Positions 1 through 64,000 of a stretch of DNA of 64,000 bases are shown here, piece after piece. Every line of letters starts with the position of its first letter. Position 1 is the stretch's first letter. The notes beneath the pieces are model-generated. The model searched no databases, was not told where the DNA came from, and saw nothing but the letters and a program-made list of their open reading frames with translations. This DNA comes from Klebsormidium nitens. Taxonomy: Eukaryota > Plantae > Klebsormidiophyceae. The translations under genes and the position numbers were made by a program. The stretch is taken from positions 248,001 to 312,000 of the forward strand of contig DF236978.1 of NCBI GenBank assembly GCA_000708835.1, read 5' to 3'.

Positions 1-330
1 CCTAACTGTTGCGGCTTGCGCATGCGCAGCAAATTGTTGCATGGTGAAGAATAATTTGACATATATCATCTACCGTCCACAATTGTGGGTTTGGCACGTA
101 CCATAGTTTGCAGCATGGGCCCGACGATCGGCCGGCCGGGGACTAGCAAGTATGTATATGATGGATACAAGCACACAAGCTCATTCGGTGCCCCGCAGTC
201 CGACAGCTATAGCTCCATAAAGTGACTGATCCGGCGATCGCAATTGAATCTTGAAGGGACTTGGTACATTCAATTTGTTATAAGTCAGGACTCAGACGTA
301 CCGGTATATGCGGATATAGGATACAATATC
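1..330. other. Intergenic RY-alternating, short-palindrome-rich island (3' of PAT24)
   Basis: Dense GCGC/CATG/ATAT/GTAC/AGCT words and few purine or pyrimidine tracts. Contains CCGGCCGG at 132-139. Boundaries by eye; not counted. Confidence 0.5.
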
Positions 331-734
331 GAACTGCAATCTAGGGTGAGTGACTCACCCACTTAGTGTCGATTCTTGTGAAGCTCATGTGCAAATATGT
401 TGCTTAGTAAGCGCTACTAGCTCGGTCATTTTCAGAATCAGTGAGGTCGACCGTTTTAAACCTTACTTTTCACCACCGAGGTCAGATCATTGAAATAATA
501 GCCTGAAAGCTGGCTGCCGCGCTACTCCTGCAATGTGGCGTGCAGATTCTTGCTCCTGTTGACCTTCCCTCTCAATCTCCAAAGATGTCAATTCCATGGC
601 CAACGTCCTAAGTTGCTTCTTCATTCTACAGCTAGTGTCCTTTCAACCATAATGCTTTATTGTCTGCTTCTCTACGACCACGATCATAGAGAAACACAGC
701 AATGACACCCTTTCAACTTGCAATTCCCCAAGAA

Positions 735-3700
735 TCAAACGTGCTTTCCAGAACTAGAGGGCCGAGCACTTTTTGTAGCTTTTTTAGGGGGCAAGCCGAG
801 TCCCAAACCCTGGCCAAGCCCCAGCCCAAGCGGCCCGTTGCTTTGACCTTTCTCCACATCGTTATGCACATGCCCGTTATCGTGTTCGTGATTACAACTG
901 CTCGAATGCACATGCCCCTTTCCAAATAGACTACCCAAGAAACCCCCACCCGAATGCCCATTCGTGCCCGCGCTTGGCGTCGCGTGCTCATGGCTATGTG
1001 CGCGACTAAGAAGCTGCGGAATCTGCATGGGAGGATCCGTCGGCGCTGTCCAGGGAACGTCCACATCAGTGGTGTAGCCTTTCGAGAGGAACTCGGCGCA
1101 ATTCGCCCGCATGCCCTTGTCATACGGGTTGAAGTACCGGCCGTCGCCGCTCCGGAGGTACGAGTAGCGGTGCGAGTTCGCAACTTCGTTGGTCGTCACA
1201 TTACGCGCAATCTGCAAGAGTACGCAATCCCTTTAAAAAAAGTGGTCAAGAACCAGAAAAACGTCACAAGGTCGTTACTCCATGACTAGATTATGGATGA
1301 CTGGGGCCGCCTATGTTGTGCGCTTTGGACAATCTGAAGGCTTGATAACACTCACGGCTCAGGTCGTCCTACACTAATGCAACTATGTGTGATCGCTTTT
1401 ACTAGTAGACTCTACAGCATGCCTTCCGAAACGATAGCAGACGCATAAGTCATCACTATCTACATAAATCTTTCGTCTTTGTTACAGTCAAAGACAGTTG
1501 CTCAATCCGCTGAAATGGATCCTCAACTGTTGCAGACATCGGTGTCATTATTTTATGAACGAACTTCTACTTACAAACGCTCAAATCATGAAAACGTAAG
1601 TCGCAAAACCTACTCCAGTAGACCGCAACAATGCCGCAACAGCATTGCTCGCCAAGTACACTATGCGAAATGGCTACTCATTCGTCCTTTTGCCGTGAAC
1701 AGCAACTGAAAAACTGGAAAAATAAAGAGTCCGCCTTGCTTCTTGCTTCTTCCTGGATTTCGTCCTGGAAACCGGTTGAACAGCATCAGAAAGTGCAAAC
1801 ATTGTAGATCATAGCGTGAAAGAAGATTCGTTCGATCATATCGGCTGCTGACTTGGTCTGCAAAAGCAGCAAGTCCTTCAACCAGATAAGGGGGTATTCC
1901 GTTGGTTGTAAAGGCAGCCCACCTGCATCCCCTGGATGACTGCCAGTGAGAGCACGCTCATGAGCATGAAGAGGTCCCCAATGACAAACCCGAGCGCGCC
2001 GCCGTGCGAGGAACCCACGTGGGAGAACCACGTGTTCGGCTCTATGTGGTGGTCGTCGATCCACAGCCCTGCAAAACCACGGTGACAACCTCAGACTGGA
2101 AGGGCCTCTTTTGCGAGCGGTCAAGTTCCCAAATTTCTTTTGGCTGGCATGAGAAACTTGAAATATGGTGGTTGAGGCAGAAAGTTCCTTCGGAAAGGAC
2201 CCCAGATGCTTTTCGTCGTCCAGAACTCAATGCGCACAATGGAGTAAAGACCTTGTGAAGCCAAGTTTGCGCGTGCACGACCAAGCGCCCCGTAGCGACA
2301 TCGATCAATTTGTCTGCAGGGTCCGCTCAACATTGACGGAGGGTACAAATCACTCATAGCGAGGCGGTGATGTCCAACAGACTTACTGGAGTTTCTTCAA
2401 AAACGAAGGAAACCAGAGAAAGCCTCGTTCTCTGTCACGTGCGGTTGATTGACGCAACCAGGCGGTCCGAGGAGCCAGGAATGAAGCCGCCACTTCGTCC
2501 AATCTTCACCGCAAGCACTGAAGGGTGTCCTAATACCACCTTAACTGACGGAAAATCGTGAAAGCAGAAAACACCAAGCAAGAAGTATACAGAAAGCACG
2601 AAGCAGCACGGCGAGCGACACACGGCAACTTACGGTAGATCGCAACGGTCGCTCCCAGCGCCATGCAGAAGGACTCCACCGCGAGGAACACGAAAAAGTC
2701 CCACTTGTTCTTCTTCCCGACGCAGTTGCCGATCCAGGGGCAGTGGTGGTCGAAGTGCTCCACGCAGCGGTCGCAGATCGAGCAGTGCTTCGATCGCAGC
2801 GGGCGCACAATCTGCATTTCAAAGAGCGTTATTAAATATCTTCGTATGCCGAATATCTAATTTCGGAACGTGGCGCTGTGATGATGATATACTGTGATCT
2901 GGAACGCAGGCGGTTGCAGTCCGAGCAGTCTCTCGACCTCAGAGTTGCACAATGCGCGCATCCAACAGCAAGGGGGTTCTTGAATGAGTCCGGGGGTTGA
3001 AACCCGGAGGCTCGTGTGTCCGGGACTGCAGATGGGGCGGAGCTTGTGAAGTTGCCATGCCCACTATTTGCAGCCGCAAGTTCCGGGACTCAGGACTCTC
3101 TTGACTCATTCATATGCAGTATGAATTGCTGCAAAAACAATCTCGGGCTCTTCCCGCAGGGGGTGCATAATGTGCAACTGAGGCCATGATTTGATTGCCC
3201 TTTTCTGCATTCAGTCAACGTCTTGGCCTCTAAACTCCTTTCCTCAAAGTCCCGGATTCTTTCTACCGCATGGGAACCCGTCGACCTCTTCCACGGATTG
3301 CCAAAACAAAGGTGTTCCAGGACAGCCTTACCTTGCAAGTCGGACAGAGCTGATTCCAATTGCCAGCCCACAAAGCAGCGTGGTCGCGCATCCCCGTCCG
3401 AAGACCAACTAGAGGCTCCTGCACCGAAACCGGGAACGCTAAGCGAGTGACTCAGCGAATGAGATGCTCAATTACGAAGATGCTCGGAGTCCACGTAAGA
3501 AAAAGCTATCGTCCCCTCTGCAATAACTTCCGAAGCGAGGCGACACATCGAAACGTGGCAGCCTTGTGGCCAATCTGACCCGTGAATCCGTCTTCAAGAT
3601 GTTGAGCCACGACTGTCAAAGCACGTGCCCCTAGTGCTTTGAATCCTGCCCATCTTCCATTTGTTTTCCCAAGCAATCAACCTGCTTGCGACCAAGTTCC

Positions 3701-6700
3701 CTAACACTCGAAGTAATGTGCCCAATCTTCGTCCTGCCTCTCCCGTACCCCAACCTCGTGGTCTGCAAATGACGTCTGTATCCGAATGGAATTCTAAAAC
3801 CCCCACCCGTCCCCTGAGCCCCGAGTCCTCTGGACACTTGCACATTTTCAAAGACTGTGCCTTTCAGTGCAAAGCGGCCAAACCCAATGGTATCCGCTCG
3901 CTGACTCGCTACCTCTCTACTAACGGGCCTGTTCATAATAACCAGACCTCGAACTTGACAACTGACATCACATTTTCAAAATTATTCACGCCCTGTGAAT
4001 CCAGACACAGCTTCTATATAGCACCCGCACAAGACGAAAGTTACCAGCAAGCGAAGACTCAACCAAAAGATTCAAGACCTGACTGGCGGTGTCAAAGTCT
4101 CTTTAATGCGTTGAGTCTCATCTTCCGACACCACATCACATGAAAAAGCGGTGCACAAAGAAATATGTGTAATGGACGCTCACTTTAGAGGAAGCGGTGT
4201 AGCAATGGTAACTAGGAGTGAGCGCTCACCGATGCGCTGTCGCCCCCCTCGTCCCGCCTGCTTATGAACCCGGGGTCCCGCGTGGTAGCGCGCCACATGA
4301 TGCCCAGCCCCCCAAGAGCCCCGAGTACGCAAGTCCAGCCCCAGATGGCTTCCGAGGCGCTGATCTCCGCAAGGGAGCGGCTCAGGAGAACAGTGGTGAC
4401 AAAAAGGTAGACGAGACCAAACACTATGAGCCAGATGATGGGGGCGAGGCCGTAACGAGCGACCCACGCGAACTTGGAGTTGGGGTCGGGGCGCTTCTCG
4501 TACACGCGGCGGGCGTTGGACTGCGGGGTTGCGAAACGTGGACTCAAAGTGGATAGCGTGTTTCGGGACGTGGGTTAACCTGTCCGAGGTGGCGTGGGAT
4601 GGGGTGCGTTTCAAGGAACGGCCAGGCGTCAAATATGCAGTTAGGCCTTACAACGGGATAGTCGCAGTCATGCGCAGACTCTGAAAGAGCTCAAAACCAG
4701 TCAGGCGAAAACCATTTGCAATTAGGGACTAGTAACAATATCAAGGATGTCAGCTGCAGCGAGTATCGGATGTGACAAGCTGGTTTGGAAGGGAAGGCGC
4801 TCTCACATTCGAATAAAGCGGCTGAGTCCCACGCTTTAGGCGTTGACTGCCGATCGACATCTAATGCTTCTGTAAAGACGCGGCGAGTGATGAAAACATC
4901 CAATTCCCGCCGTCCACGAATCGCAGTCGTCATCGCCATTCAAAAACGACTCGACTTTTACTCTTTGAATGTACACATGAAACCAGTACCCGCGGGCAGA
5001 GTTTTGCCACGTCCTCCAGCAGCCGCAAATGCAGCCACATCACGCCTGCTCCCCTGACGAGATCACACACCAATCTTGAAGACCCCGCCTGCAGCACATT
5101 TTGACTGCCAGCCACGCCATCCAAGCCAGAGGCTCACCAGGAAGAGCGCCACATGGTGGTGGCCCTTGTCGCTCGCCAGCTGGCCGGGCGTGCAGCCCGT
5201 GCTGTCCTGCGCCGCCAGGTCCTCCTTTCTTCCGGCCTGAACGAGCACCGTCACTGCATCCAAGTGCCCACGGATGGCGGCCCAGTGGAGAGGCGTGCAG
5301 CCTGGGGGATGATGAGGGACGGGGTTGGTGGGGTAAATAAGTGAAATTTTTTTACTCTGACTACTGAGAGAAAGAGGTGGACCATTGAATGCACTCTTGG
5401 GTTTTCCCACTCCAGTAAGGATGCGTCTGTGGGACTGGCGACCAAGTGTACGAGAGTTACTCCCAAGGTCATTTGGGGAGAAATCTGAGAAGCGATGCAG
5501 ATGGTACTCATCACCTTCTTTGTCTGTGAAGGAACTTAGGGACTTTAGAAATCACTGAGGCATCAAACAACTTTGTCCTGATCATGTACAAAGAAGCGTA
5601 CAAGAAAGTCGCCACTTCTTTTGTACACTGATCGAAGCAGTGTCAGGGCCAGCACATGAAATAGCAGATCGAAATAATGATACCACACACACCAAAACCA
5701 GCCCCAACAAGGAAAACCGCATCCTCACCCTCCTTGTCTTGCCGAGAGATGGATGCGTCCATGAAGAGGAGCAATCGAATAGGGTCCACAAAGCCCTTGT
5801 AGGCGGCCCAGTGAAGCGCGCTGCGCCCGTCCTTGTCCAGGGCGTCAATCTCGGCAGACCATTTGGTGGCAACATGGTACAGCAGTGCCGTGTGACCATA
5901 CTGGGCCGCAACGTGCACAGTCTGCACCAGAGCAGAAACCAGTATTTTTGGAAGTTCTTCAACACAGAGTCTCCTTACCGATCCTGCGTTCTCTAGTTCA
6001 ATCCTCTTGGTGAAGGTGCAGCTCTCCTGAATGGATATCTGAAAGAGCCAGAAATGAAAGCGTACGTCATACGCCTCTGGCTTTGGTTGCTACCAAAAGA
6101 GAACTCAATATGTGCAGATGCAGAAATGAGGCGGTTTGTTGATAAGAGGTGTTTGCTAGGATTGCTGTTGCTCCTCCACGTCACAACGTCTTATGCATAC
6201 CTAATGCCTCGCCTAGTGACAGAAGAAAACCTGGCAAGACTGAAACAGTGTCTATTGTTCATACGAGGGACAATCATGCGACGAGAATCGAGCTTCATCT
6301 TCAGGCCCCCGCTTCTTGGCAAATGCTATTCTTAGGTAAATGACAAAGATCTAAGCCGCACATCCAGCCCCACCCCCATGGTTGCAACGAATAAAAGGTA
6401 AGCCTGACAAGTTGTAGAGACCTCCACTTCCCGAAGAACCCCGTTTGAAATTCTCTGAAGCCCTCTTCCGTCTAGACCCCCAAGCTCGGTCAGCTTCTCG
6501 ACAGGTTTCCCAGCATACTTGCTGTTCGATTAAGCCTCTGCACGAACTCACCCTATAACCGTGACTGTCTGTCAGCTCCACATCTGCCCCATGCTGCAGC
6601 AACTGCTCTGCAACTTGAATGGAACCTCTAACTGCCGTCCAGTGTAGTGCAGTCTGTCCCGTGTGATCCCTAGCGTTCACATCAGCCCCATGCTGCAAGC

Positions 6701-7582
6701 ATGGCAAAAGGTGTTGGATGCACTATCACCACATATTGGCGGACTTTGCTGCAGCAACAGAAGTGGTCACCGTCACAGGCCAAGAGCAAGAGCGCGAGGA
6801 GAAGCAGCAGCAGAGCATTCTCTGAACACTTCCAGCCAGAGTAGAGAACTTTGCTGCAATAGGGTCAAAGAACCACAGTCAAATACTCTTCACAACCACA
6901 GTCAGGAACTCTATCATTTGAAGCAAGTTCCAAAGGCGGTGGTCAAGAATGTAACCCTTGAGAAAACATACCGCTCATCTAAAAAAGCAGTGTCCGGCTC
7001 AGAAATCAGTTAGTGGCATCAACATCACCATACGATCTGACATCCAAAAAGCATGAGTGAGATTGACAGCCAAAGTTGCTTGTTCCTCACTTAACACCAC
7101 TGCTCAGAAACTATGAATGATCTTTAACCAAAACAAGATAAGACACTTGCAAAATACTTTGGCCAAGCACGCCAGCATCCTTGAGCAAGTCCACAAACAA
7201 AGATGACATTGATGGCATAACTTACCAAGCTAACAGCTCCAGGCAGCCAGCAACATAAAGTTAAACAAAGCAGCAGTGGGAATGAGTGATGATGACTGGG
7301 AACAATTCTACTTACTTCCAGCAGGAATTGAGCAGCCGGTCCTCGGTTGTTGAGCGCGGCCCATTGCAGCGCAAAGAATCCCCCTTTGTCGGGAATCAAA
7401 ATGGAGTGGCCCTCCCGCTCTACCAAGCGCTTCAGCTTGTCGAGGTCACCATAAGCAGATGCCGAGTAAACATCCTCCTTGATAGAATCATCGGTCCCGT
7501 TCGCAGGGCTTCCCTGCACTTGTGCCAGGCTTGAGGTTGCGCTGTTGCCAGAATCCTGGACAATCTCTATTTCAGATGCCAT
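735..7582 (-). CDS. PAT24: Ankyrin-repeat DHHC protein S-acyltransferase (PAT24/TIP1 type), 9 coding exons, ~647 aa
   Basis: Exons 7582-7316, 6692-6552, 5921-5729, 5301-5138, 4520-4230, 3418-3332, 2811-2634, 2068-1923, 1211-735. All are GT-AG, phase-consistent and total 1944 nt. Ankyrin repeats ([36 protein letters not shown]), TM helices, [47 protein letters not shown] motif and His-rich tail match plant PAT24/TIP1. Confidence 0.95.
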
Positions 7583-9924
7583 TGCCAGCAAAACCTGCTG
7601 AGACGGGACGTGCGCTTTCCACCTTGCTCAGAAAATGCTTTCAATGAAGCTCCGATTTTGCACAACTCCAAAAAGCAGGTCTCATGCTCTATCAATCATA
7701 AGAGGGAAAGGCTTGGTCGAAATGGAAAGAGTCGCTCTCGAAATTGTCCAGATCTTCCTAGACCCCGACTCCAAGGAAGGTGCTCCTCGAACTCAGAATT
7801 ACCAATTTCACTTCAAAGCATTCGAAAAGCTACAAGCTGCTGACACCAGCCTCGAAGCAGCACAAGAGAATCATATAGGCGTGCACCAGCACAGGACTCC
7901 CCCGCTGAGCCCCACTGCTAGGGGCGCCCCCTCCAACTTAACTTTCCGTCGGTTCCTAGCTGTGACAACTTTGACCAGCCTTCTAAGTTCTAGTGAACTT
8001 CCTTCCTGGCACCTGCCACCTGCTGCTGCCTGCAGCCCTGCTCATAGTCATAGCAGCTGGGTGAACGCCCAGCTTGCTTCACCAAGATTAATTAATATTA
8101 TTCAATTCGGTACTATTCAAAGCACGGGGCACTTCGACAGAAACCAACGAAGTCCTAACTCAAAAATTGATGTCCCTCTTCGCACACTCGCACTTCCTAA
8201 CCCCCTGATTAACCCCACAAGTCTCCCGGGTGCCCATCCTGGTGAAACCAAGATTCTGCCAGAAAATTCTCGCATATCGCACGTAGCAAATAGAAGCGGA
8301 GCGGTCCAAGACGTCCGATCTAAGACCAAGTATAAGCATCGACGGTACTAAGTTTCTGATATACAGACCAAATAGGGACGGTTGGGGACGGTATCGATCT
8401 GTTGCAAGATATCATCGACGGTTCGTATGCAAGAAGTCGATGCCCGATCAGCCGTCGATGCCTAGGAAAATATCTATCCTACGGTGCGCAAGTTTTCCCT
8501 GATGACGTCGGCCGAAGAAGACGTCTGCCTTCATTAGACGATCGACAGCTTCAGAGCATTTTGATTTCTACTAGTAACTAAGTACCTATTCTAGCTGCAG
8601 TTGATCAGCTGCAGCCCTCCACGCACCTGACGAAGGTAGGGCGCTGTCCTACTGGAGTGTTCCCTTCCGAACCTCTTGCCTCGTCCTAGAGATTCTCTGC
8701 AAGATGATGCCTGCTCATTGAAGTTGCTTTGAAGAGAAGAACGGTTGGTGAATGCATAAGTTTGCGCCATCTTGGAACTGCAAAAGTGAAATGTTTATGG
8801 AGAAATAAAGGAGTGGTAAGTCTGTGACGACGAAATGCCGTCATTGCAATTGCAATTATCGGTCTACTGCTATTGTTGCGGGAAGGGAATATAGACCCAA
8901 CTTTTGCATCCTTTTGCTTCTTGAGATCACTTGCCAGTTGACGATGCCAGTGGTCAAGATCCTTTCATTTTCAGCTTCCTTTCAGATTGCTGCTAAAATC
9001 AGTGTCTGGATGATTCTAGTCCATGATTTGAATTGAAACAATTTAAAAATGGGCCCAAAACGTTTTCCTTTGATTGTAGCCTTGAGAGGTTTATAATCGT
9101 TGTGCAATTAGAAACCCTCTCTGGCATCGGTTGTCAACACTTGACAGAACCAGGAAGGAACTAAATGGTGTCTGTCCTCGGGATTGGTAAGTTGATTATT
9201 CAGTCATAAAAGTCTACAATGATCGTCTTTACTTGCCAAAGCTAGTGTTATGCTCGGGCAAATAGCTGAAGTGTGTTTCCATTCAAAGAAGTTTGCACAC
9301 TTTTTCAAGTCAAATTCTGATTAGAGGACAAGATACGATAGAAAAATACGCTCTGCCAATAATTGCTGGGAGCAGGAACATTTTTTGCACCATAACCACA
9401 ATGATGACAACCGATACATCAGGATGTGACAGGTGTCCCCAATCTGAAGAGCCAGTATTTTCTCCGGTTCAACAGACTTCTTTACTAAAAAATTCATGAA
9501 CTTGACAGATTATGTTGATGAACTCTGGATCCGTTAGAAGGTTCTTTGCGCATTTCTTGAAAGATCTAGGAGAGACCACACCATCCCTCTCAGAGTGAAC
9601 AAGGTCAATATCAGGGCCTACAGCATACTATCTTGCAAGAATGTGCAGAAGCCTTGAGATGGCCGTTCGACTCGTGTCTTCACTGTCGCTGCCAGCTCTG
9701 ATCTATCTTTTTGTGCTGTAAGCCCCTGTTTGACACTTTGTTTCTTCTGCAAAATGTCCTATGTATTCAAAACGTCCTATGTATTCGAATCTGATCGGGT
9801 CACCTCATGTGAGCCTATCATTTTCAAATTCAGGCAAACCTCTCGTTGCAGTTCCAATTGCTCAATCACCTCTCTTCAACCGCACCATCTGTCAACTCAA
9901 GGAAAAGTTTAGAGTCTGCTATCC

Positions 9925-12900
9925 ATGGCGCCGAACGGCAGTCTTCCCCAGTCCGGCCGGCCCAAGAAGCGGGGGCGGCCCAGCAAAGCCGACAAGCTGG
10001 CCATTGAGCTCGCTCGCCGGGTAGCAGGAGCAGTCTCAGCCGCCGCCGCCGCTGCCAAGGTTTCCGCCGCCAAAGCTCGAGAGCAAGTTCTCAAGCGGGG
10101 TCGTGGAAGGCCCCCACAAGCTTTGAAGGTTGAAGTGGAGGAAGAAAGTGAGCAGGAAGAGGAGGAGCCTCAGGAGGCTGTGCGGCCGAAGAACCGGAGG
10201 AAAGGCGCTCCTAGACGAGCCCCAGGGTCCACTGCAGGTGAGACAGGCTTGAGGCTGACTGGTGCATGATCTCGTCTGGAGGTTCGTGCAAGAGATCAGA
10301 TTCTATTCTCGTCGTATCTGTGATAGCGTATGCTGAGGTCGTTTTCCTGATCCTTCTCGAGCCTTTAATTTATTCAAGGACTTACTGTTGATTCTACTTC
10401 TGATCAAGCCGAAAGGCAGGAGCTCTCGACGTCCGTGGCTCTAAGTGCCTTTGTGTTGAACACAGAATTACTGGGCGACTACCTAGAGGAGTTGTTAAGA
10501 TCAAAAAGAAAGTCCAATGATACGAGCAGATGTCACGTGCAGTCTCGCACATTTTCAGCCGCCCCTGAAATACCTGACCTTCTTTTGCGTGGTGTCTCGA
10601 TTTTCAACTTATCGTGTATGCTTTCATCCCACACTCGTTACAGTATCTCGCTCTTCTTAGGCGTTCAGGTTTTTTTGAAGCAGATCGATCTTAAAGCTGC
10701 AATTCACCGCCTGCTTTCCCTCCTCTGCAGAGTGGCTTCAGAGGCCTTTGTCAGCACCCATAATCAGACGGCAGCCAAGAGATATCAAGCACCTGGATAT
10801 AACCGCGACAGATGTGAGTCGCGAGAATAAATCGACTCAATGATGTCTCATTCAAGCTGTCGCCGCAGACTGCCTTTCGATCAGACGTTCTATAGGCTTT
10901 CTGACTTGCTGGTACCAACGTTAAGACGGTTTAGATTTGACACTCCGACAGAGGACGCTTTCAGTATCTCTGAGGATTCAAAGCTCTTGGTTCGACGCCG
11001 AAGTTGCCCATCACCTTATTGGTCAAACAGGCACTTAGCAGCTACAGATGCCCGTGGGACTTGAAAGTTAGTCGGCTTTTCATCCTTCCTAATGTCCTGC
11101 TAAGCTCATTCCCCTCTGCTTTTGCATTGCATCCGGTTTCATTTTCGAAGTCTATCGGCTTTGTCTCGGAGTCCTCTAGCGATCGGAACAAGCTTCTCTG
11201 AAAAGAGATCAGATATTAACTCGCCCCGAATACTCCTTTCATCCTGTCCGCAGATAGGAAAGCGCGAAACGAAGAGGAATCCCAAGTTCGACGAGTTTGT
11301 CACGTTTAGTCCCAGAAAGGCAAGTCGGCAGCAATCTTACTGGCTCTGCAGTTTTCAGATGACTGCGAGGGGCTTCGCGTCCTCCTTCACGAGGTCCGAG
11401 GGTTGTTCGATGTCTTTGTATACCACTTTACCAGGAAAGCACAGGAGATCAGACTCGAGAATGGAAAAGAAAAGGGGATGATTATGCTCGAAGCGATTAA
11501 GGGTTTCGCCGATGAGTCACAACCCAAGCCTGGTCGCCTTGCTGTCCTTCGAATCACTTTAGATGCTACATAGACGGCTCAAGAGCCGCGTCTGAGGCCT
11601 GCACCCTTGAGAACCTGGCGCGATGCGACGTCGAAGTTGACCAGTCGGACTGCGAAAGATACGCAGTGCGTCCCCTCTCAGTGCTACAGGTTGCGAAAAA
11701 ACATTCTTCGAGCTGCGCTACCAATACTAGGGATGTCAGGCAAACTCGTCTGCAGTGCAAGGTCCTGATTCTGGCATGCTGTACAAATCGATTCTCGGAA
11801 GCTTTAGTGCAAGACTCTGTTCGAGTCGAACCGTGTAATTCCTTGTTCTGAGCGATACAGTCTAGAGGGGCACCCGGCTTAGTGTCGCTACATTGAAGTC
11901 AGTCAGGAGTTCGGCTTCGACAAAACCTCATAATTCGAGCAAAGGACAGACCTGGCGTAGTCGGCAGTACAGTGCTTGCTGCGTCCGATAAAGCTGCGGT
12001 TAACTTACCAAAGAGTTGAAGTTAACCTCTGGTCGCAACTGCACGATCGTAAACAGATGGCGTCCCAAGAAATGGATGTGGAAGTCGATGATAAGCCGTT
12101 TGCTTGGGACCGTGGTTGTTATTGTACGGCTCAAGTTTGCTGATCGGCACAGATCGAATTCGGGTCAGGCGGTCAAATGTTCTGGGATGCTTCAGGTTGG
12201 AGAATCATTGCGCACTCGCCGTATGTGCAGGTAGAGAGTTCCGCCGACGAGACGTCGCGAAATCCGCTCAGTTCGGAGGCGGCATCCGACTTCGAAACGG
12301 ACTCGAACGCGGGGGTAGAGAGGCGAGATGGCTCTCAGCTACGGGAGAGCTCTTTGCAACGAGAAAGCTCCTTACAAAACGGAGAAGGTCAGTGGTCAGT
12401 GGAAATGTTATCTGGTCCTGTAGTAAGCCTCTATGAGTCCGTTTGGCTCTTCGCGATTCGCCATCGTAGATTTTGGAACACTCTCTTTTGGAATCAGCTG
12501 AATATAGGTTGATGATTGTCGTCTGGCCAACTACCAGAAGTTGGGGTGGTAAAGCGGTTTGCGTTGAGATGCAAGAGAACCAGAGCTAGTAGAGGTCACG
12601 TAAACCCAAGTCTGGTGACCAGAAGGTTCTGACGGCCCTGTTGAACAAGGTCATAAAATTTGTCACTTCGTTGAAGTCTGTCGACTTCGAACCCAATCAC
12701 CATTTTTCCTTGCACACTAGATACTCAAGTTTGAGAACCTCGGTAGGAGGAGGGGAGTCGCCGCTTGATGAATTTATTGCGATGTTCCGTCACGGCCTGT
12801 TGTCTGACTCGCACTGCAGCTAGGAGACTGGTTTTTCTTGGCCTTCGACCTAGCAACTAGGTTTCCGATCTCTTCGTGATCAGGTGATAATGTTGTCATT

Positions 12901-13836
12901 TTGACTGCACCGTACACAAAAGCTTACGGGGGCCTCCAATGTGTGAGCAGGGCTTGATGCGAAGAGATGGGAGAACGTAACACAGGTCATCAGATGGGCT
13001 CGGGATGCTGAGCTGCTTAGTAAAGAGGCGGCCGAACTGGTGAGCTCTCACTCTGCCTTTCCTTGAAAAGAGAGTGCATAGCGATTTGCTGCGGCGACAT
13101 TCCATCAACTCGTGGGCGAATGTTTGTTGTCAGAGCCGCTCACAGCAAATCGCTTCGCAGATCACGAAAGCCATGGTTTTCCACGAAGGCAAAAGCAACG
13201 TTCGTTTGACATAAGCGCACTGACTGAGAGCCGTTAGCAGTACTGATCAATGCTAACGAAGTTCAGGCATTTCGTTCGGATCTGATGATCGAGCGGAATG
13301 ATGTCTGAGCAACAAAAGCAGTGGAGGAGGATTTGGAGCAAATCGCACTCTGCATGATCTGGCGACTTCGAAGAGCTCCAAGAGAGCAAGCGAGCAAGCA
13401 ATTGTGGATTTTCAAGCCACTATCGATCGATGTATGTCCGAAACCCTCATAAAGCACGCCTTGAAGATGGTGATGCAGTTTTCTCCTGGAGTTTTCGAAT
13501 TGGTTTTCCAATCGCAGCCCTCAGTTGGGTGGAGTAAGATTCATCTTCCCAATCTGTCCGTTTGTCACAAGCTATCAGAGAGGCCCTGTAGACTATCCGG
13601 AACTCCTGTAGTTATCGAAAATCAGTCCTGGTCGGGATCTTATTCTTAAGCTGTCCGCAACCCAAAGTCCCTCTTGGCTCTTTCCTGGCTCTCTGGTGGC
13701 GGCGCCTATCCGACTTGTCGCAGTCCTCAAAGTTCATGCGGTGCCTCAGCAACCCGTGACTCCTTTTCCGCTGACATTTGACGTCAACCCGTCCGTTTTG
13801 CCCGCATTTGCAGCTGATTACCTTAGCCCACCAACA
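9925..13836 (+). CDS. AT-hook-containing protein of unknown function, only partly resolved (may be degenerate)
   Basis: Exon 1 (9925-10237) has AT-hooks KKRGRPSK and KRGRGRPP plus an acidic tract, and ends at a phase-1 donor G|GTGAG. A phase-compatible exon follows at 10731-10813 (EWLQRPLSAPIIRRQPRDIKHLDITATD|GTGAG). Further coding-like blocks lie near 11351-11530, 12231-12385 and 13650-13836 but could not be joined with certainty, so the 3' end is tentative. Confidence 0.45.
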
Positions 13837-14339
13837 TGACAGCGTCTTAGAAGAAGCTGTTCATGCGGTAGCTCCCGAAAATGACGTAGCCGGGTTCCTT
13901 AGAGTCGCAGACGATCTGCTCAGAAGATGGTTGCAAGCAAGCAACGGATGACCACAGTGCCTCTCAATAATGTCGTTCGTTGCATGGGTGCCAGCGGCGA
14001 CGAGGAGAAACTGTTGTTTAGACACGTGCTGCTGTAATATGGTGAATACCGACTGTTGTGTTTTGTTGCTTTTTCAAAGAAATAATGACTCGTCCAACCA
14101 AGAATGTCCAGTCCTGCAGTCTTGGGATCAGACAGGCTGTATACACACGCGCTGTCATCATGAATGAGTCCGGGACTACCGTCTCGCATACCCGCACATA
14201 ACATCAGCTTATTTTGAACCGAAAGTCTCTGATCGTAAAATGCTTGGTCTTAAATACGACCTGGTATGCGTCATCATCTTTACTTTGTCCAGTTTGTGAG
14301 CAATTCTGCTTGCTCACAGGCTAGGTAGCGTCCCCATTC

Positions 14340-14900
14340 CGTTGACCGTTGAATGATTGAGCATTGCGCCGAGCCAATATATGCGTTCATGCGCTGCGTG
14401 AAGCAACATACCCGAAGCCTGGCGTGCGCGTGGCTGCCGCCCAGGCTAAACTATTGACCGTCGATCGTGGCCGTACGTCGAATATACGAATGCAAACCGT
14501 GCTGTACTACTGCAGCTTGCGCGTGCCGACAAAGTAAACGTTATTGATTGCATAATCAGTATATTCAAACATGATATGTGCGGCATGTATAGCTTATATG
14601 TAAGTACCGTCGTTAAGGGAAAATTGCCTATCCATGGCCGCGCGCATGCAAGCTACGATAGCGCTACGATCAGGCATGACCGTCAGTGTGCATGCAAGCG
14701 GCGGCTCTTGCCATGGCGGCAAAGTTGAAGTGACTATACCATATGACGGTCACTCGACAATTGCTGTGAGGTACTAAGCCTGAATAATTATATATAGTCG
14801 TCCCAAGACCAGGCAGGCTGTATAAAGGCGAGTCCGTGTATACTGAGCGTGGCGTAAATGGTTTTCAAGATTGATGCTTAATCATGGTACGTGAGCTCCC
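14340..14900. other. Intergenic RY-alternating island between convergent 3' ends
   Basis: Hand count over 14461-14580: 38/119 steps are RR or YY (32%), versus 71/119 (60%) in control 9421-9540. Confidence 0.65.
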
Positions 14901-15661
14901 ATGCACGAAAGATAACAGCTAGCTATCTGCTTGAGTATTGCCAGGTGAGTTGCTACCCAAGCTAGTCACAGGCTGAGTCTTCTATGTCCTGCTCAGAAGT
15001 CACATCGAGCCCAACACGTGGTTCTACAGCGAATGTACTGGCATGCCTGTGCAACTTGAAGCTACGAATATTTATGCAGTATAGATTGCTTGTATGCCCG
15101 GCGGCGGCCTAATCCATCACAAAATGTCGCCACAGGGACTTAGTTTAGGCTAGAAATCTCCACGTCTCTGTACATGTTCAAGAGTGACAGTTCCGGGCAC
15201 TCTTTGTCGAACCTAGCTAGCTGAAAAGTGTTGTATGGTTGAGTGATAGCTGCAGGAAAAAAGTCCCTCAACTCAATTGCAATACAGAAATCAGTCAACC
15301 CTGCAATTAAACGTTATCATACCAGCAGTCAAACCACCAAGAAGAATCCAGCTGACGTACAGCTGTCCTGCGACACAGTCGCTGGGGAACGAGCCCAGCT
15401 TCTTACAGGAGCGGCCCTCCAGTATTCTCCACCTAATCTACATAGTCCCATAAAGTACACTGAGTGTTGCTGAAACATTTGCGCTTTGACAAAGGCGACC
15501 CTATTAGGTCACCGTTAGTGAGAGCAGAAAAGCACCCCCCTGTAATGCGTATTTTGCATTTTCAATTTTCAGAAACCCTCAATCAGACACCTGTGCAGTC
15601 CAGTCTACCTACAACTTCCAGATTATTCACAAACTCTCGAAGTTTTTACGACGACTCTTGG

Positions 15662-18600
15662 TCATGAGTCGTATATACGAACGACCCGCTTGATGGGCTG
15701 CGAGCACATGGGGCACTTCCTCCCCGGCCCCTTCGCCACCCGCCGCGCACACCCGGCGCAGCACACCCGGTGCCCGCAATCCAAAAACGCGGCGCGCCGC
15801 ACGCGCGCCCAACAAATCGTGCACGCGATATTCCGATCTAGTTCCTCGCCCTCGACCCCAGTCTCCTCCCCGTCCTCTTCCACCCCTCTCGGAAGGTTGT
15901 CCTCCGGAACCGGAATGTACGGAACGATCTTGCCGGCTACATCCGTTGTCCACAGCTGTCCGTTATCTTCCCAAAGCGCGCGCCGGTTGAGAGGGACCAC
16001 CATACCCGTGCCTTGTACGAGCCCGATCTCGACGGGGCGGTCGGCCGCGGGCGCGCCCCGCTGCGCGCGCAGGGCCGCCAGCCACTGACGCTTCAGAAGC
16101 CAGCGTCGCTGCAGGGGTTACGGGATGAGGTAAGGGAGACATAGAGCTTCACATCGTCTGGTAATTTCGTGTTGAAAGAACGGGGTTAGGGTGTCGGTCA
16201 AGGACGCTTTGAAAGTCAGACACTAAGTGGATTATCAACATCTTAGAACGTTCCGCAGATGTATAGTTGGTTCAAAGAGTTGGAACTGGGGAAGAGCTCG
16301 GATCCTCAACGCAACTTTCGGCACCAGGCTGAAAGTTTTTGGTGTTTGAGAGAGTCAGCTGTAAAGGGGGGTTCCCATGTCAAAACGCCGCAGACCAATG
16401 GCCGCACGTATGGACAAAGGTCGAAGCCCTTCACGACATTCAAAAAGTGCAAGGTGCGTAACTGCCCGGCAAGAAGGGAAAAACCAAACGGCTCAATTCT
16501 CCTTTGCCGGCGGCTCAGCCAACGAGTCAGCCATTGAAAATCGGCACTGCCGAAACTCGAGAATGTATCGCTCGTTGAGGCCTCGTCCACTGGGAATAAT
16601 CTGCTTCCAAAGCCTTACTTCATTCGACACTCTGCCGAGGCTAAGCATTTCAGATACCCGCGCCGCTTACCACGACGGTCGTCAGCAGGATGTCGAGCCC
16701 CTGAATGAGCGCAAAGCGGACAAGCATCCATTTGTACTCCGTCAGGTCGCGTCCCAGCCGTCCGATCTCGCCCCGCAGCGACCGCCTGATGCCCTCCTTC
16801 GATCCACGGGCGCTGCAGTTGCATAGAAATGGCGAGCGTTCAGGGACAGCCCTCTTTGCGCCTTTTCACCGCTCTGCTGATATCTTCGCTGGAGATATGC
16901 TAAGCGAACAAGAGGCAGGGCCGCTGTTGCTGGGTGCCGAAATTTGTGCCCCTGCCTAGGTACTGTTAAAGCCAGTAAGTCTTAATCGTCCTCCTGAAGT
17001 AGGTTCTCTTGGATTTGACCTGCTGAGCGTGCAAACAGAAGAGGGCTGCAATCTCCCACCGCCTCCTTCGAGCTCTGTGTGCCGCAATCAGGGCCGAATA
17101 CGAGAGAATCCGAGTAAGAAAGCAAACTTCTTCCTGACCACTTTCTTTCTTCTTCTCGACAGGACAAACGACAAACCACGTCGCAGCTTGGTTTCAAGCC
17201 ACCACAAAATTAGATGAACGGCCCAAAGCGACCAAAGAAGTTGTCCTGTTCATGAGGAACCATTGTCTCCCGAGAAACGCCTTCGGCAAAAAGTGCCCCC
17301 GTCCGCACTGAACCTCAATTAGGTTCCGGCGACGAATCGGAACTAATTCGAGCACAAAGCCGAACTTTGTACTCGTCAAAACTTCATTCCCTATGTCCTC
17401 GGGTAAGTGCCCAATACCCAACTCCCTTGCCGTTTTACGGCAAGGACAAGAGGCGCACGGCAACTGACTACCATACGCGGGTCATTTACCAGGCGAATGA
17501 AGCAGCAAACATTCCTCACAGCAGTCTCTTACGGAAGTGAAGCATCCCTCTCGAAGTCCATGCACTCACACTTCACAACGTTTCCTCACTTGAATCTTCC
17601 GACTCACCTGGTTAGGAAGCACAGTGCGGAAAAATTCTGAAAAGCAAGTTCCCTGCCTGCGACGCCCAACCTCTCTCTTCTGCTTTTCGGAATCAACAAC
17701 TTGTTCGCAATAAGTTGGAAGCAAGGCAAGAGTCCCAACAGAGAACGATGCTAGGCACCCCTCAGACGACGCTCTAAATGATCGCTCACTAGTTGAAGTG
17801 TCGTGGGACCTCCCCCCTCCCCTCGTCCAGCTCTTGCCACCAGACTGTGCCGTCCTCTCCTAGTGCCACGTTGCATAACAAAGTGCTCGGAACGCTAAGC
17901 CGGCCAGCAACGGGGGCCAGAAGCAGGGCTGGAGGCCGGTCGCCGGCGACCTCCCCAATGAAGTTGCTCGGAGAATGCGGTGCCGAGAGGTGCCTGGGGA
18001 GAAAGTGGGGAAGGGCTTGCGGTGGCGACAAATTATGGAAAAAGAAGCAGACGCTTGTTTTCATGGCCCATCAGCCAAGGTCCGTACCCACAGAATGCTG
18101 ATGTTGCTCTTGCAAACAACCAGAACTTGCAATCGGTGCATTGAAAGTTCTTCAAAGGTGCCTCTGTAGGCTTCGAGAGCGCTGGATGACTCTCTGATTC
18201 TCAAAGGCAATCCATAAGCTTTTCAATTAAGACTGCGCAAGGCAAGGCTCTCCCTTCTTATAAGAATTCTTGTACATACTTTCAATCTGAGCGATGACGA
18301 TCAACGTAAGTCTCAGCTTCGGCTCATTTGTTAGAGTCCTCAAATTCTGGTGTGGATGTGACCATATCGTAGACACGACAAATGTGCGCACTCTGAAATT
18401 CATCGTTCAATGATGTGGCACAGGGGCACCATATGATCGCAGGGGTAAAAGCTACATGTAAAAGTCAGCCAGACTTGCAAGTCCCAGCTCGACAACGAAG
18501 AATGTCCTTCTCTTGCGCCGGGCAATGCCTTCCTACCTGTGTGGAGACACCAACAGACCGAGATGCTCTGGAGACTGCGCATTGTGATCACAACCAAACC

Positions 18601-18926
18601 TCATGCACAAGCAGGGCAAAGCCACTTGGACTTGATAGTTTAAGTTTCTACATGATCAACCGCTCCCACCTTAGAAACGCCAGCGACGCGAGCTGGGCGT
18701 CCTTCGGGTTCAGCCTCCCCTCCAACAACTTGGCCTGCAGCACCTCGAGGAGCTGCTCCGCATCAGAGAGGTCCACTTCCGGCAGGTCCTCCAGCCTGCG
18801 CGCCGCCTTCTCAAAGATCTTCTTGTCCACGTACTTGTCAATCAGCATCACGGGGTAGATGAAGAACACGGTCTGCAGGAGGCAGCGCCCCGCAATCTCC
18901 ACAATGGTCCCCAACACGGGCATCAT
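15662..18926 (-). CDS. C-terminal RING-HC (C3HC4) protein, probable E3 ubiquitin ligase with two hydrophobic segments, ~281 aa
   Basis: Exons 18926-18670, 16812-16671, 16108-15662 are phase-consistent (846 nt). RING: CTICWARVRRAAFLDCGHRVCCAGCARRVAKGPGRKCPMCSQPIKRVVRIY. The start codon is uncertain and a further upstream exon is possible. Confidence 0.85.
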
Positions 18927-19289
18927 TCTTCGAGAATTACCCTTTCTATTGATTTGTTGCTTACCCCTGCGACACCAGCACTCCGAGCAGGCAAATCGCC
19001 TGGACCCTGCGTGGGTTGGACTCTGCAAATCAGTGCGCGATGCAGGCGTCCTCACCACAGCTGGTATCAGCTGGATTCTGATCCTTTGTGCTTGCACAGA
19101 ATACCTACAGCTCAAAGCCTACGCCGACGGAACACAATATGGCTTCCTGCCATCGCTTGTGCAGACGTACTCTAGCCTCTAGCTAGGCTGAGTCTTAGTA
19201 GCGCCAGGGCCCAGCACTAGCGCGCGCTGATCCAGGACTCCCGGGCCGACCGTCGCCGACTCTATCGGAGCCTGCGCCGGCCGGCCGGC

Positions 19290-19641
19290 TAGGTTGTTCA
19301 CACCTGATTTATTATCTACCGGCGGCGTCGGATCAATCCGTCGCCGGAGTTGGCCATTTTAGACGGAAAACGAGGGTTGTTCGCACTGCGCTTTTGACGG
19401 GGCTCTCCGGTGCCGGAATCGAGATCACGTGCCAAAATTATAAGCTGGCCGCGCGGTTCCACGGGCTTTCGATATCGACGGAGCAATCCGGCGACGGACA
19501 ACTCCGGCGCCGGAGGAAAGTTGTTCCAAAATTCTCCGTCGACGCCGGTGATGCTCCGTCGACGGAAATTTTGGATTTTCGACGGAGTACATTGGCCGCC
19601 GGCGCCGGCGGCAGGAATTTTGTGCTAGTGTGAACAACCTA
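19290..19641. mobile_element. MITE, Tc1/mariner-like (TA-flanked), ~350 bp
   Basis: Perfect inverted ends TAGGTTGTTCACAC (19290-19303) and GTGTGAACAACCTA (19628-19641), i.e. a 12-bp TIR with TA on both sides. Internal repeated or inverted CCGTCGACG / CCGGCGACGG motifs; no coding capacity. Confidence 0.8.
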
Positions 19642-20318
19642 TCATAGGTTTTCCGACGGAGCTCTCAGTCTCAGATTTCATGCACTCTGGCACGCGGCCG
19701 CGCCGCCGCCGCGGTCGGGCGTCGCGTACGCGCGGCCGCAATCGGGCGCGTCGCAGATAAATACTGCATGCCAGTGAGTCCCGCCCCTAGTTGCTAGTAG
19801 AGGTCGGGACTCGGTATAGGTATACACCCGTCCATCTCGTACTTGGAAGAGTACTGATACGTACTACTGTACCTACCTACCTTTTAGGTTTTTGGTACCT
19901 ATCCCGGTTATTTCGCCTCTGAATATCTTGTGAATCTGAAGGATTTATCATCTGGTATGTCGAAAATCTGATTCACAAAGTTGGAGACTTGAAAAAAGGG
20001 AGTGCACTTGAGTACACTCAGTAAAGTACGTGTCAGAAATTAGAATCCAAAATAAGTTTGTCAGAACCTAATGGATATCTGATAATTTGCGCTTTGAAAT
20101 CGTGCTACCGTATCGGCGTATCGTGAACGTACAGCGGGTTATGCGATTTCAAGGGGCAATTGGCGAGCAAGTATCAACATCCGATTGGGCACCCCAATTC
20201 CACAACGTACGCAAATCTTAACGCTGGTAGCATGATCGGTACGTACCAATCGGGATCGACATTGTCGGCGCAGTCACCGGTTCACTTTCGCGGCATGCCC
20301 ATATTGCCCGAGGATTTC

Positions 20319-20479
20319 TAAGGGGCTTGTCTCCTAAGATTCAGAAGCCCCGGGCACTGCAACTAAAAAGCTCTAACCCCAGAACTTACACGCCCCGAAC
20401 CCGAACAGTGAACTCACCCTAACCACCAAGCGAACCCTACCGTCCCCCGGCCTATCAGATTCGGGAGACAAGCCCCTTA
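20319..20479. mobile_element. MITE, TA-flanked, with telomere-like C-rich core
   Basis: Perfect inverted ends TAAGGGGCTTGTCTCC (20319-20334) and GGAGACAAGCCCCTTA (20464-20479). Core 20362-20446 aligns with 27975-28053. Confidence 0.75.
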
Positions 20480-21009
20480 CTTGAAGTCACGACTCACGAG
20501 ACAAGCTGGGGTTGCAACTCGCCATGTACCGGTAGGTAATCCAATGTGCACCCAGCACAGACGGTTGCACACTCTGTATGCAGTGTGCACTGTTTGTGCG
20601 GTGTGCCGTGTGCACTGTCTACCTGCCTACCGGTAAAGCTTGCTGCGCAATACGGTATGCTTACCGGTACGGGATTGAATTTTCGTCTACTAGGTTTGTA
20701 CCGCACTACGTACTAATAAAAGGGAAGTACCTACCGGCCGGCAGGCAGGTACCGTGTAGTACCTATGTATGAACCTGTGTGCTCATGTTCGGTTCTTGTG
20801 CAATAATTGGGCATGCCTAGCTGACATCAGAGTGACATGGGGCAGGGCCATTTGGCATACAGCTAGATGATCCAAAGCTGCCGCAAGCAGCACAAATTGC
20901 GTCTTTGAGGAGCTGTCGCAGTTCTGAGCTGGGGCGGTAGTACGGTACTAGGTAGCCATTATTCAGAACGGAATTCACAATCCAGAAAGCTTCTGAAGAT
21001 CTGGGCAAG

Positions 21010-23539
21010 ATGTGCTCCCCGTTGTCAGATTGGATAGACGGAAACGTCGTGGCAAGCATCCTCTCCTCCTGTCTCTTCTTTCTTTGTGTATTTGCTGGAA
21101 AAGTTGGACTTCAGAGCTTGCAGATCATCCTTCCTCCGTGGTTGGCCTATGTAGCGGTAGTGCTCTGCGTTTTGAATGTCATTTCGTGGCTTCAATCCCC
21201 GCCAGCAATTCGACTGCGTGGGAAGCATATCCTGATAGCAGGTGGATCCACAGATGTTGGACGGGCATTGGGCTGTTTGGCAGTCAAGGAGGGAGGCCGT
21301 ATATCTTTGCTTGGTTCGGATGAGGTGAGCAATCTGTCTGACAAACCCTGGAATGCCTGGAGTTGTCACGCGAATACTGTTATGCAGAGCAGTACTCCCC
21401 TGATTGGCCGCTTGTTTTTGGCTTCATTCAGCTGATGGTAACGGTTGAAAGAATGTTCTGCTTGACCCACTTGTACAGGAATAGGTGTTCTGCATTGTGT
21501 GGGGCGGTTTTAGGGTCATTGGTGCCCTTTGCCACAATGCTCTGCTTGCATTGCATTAAGCACTTGTCTGCATTAGTGCAAGTCGCGGGGGTATGGATGT
21601 TGTAAATTGTGAGCCAGCTTAGTTTCTTTTCAAAATGGAGATTGTTCCCTTTTTCTTCTGGTCCCCAGTCACGTCCAGTATCATCAAAGAAGTATGAGCC
21701 CTTACAAACCTGACTTTGCACATGTAAAGGCTGCAACGAATGGATGCACATGTGCGTGTGCTGATGCCTCACTCTCCTCACATTTTGCAGGCCCTGTTGG
21801 AAGAGAGTGCGGAGCTTGTGGAAGCAGCAATACCATTGCAGAAATGCCTTCAAGAGCTGTGCAAGCCTGTTGTGACAGCAAAAGCAAGACTGGACGATGC
21901 TTTGGAAGTTGCAGAAGCCATTGCCAGTACAACAAAAGTGCTAGGTAAGCAACGCTCTTTGAAATGATCTCATTGGTGGCATTCGATTTCGCATAACCGG
22001 ATCTTACAGTTGATGCATTGTTCGTCGAACCCTATGCATTTGCAAGGTCGGCATTGGAGCTTTTTAGGGAGAGCTAATTGGATCTTAAGCCAAGCAACTG
22101 ACTTGCTCTCACTTGGCCTGTACTTTGTTCACCTCCTACTTTTGGGGGATGAAGTTGGTCCAGTTTGTTGCTCGCCTAGATACATTGGATAGAATTCCAC
22201 CCTTTGTCAGATCTTGGTCATGCAATGCAGGGCATGTATTGGTTGCTTGCCTGTCCATTGCTCGTGGGGATAATTGTATGCCTGGCTCATTGCTAGTGAG
22301 GGCCCTGCACATTTTATTTGACTACGACATTGGGTCTATTTCCTGCAGGACCAGTGGATATCCTTGTGTGTGCATCAGCAAATGAGACTTCCTCCCCTTG
22401 CAAAGAGGTTGAAACCACTCCTCTCGATGACTTTGAGCGTGTCATGCGGGCCAATTGGCTGGCCACTATAGCAGCCATTCAAGGTGCTCTGGAGCATATG
22501 AAGGACAGGTTTGGCGAGGCACCCACGCGAATAGCAATCATCTCTTCTCTTGCCAGCCAGGTAAGCCCTTGAATCCTTCGCCTTGCTCCCCAACAATCAT
22601 TGCCTTACCACGGTAAATTCCATGATTGTCCGACAAACTTCTTAGACTCTTTGAACTTTCTCTGCGATTGTCATCTTATCCAGAGCTTGCTGTCCTGCGG
22701 CTGGTTTGATGTGGTGGGATGCAAGTGGTGTTACTTCTTGTCAGGCATAGCGCTCCAGATCTGCACATGCTATACTCAAATCTTCTGCAGCGACACCTCC
22801 TGAAGAGTTTTTGTGGCACCTTTTTGCAGGGTGGCCAGTATGGTCATGGCGCCTTTGCATCTAGCCAGTTTGCCCTCCGTGGTCTGGCAGAAGTCCTCCA
22901 GCAAGAGTTGGCGGCATACAACATCCGGGTCACTTTTGTCTGCCCCCCCACCAAGCAGGTCATGATGGATGGAAAAGGTGAGGTTCAGGCAGAAGTCAAC
23001 TTTTTCAGTCCCTGTCTTACAACAGGGACTCAGAGGTCAATAAGCCTTTCTGAGGCGTCTGATTTGTAAGTTCTGAGGCGTTTCATCTGAAACAGGGCAC
23101 CTTGGTATGTCTTTAAGCTGAGTCTACAGGTTCGTGATGAAGTTGCAGCTTCTGGTTTGAGCTGAACAGCCCAATGTCAGGATGAGTCGTTTGTTGCTCA
23201 GACCATGTAGATGATGCCATTCATTCTCCAATCGCAGGATACCAGTCTTCAGTGGTTGGATCAACACAAGCGGTGGCTCAATCAGCGGGTAACGAGTCCC
23301 CTGATAGCATCGCGGCTGCTACCCTAAGGGCTGTGAAGCAGGGCCGTTTTCTGGTCAACTTTGGGGTAACCGGCTGGATAGTAGGGACCTTGACAAGCGG
23401 GATGGCACCACAGCCTTTCTTGTTCCAAGGTGCCCTCGAGGTGCTGTTTGCTGGGGTGTGTCGCTCGTTCATGCTCTTGGCGCACGCAAGCTTCTTCAGG
23501 AGGGTATCAAAGCCAGAGTGGAAGTTTAAGACGCCTTAG
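21010..23539 (+). CDS. TSC10-like: 3-ketodihydrosphingosine reductase (TSC10/KDSR)-like SDR with degenerate cofactor and catalytic motifs, ~376 aa
   Basis: Exons 21010-21324, 21791-21944, 22349-22560, 22830-22977, 23238-23539 are phase-consistent (1131 nt). N-terminal TM, LRGKHILIAGGSTDVGRALG, QYGHGAFASSQFALRGLAEVLQQEL and C-terminal GMAPQ...ALEVLFAGVCR follow plant TSC10 architecture. Confidence 0.85.
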
Positions 23540-24059
23540 GTCGGAGGTCATAGGTCTGTAGCGGCTGTAGCGGCTCTGCGTAACTGTTGCACGCGCTTGG
23601 TTAGGAAGAGTACCATAGCAGGAAGGGTTCAGACGCATAGGTGAGCCGCATAGTCAAGCTGTACCGCAACATAGCAAGGGACTGCATAGCTTCTAGTAGG
23701 ACGTTTGCTGAGTAAGAAGATAAGGTCGTCGGGTAGGCTAGAACCCGATCTCGCTATCATTCCTTCCCTGGCATCATGGTGGTGAGGTTCACCACCGTGC
23801 TTTCAGGGAGGGTATGAAAGCGAGATCAGGTGCAAGTCCTTCCTAACGACCTTGTAATGAACCTTGTTAGGTTCTTGAAATGCAAAGCATGGAAGAGTGT
23901 TGAGATGAGGTAAGACCGAGCATTCAAGTTTCTTTCCATACAGTGGTGGCAAAACCATGTGGCAAGACATCATGCATTGGAAGACATGCTGGCGGTCCAG
24001 ATGCCTGTCCCTTCATAGTGAGTCCCAAGCTTCCAAATTTCTTTGTCAGTGCATGCATT

Positions 24060-24560
24060 ATCCACGCGGCGAATTGTGTTGAATTCACTTGCTGAGTCAA
24101 TTCACTTGAGCGAGCAGCTAGGCCCGGCAGTGCACGACCTCTATACGCGGGGCCGTTAGTAGCTCAATGGGTTACATGGTGCATCATTGCCCCATGTCTA
24201 ATATTTTATGGACGGTCCGCCTGGCCCATCCAATGAATGATGCATTCGGGCCCGGCGGCTGATTCTGCATATATGATCCGGTGAGGTTATAAAAGTCATG
24301 CATCATTGTGGTGGGTCACTGCCACACTGACATGGCGCCCGCCAGTGCCAAACTCACAGATTCACAATTGTAGCTAAGCTATAGGGCACGCATTGCAATT
24401 CTGGTGGCCGCATTGCACATGATATTTCACATGCGGCGACGTATAATTGCGCGCGAGCTATGCGCCAATAAGCGAGTATAGGACTTCTTGCTACTACACG
24501 CTAGCTAGACCAATATAAGATTTAAGCTAGCTCGAGTGTGGTACGTCCGCAGTGAAATCA
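24060..24560. other. Intergenic RY-alternating island between convergent 3' ends (TSC10-like / STR9)
   Basis: Hand count over 24361-24480: 38/119 RR+YY steps (32%). Confidence 0.65.
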
Positions 24561-25627
24561 AGGAGAGCCGCTTAATTTTGCACGGATAGTGTAGACACAT
24601 ACTTCGTGAACATCAGACTCTGGTCGAGGGTCGAGCTCACCTGAGAACCACGCAATCTAAATCGGACTCTACGTAGTACATAGCATGTTGAACTTCTTTT
24701 AAGCGACTGACAGGCGATGGTGTTCAACATCGTCACTACAATGCTGCATCCCGTCAACCCAAAGTTTCGGCAAAAGGTGAGCGAGAACTTACAATGCATG
24801 ACCTCGAGTTTGGCAGCCTGATTGCTTGCACGTCTGACTGGTTTGTCGATCCGAGTCTCAATCTTTCATGTAGGACTAAAATTGCTTGACCAATGCCCAT
24901 ATGCTTTTGCAATCGCGATGAAAGAATCCTGGAGCAGTTGCAGCAATTAGCGGACCCCTCAATGTTTTGGCCGGCGACTCACCTTGATACTTTCTAGCTT
25001 ATTCGAACAAACGGGGGAGCTGGTCTTACATGCGCAATGACTCTTGTCGTTCAGGGCCAACTAATTATCTCTCGCTGCTCCTTATTCAACGGCCAATTGT
25101 AGACTCAACCCGTCCTCTGCAGGCAGACCATTGACACAGAGGTCAGCCAATCTTTCAGAGGACCGAGCAACACCTTAGGCGAGCAAAACTTTGCAATTTG
25201 CAAGCGAGCGACCTGGGCCGAAAGGAGCAGACATTACCTCTATCTCCAGCGGGTCACTTGGACACGTCTTTGCAAATGAAGGAATTCGAGCAGAAGGTTC
25301 CATCAAAGCAGCGATTTCGAAGAGGTTTGAACCCTTCCACCAAGCTAAATGGTAAAGTGACATCTTCTCCTCAATGGCGAGACCTTTTTGAGAGCGTCCA
25401 GCCGCTCGGCCCCCACGCCAAACGCAAATAGATGCTCGCCACTCCGTTTGTGGAAGCAGTTAGTGATACGTACTTCGCGAAGGCAGTGAAGGTTGCCGCA
25501 AAGCTCAACCTCAAATATTGCTTGATTCCATCACCAAGCAGTCTCTTCGTCCAAAAAGAGACTCTCGGACCCGCGACCCGTCCATTCTCGGACATTCCGC
25601 TCTGATCCTTTCAGGATTGGCTCACCT

Positions 25628-28600
25628 CTAAGCGGCGTTCTGGAAGATCTGCTGCACGTAAGGGGCGGCCTGCTCTGGGAAGAACTGGAGCACCGCAATC
25701 AAAGCTGCGAAACAAGAAACGAGGACCGGAAACCAGTCAGAATCGATACAACATCCGAAAATGCCTTTCCAAGAGAGAGTCTTGGACCCCATGACGTAGT
25801 TCAACAAGACTACTCGCACAGCTCTCTGAGCTCTCACCAAGCCCTGAACAGGAAGGGCCATCGCAAACATATCCAAACCTTGCCGATGACCGTGAAGGTC
25901 TCTTCAGACGCAACGTTCGGAAAGAAAACAGCTAAATGCTGGTAAGTCCCTTATTCTGCCAGCAACTCGTTTCTGCTCCACGAGCAGGAACACACAGCTT
26001 GCGGACACAGACGCAAAGCTCAAAGATCGCCTTCCTTTCGCCAGCAAGTGAAATACCGACGTTCGTAGCTTCAAAATGCATCCAGTCAGCTTTGAGATGA
26101 CCTCTGCCTTTCATGACGCGTGCATATCTCTCTAGCCGCCCGGGAGGGCCAGGAGCAGGCGGTAGAGTGACGCAGCAAGCGGACGCAATGTTTCGATAGA
26201 AACAGAGAGAGTACCTGATCACTCGTTGAGGACGAGTGACCAATCTCGCAAAGCTATCTGCAGAACTCAAGCGACTGAAAAGATCGAAACCCCCAGACTT
26301 CTAGACTTCAGAACATAAAGATGAAAATTGTTCGCTCTTTTTCCTTTCCCCCCTTGCGAGAGAGCCGCGGAAGGTTTGCTACATTTGTCATTTCCAAACT
26401 AGGAGGCCTGGATTGCACTACTGCTCGTCTACGGGATGTTGCATCGTCACAGTTGCGCAAATGGGGACATAGGATCGACCTCTTTGCCTCAACTGAAGAG
26501 CCTTTCGACTAGATCCACACAAAACCGACCATTTCTGCATTTCAATGAAGACGGCTTACTGATCAAAATGGAGCCCACGACGATGCTGACGGGCTGTTGG
26601 TACTGCGAGATGCCGCCCTTGCCTGCGTCCTTCAGCTCCCGCGGCCCCGCCTTCTCCACGACACCTGCCGAGGCAGAACGAGTCGAGGCTGACTTACTCG
26701 AACCTCTGTTATAGCACTTTGTAATGGCCCCACTTCAATGGAAGGCTACAAGCAAGGACTATGATCCTCGTAAAACGGTTTGGCATAACCCTGGTGAGAA
26801 TTCCCGACTACCATTTTCGGCTATGAGCCTCCTCAAAGTCCTTGTTCTAGTCCCCTCGTTTCTTCTCTTGCTATAATCCCTTGGCTACAAACCGGCCAAG
26901 GTCAGTGCTGGACGGTCGTGGAAGAAGAGCAGCGAACTCGGATGGGAGAAAGCCTTCGGGCTACTGACTGCCCATTCGCAACAAGCTTTCACGAAACTTG
27001 CAGATTGAACACTCAAAGAGCCCACAGAGCCGTTCGGACAAGTGAAAACACGGCATCACAGTACAGTTTGTCAGAGAATACATGACGCCGCCGGAACAGC
27101 GGACAACGAGCAAAGACGAGTCCAAAGCGCTAATTGCGACGAGGATGTGGCCAGATCGTTTTCCGACAGCTGGGACCGGGCCGAACGGACACGCAGCGTA
27201 ATCAGGTAAAGTGAACGGAACAAACTTCAAAGGAGGCTCGTACCCGGCTTGATGTCGTTGAGGCCCTTTGCAATGAAAGCCACCTCCGCCCAACCCTTGT
27301 CTTCTAGATCGTCCGCAGCCTGACCGGACCTGCAAGTAGTAGGGGTGTCCGAAATTTGTTAGAGCCGTGATACACGAAGTGCTAAAATCCGATATGCCTG
27401 TCGGGCCACAGAGTAAGAAGGGAGGTTCCGATTTGTTGGAGTCTTAATCTACAAGACGTCACCGTTGGACATGCGTATGAACCAAGAAGGGAGGCTTGGA
27501 ATTGTAGAACCTCTATAAACGAGGCGCGACTGTTGAAAATGCATGTTGGGGCCACGGACTAAGGAGGGAGGTCGCACTTCGGAGCCTGGACTCAGCAAGA
27601 GCAGAAAGTTTTGAAGTTCGACTATGTCGCGGGATCTTGGAAAGTGGGTTTGATGTTCAGGAATCCGCGAATACACAAATCGGATACGGAGGTCTGATTG
27701 CGTTGAGGACCACACGCAAGACGACGTCGCTGAGGCGGAACGAACGACATAGTTATTTGGAAGATGCGGAACCGATGAAGGTGTACTCTTGAGATTGCTC
27801 GTCTTCGTCCAACCCGGAAGCTCGCTACTCCAGTCCTTTTCTGTCGAACCGCTTCTGTGAGCGATGCATCGCCTGCCACCGAGGAGTTACGAGCCAAACT
27901 AGCTGGCTAAACCTCAATTCAATAATTCTCAAGAAAGATAAAAATAAGCCAAGATAATACTAAGCTCCGACTAACACTAAAAACCCTAACCCAAAAAGAT
28001 ACCTGCTCCGCACCCGTACCCACCCTAACCACCAAACTAACCCTACCCGTCCCAGTGCGGTTACCTTCTTATTATCTTGGCTTATTATTATCTTTCTTGA
28101 GTTCAATCTCAATTCCGACCGTTTGATTACTAGGAGACTCCACCCAGAAGCACCCGGAGGACACACACGACGAATTATTAACAATGTCAGGAGGATTGAC
28201 GTCAACTAGACGTCAGACGTCAGTTCCAGGACGATAACACCTTATACACTCCGGAGCTCGTCGCCTTCAAGAAAGCCATAAGCACCACGCAATTCACGAA
28301 AGAGCCTGAAATGCGACGACAATCCCAGTACAAGGCTGGAGACCTTAAAACGCGTCCTCATCAAAAACCGAAAAGATATTTATGTTCCCAAGGTGTCGGA
28401 GACACCGGAGTATATTCCCACCTAAGGCCCTCCTGGCAGACAAGGAGTAGCTTTTGGTCCTTGGGGTACTGCGAGATTTTGCTGTTGAAGTCGGGGTTGG
28501 GCTTGGTAAACGCGTTTCCGTAGAGCAGACCCACGTAGTTGTTATGCAGCAACCGCAGGACCAGTGTGCCTGCGCAGGATCAACGGGCAGACACCTGTGA

Positions 28601-31600
28601 ATCTTGCGGCAACAGGTGCTTGAAGTCTACCCTTGGCAGGAGGTAGTTACCTGTCTATCAGTTGATGTTTTCGCAGTGCTGCTGGCAACAATTCCGAACG
28701 TTCATGTCGGCATAACGTTCCTTAAGGCTCTTTTGGCGAGCTGTGACTTTGCAGGACGTAGCGCCTGCCAAGGCAGTGCCAGCAACACCTCTGGTAAGGA
28801 TGGAAATTTCCGTACGATTCCTCGCTTTCGGATTCCCTGCAGGGTAGAGCTTCGGAAAACGCTCGCCCCCTCCTCACCCTAGTCTCTAACCCAATGATCC
28901 TTTCCCGCTTGCATTTGAGAAACGCAACAATGAATGAGACGTTTTACGACAGTCCCGGCAAGAACTGAGCACTCACTGGGGTCCATGGCCGTGTTCTCAA
29001 CGAACAGCGGTACGTGCTCGCTGTTCTTGATGTGCGCCTTCTCGTACTGCTTCTCGTCCCGTACGTCAATCACCTTATAACCCTCCGCGATCAACGCGGG
29101 CACCTCGCTCGCATTGATGGACCGCAGCTCGGCGACCGCGGCACCTAATTCAAAATCAGGAAAGACGGTTATTAGTAATCTGACCGTCGACTACCTTGCT
29201 CGTATTCGACTTTGAATTTGCATTCACACTTCTTTACCCACACTGGACAACAATCCCGGGACTGGGGCTCCTGTCTTCCGGAGGAGAGGGTGTTTATCCG
29301 CCCCTCGCCTGTCGAAGTTCGTCAATCGGAGGAGTTTCTGTTGTGGCTAAACCTGGATGGAACCCGTGCAGAAAATTGTGAGCAGACCGAACAACGTTTT
29401 CCATTCATTCTGAATATACAATCCGATTGATCTGCGCTACTTTGGCTCGCATTGATGGACCCCGACTCGGCGACCGCGACTATCAAAATCCAATACAAGC
29501 TTTTGAGTGATTCGATGGGGCCGATTTGTTCCTTTCTCTGTTAGTCGTCAGAACTTCTTTTCATGGTATGTGCGCCAGTTCGTTCCCATTGACGAACCGC
29601 AACTGGGCGGAATCAAGGAAGGTGTATGGGACGTGGTTTGGAGTGCGTCTGTCGTTCCCGCTCAATTTGTGTTCCGACATTCTTGTGCGATGCCTGCATT
29701 CAGTCTCGCCACCTCCATCTGCGGGACGCAGCTCACCAACCAACGCTCCCGAGACAGGACTTCAAAATAAAACTTCACAGGCGATAACTTCACAGGTGGA
29801 CCTGACGGGGTCCTTGCATTCCCTTTTGCAAAGATCTGTAGCAAGTACATCTGATAGAAAAGGAATGACACTTGGCGCAGGTGTCTGGTAAGGACATGAG
29901 ACAGGATAGAATAGACAGAAAACTGGAGCTTTTGGCTGTGTAACTCGGACCTACGTGATCGGGAAGCCTTGGAACACATTAAATGCCCCCAGCCAGCTCA
30001 GCATTGTGTGTGGAAAAAGGATTTCCAGATGACTAACAAACAGCTTGTTTGAGGGACACAAGACAAGACAGCTGAAAATTCAGAACAAAGTCGAGTCTAG
30101 GAAAACATGACGCAGCTGCGATACATCTGGTTGGGGCCATTCCTGAATGATGATTGAAAGGCACAGGTCAAATACTACAAACAAAGGTTTGAATATACGG
30201 ACCCGATTCAGAGCCTCAGACAAAGCACTATCCTCAACAGTAACAACAGAAAACATGGCGCCAAAAGGGACTAGAGACAATCTTTTGTCTGCTGAAGGAC
30301 AAGCTGAGGTTTTCCTCAACCCCATGAGCGGTGGTACTTATCGATGGTGCGCACATCTTAGAAGTGGACATGTTCCTACAGACACCTGAGGGTGCCACTC
30401 TGAAACGATGTTGCAATATTCGTACACACCCTGCCCCAACTTAACAGATTCAATTTGAAAGAGACAATTCTCCACACTCTGCTTGTACCCACTTGAGCAA
30501 CCTGCATCCGCCCAATTGCCAGGGGGCTATAATGTGTGCGCCAAGTCAAAGAAGGCAGGAAAGACGAAAGCAAACGAGAATACCACCACTAGTAGACTTG
30601 CTGTTATGGGGTATTCGTGGGGTAAAACTGGATTCCACTCTGATTTGAATCAAATGGGGACAAACCAAAGTTGGCCCACAGAGGTGCCTAAGGCATGCTT
30701 TTCTTTTAATAGCACTAGGGATGTCCATTTCTTGGGGATGCACTATTTACCACCAACATGCGAAGAAATGGCTAAAAATAAAAATTGGTACCCCTTTCTC
30801 CAATGCTGAGACATATTGAGCATTCAGTGACAACACAGGAAGCGCAGGTTTATGACAATTGACGCCCCAAACCCTAGAGCTAACTCCTTCAATGCAATTC
30901 AGCACCCTGTGTGGAAGGGGCTTTGGTGGCCGCCACCAAAAGCCCTGGCTTGCGGACATGATCGCTTAGGGGTAGGTTGTTTAAAGGGCCGGTCGTTTCC
31001 AAAAAACCCACAGGACTTGCCACTGGCCCATCTTTTTGCCCAACAGAAACTTCCAACCCAGATCCATAGCTTTACACTGCCCAAAGTACAATCGGTTTAG
31101 CGACCGGCACACGAGTGCAAGATCTCGGGAGAAATCCAATGACGACCCACTCAAAACTACCTTGCAAGATTGCTGGAGGTTTTGGACTCCAAAAACACAA
31201 ATGCAAGGCTTGCAGGACTGATGAGGTTGACTAGCTACACATATGTTTCACAAGGCAACAGCTTTGACAGAGACTCTTTTATTGCATCAATCAGGGGAAA
31301 AACAAACAAAATTAAGTAGTGCTGTTGGTCAAAGCCGCACATATTACAAATGCCGTCATGCTCTTCCCGGGAACAAAGGTCCGTTTGTTTTAACCTTCAA
31401 GTTCCAAGCTCTCAGATATGTGCTGCACCTTTCAAATTGGGGGTGGTAGGACTGTCCATAACTTTCCATGTGCATTTCAATTGGCACTGACATCTTTACT
31501 TGTCTTCAACAAGCCTTCAGAAAACTTTCATCCCAGAGATACGGCGGAACCGTAAGGGCCGCTTATCCAGACGCACCTTGTCGGGCTACGCTTCGTCTCC

Positions 31601-31748
31601 TCGCACCCCGTGTAATGCTGCGTGGCAGCCTTGCGCCCACGTATGCAGATGAGACATTGTCCAAAGGGGTTCGAGCTGTCTGACTCCTGCACCCGGTGGA
31701 CAACTTGGACGCACTTTGAACAGAAGCTGTCAGTGATGCTGCCGCCAT
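25628..31748 (-). CDS. STR9: Chloroplast rhodanese-like domain protein 9, 6 exons, ~251 aa
   Basis: Exons 31748-31577 (transit-peptide-like), 29144-28977, 28569-28422, 27329-27244, 26664-26560, 25704-25628 total 756 nt with consistent phases. Motifs YKVIDVRD..AHIK..HVPLF, LHNNYVGLLYGNAFTKPNPDF, LLLVCQEGLRS, ELKDAGKGG and QFFPEQA match plant STR9. Confidence 0.92.
27921..28107. mobile_element. Hairpin/MITE-like element with telomere-like loop in a STR9 intron
   Basis: Inverted arms 27928-27959 and 28070-28101 match at 31/32 nt. A flanking 8-bp direct repeat CTCAATTC (27913-27920, 28108-28115) could be a TSD. The loop contains CCCTAA motifs. Confidence 0.65.
29446..29612 (-). repeat. Decayed intronic copies of the STR9 exon-2 acceptor/5' end
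   Basis: 29446-29490 copies 29107-29157 (GCTCGCATTGATGGACC..CTCGGCGACCGCG..TCAAAATC). A second copy at ~29577-29609 matches the exon at 25/33 nt. Confidence 0.7.
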
Positions 31749-32119
31749 TGTGTTTCAATCCCGTATGACTCTGGCGCCTCTTCAAGCTTTATGTATCGGA
31801 GGTAGGAGTTCACCCGATTCAAAGCTAGAGAAAGCAAAGCGGAAAGCAAACTGGATTGCAGCGCCCACTCGGAATCCTATTACAATCACATTTGAGAAAG
31901 AAATGCATCATGAGTTGAAGGAACCGTGCTTTTTCCGATTCACTGCTTCAAAGTTTGGGCCCACGCGATTGGTCAAGCTCCATGTCAGCGAAACCAAGCC
32001 GTCAAAAGCAGATATTGAAACGATCGGACGGTTTTCAAAGTGCAGCTGGGATCCTCAAAGTCCGTCATACCATTGGGGAAAGTTTTGCGTCAGGCGAATC
32101 GCGATGCAAAAATGTGTAA

Positions 32120-32207
32120 TCTCGACAACCGGATTCGAACCAGTGACCTAAGGATTTTCTGTGCTAACGACTACAGTCCTCCGCTCTACCAACTGAGCTA
32201 TGTCGAG
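32120..32207 (-). tRNA. trnY-GUA: tRNA-Tyr (GUA) with 15-nt intron
   Basis: Acceptor stem CTCGACA/TGTCGAG plus discriminator A; D-arm TAGCTCAGTTGGTAGAGC; anticodon GTA at 32174-32172; intron 32170-32156 after position 37; T-arm GGTTCGAATCC; T5 terminator just downstream (32112-32108). Confidence 0.97.
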
Positions 32208-32488
32208 ACATGGTGAAAGCCTGCCGCTCTCAAATGTATAGACTTAACTTTAGGTCCGCATGCATCCAGCATGCTGCATATGCATAGACTCAGAGTCAGA
32301 GCTGCGCGCCTGCATGAGGAAGACAGCAATTGCAGGAAGCGGCTATAGAGCTATTGAATCTGCTCATGTGTGAAGATGGCAGATTTTGGTCAGCCTAGCT
32401 TCCTCATCTGCGGCTACTTCTTCTCTTTATTCATCTTTGAGGTTCTTGGATTCTGCTTTTGGCGTAGGTCAGGCTACATAGCACCTGA

Positions 32489-32716
<228 letters not shown>

Positions 32717-34689
32717 TGACGCAGTGGAGGGTGAAGCTGAGAAAAGGGGATTGATGGTGCATGCAGTGCAGGTAAGTAGCATTACTTTGAGTTGTGGGTC
32801 AGTAAGCTGATCATTTGCCAGCGTTGCGGTTTTCCAGGATTCAGGCCACACAATCAGAGGACATACTTTGGTTTGGGAGGGCGGCAGGACAGTGCCCGCT
32901 TCTTCCAATGATGTTCTATGTTGTTGACTCTCTGTCAAGGATGGATGCAGGATCTTGGACTTACTCCCTGTGGAGCCTGATGTGCTGATGCTTCAAATTT
33001 TTATTTGAAGATCTTGATCCATTAGCCTCAAAGTGGCAGACTTTTCTGATTCTGAGCAGCCTATGGCCGCTTACTGTTCTGGAAGGAAAGGTCTTGCATC
33101 ACCAGGCAGAAAAACTTGATGCTTCCTCTAGCATTTGTGGTTGATACTGTTCAAGATGCTGCGTACTTATGAGAAGTGTGTTTGTCTCAGGCTGACCTGA
33201 GCAAAACTGAGGACGTCAAGCGGCTCTTCGAGGCCACCATTGAGAAGTTCCAGAAGCTGTCCATCTTGGTTAACAATGCAGGCTACATGGTAAGTCCTCT
33301 CTGTAACAATCTCCTGGCTTGGCAGATGAGGCAGAGGCCATCCGGGAGTCTAACTGCTTTAGAGTGAGTAACTTGCCCTTCATTTAGCTGAGTATGAAGG
33401 TGATGCAAGCTCCAGGTCAACTTCCAGCGCGCACTTCACAGCGAAGAGCACAACTTTCATCGTAGCATCTCCTTGACCCGCCCCTACGGTATAGAGCCAG
33501 CTTTTGTTCTACTCTCTCTCAGAGTATCTGTCCATATATTCATGTATCTCGACCAGTGTAGGATTGACAGTGAAAAGAAAGAATCTCAGACAACTTATTC
33601 TTATCGCCCTCGTCTCAGGGGCCCGTTTGCATATCCTGCATGTTCTCCCATGGCTCACCGTCGTTCAAAGGATAACTCAGTGCCTCTACGTTGAGTCGGG
33701 TTGGTACCTTCTGACTCGCTCTGAATCAAGCAGGATTCGACCTACGCAAAGGTGGCGGACATCTCAGACGAGGCCATTGAGATGTAAGCCGTTTTCGAGT
33801 CTGGTCGTTTGTTGTTCTGAACTGGAGGCTTTCACAATCTTGTTCAGGACAATTCTAATTCGGAGTCGAGTGGTTTTTCACGTGACTTGGCCTAATCCAG
33901 TCGTAGGTATTCAAAGAGACACTCAATGGAATACTTTAACTGCCTACTTCAACGTTTCTTTTTCTTTTCAATCACGTTCTCATGTCTGAAGAAAGAATAC
34001 TTATTAAGTTGAAGTTATGCAGATCAGCTGGCCTGAAAAGTAGCCGTGCGTGTTCGTTCTGCACCACAGGACTTTTGATCTGAACATCAAGGGCGCGTTT
34101 TTATGTCTCCGGGAGGCAGCACGGAGAATGGAGGACGGCGGGCGGATTGTTAACATTACCACCAGTCTAGTTGCGTTCACAAACCCGGGGTATGGTGTGG
34201 CCGCGTACTCCGGAAGCAAGGCAGCCCTTGAAAACTTCACAAAGGTGCGTATCGAGGGCATTGTAACTTTATTGTCTTTTCAAGACGCGTGCGGTCTTGC
34301 TTCCGAATGAAATGATATTCGAGTTTTCCAACAGAAACTGTGTTTATTTGGCATCCGCCGGTTTACAGGCTTTTTGCAGATGGACAGCTTTGTTTTCATG
34401 GCCATCAAGACCAGGGTTTGCCGGGGTGTGGAGCAAAGGTTTCTGTGTTGAAAACAGGGAGCTATAGATGGCGCTTGGCAATCCGCGACCGAAAGACAGT
34501 AAGATTTCACAAAAGGTTAATAGATTCAAAGAGTCAAGATGGTTTGAGCCAACTGCTTGCATTGCCCCCTTGTATGGGTTTCAGGATTCACTCGACATGT
34601 TGAGACAATTGTAAGCTTCCCTCCCACACATGGGCGTTCGCAGGATCAGGTGGGGCCAAAACTGGCACTCTTTAAAACAAATGCAAAAC

Positions 34690-34765
34690 AATTCAAAAAA
34701 AAAGGAACTTTGACGGTCGATGGTGGGAATCGATCCCGGGACCCTTTGGTATGGTAGTATAGCCC
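34690..34765 (-). pseudogene. Degenerate tRNA 3'-half (tRNA-Ala-like, GGATCGAT T-loop) followed by oligo-T; possible SINE or tRNA relic
   Basis: The minus strand reads CTACCATACCAAAGGGTCCCGGGATCGATTCCCACCATCGACC followed by a T9 tract. By-eye match is ~29/43 nt to a plant tRNA-Ala 3' half recalled from memory. No D-arm or 5' acceptor strand was found. Confidence 0.3.
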
Positions 34766-35022
34766 GGTCGGTTCCGAAAAGTACACTCGGACGGTCGGAA
34801 ACGTACACATGTACACCCGCCGTACTCGCCGCTGAAATGTCAGCACTTGTCAGCACTTGTCAGAATTCACCGAATGATGACCTTATGACACGTTTCAGCT
34901 CGTCATTTGATGAAAACTTGGCCGAATCGAGCTCGGTTTCGTGCTACTGGTAGCTAAAGACGGTTTCAGACCGGTGTACCGGTAGACTTTTGACCAAATA
35001 GTCAGGACCCGGTAGGTTCTGG

Positions 35023-35429
35023 TGAGTGCCCGGTTGATGACGGAAAATGGTGAAAGTACAAAAGGGCGACCCATGAAAGTCGGACCAAACGAGCATTTCC
35101 GGTGGGCACATTTGGTCACGGCCCCTCTCTAGTGAAACTCTAGGGCACTGTATTGTCATTTTGAATTTTGGGGCCTAGACCCGGTTGGTGGCGGGGGGTT
35201 ATATTTGAATATATTACTATTTTAAATAATCAAAATAAATCAAGCCATGCTATAGGGGTCGGGTCCCAATGAAATTTCAAAATGTGAAAAGGTGGTGCCC
35301 TAGAGTTACCCGAGACTTGACTGGTGACCAAGTTTCACTTTCCAAAAGTTGCTCAAGGTGGGACTTCCGTGGGTCGCCCTTTCGAAATCGGCCGTGTACC
35401 GGGCACATTTTGCATCTACCGGGCACTCA
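35023..35429. mobile_element. Foldback/MITE-like long imperfect palindrome in SDR intron 4
   Basis: Nested inverted pairs: 35023-35034/35418-35429 (12 bp), 35061-35073/35370-35382 (13 bp), 35112-35119/35324-35331, 35136-35148/35295-35307 (13 bp), ~35157-35169/35271-35283. They share a centre near 35221 with an AT-rich loop. Confidence 0.75.
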
Positions 35430-36813
35430 ACACTTTTGAGAAAACTTTTGAGTGTACCATTTAAAGGTACCTTTTAGGTACCCAAAGCAAAAAACGGAAC
35501 TCACTTTGACCAAGTTAGGCTAAAGTGGCGGCCACAAAGGTGCCCAAGCAATATTCTGGATTTTGCTGACAGCCTTTTGGCCCTTCCTGATCCTGCGAAC
35601 GCCCACATCCGATCCCTGTACGACTTCGACACAGATTTTGGACTTCCGCAGTCGCAAGCCTGATATTTGTGATCAACGACTAATTGAAGGCTGTCTTCTT
35701 TGGACCGACTTCGTATCCATCGACTCTCGGTGCTGTGCAGAGATAAAACGCTGAAAGATTGTGGCTTCTCGGGTCCTTGATCGCCGCCTTCTACATTTGA
35801 AGGCATCCCCGTTCTCTCATGCAGTGCCTAGCGCCCGAGCTCCAAGGCCGACGCATCACTGTGAACGCCGTTGCTCCCGGCCCCACCGCCACCGAACTTT
35901 TCTACCGGGGCAAGACCGAGGCCCAGGTACGAGCTCTTCGGACACCTGTGTTTGTCGCTCACAGGGGAGGCTTTGACTGTTCGTGCCAAGGTCTTGGTTT
36001 TATTGTGTGCTGTGCTGTCGGCTGCACTTGCTTGATTCTACTCTGAGGCGGGGCTGAGCAGAAGTCAGCTCCACATGGCGTCCTCATCCGTGAAAGCGGA
36101 GTTTCAGATTGTCAAATCCTGGGGTATGATCTACGGCCCTGAGCGGCTCGAAACTGGTCACTTGCGGCCACGTTTACCCCAAAGTCGGCCTACTGCGTAC
36201 AACACGCAACGCCTCCTGTGCTACGACCGTGGCAATGTCGTAGAGAAGTTTGCCGAAAACTTCTGGCTGAAAGTGCGCGGTGATCAAATAAAGAGCTGCT
36301 TCGTTGATGGCCGTGAAGACGACTATTGCCGCCGTATCTGTGCAGGTTGAGAAGGCTCGTATGATGAACCCGATGGAGCGGCTAGGACAGCCCGACGACA
36401 TTGCCAATGTCATTGGCTTCCTTGTGAGCAGAGAAGGTAAGGATCTACTTTCTTTGAGTCGTCCATGGTGGCCCTTCAAAGTTAGCCCGGTCGGCTGAGA
36501 ATGGATGTGTCATTTGCCATGTCCAGTCGTGTCTCCTGCAATGCTTGAGTTCCGGCTCATGCGTTGCTTCGGTAGGTGAGGCAAAAATCTTCATACGAAT
36601 CAGTTAAAATTGGTCATTTAGAAAAGCTCTTCCTCGTGCGCATGCAGGGGAATGGGTGAATGCACAGATTGTTCGAGCAAACGGGGGCTACATCTAATCA
36701 TTCTTGGCGGGAGCACGCCAGGAACGATGGTTTACGAGGCTGGAATCTGCCGAAGAGAAATTGCGGCAGTCGCGGAATCCGTACAAATGGACTCGAGACT
36801 ACATCTTTGTCCT

Positions 36814-36855
36814 AAGGTGCTCGTTTGTAAGCCCAAGGTGCTCGTTTGTAAGCCC
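36814..36855. repeat. Perfect 21-bp tandem duplication
   Basis: AAGGTGCTCGTTTGTAAGCCC x2, downstream of the SDR stop codon. Confidence 0.9.
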
Positions 36856-37277
36856 TATAGAAATTGGTCAGATGACACATCAATTATATACATAATGTTT
36901 AGTTTGCATGTAAATTTCACAAGATTACTAATGATGAATGACATTGACTATAGATGACTTTCCGTCATTTGGTTGCATGCAAGCACAAGCTCTAGATCGG
37001 CACCGTGCAACCGTACAAGACTGCGCATTCCCATGAGACACCGGAGAGTCGGAACAACAGCTGCATACAAGCATCATTGGGCCATGGATTTGTAGCGCGG
37101 GCCCCAGCCCGGCGGCCGGCCGGCCCCGGCCGCGCACGCGTGCGGAGAAAACTGCGCCCTCTTGTGCGCGCAGGCCCACAAAAAGAAGCAACGTACGGAC
37201 TTGATCCATGCACATGGCCCTGGGGGAGGCTCGAGAGCAGGACTCGTTCTGACGCTTGCGACGGCAGGGAAGGCGCC

Positions 37278-40200
37278 ATGGTCCACTCGAGGCATTCTCA
37301 GTTGGGCTCTTCTCTTGAAATGCCTGCAGAGTGGCAGCATTCTCCACCATCCAGCCTCCTCTTTGTTGGACCCCTCCAGGTTCCAGAGTTCCAGCCATTG
37401 AAAACTGAAGCCACGCCTCTCCAGCTAGCGCCATTTGCTTCCATCAGAAGCCAAGGCTCAGATATTCAGCCTTTTGTTGAAGAGTTGCAACAGGGTTTGG
37501 CTAATCAGGCCGAGGAGTTTGCTAGGGGAGTCGAGGGTACCAAGAGGAGGTTTAGAAACTTGGCCAGGGGTTTGAGAGAGGGTTTGCAAAAGGGGGGAAG
37601 CAGACTGGGACTGGTGCACATGCAAACAGAGCACAAGAGCTGCCCTCAGCATGACCATGTTGGCACAAGTAAGCAAAAGTGGCGGCATTGCATCATAGAG
37701 ACAATGCGACAAGTTGTCCGCTTGCTTGCATGATGCCACCCTGACTGCTTCATAGCAGTTTGCAATTACCACCGTTTATACTCAATTTGCAAACACACTG
37801 ATTCAGCAACCACTTCTTTACAAGCCGCTTCAAATGTCTCCAATTGTCAGTTGAGTCGTGTGTTCAAGTTCTACATGGCCTTGAGCTTTTTACCACCAGT
37901 TGTTGGAGCGCTTAAAGAGCGTGCTGAGGCAATCGTTGCATCACCCTCTGATTCGTTGTCCTGTGCAATGCTGCTTGTCCTTTCAGACTCGGGTTCCTGG
38001 CTTGGCATGCTGGAAGCGGGCAATCAATTCGGTGACATTGAACATGTATCGTTTTTCTTGTATCAGGAGGCCTTCTTTTTGCGTCCATTTCCGAGAGCAC
38101 GAGCGCCCCACGGAGGCGCAAGTCCCAAAGCTCAGGCGAAGAGGGAACCGACAAGAAGATTCAGCTTGTCAGCAGTACCACCGTCACCAAGAAGGAGTTC
38201 ACTGTGCAGGATCTCCTGAGTAAGTTGTTGATTACCGGAACTCTCTGAGCAATTCCAAGGAGTGTGCTAGGTTGACTCTGAGGTGAACAGTAGTGGTATA
38301 AGACAGGATGGTGGCCTCAGTTTTCTCATCTGATAGGTTGCGTATTTGGAAGGCTGTTCCAAACATCGTGGACTGTGTACTGTGGAGCTTTGGTGCCAAG
38401 GGGGAGACTTTTCTTTTCAGACATTGGAGTCCGAGGGAGACGGTATTCTTTCCTTATAGTGGAGTCCAGCGGTTTCAAACAACTCTGAAATTCTACCAAA
38501 AGAGCTTTCTGCAACTGAGGCGATCCTGTTGGGGGGTGAATCTGGACCAGATATAGTATCGTTACATCCACAAAACTGGACAATGTATCAAGCAGAATGA
38601 AAGCGAACCGATGATGATTCAACCAGACAAGTGTTCAAAGTTATCAAGCAAGCAGAATGAAAGCTAACCAATGATGAATCAACTGGACAGTTGTTCAATA
38701 TAATGAAGCGGAGCTTTATCTGGGACTTTGGCCAATGTATCTGCTTGATAGCAGGGTCAGTCAAGTAGTCAAATGGGTCATCAGCAGCACATCTGACCAA
38801 ATATTCTTCTGCTTTGCAGTTGGGGCTGTTTCTGGTGGCGCCGCGGGGGTGTCTGTGGAGACAGCGCTCTATCCAATTGATACCATAAAAACCCGCCTTC
38901 AAGTAAGTCCCATCTTACATGTTCCTGTCTCAAGTGGCGGAACAGTCTTCCTGGTAGCCGTAGCTTGTCCAATGATAGTATTCGGCCCCTCTTGTGACCT
39001 CTGCCTTCGAAGTTACATATCTCTTTCTCTTGATGATGTCCATCATCTGTTCAATTGCTGTGCAAGAAACGTGTAAAACAAGTAAGAAGGCAAAGTTTCA
39101 AACGAAGGGCCTTAGTGGTGTCTGTTGCCCTACCATTCACGGCATCAGGCGAACGGAAGGCAGCCACGGACTAGAGCAAAGGTCTGTTGTCTGTACTTCA
39201 AATTCTACAGATGTACAGTGACCTTGCATAGAAGGCAATTGACACACGCCAGTCGGCGTTAGACCGTTCTGAGGGAGGAGACACGGCCACACGCTTTCTC
39301 GTGTGTCTTTGGATGCTTCACTGTTTGATCATCGCTGCGTGCTTCGCTGTCTTCGTGAAGACCCTCTGATCTGCACAGGCCCCCTTTACTAAGCACCGTC
39401 AAGGACTTCTGTCAAAATCGTGCCTCCACAAAAACCACAGATTTCACACACTCTTTCGCACGGCTATTCTCAGCTGCTGATTGTTTCGAAAATTGCATGA
39501 ACTCCGATACCGCCAGCGCCTAGTGTTTCCACCTCCGCTCGGTCTCTGACCCGCCTATGTATCAAGCTGCCTCCCAGACCCAATCTGACCGTTTATAGTT
39601 TGACGGGGTGGAGCGGATTGGTATCGATCTTGACACAATGTGCAACGTTGCTTATTTGCGTGAAGGTTCTCTCCAAAGGAGGCAGCCTCAGCTTCAAGGG
39701 CCTCTACTCCGGATTAAGCGGTAACCTCGCGGGGGTCCTACCGTGAGTAACGCGCCCATAAGTCTCGTGCAAAATACAGACCCCAAGACAAAAAGCGCAT
39801 CTATTGGTTTCCCGAGCCGAAGTCGGTTCCTCTTCTGAAAGTTTCTTAGGTTGTTTGGTTCAGCTCCGGTGATGCTCGCCCTGGTACTCACTAGAGTTGC
39901 AACAATCACATTTGACTTCTAGTCATCTGGTAAAAGCCAACAATCTCGGATGATTGACGTCGACCAAGCTTCGAGCACCTTCATGACGTGTTGGATTGAA
40001 AGAGGTCCAGTCACGTATGCATCGTGAAGGCGCCTTGCATTCTTGCGAAAGGTATCGTAGTGCATAGCGCTTTGCAGTCGAGCAAAAAGCTGACCGCTCC
40101 AAAAGGTTGTCTTTCCCTAGGCTTCTTCCCTTTTCGTTTCTCAGTGAACGCGCTTCAGTTGCGACTGCCGAATTCCAGCACACGTTGCTCATTCCATGGG

Positions 40201-43200
40201 TGTCTTGAGAGCTCCGTAACCTGAACTTTGGGTGCTAGAAAGATTGTTCTCGTTTTTTGTATCTTTTGAACAGTGCCTCCTTTTTGGTCCCCCACCGGAG
40301 CATTGAAAAGTCCGCTGCAGATCTCGGCGCAGCGCCTCGCTTTTCCTGTGGGCCTTCCAAATTGAAAGTCTTATCTTCATCCTATTTCTGTCGGAGCTTG
40401 TCAGGATCCGTTTGCCACTTTCGTGCCGCACGCCTCACCCCTTTGTCGGCATATCCGGACTCGTCAAGCAACACCCGCTCGATACATCCTCGAGTCCTTT
40501 TCCTACTGCAGGGTCCTTGGTGCACCAGTAACCCTCAATCATGCGGTTCTTCTTATTACGCGGACTTCTTGCAAGCTGCTTTGCACTCTTTGCAGTGCCT
40601 CCGCACTCTTCGTCTGCAATTACGAGCCCCTCAAGCGAAACCTTCTTGACCGCTTCTCCGAGCGCTTTATGTTGTGCTAGGACTTCTAGCAACGTGTCTT
40701 TCAATGGAACAGATCCTTAAGAGCGACACCTTCCTAATGCCAATGCGTCCGTTCATCCGCAGTGCCTCCGCGATCTTCGTCGCCATTTACGAGCCCCTCA
40801 AGCAGCATCTCCTCGACCGTTTCCCAGAGCGCTTTTCCTTCTGGCCAGAGTTTGGCAACAGAACAACTCTTCGCAGGTATCCATCTTCCACCTTGTGCTG
40901 ATTCACAACCGTTCAAGCTCCACTTTTGCAGTGCTTCCGCGATCTTCGTCGCCATTTACGAGCCCCTCAAGCAGCATCTGCTCGACCGCTTCCCCGAGCA
41001 ATGGAGCTCCGCGGCGCAACTGCTCGCGGCCGGGGCCGGGGCGACCGGCGCGTCCATTGTGCGCGTGCCGACCGAGGTCATCAAGCAGCGGATGCAGACG
41101 GGGCAGTTCACGTCAGCAGCGGGAGCCGTGAAGCAGATTCTGGCCAAAGAGGGGATGAAGGGGATGTACGCTGTGAGTGGCGCTGTTTTTGGGTTTATTT
41201 TTAGAGCAGGTGTCTTCTTTGGCAAGTCGCCGAGAAGCGGAGCTGTTCTTGCTCCGATTGTCCCGCTACTCTCGGGGGTACTTTCCGCACGCAAAGCTGG
41301 TACCTTACGACAGTCAGTGTGTCATCGGAAAAGAACACCATTGTCACCAGCCTTTTTGGGGTAGCACGACAGAGTATCATGATGAATTTTCTGACGCATG
41401 ATCGTACGAGTCGGCGGACTCAAAGACCACCCGCAGTGTTTCACCGGCGACGGCAGCGCCTTACCCCCGGCTATACAGTCGCTCAAAAGCAAAAAGACCC
41501 GCTCTGCAAACACCTTTCAAGGTTTAGAGGCATACTTTTCCAGGTCTAAAGGTTTTCAGGTTTAGGTCGTATATTCCCAAAGCACAGGAGTGTTACAGAT
41601 AGCTTGGTGTAGGTTTCCTGGTTTCCATGGTAGAAGGGCTAGAGGGGACGGTACGGTATGAGCGGGGTCAAGCGCCTCCTTTCCCTCCCTAAGAATGGAC
41701 TCGCTGTGAAAATGATGAGCCAATTGGGGCGTTACATTTGACTTCGCGTGTCTTTCTGAAGTGAAGGTCAGCCGTAAGGTTAAACCTAAAGCAAGGCTTG
41801 TGAACATTTCACCATTGGAAGACACATAAGAAACATGAACGCGCCACCTCGTGCCCGTATCTCTCAAGCTCAATGAACAGAAAGCTCATCAGACAATCAG
41901 CTTTTGACCTAACCAGAAGATTAGACCAAATGCTTTCGCCCCCTGTACACGCACCCAACCTAACTTCCTAAGTATACTCACCTGTCTTAGCAGTGTCTTC
42001 TTATCATTAAGCGCAATCTTGTCCTTGGCCGTATTCCCGTAAATCTTGTGCAGGGCTACGGGTCCTTCCTCCTCAGAGACCTTCCGTTTGACGCCATCGA
42101 GTTTGTCGCATACGAGCAGATCAAGTTAGCCGTGCAAAGGACGGTGAGTCGCTTGTGTTGTTGTGGATCTCCCTTATATGTCCACAAATCTCGCGCATAC
42201 GTGTCTGTTGTCTACAAGCAAATCAAGCTGGTCGTACAAAGGACGGTAGGTCGCTTATGCGTGGACGAGTCCCTCGCCATGAGAAGCGTTTCTTGGCTCG
42301 TGGCGCGATACTCAGTGGATTGTTCGCAGTTGGGAACACGTCTCGACTAATAACTAATAACCCCTAGATCTGGGCACCTGCATACGGAGGCACTTTGACG
42401 GGCTTAGATTCCAGAAAATTCTCTGGCGATCGATCCTTTCGCAAAAGCAGTTGTTACCAATCAACTATAGAGGCCTCAAATGACCAGAACCGTTGACGGA
42501 TGTGAACGCCAAGTGGCGACTTAACCGTGCCGTTGCAGAAGTTTCTCGGGGTCTAGCTCCCCTTTTACTCAACGGAAGACCGCATCCCCTCACCCCGCTG
42601 CTTCCTCATTCCGCCTCAATCCGTTCCGTGCAGAGGAAACGGAAAGAGCTGACGGCAGTCGAGACAGCGTTTGCGGGCGCGCTGGCGGGGGCTGTGACCG
42701 GGGCTGTGACGACCCCCCTGGACGTGATCAAGACGCGGCTCATGGTACAGGTGGGTTTTTCTTGAGGGGTGAAAGCGAGGGAAACGGATAGAATTCTTCT
42801 TGAATCCAGAAGTGATTGATATTCCTTTGCAGGGGAGAAGTGCTCGTGAGAGGCACCGCTTCCTTGGCCACCCCGCCGCCATTTGGGTGTGGCAGACTGG
42901 GGACGGGTGAAGCCGCGCAAGTTTCGCTCTTCTCTGAATCTATGGTTTGCACAGTGCGAGATGGTTATTTTTTCGGCCCTGCGTTATGCATAGTAGGCTC
43001 GGCTCGCAGCATGATTCCTTCCTGACAAATGCTGCCTCCTCTTACTGCCACGTTGCCGACTTCCGCAATCCAGCACGGAACTTCTGTTCGCTCCCTAAGC
43101 CCATACTGCGACGTCTAACAACAGCGCGCACCCAACCAGTTTTCCACCCCTCCACCCCCTTGAGTGCCACGTGTCCCTTCAATGTCCGTCCACGTGTCCC

Positions 43201-44032
43201 TGATTTCGTTCGTTCTCACCAGGGTACGAACATCAAGTACACGGGCATCATGGACTGCATCTCGAAGATGGTCGCCGAGGAGGGGGCCGGTTCACTGTTT
43301 AAGGTGGGGCTTCTCTTCGTTTTTGTGGCGACTGAAAATTGCTCTGACTTCCAGCCTGCCATTGCTTGTGCATGTACGCACTTTTACCCCTTTGTTCCAG
43401 CTGAAAGACGCGGCGAGCATGTCTTCACTGTCTAGATGGTTGAGTGGAGCCATCCCATGGCCCCAAAGCTGCAGAAATGCGCTCCTTGAACCATTGACGC
43501 CGTAATGGAGTGCACTGTTTTAGGTCGTCAGTTAGAAGACTGCTCTGAAATCTCGTATCGTCATAACGTGGAACAATTCTATACTATTAAGAATTCGGCG
43601 GCCTGGTCCTCTGTTGTGCAAGGACCAGGCTGTTCCGCTTTTCTCCTCTCTACTCGCACTTTTCGAACATATTCTGTCCGAAATGGCGTCTCCTTTGGCT
43701 CTTCAAGCCTCCATAAGGCACGACTTTGCCAGCCGAGTAACTCTGGGACGTAAACAAATGCGGCCGGCTTCCTTTTCCTGCCCCCTCGAATGACCAGCCA
43801 GCTGTCAACCACTCTTCATTGCCTAGTATTGCGTTATAGTCAGCCACGCTTTCGGTGTCAGTCATTCATCCGGCAACTCAAAGGAGTGCATCTTGTGCAG
43901 GGTGTTGGCCCACGTGTCCTGTGGATCGGTATTGGAGGTTCGATTTTCTTCGGGGTCCTTGAAAAGACCAAGTCTCTCTTGACCACTGAGCTAGAGGCCC
44001 GCAAAGCAGCTAAGCCCACGACCGTTGTGTAA
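37278..44032 (+). CDS. SAMC1: S-adenosylmethionine carrier (mitochondrial carrier family, SAMC1/2 type) with long N-terminal extension, 9 exons
   Basis: Exons 37278-37668, 38067-38219, 38820-38902, 39666-39742, 40932-41172, 42054-42143, 42634-42750, 43223-43303, 43901-44032 are phase-consistent. Carrier signatures: VETALYPIDTIKTRLQ, VRVPTEVIKQRMQ, GYGSFLLRDLPFDAIEF, TTPLDVIKTRLM, GPRVLWIGIGGSIFFGVLE. The ATG choice is an inference. Confidence 0.93.
38590..38709. repeat. ~60-bp imperfect intronic tandem repeat (2 copies)
   Basis: AAGCAGAATGAAAGC(G/T)AACC(G/A)ATGATGA(T/A)TCAAC...GTTCAA repeats with period 60. Confidence 0.85.
40270..40990 (+). repeat. Tandem array (~160-170 bp period) of SAMC exon-5 acceptor plus exon start
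   Basis: CAG|TGC(C/T)TCCGC..TCTTCGTC..CAATTTACGAGCCCCTCAAGC...GACCG copies start at 40596, 40763 and 40932 (functional). A degenerate copy lies near 40440 (31/42 nt) and a weak one at 40274. Confidence 0.85.
42101..42259 (+). repeat. 102-bp-period duplication of the SAMC exon-6 3' end and donor
   Basis: TACGAGCAGATCAAGTTAGCCGTGCAAAGGACG|GTGAGTCGCTT versus TACAAGCAAATCAAGCTGGTCGTACAAAGGACG|GTAGGTCGCTT. Confidence 0.85.
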
Positions 44033-44229
44033 GTGCAAGAGAAGTTGATTCTTTGGAAGCTGCTATTCTTTGCATTGCCAATAACTGGCGTAGTGAGCAC
44101 GTTGCGAGGTGGAGGCTAAATCATGCGCGCCCGGCCTGTAAGAAGGCATGGAGAACCCCTCGTCTAAGAGAAGGTAACATAGTGCGATGCGTACAGAGAT
44201 GAGGTAGCCCACTCTAGAAAAGTCTGTGT

Positions 44230-45050
44230 ATGATTCCAACGCTCGATCTATGGCCGTACGACTGCAATGCTGTAACACGCCTACAACATATTGCGACGGT
44301 CTGGCGTCCGCATGTACCGTCTACCATATGATGCACTGGCATGCACGTGCACACACTTATTAAACGCATGCAAATATCCTTGCTCGACACTCGACCGCGC
44401 GCGTGTTCGACTTGACCAGACATCGAGCGCCGCAGGCTCTGGGCCCGGGCGGCCTTCTCCAAAGCGGTGTGGCACTGCTCACCTTTAGCAATGGATTGGA
44501 TATCAAGTTTGTTGAGCACTTGAATCAATAATGCCAACATGAGGGAACATGTGACCGGATCGGACCCAACTTTTGTAGTTCAGTGTGCATGACCGCTGGA
44601 TATATACCACCAATATCACGAAGGTCGGACTTATAAAGATGTTCGATCAACTCGCGCGAAGCTTGAAACTATGAACGAACTCGTAATCATTGGCTATGCT
44701 TAAGGCAATCCACTGACTGCTGGCCCGGGGATCGCTGAACCGGCCGGCCGGGCAAGTAAAGTGATGATTGAATTAGATATCTCCAGCGTGCGCATATGTG
44801 CCAAACGGTCCCTGTCACTGACATGTACGATCGAGAGCAGCCCTGATGCAAGATGTACAAAGCATATACATAGGTTGTACGTTGAGGTTAGCTGCAGTGC
44901 ATCTCGAACGCCTGAGCGCCAGCAAATGATCGGATAAGGACTCGGATGGCGTAACGTATGATCTTCGTTGGTTTTATCCCTCCGATATTTGAATCTGAAC
45001 GCGCGCAATTCAAGCTAGCGCGCATGCCAGCCATCATGCAGCATTGAGTG
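44230..45050. other. Intergenic RY-alternating island between convergent 3' ends (SAMC / coiled-coil gene)
   Basis: Hand count over 44281-44400: 35/119 RR+YY steps (29%). CCGGCCGGCCGG at 44740-44751. Confidence 0.65.
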
Positions 45051-45460
45051 TCATGATCCATACCAAGCGTGGACCAATTGAGTTGAAACTTCTCATCCTA
45101 AGCAGTGAGGTTCTCCATAGTGACACTCACTCCAATGAACCTGTATGGCCACCAAGAGCTCTATATCCAATTAACATGCATCACCTTTTCTTGACGCGGC
45201 TCTGGTTAAATCAGACGTATCTTGCGCAAGACCTATGAATAAGCAATGAAAGGAACCTGCATGGTGGATGTCCCCACGCTCCCCTCGAAATCAGTACTGA
45301 CCACCAAAAACGCTCTCAATTTCCTGTGATCGTCCAATTGCCCTTCTTTTGACGCAGCGGAACTCTGCAGTTTGGCAGTTTTGCCGCTTATTTAAGCAAT
45401 TCATCAGAGGGCAACAGACGAATACCTCCCTATTCATGTCAAACTTTGCTCAACTGCCAC

Positions 45461-48400
45461 TTAACGCCAACCAGACGACGAGTTCGGAAGCAGGGAGGTG
45501 AGCGATCGGCCAACCGCTTGTCGGCCGATGTCGGCCCTTGGTTTCCCTGGCATACGTTCCGGCGGAAAGACAGGCATCCGCACACTCCCACCGGGGCCCA
45601 GCGGCGCTCTTCCCTTGGACACCTCTTCCGCTGTTCCGCTGTAGTCGTCACCGGAAATGACCTCGAGACCAATCTGCTCGGAGAAGTCGAGGGACATGTG
45701 CAGCGAGGGCGAGCTGAGGTCGAGGAGCGTCCTTTTGGCGGCGGGGCTGCAAAGCGAGTGGGTTAAGAGTCCAGTCAACACTTGGTTAAGGAATCCAAGG
45801 GAACTTAGTGCGCCATAATCGAAGCCAAACTCTCGGACCATGACCAGGTCGTAGGTATTGTCGGTGATTCGGAAGCTATAATTTTGAACGAAGCAAGGTT
45901 ACCACATTCGTTGCCGGAGAATTTAGCTGGGTGTAAACACAAGGTATGAGCACTTACGGCACGTGATTGGATTGCCAGGATCACGGGTCTGGCACCGATC
46001 GGCCCTCTGACCAAAAGCAGACCAAAGTAACATTTTCTTCTGAGCAATTGGCTGTTCACCGGTTTGTTGCTAACGATTTGCAAGGGTGAAAGTGAAACAA
46101 TCTGCCGGGGAAATAATTATGCGACGAACCAAAAGGTTGACACTGGTTGTCATCGGAGGCGAGGCTGCCGGGCTGTGGTAAGTATGAGCAAGGGGACGAC
46201 CTATTGAAGGCGGAGAAGACGTGCCGTAACAAAGATTCAACCACTTGGCGTGCACAAAGCGGACTTAGTTGGGCGGCTGATGACAACAACACGTCATCTC
46301 AAGCCCAGCCAAGCGTCTAACGTTTTCACATACCAGGGGACCGCGTTCGAGGATGGAAGTCAAGATACGTATTCCGGTCGCATTCCGGTCGCCTCCCTCC
46401 AAGCACATTCCGGGCTCAAGCTACCTTCCCCAACCGTGCCCGTTTATCTCACCCCTAGCATAGCGGAACACAAAGACGTCATTCCAACTTTCCCACCTGC
46501 CGCGTTCTGTCAAAAGCGCCTCTTCGGACGCGAGCGTCGTCCTCCGGTCGAATCCGCCCCGCGTCCGTTCCGTCTGAGCCCCGCTCGGAAGGACGGAACT
46601 CGTTCCCGCTATTCGGCTTAGCGTCTGAGCGGCGTCCATGTTGAAAGCCAAGCGGTTGGACCTGCGGCGGGCGGGGGTCCGTTCCGTTTGGGAGCCGTCC
46701 GGAACGGAAGAATACGTGCCGGAGTTGCTCTGGGACAGCGTTCTATCTTCCTGCAAAGCGGATTGTCAACTTTTGAGGGGCACTCATTCGGATTACTCGC
46801 GAGGCTGCTAACTCTAGCTTGAACGAAAACCCCTAAGCTCCTTATTCACTGCTATAAAACGTTTCAAGGCGACCTTGACGACAAGCCAGCTTCAGACAAA
46901 AGGCTTATCTGGTAGCTTCTGGCGGCTGAATTCGTTTTGATCGGGTACTGTCTCAGGGACTCTTACCGCAGAGGCTAGCTTTTCTGGGAGGCTCCTCTGA
47001 TGAGAAGGTGGGAAACGGAACGAAAGTACGCCGTATCCCGTGCAGCGTCGAAATCAGTGATGGTCAGCTCGAAGGTAGATTTGACACAGTCCTCAAGAGC
47101 CAGAGAATTAAAAGCACGGCCAGGAAAACTGTTGGGAAATCAGGCAGACGTTTCAGAGCCCTTAATACAATGCAAATATCCAAAACACGGGAGGGTCCGA
47201 ATCGGCTGTCGACTTTTGACCCAGACAGACAAAGCCCAAGTCGGCCACTATCCTGGATTGACCCGCCACTGATACAATTGCCTTAACCCACTGACTCCTC
47301 CAAACACCCTCTGAGAGTCCCAGCCCCCCTACAATTTAGATTCGGATCTCTTCATAAGTAACTGCTACGTGGCACTTACAGGGATCGAGTTGGAGGCTTC
47401 GGTTCGGGCGCCGTCTGATGCGTCGGACAAGAAGGAGGACTGCCGAGCGATATCTAAGGAGTCGGAGCGAAGAGAAAAGTGGCGGGAGAATGCCGGGTGG
47501 CTGACGACCTGCATTTCGGCAGAGGAATGTATTACGAGGTCTCGAGAAAGTTTCTGCACTTCCTTTTGGTTTTCAAGCCTTTAATGTGAAGCAAAAGGCC
47601 TGCTTGCGGGAGAAGTTCCAGTAGAGACCGAGCTTGCAGGAATTCCATGCGGTCAGAGTAGGAGGACTGAGGATGTCATGACGACCTAGAAACTCTGCGC
47701 TTACTGGCAAGGCAGTAACGTGCGTGGTTCGAGCGGAACTGCTTTTGCTGACGTCGTTTGATACAGAATTTGCAAGTTAATTCAAGTAATTTGCAAGCGT
47801 TCTCTCAGGGTTGCTGAGACAACCACTTCTCGGTCTGAGGCTCTGACTCGCAGCATAATAGAAATTCTCGGGAGGACTTCCAAAAAGGCGTCTTTTTCGA
47901 TCCAGAACCCGTTGCACAGGGCGACCTAAAGTGAGCACGAACCGAATCCCATGTGAAACCCTGCTTTGCTACCAGCTTAGATCGCTATTCGACGAGTCAG
48001 CCCCCAAAGCACCTTCCATGCAGGCTGCTTGGCCGCTCTCAACAGGAGCATCAACAAACTCAGCAACAAAACGCATCCTACGCCATTCTCCGCCCTCTTT
48101 CTGAGCTGTTGCGGAGCTCACCGGTTCGCTCAGCAGCCTGGCAGCACCCTTGGTGTCCCCTGCCCTGGCCTGAAGTTCGAGCAGTTCCCGCTCGAGGGCC
48201 CTGCTGCGGCTCTCGATGGCCTTGCAGTGCCGCCTCAGCCGAGTCACCTCCGCCTCCATCGGCGCCCGCAGGGCCTTCTCCTGAGACGCACTCTCCTCCG
48301 CTGCCTGAGCCTGCAAAAGTGAAGCGGACATAGTCTGCAAGTGAACTGTCTTGAAGGCGTTCATTTGCCCATTTTTGCAGCGCTTCTTGAATCGAGTCTG

Positions 48401-50266
48401 CAAAAGGTTTTTGCGACTGGTCTTGCCCTGTAAACGGTGGTCTTAGTGCTTTCGGGCTGTACCATTCTATGGGAAAGATCTGCAAGGCTATAACAGGATC
48501 TGAGGCAAACCGAAGCCTGCGACGGGGTTAGAAGACGATCTTGCGAGGGTCCTTACAAAAGAACTCTGCTTTTCATCAGACATTGGTTGAAAGGCAGGTC
48601 CTTGCTGTTTGGCAAAAAGCCTTTCACCGGATAATCGTACAATATCGGGACAGAGCTACGTTTCTTTGATGCACGGAGTCCCCACCTGCGTCTGCGTCTC
48701 CAACAGTCTCCTCTGCACCCCCTCCCTCTCCTCCGCTGCCGCTTTCAGCTTCGCCTCGCACGCCCGCTCCAGCGCCGTCCGAATGCTCTCCGCTTCGGAC
48801 GCCTTCCAGTCCGCCAGCTCCGTCCGGTGCGCCGCCCTGATGTTGTCCACTTTCAGCCTGTACTGCTTTTCCAGCACCGAGATCTGCTCCTGCAGTCTCG
48901 CCTCCAATTTCTGCAGCTTCTCCTCAGCTTTGCGTGGTGACGTCACGCTGAGCTGGATCTCCAGCTCGCGCACCTTCCGCTTGTACTCTTCCAGCTCCGC
49001 AGAGACCGTCTCCATCTTCTTCCGCATCGTGGTGTCAATCGCGAGGGCTGGAACACGCTTTGTCGGCGCGCTGGGTTCCGGTTTGGAACTCCTGTCACTA
49101 CTGTTGCTGCTACGCCTGCGACTGCTTCTGGCTGACTCCGTGATGCTCTGTTTCCGCCCTGACCTGACTGTAGGTGGAGCCAAGCTCTGTCCACCTTTGA
49201 GGGGTTGCTGAACCTTCCCTAGACCTGCCGTGCTTGACACACCCGCTTCTGCCCAGTCTTGACCGTCCCCTGCGCCCACCCCGGTGTCATTTCCCAACGC
49301 CCCTAAGAAAAGGTGAGGAAGCACCGGCCGACATATGGCTGCTCTTTGCTCAAAGTCTCCATCTTTTCCCGCTTGTCCTGCTTGCTGACTCACTTTCCTC
49401 ACTGTCTTCCCAAATTTACCTCTCGCAACGCCATCCCCAATGCCAGACACTTCTTCTCTACCCGCTGCCAAAGGTTCTGCCACATTCGCCTTCCTCTCAT
49501 TGATTCCGTCAATAACCACACCCCCGATGTCACCTGCATCAGTGGCACCTGCTCCCCTTGTCTCAGCAACCATGGCCCGCAGTCTCTGCTGCACATCTCC
49601 ATCTAGCTCAGGATTGGTCCGGACACCGCTCAGTTTCTCAACAAAGTCCTTGTCCAAGAGAAGCTTCAAGTCCTGGTGCATTTCTGGGAAGAGCGTCTCC
49701 AGAAGCTGCTCAGGGTCCACCTTTTCGTCCCTGGATCTCCTACTGCGCAGCGGTTGCCATCCTACAATCGTCTCTCTGGCCGTCCTGGGCCCCCTCTGTG
49801 TGGTGCTCTTGAAGGCCGAAGTGGCAGATCGAGCACTCAATGATTGGGCCCGCTCTCGGTCTGGCAGCTTGTTCAGCTGACCCAGCTTCAGCAGGGGAAC
49901 CTTCACCCCCGCCGAGTCCGTCGCTGGAATGTGTGGGAGCGTCGCCTCACTGCTTCTCGCTTCCTTCCCTGACTGCGCCATGTCATCTTCAGCACCACCT
50001 GATGCTGCTGCAACCCTCCGTTCCTTCAAAAAGGGGGCGGGATCAAAATGGGGCTTTGCTGAGCTCCCTTCGTTATAGACAGTTCGAGCTGTCACTTTTT
50101 CCTCTGCGACGCCCCTGAAATGGATGCTGGGGGGAAACCCTTTCGCAGCACCGCCAAAGGCTGCTTCTGCTCGTTTTCGAGCCTGAATGCGGTGATGAGC
50201 AACAGGGTCCGAGCAATGCTCTGGGGGGCAGTACGCATTAGGATCTGGACACCCGTGCCAGTCCAT
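45461..50266 (-). CDS. Large low-complexity/coiled-coil protein of unknown function, ~812 aa
   Basis: Exons 50266-48686, 48310-48122, 47508-47380, 46750-46497, 45746-45461 are all phase-compatible (2439 nt). E/K/L/R-rich heptad region (METVSAELEEYKRKVRELEIQL...LERELLELQ). The start is uncertain and no family was recognised. Confidence 0.75.
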
Positions 50267-50901
50267 TTTGCAGGCAGAAGAAGAGTGACAAAATTGAGAT
50301 TACTCGTTGCTTCCATCTACTCCAGACTCACAGAATGCAGAGCCAGAGGGTACTCAAAAGCACAGTCCTTCCTTGCAGGATCGCTCGACTACTCCCTTTC
50401 AAGAAATCTATTGCACTATCGGGAACCCTAATTGCGAATACGTTTGACTCTTCCCTCTGCAGGGTCCCTTACATATCCAACGACGGTATGGTCACTTCCA
50501 ATGCATGCCGGGAGCCATGCTTCTGTAGACTCTAGATCAGAGTTCCTCACAAGATCCGGTCCTATGAAAGGAAGCATCTTTCACCTCAGCCTTCAGAAAT
50601 CTGGCGAGCCTGACTCAAGTCTGAAGCTGCATTGAAGCTGAAATCCTTTGGTAACCCGGGTTATGTTGGTGTTAAGCACCCCTGAGCAAAATCTACATGA
50701 ACCGGTCGTAAACCCCTTAGCAGCGCGCTGAGACTCATCTCCCGGGAAGGTTTATCCGGGCAGATGCCAGAGGGGACTCTCTGATCACCTGAGGTCACGC
50801 CGCCTCGATTCTGCCCCTCGGTGTTTCTCTAATTAACTGTGCAAGTTGCACTGGCACTGGCAGCGGCAAAGTGACGCCTTCCTGAAGACCTCTTCAAGAC
50901 A

Positions 50902-53854
50902 ATGGCGCAAGCGTCGGCTGGAACGCTCCGGACCCAACTGCACCTAGCTCGGATAGAAGCAAAGCTCTCTAGAGATGAACGTCATAGTATCGATTATCAC
51001 CCAAGCAACGCCATCGGGCCTGCCTCACTGCAACTGAGCAGGTTTCTCTTAAACAATTGGAAGCGGAGAAACAGCGCAGAAGAGAGTGGTAGAGGTTTTG
51101 AGTGCCTACATGAAAGGAGTCGGCAATTACACGCTGGCAAGCTTGGGGGAATGGGTGGCAGGCCCACTATCGAGGCCGCGGCACAGCGAAGGAGGCAAGG
51201 GAAAAGGACAGCTGACAATGCTGGTGAGAAACAGCTTGCGGGAAGGCGGTTCGCGCGCCCTTGTAGTACACTCTTCCTGTAGACCCTGTATGTGCCGGGT
51301 GGGCCAAGTGTTGTGGCCTTGTTGTCAGCAATGCAGTGGAGTCGTGTGGCTCACTTGAGGATGTTGGGAAGTTCCTCCGGAAGAAGTTGGGGCGATAGTC
51401 GGGGTGCGATTGTGTACCAGTCCAATGCTGAAGATCCGTAACGTTCCTTGCTGTTCTCCGATGCGCAGCTGTCTGTCACTACCTTTCCAGGACCGCTCAC
51501 TCGCTTCCTACTCAGAGCATTGCCCTCACGTTTGCAAAACAACCATGGCAGCTTATGCATGAAGCCCGTGACTAAACGAGCACCTTCATTCAACTTACAG
51601 GCACCATTGCCTCTACCCCCCCATCTCCTGAACTGCTTCAACCATCCCCTTCCCCAACCACACCCCCAAACGAGACCCCCTTGGAACCGGAGCCGGAGGC
51701 TCCCCCGATCCCAAGTAGAGAGCAAGTTTTGAAGGCCTGTACAGTCACCAGTCTTGGCATCGGCGCTGCGGGGCTGGGGCTGCGGACGGCGTTCCATGTT
51801 GCAGCAACAGCGGGGTTGCCTGTGAATGATTGTAGCGGACTGCTGCCGGGTAAGGAGCTCATCATTATTGTGCAACTGAGATTTCCATGAAGGCATTGCA
51901 AATGATTGACTGGTTTCACTGGCAGGTCCTGAATTATGAAAGAGTTTTGAAGATTTACCATACACCAAGAGATATCTATGTTTCTAAATATTTGAAACGA
52001 ATGGTGCTCCTCTTCTACGGTCTCGTCTTGGTCCAGGCAGTAAGGTGGGCCGGTCGCCAAATTGCCACTGGGTTATGTCGCTCTGCTCGAAGGTTTGAGA
52101 CTGCCCTTTTTTTTTTGGTTGACTACTGTCTCCCAAGTAGTGCCTTACCAATCTTTGTCTTATTCGGTCTGATCTCTTATATTGGCTTCCCTTCGCAGTT
52201 GCATTCGACCTTCAAGACATTCTGCCAACCGTTGCCATCATTGGAGGCGTTTCCGCAGTGCGCTGGTTGCTTCTAGCAACATGGAAAGAGTTCAGGGAGT
52301 CCAGTGAGGCGTCAAACCGACAAGTGAGCTAGTGTGGCCTCCATTCCAGCAAGGATCCGTATGTGGCTTTCTTAAGAAACAGGCAAGGAGCAGCTCCCTG
52401 CTTGCATTCTAGCCTTTAATTTGACAAGTTGTACTCTCAACCGTAAGAATCAGATCAGGTATACCCCTCCTTCACCACCAGACTGCCATTAGTGGCCCGC
52501 ACTTCAGACTGCGGTCGTTAGGGGGGTTCCAATACAGGTATCAACAGTCTATCTGAACTTTGATGCCGTTGAAAAAATCAAGCAGTTGGGCAGCCACGTA
52601 CATTCAGATTCCGTACACATCGCTGTAAGTGGGCTCCTGCGACTGCTATTCTTTACATCTCTAAGATTGACCAGTGATCTCCAGAACCTTCAAGGCGTTA
52701 CATCCTAGCAGTAAGAGCAATGCCGAAGCTGGAAAGGGTGGGGAAAATATAAGCGAGACAACAAGAAGTCCGCAATCGGGAAATTGGGTCGAATCTGCTT
52801 CCGGTTCATTTTCGCATCCTTTTCAACTCCGCTCTGTACCTTTATATTTTCGACCTGTTCCAAGTCCACGTCCTCTTCCATGTAATGATGGAACACGTTG
52901 TTGGTCCTGATGCAGCTTCTTACCTCGCTAGAGCTGCCGGACGTCTTCTTACTCGGACTACTCCCGGGACTCAGTGAGGTACGTTCCCTAAACGGGCTTA
53001 CCTCTTCGTTTCCATTTTATCGGTTCAAGTGTGTCGGAAAGCTGTGCGGCTTATGAATCCGCGGTCTCTCGAGTCTCAATCGACAATCGACAAGCAAAAG
53101 GTCAAGATTAGCCGCCAGCGCCCTCTATGTGTTTGTGACCGGAATGTGTGGCACTCCCAGCTCAACGGAATGAAGCGAGCATCTTAGGCACCTCTCACAG
53201 ACTCCGACCTTTCTCACGATCAGTACTGGCCATCAAAGTTGGCCGTTGCATCGGCTGTCTCGATATTCGATCGGGAGAGTCGTGACCGAAATCTCCTCTC
53301 TCATGCGTAGGAGCTCCTCTTTCGAGGTTTTCTGGTGCCAGCAGTCTCCCCCGACTGGAAAGGCGCGGTTGTTGCCGGGGCCGTCTTCGGCGTTTTGCAC
53401 ATAAGCGGGGGTCGGAACGTGGCCTTTGGGGCTTGGTGAGAGACCAGTCCCTCGCTTCGACAAGCTTTGGCAATCGGTAGAAGCTTATCGGCTTTCCGTG
53501 CTCGTCGTAACTTTGGGTCCTATCGGATTCATGTTATTCGGATGCAACGGCAGGCATCTGTCGAATGGCGTTTTGTAAGCGCTGAACGTAACTTCTCCAT
53601 GACTAGTCTGTCCTGTTTGATTGGAGAAAAAAAGGTCATCTTCGTAAGCTAGATTTTGCGCAATCAGAATCGAGAGGGTTATGCAGACGGTCAGCCCGAA
53701 CTTCACATTTTGCAGGGCAAGTGCAGTCGGAGTTGTTTACGGCCTCGGGGCACTCAGCACACAGAACCTTGCCGTGCCAGTCGTGGCCCATATTTTGAAC
53801 AACATCGTAGCTGGCATTGCTTGGAAGCTACGGCACGCTCGACCTTCGCCTTGA
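50902..53854 (+). CDS. CPBP (CAAX protease / Abi, Rce1-like) intramembrane metalloprotease, probably plastid-targeted
   Basis: Exons 50902-51223, 51601-51849, 52199-52323, 52916-52978, 53311-53435, 53716-53854 are phase-consistent. Catalytic motifs EELLFRG, FGVLH and HILNN are intact; REQVLKACTVTS matches the plant subfamily. Confidence 0.9.
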
Positions 53855-54845
53855 TTGTCACCGATCAATCTCGAAAACTTAGTGGATAAAGCCCATGTAT
53901 AGATTGTTACCGAAAGGGGGTTACGATATCGAACATTGCGGTCAACCTCTGTCATCAGTATTGGGGCTCGGGTGGTTACGGTTGATCGGAAGTCTGGACT
54001 TGCGCGACTGTCAATAAGCGCAACAAGCGGGTCCGGGTTCAATTGGCCGTTGAGCCGTAGACCAATAAACGTAAGTGTGCGCAATGCACCGTGAGGATGC
54101 TGTCTGCGGCGCTGGCTTGCAGGCATTTGACTCACTCAGTATTTCATGACACAACGAAGTTTTGCGCAATCGTTCCAAGTATGACATCCTCTAGCCCGCT
54201 GTACATAATGTTGAACAAAGTATGTAAAACCGACCTCACAAATGATGCCGATCTCGCGGGTGTTGTACAAGAATGCAAACTCATACCGTTACACAAGATA
54301 CGCGGTCGAATGGTCGGGACTATCGTGATCATTGTTCAAGGACAGGATCGCCGGTGGCACGTGTCATGTGCTATACTGATTTGCATATGGTCATCTCGAC
54401 ATTAATTCTCCAAGTCTGCACCAAGTATTTGAGTATTGCGTGAACGCCATTGTTAACAAGTGTATGAGCTACGATGAGTCGGCCGACAAAACGAAGAATT
54501 GTGACGACAAGCATTCACAACAGATCCGATCCTTTCAGTTTGAGTTCCGACCATCAAACGTCTTATGAGTCTGGACTAGACATCCGGATATTAAGTCGAG
54601 GGTCATGACTCAAACGCCTGAGCACTCGCACGTACGGTCGTACAATTCTCAGGCAGCTGAAGTCAATGTTACTCTAGCTCAGTGAGTGGTCGATCATGAA
54701 CAGAGTATTGTCTCAATCAAAAGAGGACGATCAGAAACCTTTGAACTTCGAAATAGGATTCCGAGCTGCAGTGTACTATAGCGTGCGGCTAGCCAAGCTG
54801 CCCAGCAGTCTGCCTGAGCGAGCTAAGAATCGACATGCCCCAGAT

Positions 54846-57107
54846 TCACGGTACGTGCTTATCCTTTGCATGCTCAGGCTTAGCGATCACAGAATCTAGC
54901 AATTCATTTTCTGTCTGGCTGCTATTTTCGTAGTCCTCGAACTGTTCCCTGATCAGCCAGTCTAGGTATGCCGGCATGAACGCCACAGCAAACATCAAGC
55001 CGACCATACAGGCCCCGTAAGTTGTGCCTGCGCCTGGACTAGTGGCGTACCCTGCTTGCCCCACGTTCTGCAACGCGATCTGGACCAGGAACAGCAGCAC
55101 CATGACCTTCGGGTAGAAGGGACTCTGAAAGAATCTCGAAGGAGACGCGAGGAGGTATGATGTGGCTCGAATCATGCTGAAAACGCCTACGAGGGTCAGC
55201 ACGCAGCCAGCCGAGATGCCTGAGCCGCTCACGGCAACGAAGAATGGCCCTGCCGGAGGGGACACCGGCTGCATTATATGAAAGAGGAGAAGAATCAGTT
55301 TGAAATGTCCTTCTTGTCAAATCCTCCATCTTCAAGAAATGAGACTTCCTGAAGAGGTCATTGTCCTCAGGTCCTTTCAATGATACTGGTACATAGGTCC
55401 TGAAGGTCGAAGCACTGGATATTGCATTGAGAAACGCAGGGAGCAGTGCTCGCAGTCAAGAACTCCGGAAAGACGTCTGGAGGTCACTTGGTTTCAGTCT
55501 CGTCACAAAAATGGTTGGCCCACTTCAAAACCAATGCAGAAGCTCAAAGAGCTCCTATGCTTGCTATCCACTCTCTGAAAGCGTTGATTGAGCGGTAAGT
55601 ACTTACCTCCCGATAGCGGCTACCTCCTCGTGCAGAACAGACGATGATGTTTAGCAGAAGCTGTGAGGCCCCAATCAGGAACAAGAAGAGACTCCAGAGC
55701 AGCATGTACAGGGGCGCCACAACGGGCGAAGCTGTCCCACTGTCAACGTTCGCTTGTAGACGGAAGACCTTCTGTGAGAAGAAGATCTGGGACCACTGCA
55801 GAGCTGCGTTGTAGCTGACCCCTCCAGTTATCTCCTGCACGTAGATGAATTGAGTTATAGATCTGCCTGGAGCATATATTAGTATGCGAAATGAACAGCT
55901 ATGAATTCTTTATGAGACATTTTGTCGCTTCAACATCGCCAAATCATGCACGCCTAAAGATTCTTCGACGAATCAGAAGAGCTTGTGGGACAGTGACTTA
56001 CCAGGACTGTAACGATCAAAGATGTACGAGCTGATAGTCCTGCATAAATGCTACCCTCTATGGTTGCTTCGAGGAACACCGGATATGCGACAATCTGCAC
56101 TTTTGTAACACTTCAGTCAAAATAATTCGAGTACAACGGCAAAGCTTGAGCAGCAGAAATGTCATAACGACTATGAAGCAATCTTTCTTGACAGTCCAGA
56201 ATGTGCATTGGTTCTGTGATCGGATAGAGGCACTTGAATGAAAGATTGTCCACGTGTTAAATCAGCATCAGATCTCGAGCTACAGATCTGTCGTTAGACC
56301 TATACTGGCGTCAGATCTATAGAACATTACGAACAGGCTATTACCACAAAATCAAGCAACAAGGTGGATATGGGATGGATATTGAGATCTCACCCACACG
56401 GGCCAGCTCAACGTTGTGACGATTGCGACAATTATGTTTACAAGGCTGAAGGTCTTCTGCGCTCGTGATCCATCCAAGCCAGCTTGTGACTTGTTGCTTG
56501 GCAAGGGTAACAGAAGCTTCAATCCGCATCCAAGGCCTAGAAGCGCTGAGAGGCATTGCAAGGTCCCTGCCTGCACAGCCGGTCATCACTAAATTTAAAC
56601 GCATTCTATTTGAAAGAAGAAGATGTGCACGGTCAGCTAAAAGCTTCAACTTCCTTTTGCAGCTTCAGTTTATCGTCAACATGGAGTTTGAAGAAGGAAG
56701 AAAGCAAGGTGTAAGTTCTTCCAGAGCAGTGTAGCTTTCAACGACATCAAGCAGGACCTACATACAGCAGATAACCTTGCATTCAAAGCCGCCGATCTGA
56801 CTGGAACAGATGAAAGCTGGCTCTTCAAGACAAAGTAAATGACGTTTTTGACTTACCAGTAGTAAGTATCCGAGTGGGAACAAGCCAGACCTTCCACTCC
56901 ATTGCGCCGACGAAGGCCAAGGAATTGATGAGACGGCGTTTATCCTTGTGATTCCCTCCACGAGCAACAGAACTGAGAATAGAGAAAGTAGACCACCAAA
57001 ATGTGCTTGCTTCGTCAACGTTGCTGTATCAAGAAGTCTACTCTCGGACGCCACGGCTCGTCTGATTCGACATCGGTCGCCGCATTGCCTTGAGTTGGAG
57101 GCGCCAT
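54846..57107 (-). CDS. Orphan multi-pass membrane protein (~8 hydrophobic helices, >=372 aa); N-terminus unresolved
   Basis: Exons ~57054-56857, 56570-56394, 56094-56002, 55834-55607, 55268-54846 are joined by phase-0 GT-AG introns with no internal stops, giving about eight hydrophobic segments. The nearest ATG (57107, MAPPTQG...) is out of frame with the first modelled exon. Confidence 0.75.
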
Positions 57108-59579
57108 TATGCCTTCTTAACGTTGTCTCCAGCCTCAGCGTTCAAACAAAGAACGGAAACGAGAGCCGAACTTGGCCATCATTGGCCATCAATTGCGTGC
57201 ATAGATCCCCTAAAATCTTTCTCCACAAGATCAAAAACGGCCCTTGAATCGTAGTTGCTTCCAGAGCTTTGCTGATTGCTGTTTAAGAAAGTTCATCCCT
57301 TTGCTGAAACGTTGTACTTTCCTCTGTGCACATATCTCAAGCTTAAGATCGGAGACGCGGAGCTGCGGATGCGCAATCTGGTGCCAAGCCAAGTGTTTCT
57401 CCTCCCTGATCAGGAGCGCCTGAGCATCAATGCAGAGCCAGACTTGTAGCTCAATTCCTCATATCCTTAGGAAAGATGCTTGTGATCAGCTTCGTTCAAT
57501 CTTTATTTGAAAGTACTGGCGGGAGATGACGGGATTGGCGCTCCTTCGGGCGTCTGAAATGCACCGGCTAGACTCGCTCTTCTAGTTGCGTCCGAATCGG
57601 GCTCGGGCAGTGGTCCGGGCGTACGTACGACTTGTCGGACAGCTCGATGACGCAATCCGGTTACACTTGTCTGCACCAGGAGCATACTAAGAGCTAGAGT
57701 CCTGCTAATATGTCAGAAGCAAGAGCTGGAAGCCTGACCCCAAATGATCTGCTGCCATCGAAGCTTCGAATTTGTCCTCTGTTGATAATATTTCAGTCAT
57801 ATTACAACAATGATGTTCACATTCCATATGTTGAAACATGCATGTAACGTGAGGGCCTATTTAAGCTGTCAGCAACGTATCTGTCGTCATGCTCGAAATA
57901 CGTCTCTCCAGGCAAGATGACGTCAGCGATTCCACAGTCAGTTCGTGAAGTCGCTGATGACTGCTACGTATACATACTGTCACAGTCAGTCAGCTGTCCA
58001 ATTTTTGAACACAGTTTGCAACTCCCCCAGCATTCAAGACATCAAGATCGAAGCAAACTGCTCCAGCAATCGCCTGCGGATTTAACCGCTTGCGAAAGGA
58101 ATGGACAAGCGACGGGTTTTCTTGGTTCCTGGGAATCAACTACGGTGACCCACATCCTATCTGATAAGGCCTCCGTTTTCTGCGGCAGATTTGTGAGTTG
58201 ATGGATCAGTGGTTTTTCCACCCAGCCGATGTCTGCAAGGTGAGGGCTGAGAATTTGTGTGGATCAGTGTCCGAAGTTGACTGGGGCCAGATCCTAATAA
58301 CTCACGTGCGAAACTCTGAGATCACACTGGAAACTTAGCAACTTCAGGACGTATGTCTCTGTCGAACAGCGGATTGCCAAGTGTCATCATAAGCCGGCCG
58401 CGCCGCAGACCATTATTGGGCCTGAAAGCTAATAGGCCAGTCAGTCTGTGGGAGGCCCACAATACTGAAACGCGGCCTCCTGATGTATCCGAACCAAGGT
58501 GAGAAGCTTCAGTCTGCATACCTCAAACCGCAAATCTGCTTTGAAGGTATCAGAATACTTCAGGTCTGGATTTATCTGGCAATCTTTTTCTTTCTGTCAG
58601 CCGTCAGTGTCTTTCATATCTAATATATATAGATCCGGCGCACTGAAAGTCTGCTGTTCGTACGCGTCCGACACCTAGTAGTCTGCTTCAATACCATCCA
58701 AAGGGCATCACCCTTTGTTCTAATCTCACACGCGACGCTGTGCTTTCGAGACCATTTCGAACTCTAATTGGAGGCCCACATGACGTGTTGGCAGTACTAC
58801 GTGACATTCGCAAATGAGATGCTCAAACTGGGTCGAGAAATGACGGTATACATACGGAAGCTGGCCGGCTGGCGGGCTGGCGACGACTCAAGACGGTGCA
58901 AGCGGACGGCCGGTACGAACGTGCAGACACGAGAGAAGAGATATCTATGGATGAATAGATTGCGAAGACGAGGAACGAACTCAGAGGCCGCTTGAACGTC
59001 TGGTTTGTTGGCGTCAAGGGAGCAGAAAGGTACTGCCGGGCCACCTTGACATCAACTAGGACTGGCAACCCGTTGGCAATATTTTAATTTTTAAGCTGCA
59101 AGGAGTACGACGTATCACACGAAATTTTCAATGCAACGGAGGCACATGACTAGGATGTTCATCTCACTCTTTCTAGACGTTTCGCGTGACCTCTTCAGTT
59201 GACGAATATGGGGCGTGTTAGAGTTCGTGCGTCTGTGACGCCTGTGTGACGTCTGTGACGCACGATTTTCTGTTCGAACAGAAAGATTCAGAAATTGGCC
59301 GGCAGCTTTGCTACACGGCAAACTGCGGATTTGCGCTCGGGGTAGATGATCACAGTGCTCGGCCAAACATGTGGCCGTGGAAGCTTGGCGCCCATATAGT
59401 GTAATACGTGCTTTCCGCCAAATTAGCTCTTCAATCGAATGGCTCAATCGGCGGCCTGTTGACAACATCAACCGGCGGCTTCCAGCTCGAGCTCCCTTGT
59501 GGCTTGCAATTGAAACTCGTTCTGTTGCGGAAGAAAGTCTCTGCACACCATCATCACAACATGACCTCAGCAGGCAGCG

Positions 59580-59700
59580 CCGCACGTGTCCTGCCGGCCG
59601 CGGCCGGGCGCCGCGCGCCCGAATTGAATGCGGCCCGGCGATCGGACGGTCCCATCTCCGACCGTACAACCACCAATCGGTCCAATGATTGGCGGGGATG
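59580..59700 (+). promoter_or_regulatory. Putative Pol II promoter of the GNAT gene: ABRE/G-box, GC-rich block, CCAAT boxes
   Basis: CACGTGTC at 59583-59590, GC-rich GCCGGCCGCGGCCGGGCGCCGCGCGCCC, and ACCAATCGG plus palindromic CCAATGATTGG at ~59673-59693. Motif match only. Confidence 0.4.
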
Positions 59701-60272
59701 ATTGACGAACTGGATTCCCCGGGTCCGGTTTGTGAACAATTTGCCGCTCCGCGTGGTGACCGGTAGACGTCCCTCGGATGCTTCAGCGATGATAGCGGAT
59801 CAAATGATTCCAGTATCGGACCTGCGGTCGTCATCTCGTCACCATCTGGACTCAGGTAAGATGGAATGTTGCAATGCGGTGACATCGACTACCTTATGTC
59901 GGCCTCCTCTCCCTTGAGTACACCGTGACCGAGAACCTGCAGAAATTCGCTCTGGGTGAGCTCTGGGGCAGCTTTTCAGCTTTCTTGGCGCGCTGCCCTT
60001 TCCAGGATAAGAAGGTCGCTTTTCTGGAATACAGGCCGCTTGGCAACTGGTGGTCCTTCAAGGTCAATAGCAACATCAGTGCAAGACAGATTGGGTTGGT
60101 TCACAACAGTGATTGCGACAGCTCTGTGAGCAACGACACCGATTCTTTCGCTTATCAGTGTAATAAAATGCTGCAGCTTCCCTCCTTGCCTCAGTGTTGC
60201 TCTCAATACAAGCACCTGTACAAAAGCTGCTGAGATCTAACTGCAAGGAAGCTCCCTTGTAACATATTGTAG

Positions 60273-61004
60273 ATGTTGCCGAGTAAGCGTTTGTCAGAAC
60301 AAAAAATGGACCGCTACAATGTCAAGATCTTGTCCGACGGCCCTGATCTAGATGCTGCGCTGGCACTGCTGTATAACGTGTACGTCAAGGAGATGAAATG
60401 GAAACCAGACCCACGCAACCCTGCGCGCATCAGAATCGACGGCAATCGGTTGGTTGACTCTAGGGATCAGTTTGCCACCTACTTTGGGCTCTTTGAAGGC
60501 GGCGAGCTTGCCGCGTGCTGCCGGATCTGCGCTCCATGGAATGGACGGTTTGAAGTGCAGTGCTACAACGTGGCAGCGGACTTGTCGATCCTTGACAACA
60601 TGGAGAATCTTGTGGAGCTCAACAGGCTGGCCGTGCGCAGAGTGTCAAGGGGGCGCGGGTGCATTCTCAGGCTCCTCATTGGGGTGGCGACATACTGCAG
60701 GGACAGGGGCCTCATGATTGTGGGCGGGCCGGCATCCCCGGTTGTTATCCATATTTTGAAGAAGATTCAGTGGCCCGTCGTGGAAGGCTGCACCTTCAAG
60801 TATGAGAGCAAGGACCCTTTTGTTTGCCAGCTCTTCCTTGTGACGAGCGCGGATCAGATAAATAGGTCCATAGCCATCGCGTCTCAATTGGTAGCGGAGA
60901 AAGAGGCTCGAACGAGAACGAGGGGTTTTGCAAGCGCACGGACCGTTCTGCAGAAGTTTTGGTGGAACATCATGGTACTGATAAGTACGTGGTATAAGAG
61001 CTAG
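60273..61004 (+). CDS. GNAT-fold LuxI/FeeM-like acyltransferase (acyl-homoserine-lactone / N-acyl amino acid synthase superfamily), intronless CDS, 232-243 aa
   Basis: Single ORF with the spacing of autoinducer-synthase motifs: LLYNVYVKEMKW (cf. LRYxVFxxxLGW), LVDSRD (cf. ExDxxD), TYFGLFEGGELAACCRI (cf. GCxRL), LVELNRLAV (cf. WELSRFAV), then LRLLIGVATYCRDRG. The ATG at 60306 has the better context (AAAAAATGG). Confidence 0.8.
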   Translation: MLPSKRLSEQKMDRYNVKILSDGPDLDAALALLYNVYVKEMKWKPDPRNPARIRIDGNRLVDSRDQFATYFGLFEGGELAACCRICAPWNGRFEVQCYNVAADLSILDNMENLVELNRLAVRRVSRGRGCILRLLIGVATYCRDRGLMIVGGPASPVVIHILKKIQWPVVEGCTFKYESKDPFVCQLFLVTSADQINRSIAIASQLVAEKEARTRTRGFASARTVLQKFWWNIMVLISTWYKS

Positions 61005-61289
61005 ATGAGGTCGATTCGCAAGATCATTGACAAGGCAGCCAGATCGCAATTGGACCAAAACAAATGGGTTCCGTCAGACCTTTGGCACTGGGCCTGTGAT
61101 TGAAGCTAGAGGTCTAGAGGTGCTGAGTCAGATTTTGACTGGCTTTTACGAACTTGGAAGACAATAAATCTCTGTACCATCGATATACAACAAGTGACCA
61201 TCTATATACAAATCCAGAATATGATCATTAAGCTGTTCCAATTGGGCAATTTACTATGAAGCTACTGGATCGTCCTCGAGTTGCGTACA

Positions 61290-61620
61290 CGACCAATGAA
61301 CAGCGATATAATCAAGTGCGGCCTTATAGGCGTCCGACAGTACCACATGGTGCCGGCCGGGGCACATTGTACTAAGTATGTCACCTATGTTCAGCTACCA
61401 CTGTGACAGCTTATATGCCGCGCGACCGACTCTGTGTAGGCTTCGCTATGAATCGATACAATATCCACACGGGGGCACATACACCCGGCCGCGCGCGGCT
61501 GCATCTAGCTGCGTAATTAAGTATGCAAATTATAACACGCATTCTGTACGGACCGTGTATTTAGCCCGAGACCGGGGCCCACGCCTTATAGGCATCGTTA
61601 ACTAATAATGATGAGTCCAC
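61290..61620. other. Intergenic RY-alternating island between convergent 3' ends (GNAT / PAT10)
   Basis: Hand count over 61441-61560: 39/119 RR+YY steps (33%). CCGGCCGG at 61353-61360. Confidence 0.65.
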
Positions 61621-61837
61621 GGTGAATGGAAGTGCATAGCCATGCCTACTGTTGATCCAATTGAACGATCGGAAGTCATGATTCCAGAGCCGTCTGACCT
61701 TTGGAGAAAGGAGACAACACCCTTCAGATCCGGAAATAGGCATCCAGGTAGATCCGTGTTTTTTCGCTTGCTTCTTGTTTGTCTATATGCGGGCTATGAT
61801 TAAGTATGTGGTGGTAATGTTACAAAGGCGGCCTTAG

Positions 61838-63718
61838 TCAGCAACAGCTATAGTAGTCGTTCTCGAGCCAAGTTGACGTCACGGACCGCTCCCGCAACTC
61901 GTCAAGGCTCGGCAGCTCGTACACTGGCACGTTTGACGTGCTCGCGCAGCAAAATCTGGCGAGGTTAGTGGCGCACCCTTTACTGAAGGGCGACACGTTG
62001 TCCGGAAGAGGCCTGAGGGAAGCAACAAACAAAGAAGGCATCAGATTTCGGCTTATGCCCAAAAAGAGAGCCGTTCAACGACCTTGGTCTTTAGACGAAG
62101 CGTTTGGAACTTTGGGCCCCGGGGTCAACCGGCCCGTCGACGTTTCCGTCTACCGATTGCCCTAGGTTCGTCTCCCAAGCCGGGAGCATCTAGAGCCAGA
62201 AAAGACAAGCTAACGCACAGGCACCCAAAGAGGAGATCCCACGTAGAAGCAAGCAGAAAGATCGTTCACAAAGAGAGCCTTCAGCAGACGAGGTCCCCTG
62301 CTCCAATCTTTGCTGCGCCAAGGCCGTACAGAGGTATTTCCGTCCCTTACTTTGGAAAATTGGGAAACACAGAAACTACAAGAGCTGTAGCACTCGCTGA
62401 CGGTCTGGCCGGAATCAACTTGGCCTGGAATCAGGCTACCGTTGTTTTTGTGACTCCGTTCTCCTATCCTGGACCCTTGCAAGGCGGACCACGTGACCGG
62501 GAGCCTCACCTAAGATATGCTATTCGTTTTCGCCTGGTGGTTTCGTAAGTTGTTTGATCAGTCGCAGCCAGGTACCTGCAAGGAGTTGCGCAGATGACAT
62601 CACTCAGCGTCAGCGAGGCGGCGACAGCAAAGAACTACGTACAGACCGAGGTGTCGCAACCTGCGTCACACTTCTTTCAGCTACCTGCCCTTCAGGTGGA
62701 CATTCTTTCAAAAGCCCTCCTGAGTCAGATCGACTCGACTGGCCAGTAGCCTCGGACTTGGGGACACGATCCAGGAAATGCATTCGTGTTCTCTTCCAGA
62801 AAGCGCATCCACATGTGACAAGACTCGAACGAGTTGCGGGCACATTGTCCTTTCACGGTCCGACAGCGAACTCATCGTTGTCCACGACAAAGGGATTCCT
62901 CAGGCCCACGCAACCACGCTTCCCGAGCACCAAAGTTCGTCAAGCACAAAGAGCCGGCACAACGCGTTTGCGAGCTGCGCATAAGGGCATGATCTTTGAT
63001 AAACTCTGTAAGCCTCCTTCGTCTTCCGTCTTTCTTCTTCGTCTTCTCTGTCATCTGCTGACGTGACTTTGTTTTTCCTTGTTCTCATTCCTGCGCACGA
63101 TCCCGAAGAGTACTAAGATAAGTTGCCCGAAACTCACCCGTGAAAGACGAGCAACGCGACGAGGAAGATGAGGAAGCATATCAACGTGATGGTGTCCAGG
63201 ATCATAAACACGTTCAACGAGAACCTGCACACCGACGAGACGCACTGCGTAAGAGGTGACGCGAAACGCCTGAAAGAGATTGAAAGCTTCTGAGGAAGAA
63301 AGAACAGAGACTCGCACCGGGACACGGACCGTCCGCTGCACACGAGCCCTTGCTCTGGTCGTTCCAGTCGAGCGCCAGAAGAGAGTCCAGACGCCGAGGC
63401 AAGATTTGAACACTCAGGCTAAAGGCCGAAGTCAAAAGGAAAAACCAAAGCCACACGCCAATCTACGACCCGTCCCCTGCTCACCAGCCCTCGGTTTGGT
63501 CGTTCCAGTCGAGCGCCGACACGTTGATCGCGACGGTCCAGACGCCGAGGCAGGACTGGAAGAAGAGGTACCACCAGAAGCGGCGGTGGTTGCGGTAGCC
63601 GACGCAGGTGCCGACCCAGAAGCAGTGGTGGTCGAAGCGCAGCACGCAGCGGTCGCACTCGTGGCAGTGCTTCGTGCGCAGCGGCTGCCACACGCCGCAG
63701 TACGTGCACCGCTTGCCG
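61838..63718 (-). CDS. PAT10: DHHC protein S-acyltransferase PAT10-like, 3' four exons (5' part lies beyond the window)
   Basis: Exons 63718-63485, 63224-63138, 62575-62510, 62012-61838 are phase-consistent. CTYCGVWQPLRTKHCHECDRCVLRFDHHCFWVGTCVG, TTYE, RRKRIAYLR, PFSKG and the C-terminal CC match plant PAT10. Confidence 0.9.
63335..63400 (-). repeat. Intronic copy of the PAT10 DHHC-exon 3' end
   Basis: TGGTCGTTCCAGTCGAGCGCC and GTCCAGACGCCGAGGCA recur at ~63356-63402, copying ~63497-63553. Confidence 0.8.
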
Positions 63719-63808
63719 CTGCATAGCGGAAAGGGAATCGGTGTTGAAGGTGTCAAGTGAGGATGAGGGAGTTAATTTCTGGAGTGGATAAGCAGTCATT
63801 AAAGGGCC

Positions 63809-63985
63809 ACACGCCGCAGTACGTGCACCGCTTGCCGCTTGCCGCTGAGAAAGTGTGCGGGGAAAAACGAGTCCGGTACTTGATCGCCTGGTATTCTTTT
63901 CAGGAACTTGTGTAAGTGAGCGATGAAATGAGAATGTGTACTGGCGCGCCACGTGCTACAGTAGGTGCTCCGCTTGCCGCTGCAC
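63809..63985 (-). repeat. Two intronic copies of the PAT10 DHHC-exon acceptor and start
   Basis: CAG|CGGCAAGCGG(T/A)GCAC(G/C)TACTG copies start at 63844 and 63979; the functional exon starts at 63718. Confidence 0.85.
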
Positions 63986-64000
63986 AGAGAAGAGGCGGTT

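Follow-up and report, generated by a model that had tools for sequence, protein, structure and literature searches.

Does the nuclear genome of the alga Klebsormidium nitens carry a gene for an acyl synthase of bacterial type and, if so, which product would the enzyme form? To our knowledge, lipoamino-acid or acyl-signal synthases of bacterial type have not been reported from eukaryotes, and a literature search yielded no description of one in an alga. The question is raised by an open reading frame in a 64,000-nt stretch of a K. nitens contig (the window), in which a sequence-only reading had recognized motifs of the AHL synthases (LuxI family) and of the N-acyl amino acid synthase FeeM. The locus is an intronless, transcribed nuclear gene, probably horizontally transferred, and we somewhat favor the interpretation that its product synthesizes N-acyl amino acids (lipoamino acids) from acyl-CoA and is possibly held at a membrane.

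An intronless, expressed gene next to a spliced host gene

The open reading frame (positions 60273-61004, forward strand) is intact, encodes 243 amino acids if read from its first ATG, and is directly preceded by a TAG stop codon. Features of the locus are listed in Table 1. Translation probably starts at the second ATG, at 60306, since the algal ortholog P0001 begins at the same methionine, DNA similarity to L003 (an independent assembly of a related species) begins at this position, and the codon has an A at -3 and a G at +4. The 11 codons upstream lack conservation in the ortholog, and their start context is poor. The 243-residue frame noted earlier is thus present, but the conserved start probably yields a protein of 232 residues.

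Table 1. Features at the acyltransferase locus (positions in the window)
Feature	Position	Strand	Basis or remark
Unspliced transcript, minimum bounds	59967..61181	+	RNA-type assemblies
Possible 11-codon N-terminal extension	60273..60305	+	From first in-frame ATG
FeeM-like GNAT acyltransferase CDS, most likely extent	60306..61004	+	232 aa plus stop
Core strand motif Val-Glu-Leu-Asn-Arg-Leu-Ala	60606..60626	+	Contains Glu115 and Arg118
Trp-rich hydrophobic C-terminal tail	60957..60995	+	13 residues, F229-Y241 of the 243-aa form
AATAAA hexamer, candidate polyadenylation signal	61163..61168	+	Inference from sequence
DHHC palmitoyltransferase gene, 3' part, spliced	61700..63721	-	RNA joints, Pfam

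RNA contigs from three studies match the gene with 100% identity and describe an unspliced transcript of approximately 1.0 to 1.2 kb. Specifically, an RNA-type contig of run X5 (1024 nt) is colinear with 60158-61181 without a gap, and contigs of runs X7 and X8 span 59967-61149 without joints; the flanks (58200-59918 and 61256-61637) had no coverage in the RNA-type assemblies. The longest RNA contig ends 13 nt downstream of the candidate polyadenylation signal. The gene is intronless and expressed; its intronless nature, as originally proposed, is evident from the gap-free RNA contigs, the neighboring gene showing introns in the same runs.

This neighbor, arranged tail-to-tail with the acyltransferase gene, encodes a DHHC palmitoyltransferase, its translation matching Pfam DHHC with an E value of 1.1e-24. 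Three GT..AG introns, with exon ends and starts at 62011, 62509-62573, 63136-63222, and 63483, were observed in three RNA-type runs, and the joints are absent from the DNA run. A single 20-kb DNA contig covers both genes, and in L003 the ortholog retains the DHHC neighbor, the last DHHC exon being syntenic; the linkage to a spliced host gene is hence confirmed by a shared DNA contig and by the same gene order in a second species. Codon GC3 is 0.69 in the acyltransferase gene versus 0.83 in the DHHC fragment, a small sample. The DHHC gene is the sole identified neighbor; the open reading frames within about 10 kb of the acyltransferase gene gave no Pfam matches, and no ACP, amino-acid-related partner, or biosynthetic cluster was found beside it. 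A Pfam scan of 14 long open reading frames elsewhere in the window gave nothing, which is attributed to short exons.

That the segment is a contaminant, a misassembly, or a decaying, nonfunctional insertion is extremely improbable. In a more distant relative (L001, L002) a 1-nt insertion disrupts the reading frame of the copy beyond about residue 138, and the DNA run spanning the locus may be the assembly's own source, both of which would suit such a reading. However, the DHHC linkage recurs in the independent assembly of another species, the RNA contigs are identical in sequence to the locus, and all residues invariant in the family are kept. Moreover, the algal ortholog pair shows a dN/dS of 0.15 at a dS of 0.64, and the gene is under purifying selection. 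The lack of introns, the expression, and the physical linkage to a host gene with introns show that it is no contaminant, and this explanation as well as that of misassembly is largely refuted.

Fold, conserved residues, and family assignment

AlphaFold2 was run with a 93-sequence alignment and gave a model with a pLDDT of 95.5; it replaced a single-sequence model that was unusable (pLDDT 38). The model features a GNAT core of approximately residues 1 to 181 followed by a long C-terminal helix (residues 182 to 231, numbering of the 232-residue form). When superposed by VIA-align, it matched best with AHL synthases of the LuxI family, i.e., BjaI (5W8x; Z 18.1 over 181 residues), LasI (1RO5; Z 17.5), RpaI (6WN0; Z 17.4), MesI, and TofI (3P2F; also within Z 17.4 to 18.1). 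FeeM (2G0B) reached a Z of 17.1, with 172 of 184 residues aligned at an rmsd of 3.0 and a Foldseek E value of 2.7e-7, and the order of the Foldseek matches agreed with that of VIA-align. At least 482 PDB matches were obtained at an E value of ≤0.001, and each of the 50 listed is a GNAT-type acyl- or acetyltransferase. Fold and motif correspondence thus place the modeled protein among the GNATs of the LuxI/FeeM/OlsB type, in agreement with the LuxI/FeeM-like assignment made by the sequence-only reading; the Z values, tied within 1, leave FeeM-like and LuxI-like undistinguished by structure alone.

An ordinary short-chain GNAT, one that N-acetylates a small molecule or a protein from acetyl-CoA and forms no lipid product, is an unlikely identity for this protein. 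It would accord with a near-threshold match to Acetyltransf_1 (20.4 versus 20.7 bits) and with the acetyltransferase SACOL1063, which is the best PDB sequence match of the family profile (E 1e-5) and shows a structural Z of 17.5. However, small GNATs superpose over about 140 residues only, whereas LuxI/FeeM-type enzymes do so over 172 to 181 residues including the N-terminal extension, where the conserved Tyr, Trp, and Asp are situated; the motifs at the N terminus are those typically found in the LuxI/FeeM/OlsB group, and relatives of the protein pass the FeeM gathering score (P0003 with 41.9 bits, P0006 with 35.8 bits).

Relatives were collected by an exhaustive HMMER search (E ≤1e-3), which defined a family of 240 representatives at 50% identity; it was needed for this family, word-index searches having returned only 2, 4, and 2 matches. 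Judged by its sequence, the protein falls in a mostly bacterial, uncharacterized FeeM-like subfamily, among whose members none with a known product was found. In the set of 93 relatives, 54 match Acetyltransf_5, 53 match FeeM (PF21926; E ≤1e-3), 19 to 20 match OlsB models, and a single one matches Autoind_synth, weakly; the nearest relatives carry the UniProt name for the FeeM catalytic core domain. The algal protein itself scores 21.5 bits with Acetyltransf_5, its best Pfam match (threshold 22.4), and 17.8 bits with FeeM (gathering cutoff 27), so that its FeeM membership holds only via its relatives, the nearest of which exceed that cutoff. Autoind_synth (PF00765) gave no match even at an E value of ≤10, and the NCBIfam matches of the family were all below threshold, involving OlsB and exosortase-acyltransferase models.

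The protein retains every near-invariant residue of its family (Y37, W43, N49, D62, R84, E94, Y98, E115, R118, F175, and Y177 in the numbering of the 243-residue form), and the motif blocks listed in the sequence-only reading are all present, most of them on these columns. In a HMMER alignment to BjaI, the family-invariant Glu115 and Arg118 align with the LuxI-type residues Glu97 and Arg100. An Arg-Gly-x-Gly loop aligns to the corresponding loop of SACOL1063, in keeping with the pantetheine/pyrophosphate-binding loop that follows strand 4 in GNATs, although the classical motif has lost its final Gly/Ala. The hydrophobic C-terminal tail, likewise noted before, is present and, with its tryptophans, conserved in the ortholog P0001. 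A full membrane span was rejected, as 13 residues are too short and the best 19-residue hydropathy is low; none of the 19-residue windows showed transmembrane-like hydropathy. The tail may be an interfacial membrane anchor.

With FeeM, the algal protein shares the same extended GNAT fold, but the two differ in sequence (about 15% identity), in the host, which here is eukaryotic, in the missing ACP or biosynthetic cluster partner of the algal gene, and in the additional C-terminal helix with its Trp-rich tail. The bacterial members of the subfamily, e.g., Pyxidicoccus caerfyrddinensis WP_163993469.1, are 27 to 36% identical across the whole domain and have the same set of near-invariant residues. 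Whereas the algal protein is standalone with a tail of its own, fusions are frequent among the bacterial members, the partners being PAS plus histidine kinase domains (as in GNAT-PAS-histidine kinase proteins of Burkholderiales metagenome-assembled genomes [MAGs]), PAS plus a LuxR-type HTH, or cNMP-binding domains, and other members adjoin PAS sensor kinases or LuxR-type HTH (GerE) regulators. The FeeM-domain proteins of Basidiobolus meristosporus (ORX93482.1 and paralogs) are eukaryotic, standalone, and of similar size, but they lack the Trp-rich tail, and their genes are multicopy.

Predicted reaction and alternative products

A true LuxI-type enzyme would transfer the acyl group of a bound thioester to the amine of SAM and by lactonization form and release an AHL acting on bacterial LuxR receptors. 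The AHL synthases at the top of the structural matches point in this direction, as do the phage AHL synthase that is the best viral structural match, the kinases and GerE regulators fused or adjacent to bacterial members, and the retained equivalents of Trp34, Asp48, Arg68 (Arg84), Glu97, and Arg100. However, FeeM ties with the AHL synthases in structure, and the retained residues are expected to be common to FeeM-type enzymes as well. Furthermore, identity to the LuxI proteins amounts to 12 to 18%, without a PF00765 match. When the clade profile is aligned with BjaI by HMMER, the equivalent of Arg24 is a near-invariant Leu family-wide, that of Phe28 is an invariant Tyr, and Trp34 is kept (block in EsaI numbering). 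Within the acidic block Glu43-x-Asp45-x-x-Asp48, only Asp48 finds an aligned equivalent (Asp62 of the 243-residue form), the positions of Glu43 and Asp45 being neither acidic nor conserved in the subfamily, and Ser99 is replaced by Asn117. Arg24 is essential in LuxI enzymes according to published mutagenesis of RhlI and LuxI. Because of the blank for Autoind_synth and the replacement of the N-terminal Arg by Leu, the protein is not regarded as a LuxI member. Judging from these substitutions, it probably does not make a classical quorum-sensing lactone, which bears out the earlier caution that a product other than an AHL is no less likely, and a genuine AHL synthase is very unlikely.

It is also rather improbable that the protein is an OlsB-like aminolipid synthase, catalyzing the N-acylation of ornithine, lysine, glycine, or a comparable head group as the first step to a phosphorus-free membrane lipid. 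OlsB (Acetyltransf_5; NF052554 and NF052555) belongs to the same structural group and supplies the best NCBIfam and Pfam matches, with an E value of 1.5e-5 for the equivalog model NF052554; OlsB models detect some of the relatives as well, the ESM Atlas structural neighbors include an OlsB-named cluster, and the hydrophobic tail would suit an enzyme acting at a membrane. On the other hand, the equivalog score is 24.9 bits versus a cutoff of 350 and covers about 53 core-motif residues only, the identified neighbor is a DHHC palmitoyltransferase and not an OlsA-like O-acyltransferase, and bacterial members adjoin regulators and sensor kinases, not genes of lipid synthesis.

As the N-acyl amino acid synthase that we favor, the enzyme would accept a fatty acyl thioester, with acyl-CoA as the probable donor since the protein has no organelle-targeting extension. 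BjaI and RpaI use acyl-CoA, the donor that a cytosolic eukaryotic enzyme would encounter. The pantetheine arm is suggested to bind at the retained Arg-Gly-x-Gly loop, and the strand with Glu115 and Arg118, together with a pocket formed by Trp43, Asp62, and Arg84, would position an amino-acid-like amine. Transfer of the acyl group to the alpha-amino group would then give an N-acyl amino acid (lipoamino acid), and attachment to a membrane through the Trp-rich tail is possible. A precedent for the use of acyl-CoA by FeeM-type enzymes is provided by TyzA of M. tuberculosis, a FeeM/BjaI-like enzyme that acylates tyrosine using C12-CoA (PMC10404671).

Origin of the gene and implications

All members of the family that could be labeled are bacterial, except for those in this alga, on two related algal contigs, and in some fungi. 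No plant-labeled match occurs among the roughly 35 relatives that could be labeled, and most other matches are without taxonomy; as most family members stem from unlabeled metagenomes, unseen eukaryotic members are possible. After the algal lineage, the next match is at 42% identity; outside this lineage, proteins of Basidiobolus are closest (41 to 42%), followed by Pyxidicoccus (36%) and Burkholderiales MAGs. Other fungus-like contigs rank with Basidiobolus ahead of the bacteria, and such contigs have HET-domain genes and Peroxidase_2 in context. For the Basidiobolus lineage, abundant gene transfer from bacteria has been reported (PMC7466969).

In an outgroup-rooted tree, the eukaryote sequences form one clade (SH-aLRT 89) inside the bacterial ones, with Basidiobolus as sister to the algal pair (SH-aLRT 87); the backbone includes supported nodes of 86 and 91 and is otherwise weak. 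Whether the clade nests within bacteria is sensitive to outgroup choice, since in a midpoint-rooted tree of 50 sequences the eukaryote-containing set lies on one side of the root. Bacterial sequences interleaved among the eukaryote ones in the midpoint-rooted tree were not robust, as a single eukaryote clade was not rejected by the AU test (p 0.68). Horizontal acquisition by the algal lineage is likely, the donor being a bacterium or a fungus. The sequence-only reading had proposed horizontal acquisition of a bacterial-type enzyme; a foreign origin is indeed likely given that the labeled members are bacterial or fungal, but direct bacterial descent is not borne out, the nearest relatives being fungal. 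A route via giant viruses was considered and discarded, as a scan of IMG/VR found no relative and the contexts examined were all bacterial or fungal. The first-ranked cluster in an ESM Atlas feature search was labeled 55% Nucleocytoviricota, and BFVD yielded nothing but the phage AHL synthase and weakly matching GNATs of giant viruses.

The host belongs to an early-diverging streptophyte lineage and shares its soil-crust habitat with bacteria and fungi. One could go further and view the subfamily as an undescribed class of acyl-signal synthases, tied in bacteria to PAS kinases and LuxR-type regulators, at times in a single polypeptide, and captured by the land-adapted alga and several fungi for making a diffusible N-acyl signal that communicates with neighboring bacteria or jams them, a proposal that we consider doubtful. 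If the enzyme is active, an early-diverging streptophyte could itself make N-acyl amides, which would bear on signaling between algae and microbes and on the part of gene transfer in the move of plants to land. The algal gene also points to a sizeable uncharacterized bacterial family, and the chemistry of one algal, fungal, or bacterial member could be assigned to the family as a whole.

Gene structure, transcription and linkage

Reads and contigs of public sequencing runs were placed on positions 58200 to 63900. Contigs from three RNA-type runs (X5, X7, and X8) are colinear with the acyltransferase ORF without a gap, bearing out the sequence-only reading of an intronless ORF of 243 codons. 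The matches of X7 and X8, filed under a second species label, are 100% identical across this locus, and the two labels probably stand for one strain or a renamed species. Since two flanking segments lack coverage in all three runs, the RNA signal does not reflect general DNA carry-over. The contigs tell neither expression level, strand, nor exact transcript ends. Conservation probably places the start at the second ATG, yielding 232 residues, because both the ortholog and the DNA similarity begin there and an A occupies position −3 and a G position +4; residue numbers refer to the 243-residue form. A short upstream ORF in the RNA-covered 5' leader may dampen translation.

Features of the window and RNA coverage of the acyltransferase locus
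Feature	Position	Strand	Remarks
Acyltransferase ORF	60273-61004	+	Intact, ATG start, 243 codons; TAG stop immediately 5'
Conserved start	60306	+	Second ATG
Upstream ORF	60168-60233	+	21 codons; ends 40 nt before first ATG
Contig of run X5	60158-61181		1024 nt; zero gaps, zero differences; minimum extent
Runs X7 and X8	59967-61149		Two other studies; 100% identity; minimum extent
Uncovered in X5, X7, X8	58200-59918, 61256-61637
Neighbor gene introns	62012-62508, 62574-63135, 63223-63482	-	GT..AG joints in X5/X7/X8
tRNA gene	32120-32207	-	Single; 88 nt; Rfam 60.6 bits
Open frame	48659-50266	-	536 codons; no Pfam match; most GC-rich, most skewed part of window

The three GT..AG joints of the minus-strand neighbor are absent from the DNA run, and its spliced translation is a DHHC palmitoyltransferase (Pfam DHHC, E 1.1e-24), as previously proposed. 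Both genes lie on one 20-kb DNA contig, possibly the source of the assembly itself. The linkage is independently supported by a 4.6-kb contig of a related species (L003, separate sequencing run), on which an ortholog with 81% protein identity precedes the last DHHC exon (92% DNA identity) with spacing and orientation unchanged, while the non-coding DNA between them is no longer alignable. The ortholog pair has a dS of 0.64 and a dN/dS of 0.15. Taken together, the gap-free RNA contigs, the DHHC linkage, the ortholog, and the dN/dS leave hardly any doubt that the gene is real and expressed, as well as intronless, host-linked, and under purifying selection.

Two JGI metagenome contigs (~81 kb; L001:4249-4951 and L002:3710-4412) carry a copy from a more distant algal relative, in which a 1-nt insertion after approximately codon 138 splits the gene into two frames; its C-terminal tail differs from that of the window protein. 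The DNA 3' of the insertion is still well conserved, on which basis the frame break appears to be recent or a shared assembly error. Elsewhere in the window, the tRNA gene is longer than its 71-position model and may therefore contain an intron or a long variable arm. The 536-codon frame, by eye mostly of low-complexity or disordered appearance with a coiled-coil-like C-terminal part, is probably one large host-gene exon.

Sequence family, predicted fold, and putative reaction

The window protein remained below every curated threshold (Acetyltransf_5, 21.5 versus 22.4 bits; Acetyltransf_1, 20.4 versus 20.7; FeeM, 17.8 versus 27) and gave no match to Autoind_synth (PF00765) even at E ≤ 10. A PDB sequence search with the protein gave no match. 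The sole NCBIfam match was the OlsB core, which scored 24.9 bits over 53 residues where the cutoff is 350; the protein is not an OlsB equivalog, and an OlsB-like aminolipid step is quite unlikely. A word-indexed protein search found only two relatives, both algal, whereas HMMER, run exhaustively against 1.84 billion representatives, brought the number to 240 at E ≤ 1e-3 (79 at E ≤ 1e-10), the majority being unlabelled metagenome proteins. In an alignment of 93 of these relatives, all near-invariant columns are conserved in the window protein (Leu33, Tyr37, Trp43, Asn49, Asp62, Arg84, Glu94, Tyr98, Glu115, Arg118, Phe175, and Tyr177). Acetyltransf_5 matched 54 of these 93 members, FeeM 53, and Autoind_synth 1, and their NCBIfam matches (OlsB, exosortase-associated acyltransferase, and LBL_2463) were all sub-threshold; judged by these profiles, the subfamily is covered by no curated family.

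The confident AlphaFold model obtained from the 93-row alignment (pLDDT 95.5, pTM 0.87) had its best PDB matches in the AHL synthases BjaI (Z 18.1 over 181 residues), LasI (17.5), and RpaI (17.4), followed by FeeM (17.1 over 172 residues). Small acetyltransferases reached comparable Z values but aligned over ~140 residues only; the fold is therefore of the extended LuxI/FeeM type, in line with the type proposed earlier, and a plain acetyltransferase is unlikely. The predicted structure does not choose between a LuxI-like and a FeeM-like protein; membership of the LuxI/FeeM/OlsB-type GNATs is very probable.

When the clade profile is aligned with BjaI by HMMER, the equivalents of LuxI Trp34, Asp48, Arg68, Glu97, and Arg100 are kept, whereas Arg24 is replaced by a family-wide Leu, Phe28 by an invariant Tyr, and Ser99 by Asn, and the positions of Glu43 and Asp45 are not conserved. 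The replacement of Arg and Phe and the missing Glu had been recognized correctly. Arg24 is essential in LuxI and RhlI enzymes according to mutagenesis. Given its loss and the absent PF00765 match, the protein does not belong to the LuxI family, although fold and motif correspondence agree with the LuxI/FeeM type originally claimed, and an AHL synthase is very unlikely. The protein is instead a divergent relative of the FeeM-type N-acyl amino acid synthases, putatively working in the same way.

The retained residues are also expected in amino-acid-acylating enzymes of the same fold and may form an acceptor pocket for an α-amino-acid-like amine. The Glu115/Arg118 strand leads into an Arg-Gly-x-Gly loop, whose counterpart in the alignment is the pyrophosphate loop of SACOL1063, an acetyltransferase with bound CoA. 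The protein begins directly at strand 1, and neither a transit nor a signal peptide was found; for a eukaryotic enzyme, this makes acyl-CoA of the cytosol a more plausible putative donor than plastid acyl-ACP. The BjaI clade is CoA-dependent (PMC4234381), and the FeeM/BjaI-like TyzA uses C12-CoA to form N-acyl tyrosine (PMC10404671). An N-acyl amino acid or similar lipoamide is, tentatively, a reasonable candidate for the product.

A single long helix makes up the last 50 residues. The hydrophobic tail noted earlier is real, a Trp-rich stretch of 13 residues at the helix end that is conserved in the ortholog. A full membrane span was rejected, as the stretch falls short in both length and hydrophobicity; our guess is therefore an interfacial anchor.

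Relatives and origin

The closest relatives outside the algal lineage are four Basidiobolus meristosporus proteins (41 to 42% identity), assigned a FeeM catalytic core domain by their UniProt names, followed by a protein of the myxobacterium Pyxidicoccus (36%) and Burkholderiales MAG proteins; further labelled members stem from Candidatus Magnetomorum and one gammaproteobacterial MAG. Gene contexts were bacterial for the homologs P0006, P0008, P0016, P0029, P0044, P0154, and P0156, uninformative for P0069, and fungus-like for P0073 and P0081, with HET-domain genes and Peroxidase_2 nearby among many short unannotated calls. Two fungus-like metagenome homologs (L008:3631-10522 and L007:4938-6522) have an N-terminal extension of ~50 to 60 residues; one fungus-like homolog is flanked by two HET-domain (heterokaryon incompatibility) genes, and the other adjoins a haem-thiolate peroxidase (Peroxidase_2).

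In a 50-row tree, the algal pair, Basidiobolus, P0073/P0081, and two bacterial rows share one side of a 91/84 branch. The AU test did not reject a single eukaryote clade (p 0.68), the constrained tree being slightly better than the free search. With more distant cNMP-binding-fused FeeM-like domains as outgroup, the eukaryote rows group together as a clade (SH-aLRT 89) nested among the bacterial rows, and within this clade the algal pair and Basidiobolus are sisters (87); of the backbone nodes, no more than two have support (86 and 91). A foreign origin of the algal gene is likely, and to this extent the proposed horizontal acquisition stands, but direct descent from bacteria is not supported, the closest relatives being fungal. 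The family would be bacterial and have reached eukaryotes once or a few times, and the alga would have received its copy either from a fungus or from a bacterium near the donors of the fungal genes; many bacterial transfers have been reported for Basidiobolus (PMC7466969). Vertical descent with massive loss fits poorly with the three isolated patches. For a giant-virus route, prompted by an ESM Atlas cluster label, no supporting evidence was found in IMG/VR or among BFVD structures. Literature searches brought up no account of an algal gene of this kind.

Coupling to regulators in bacteria

Twenty of the 150 listed relatives exceed 400 residues. PAS domains occur in all seven scanned fusions with an N-terminal GNAT, combined with a clear histidine-kinase ATPase domain in three (P0014, P0021, and P0026) and with a LuxR-type HTH (GerE) instead of a kinase in P0011; three other fusions have an N-terminal cNMP-binding domain. 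Examples of fusion or adjacency are P0010, P0011, P0014, P0015, P0021, P0026, L006:1320-5454, L005:1228-3290, and L011:2197-3776, and some PAS-histidine kinase fusions also hold a receiver domain. The gene of the standalone P0008 precedes those of a PAS histidine kinase and a response regulator by 19 nt, and P0006 and P0016 lie beside GerE-type regulators; no such partner was found in the contexts of P0154 and P0156 or in the uninformative one of P0069. From domain content and gene order, this coupling looks like a synthase-sensor pairing, of which we found no published description. It gives nothing certain on the algal copy; in bacteria, its recurrence suggests that the family makes a small-molecule product that is sensed.
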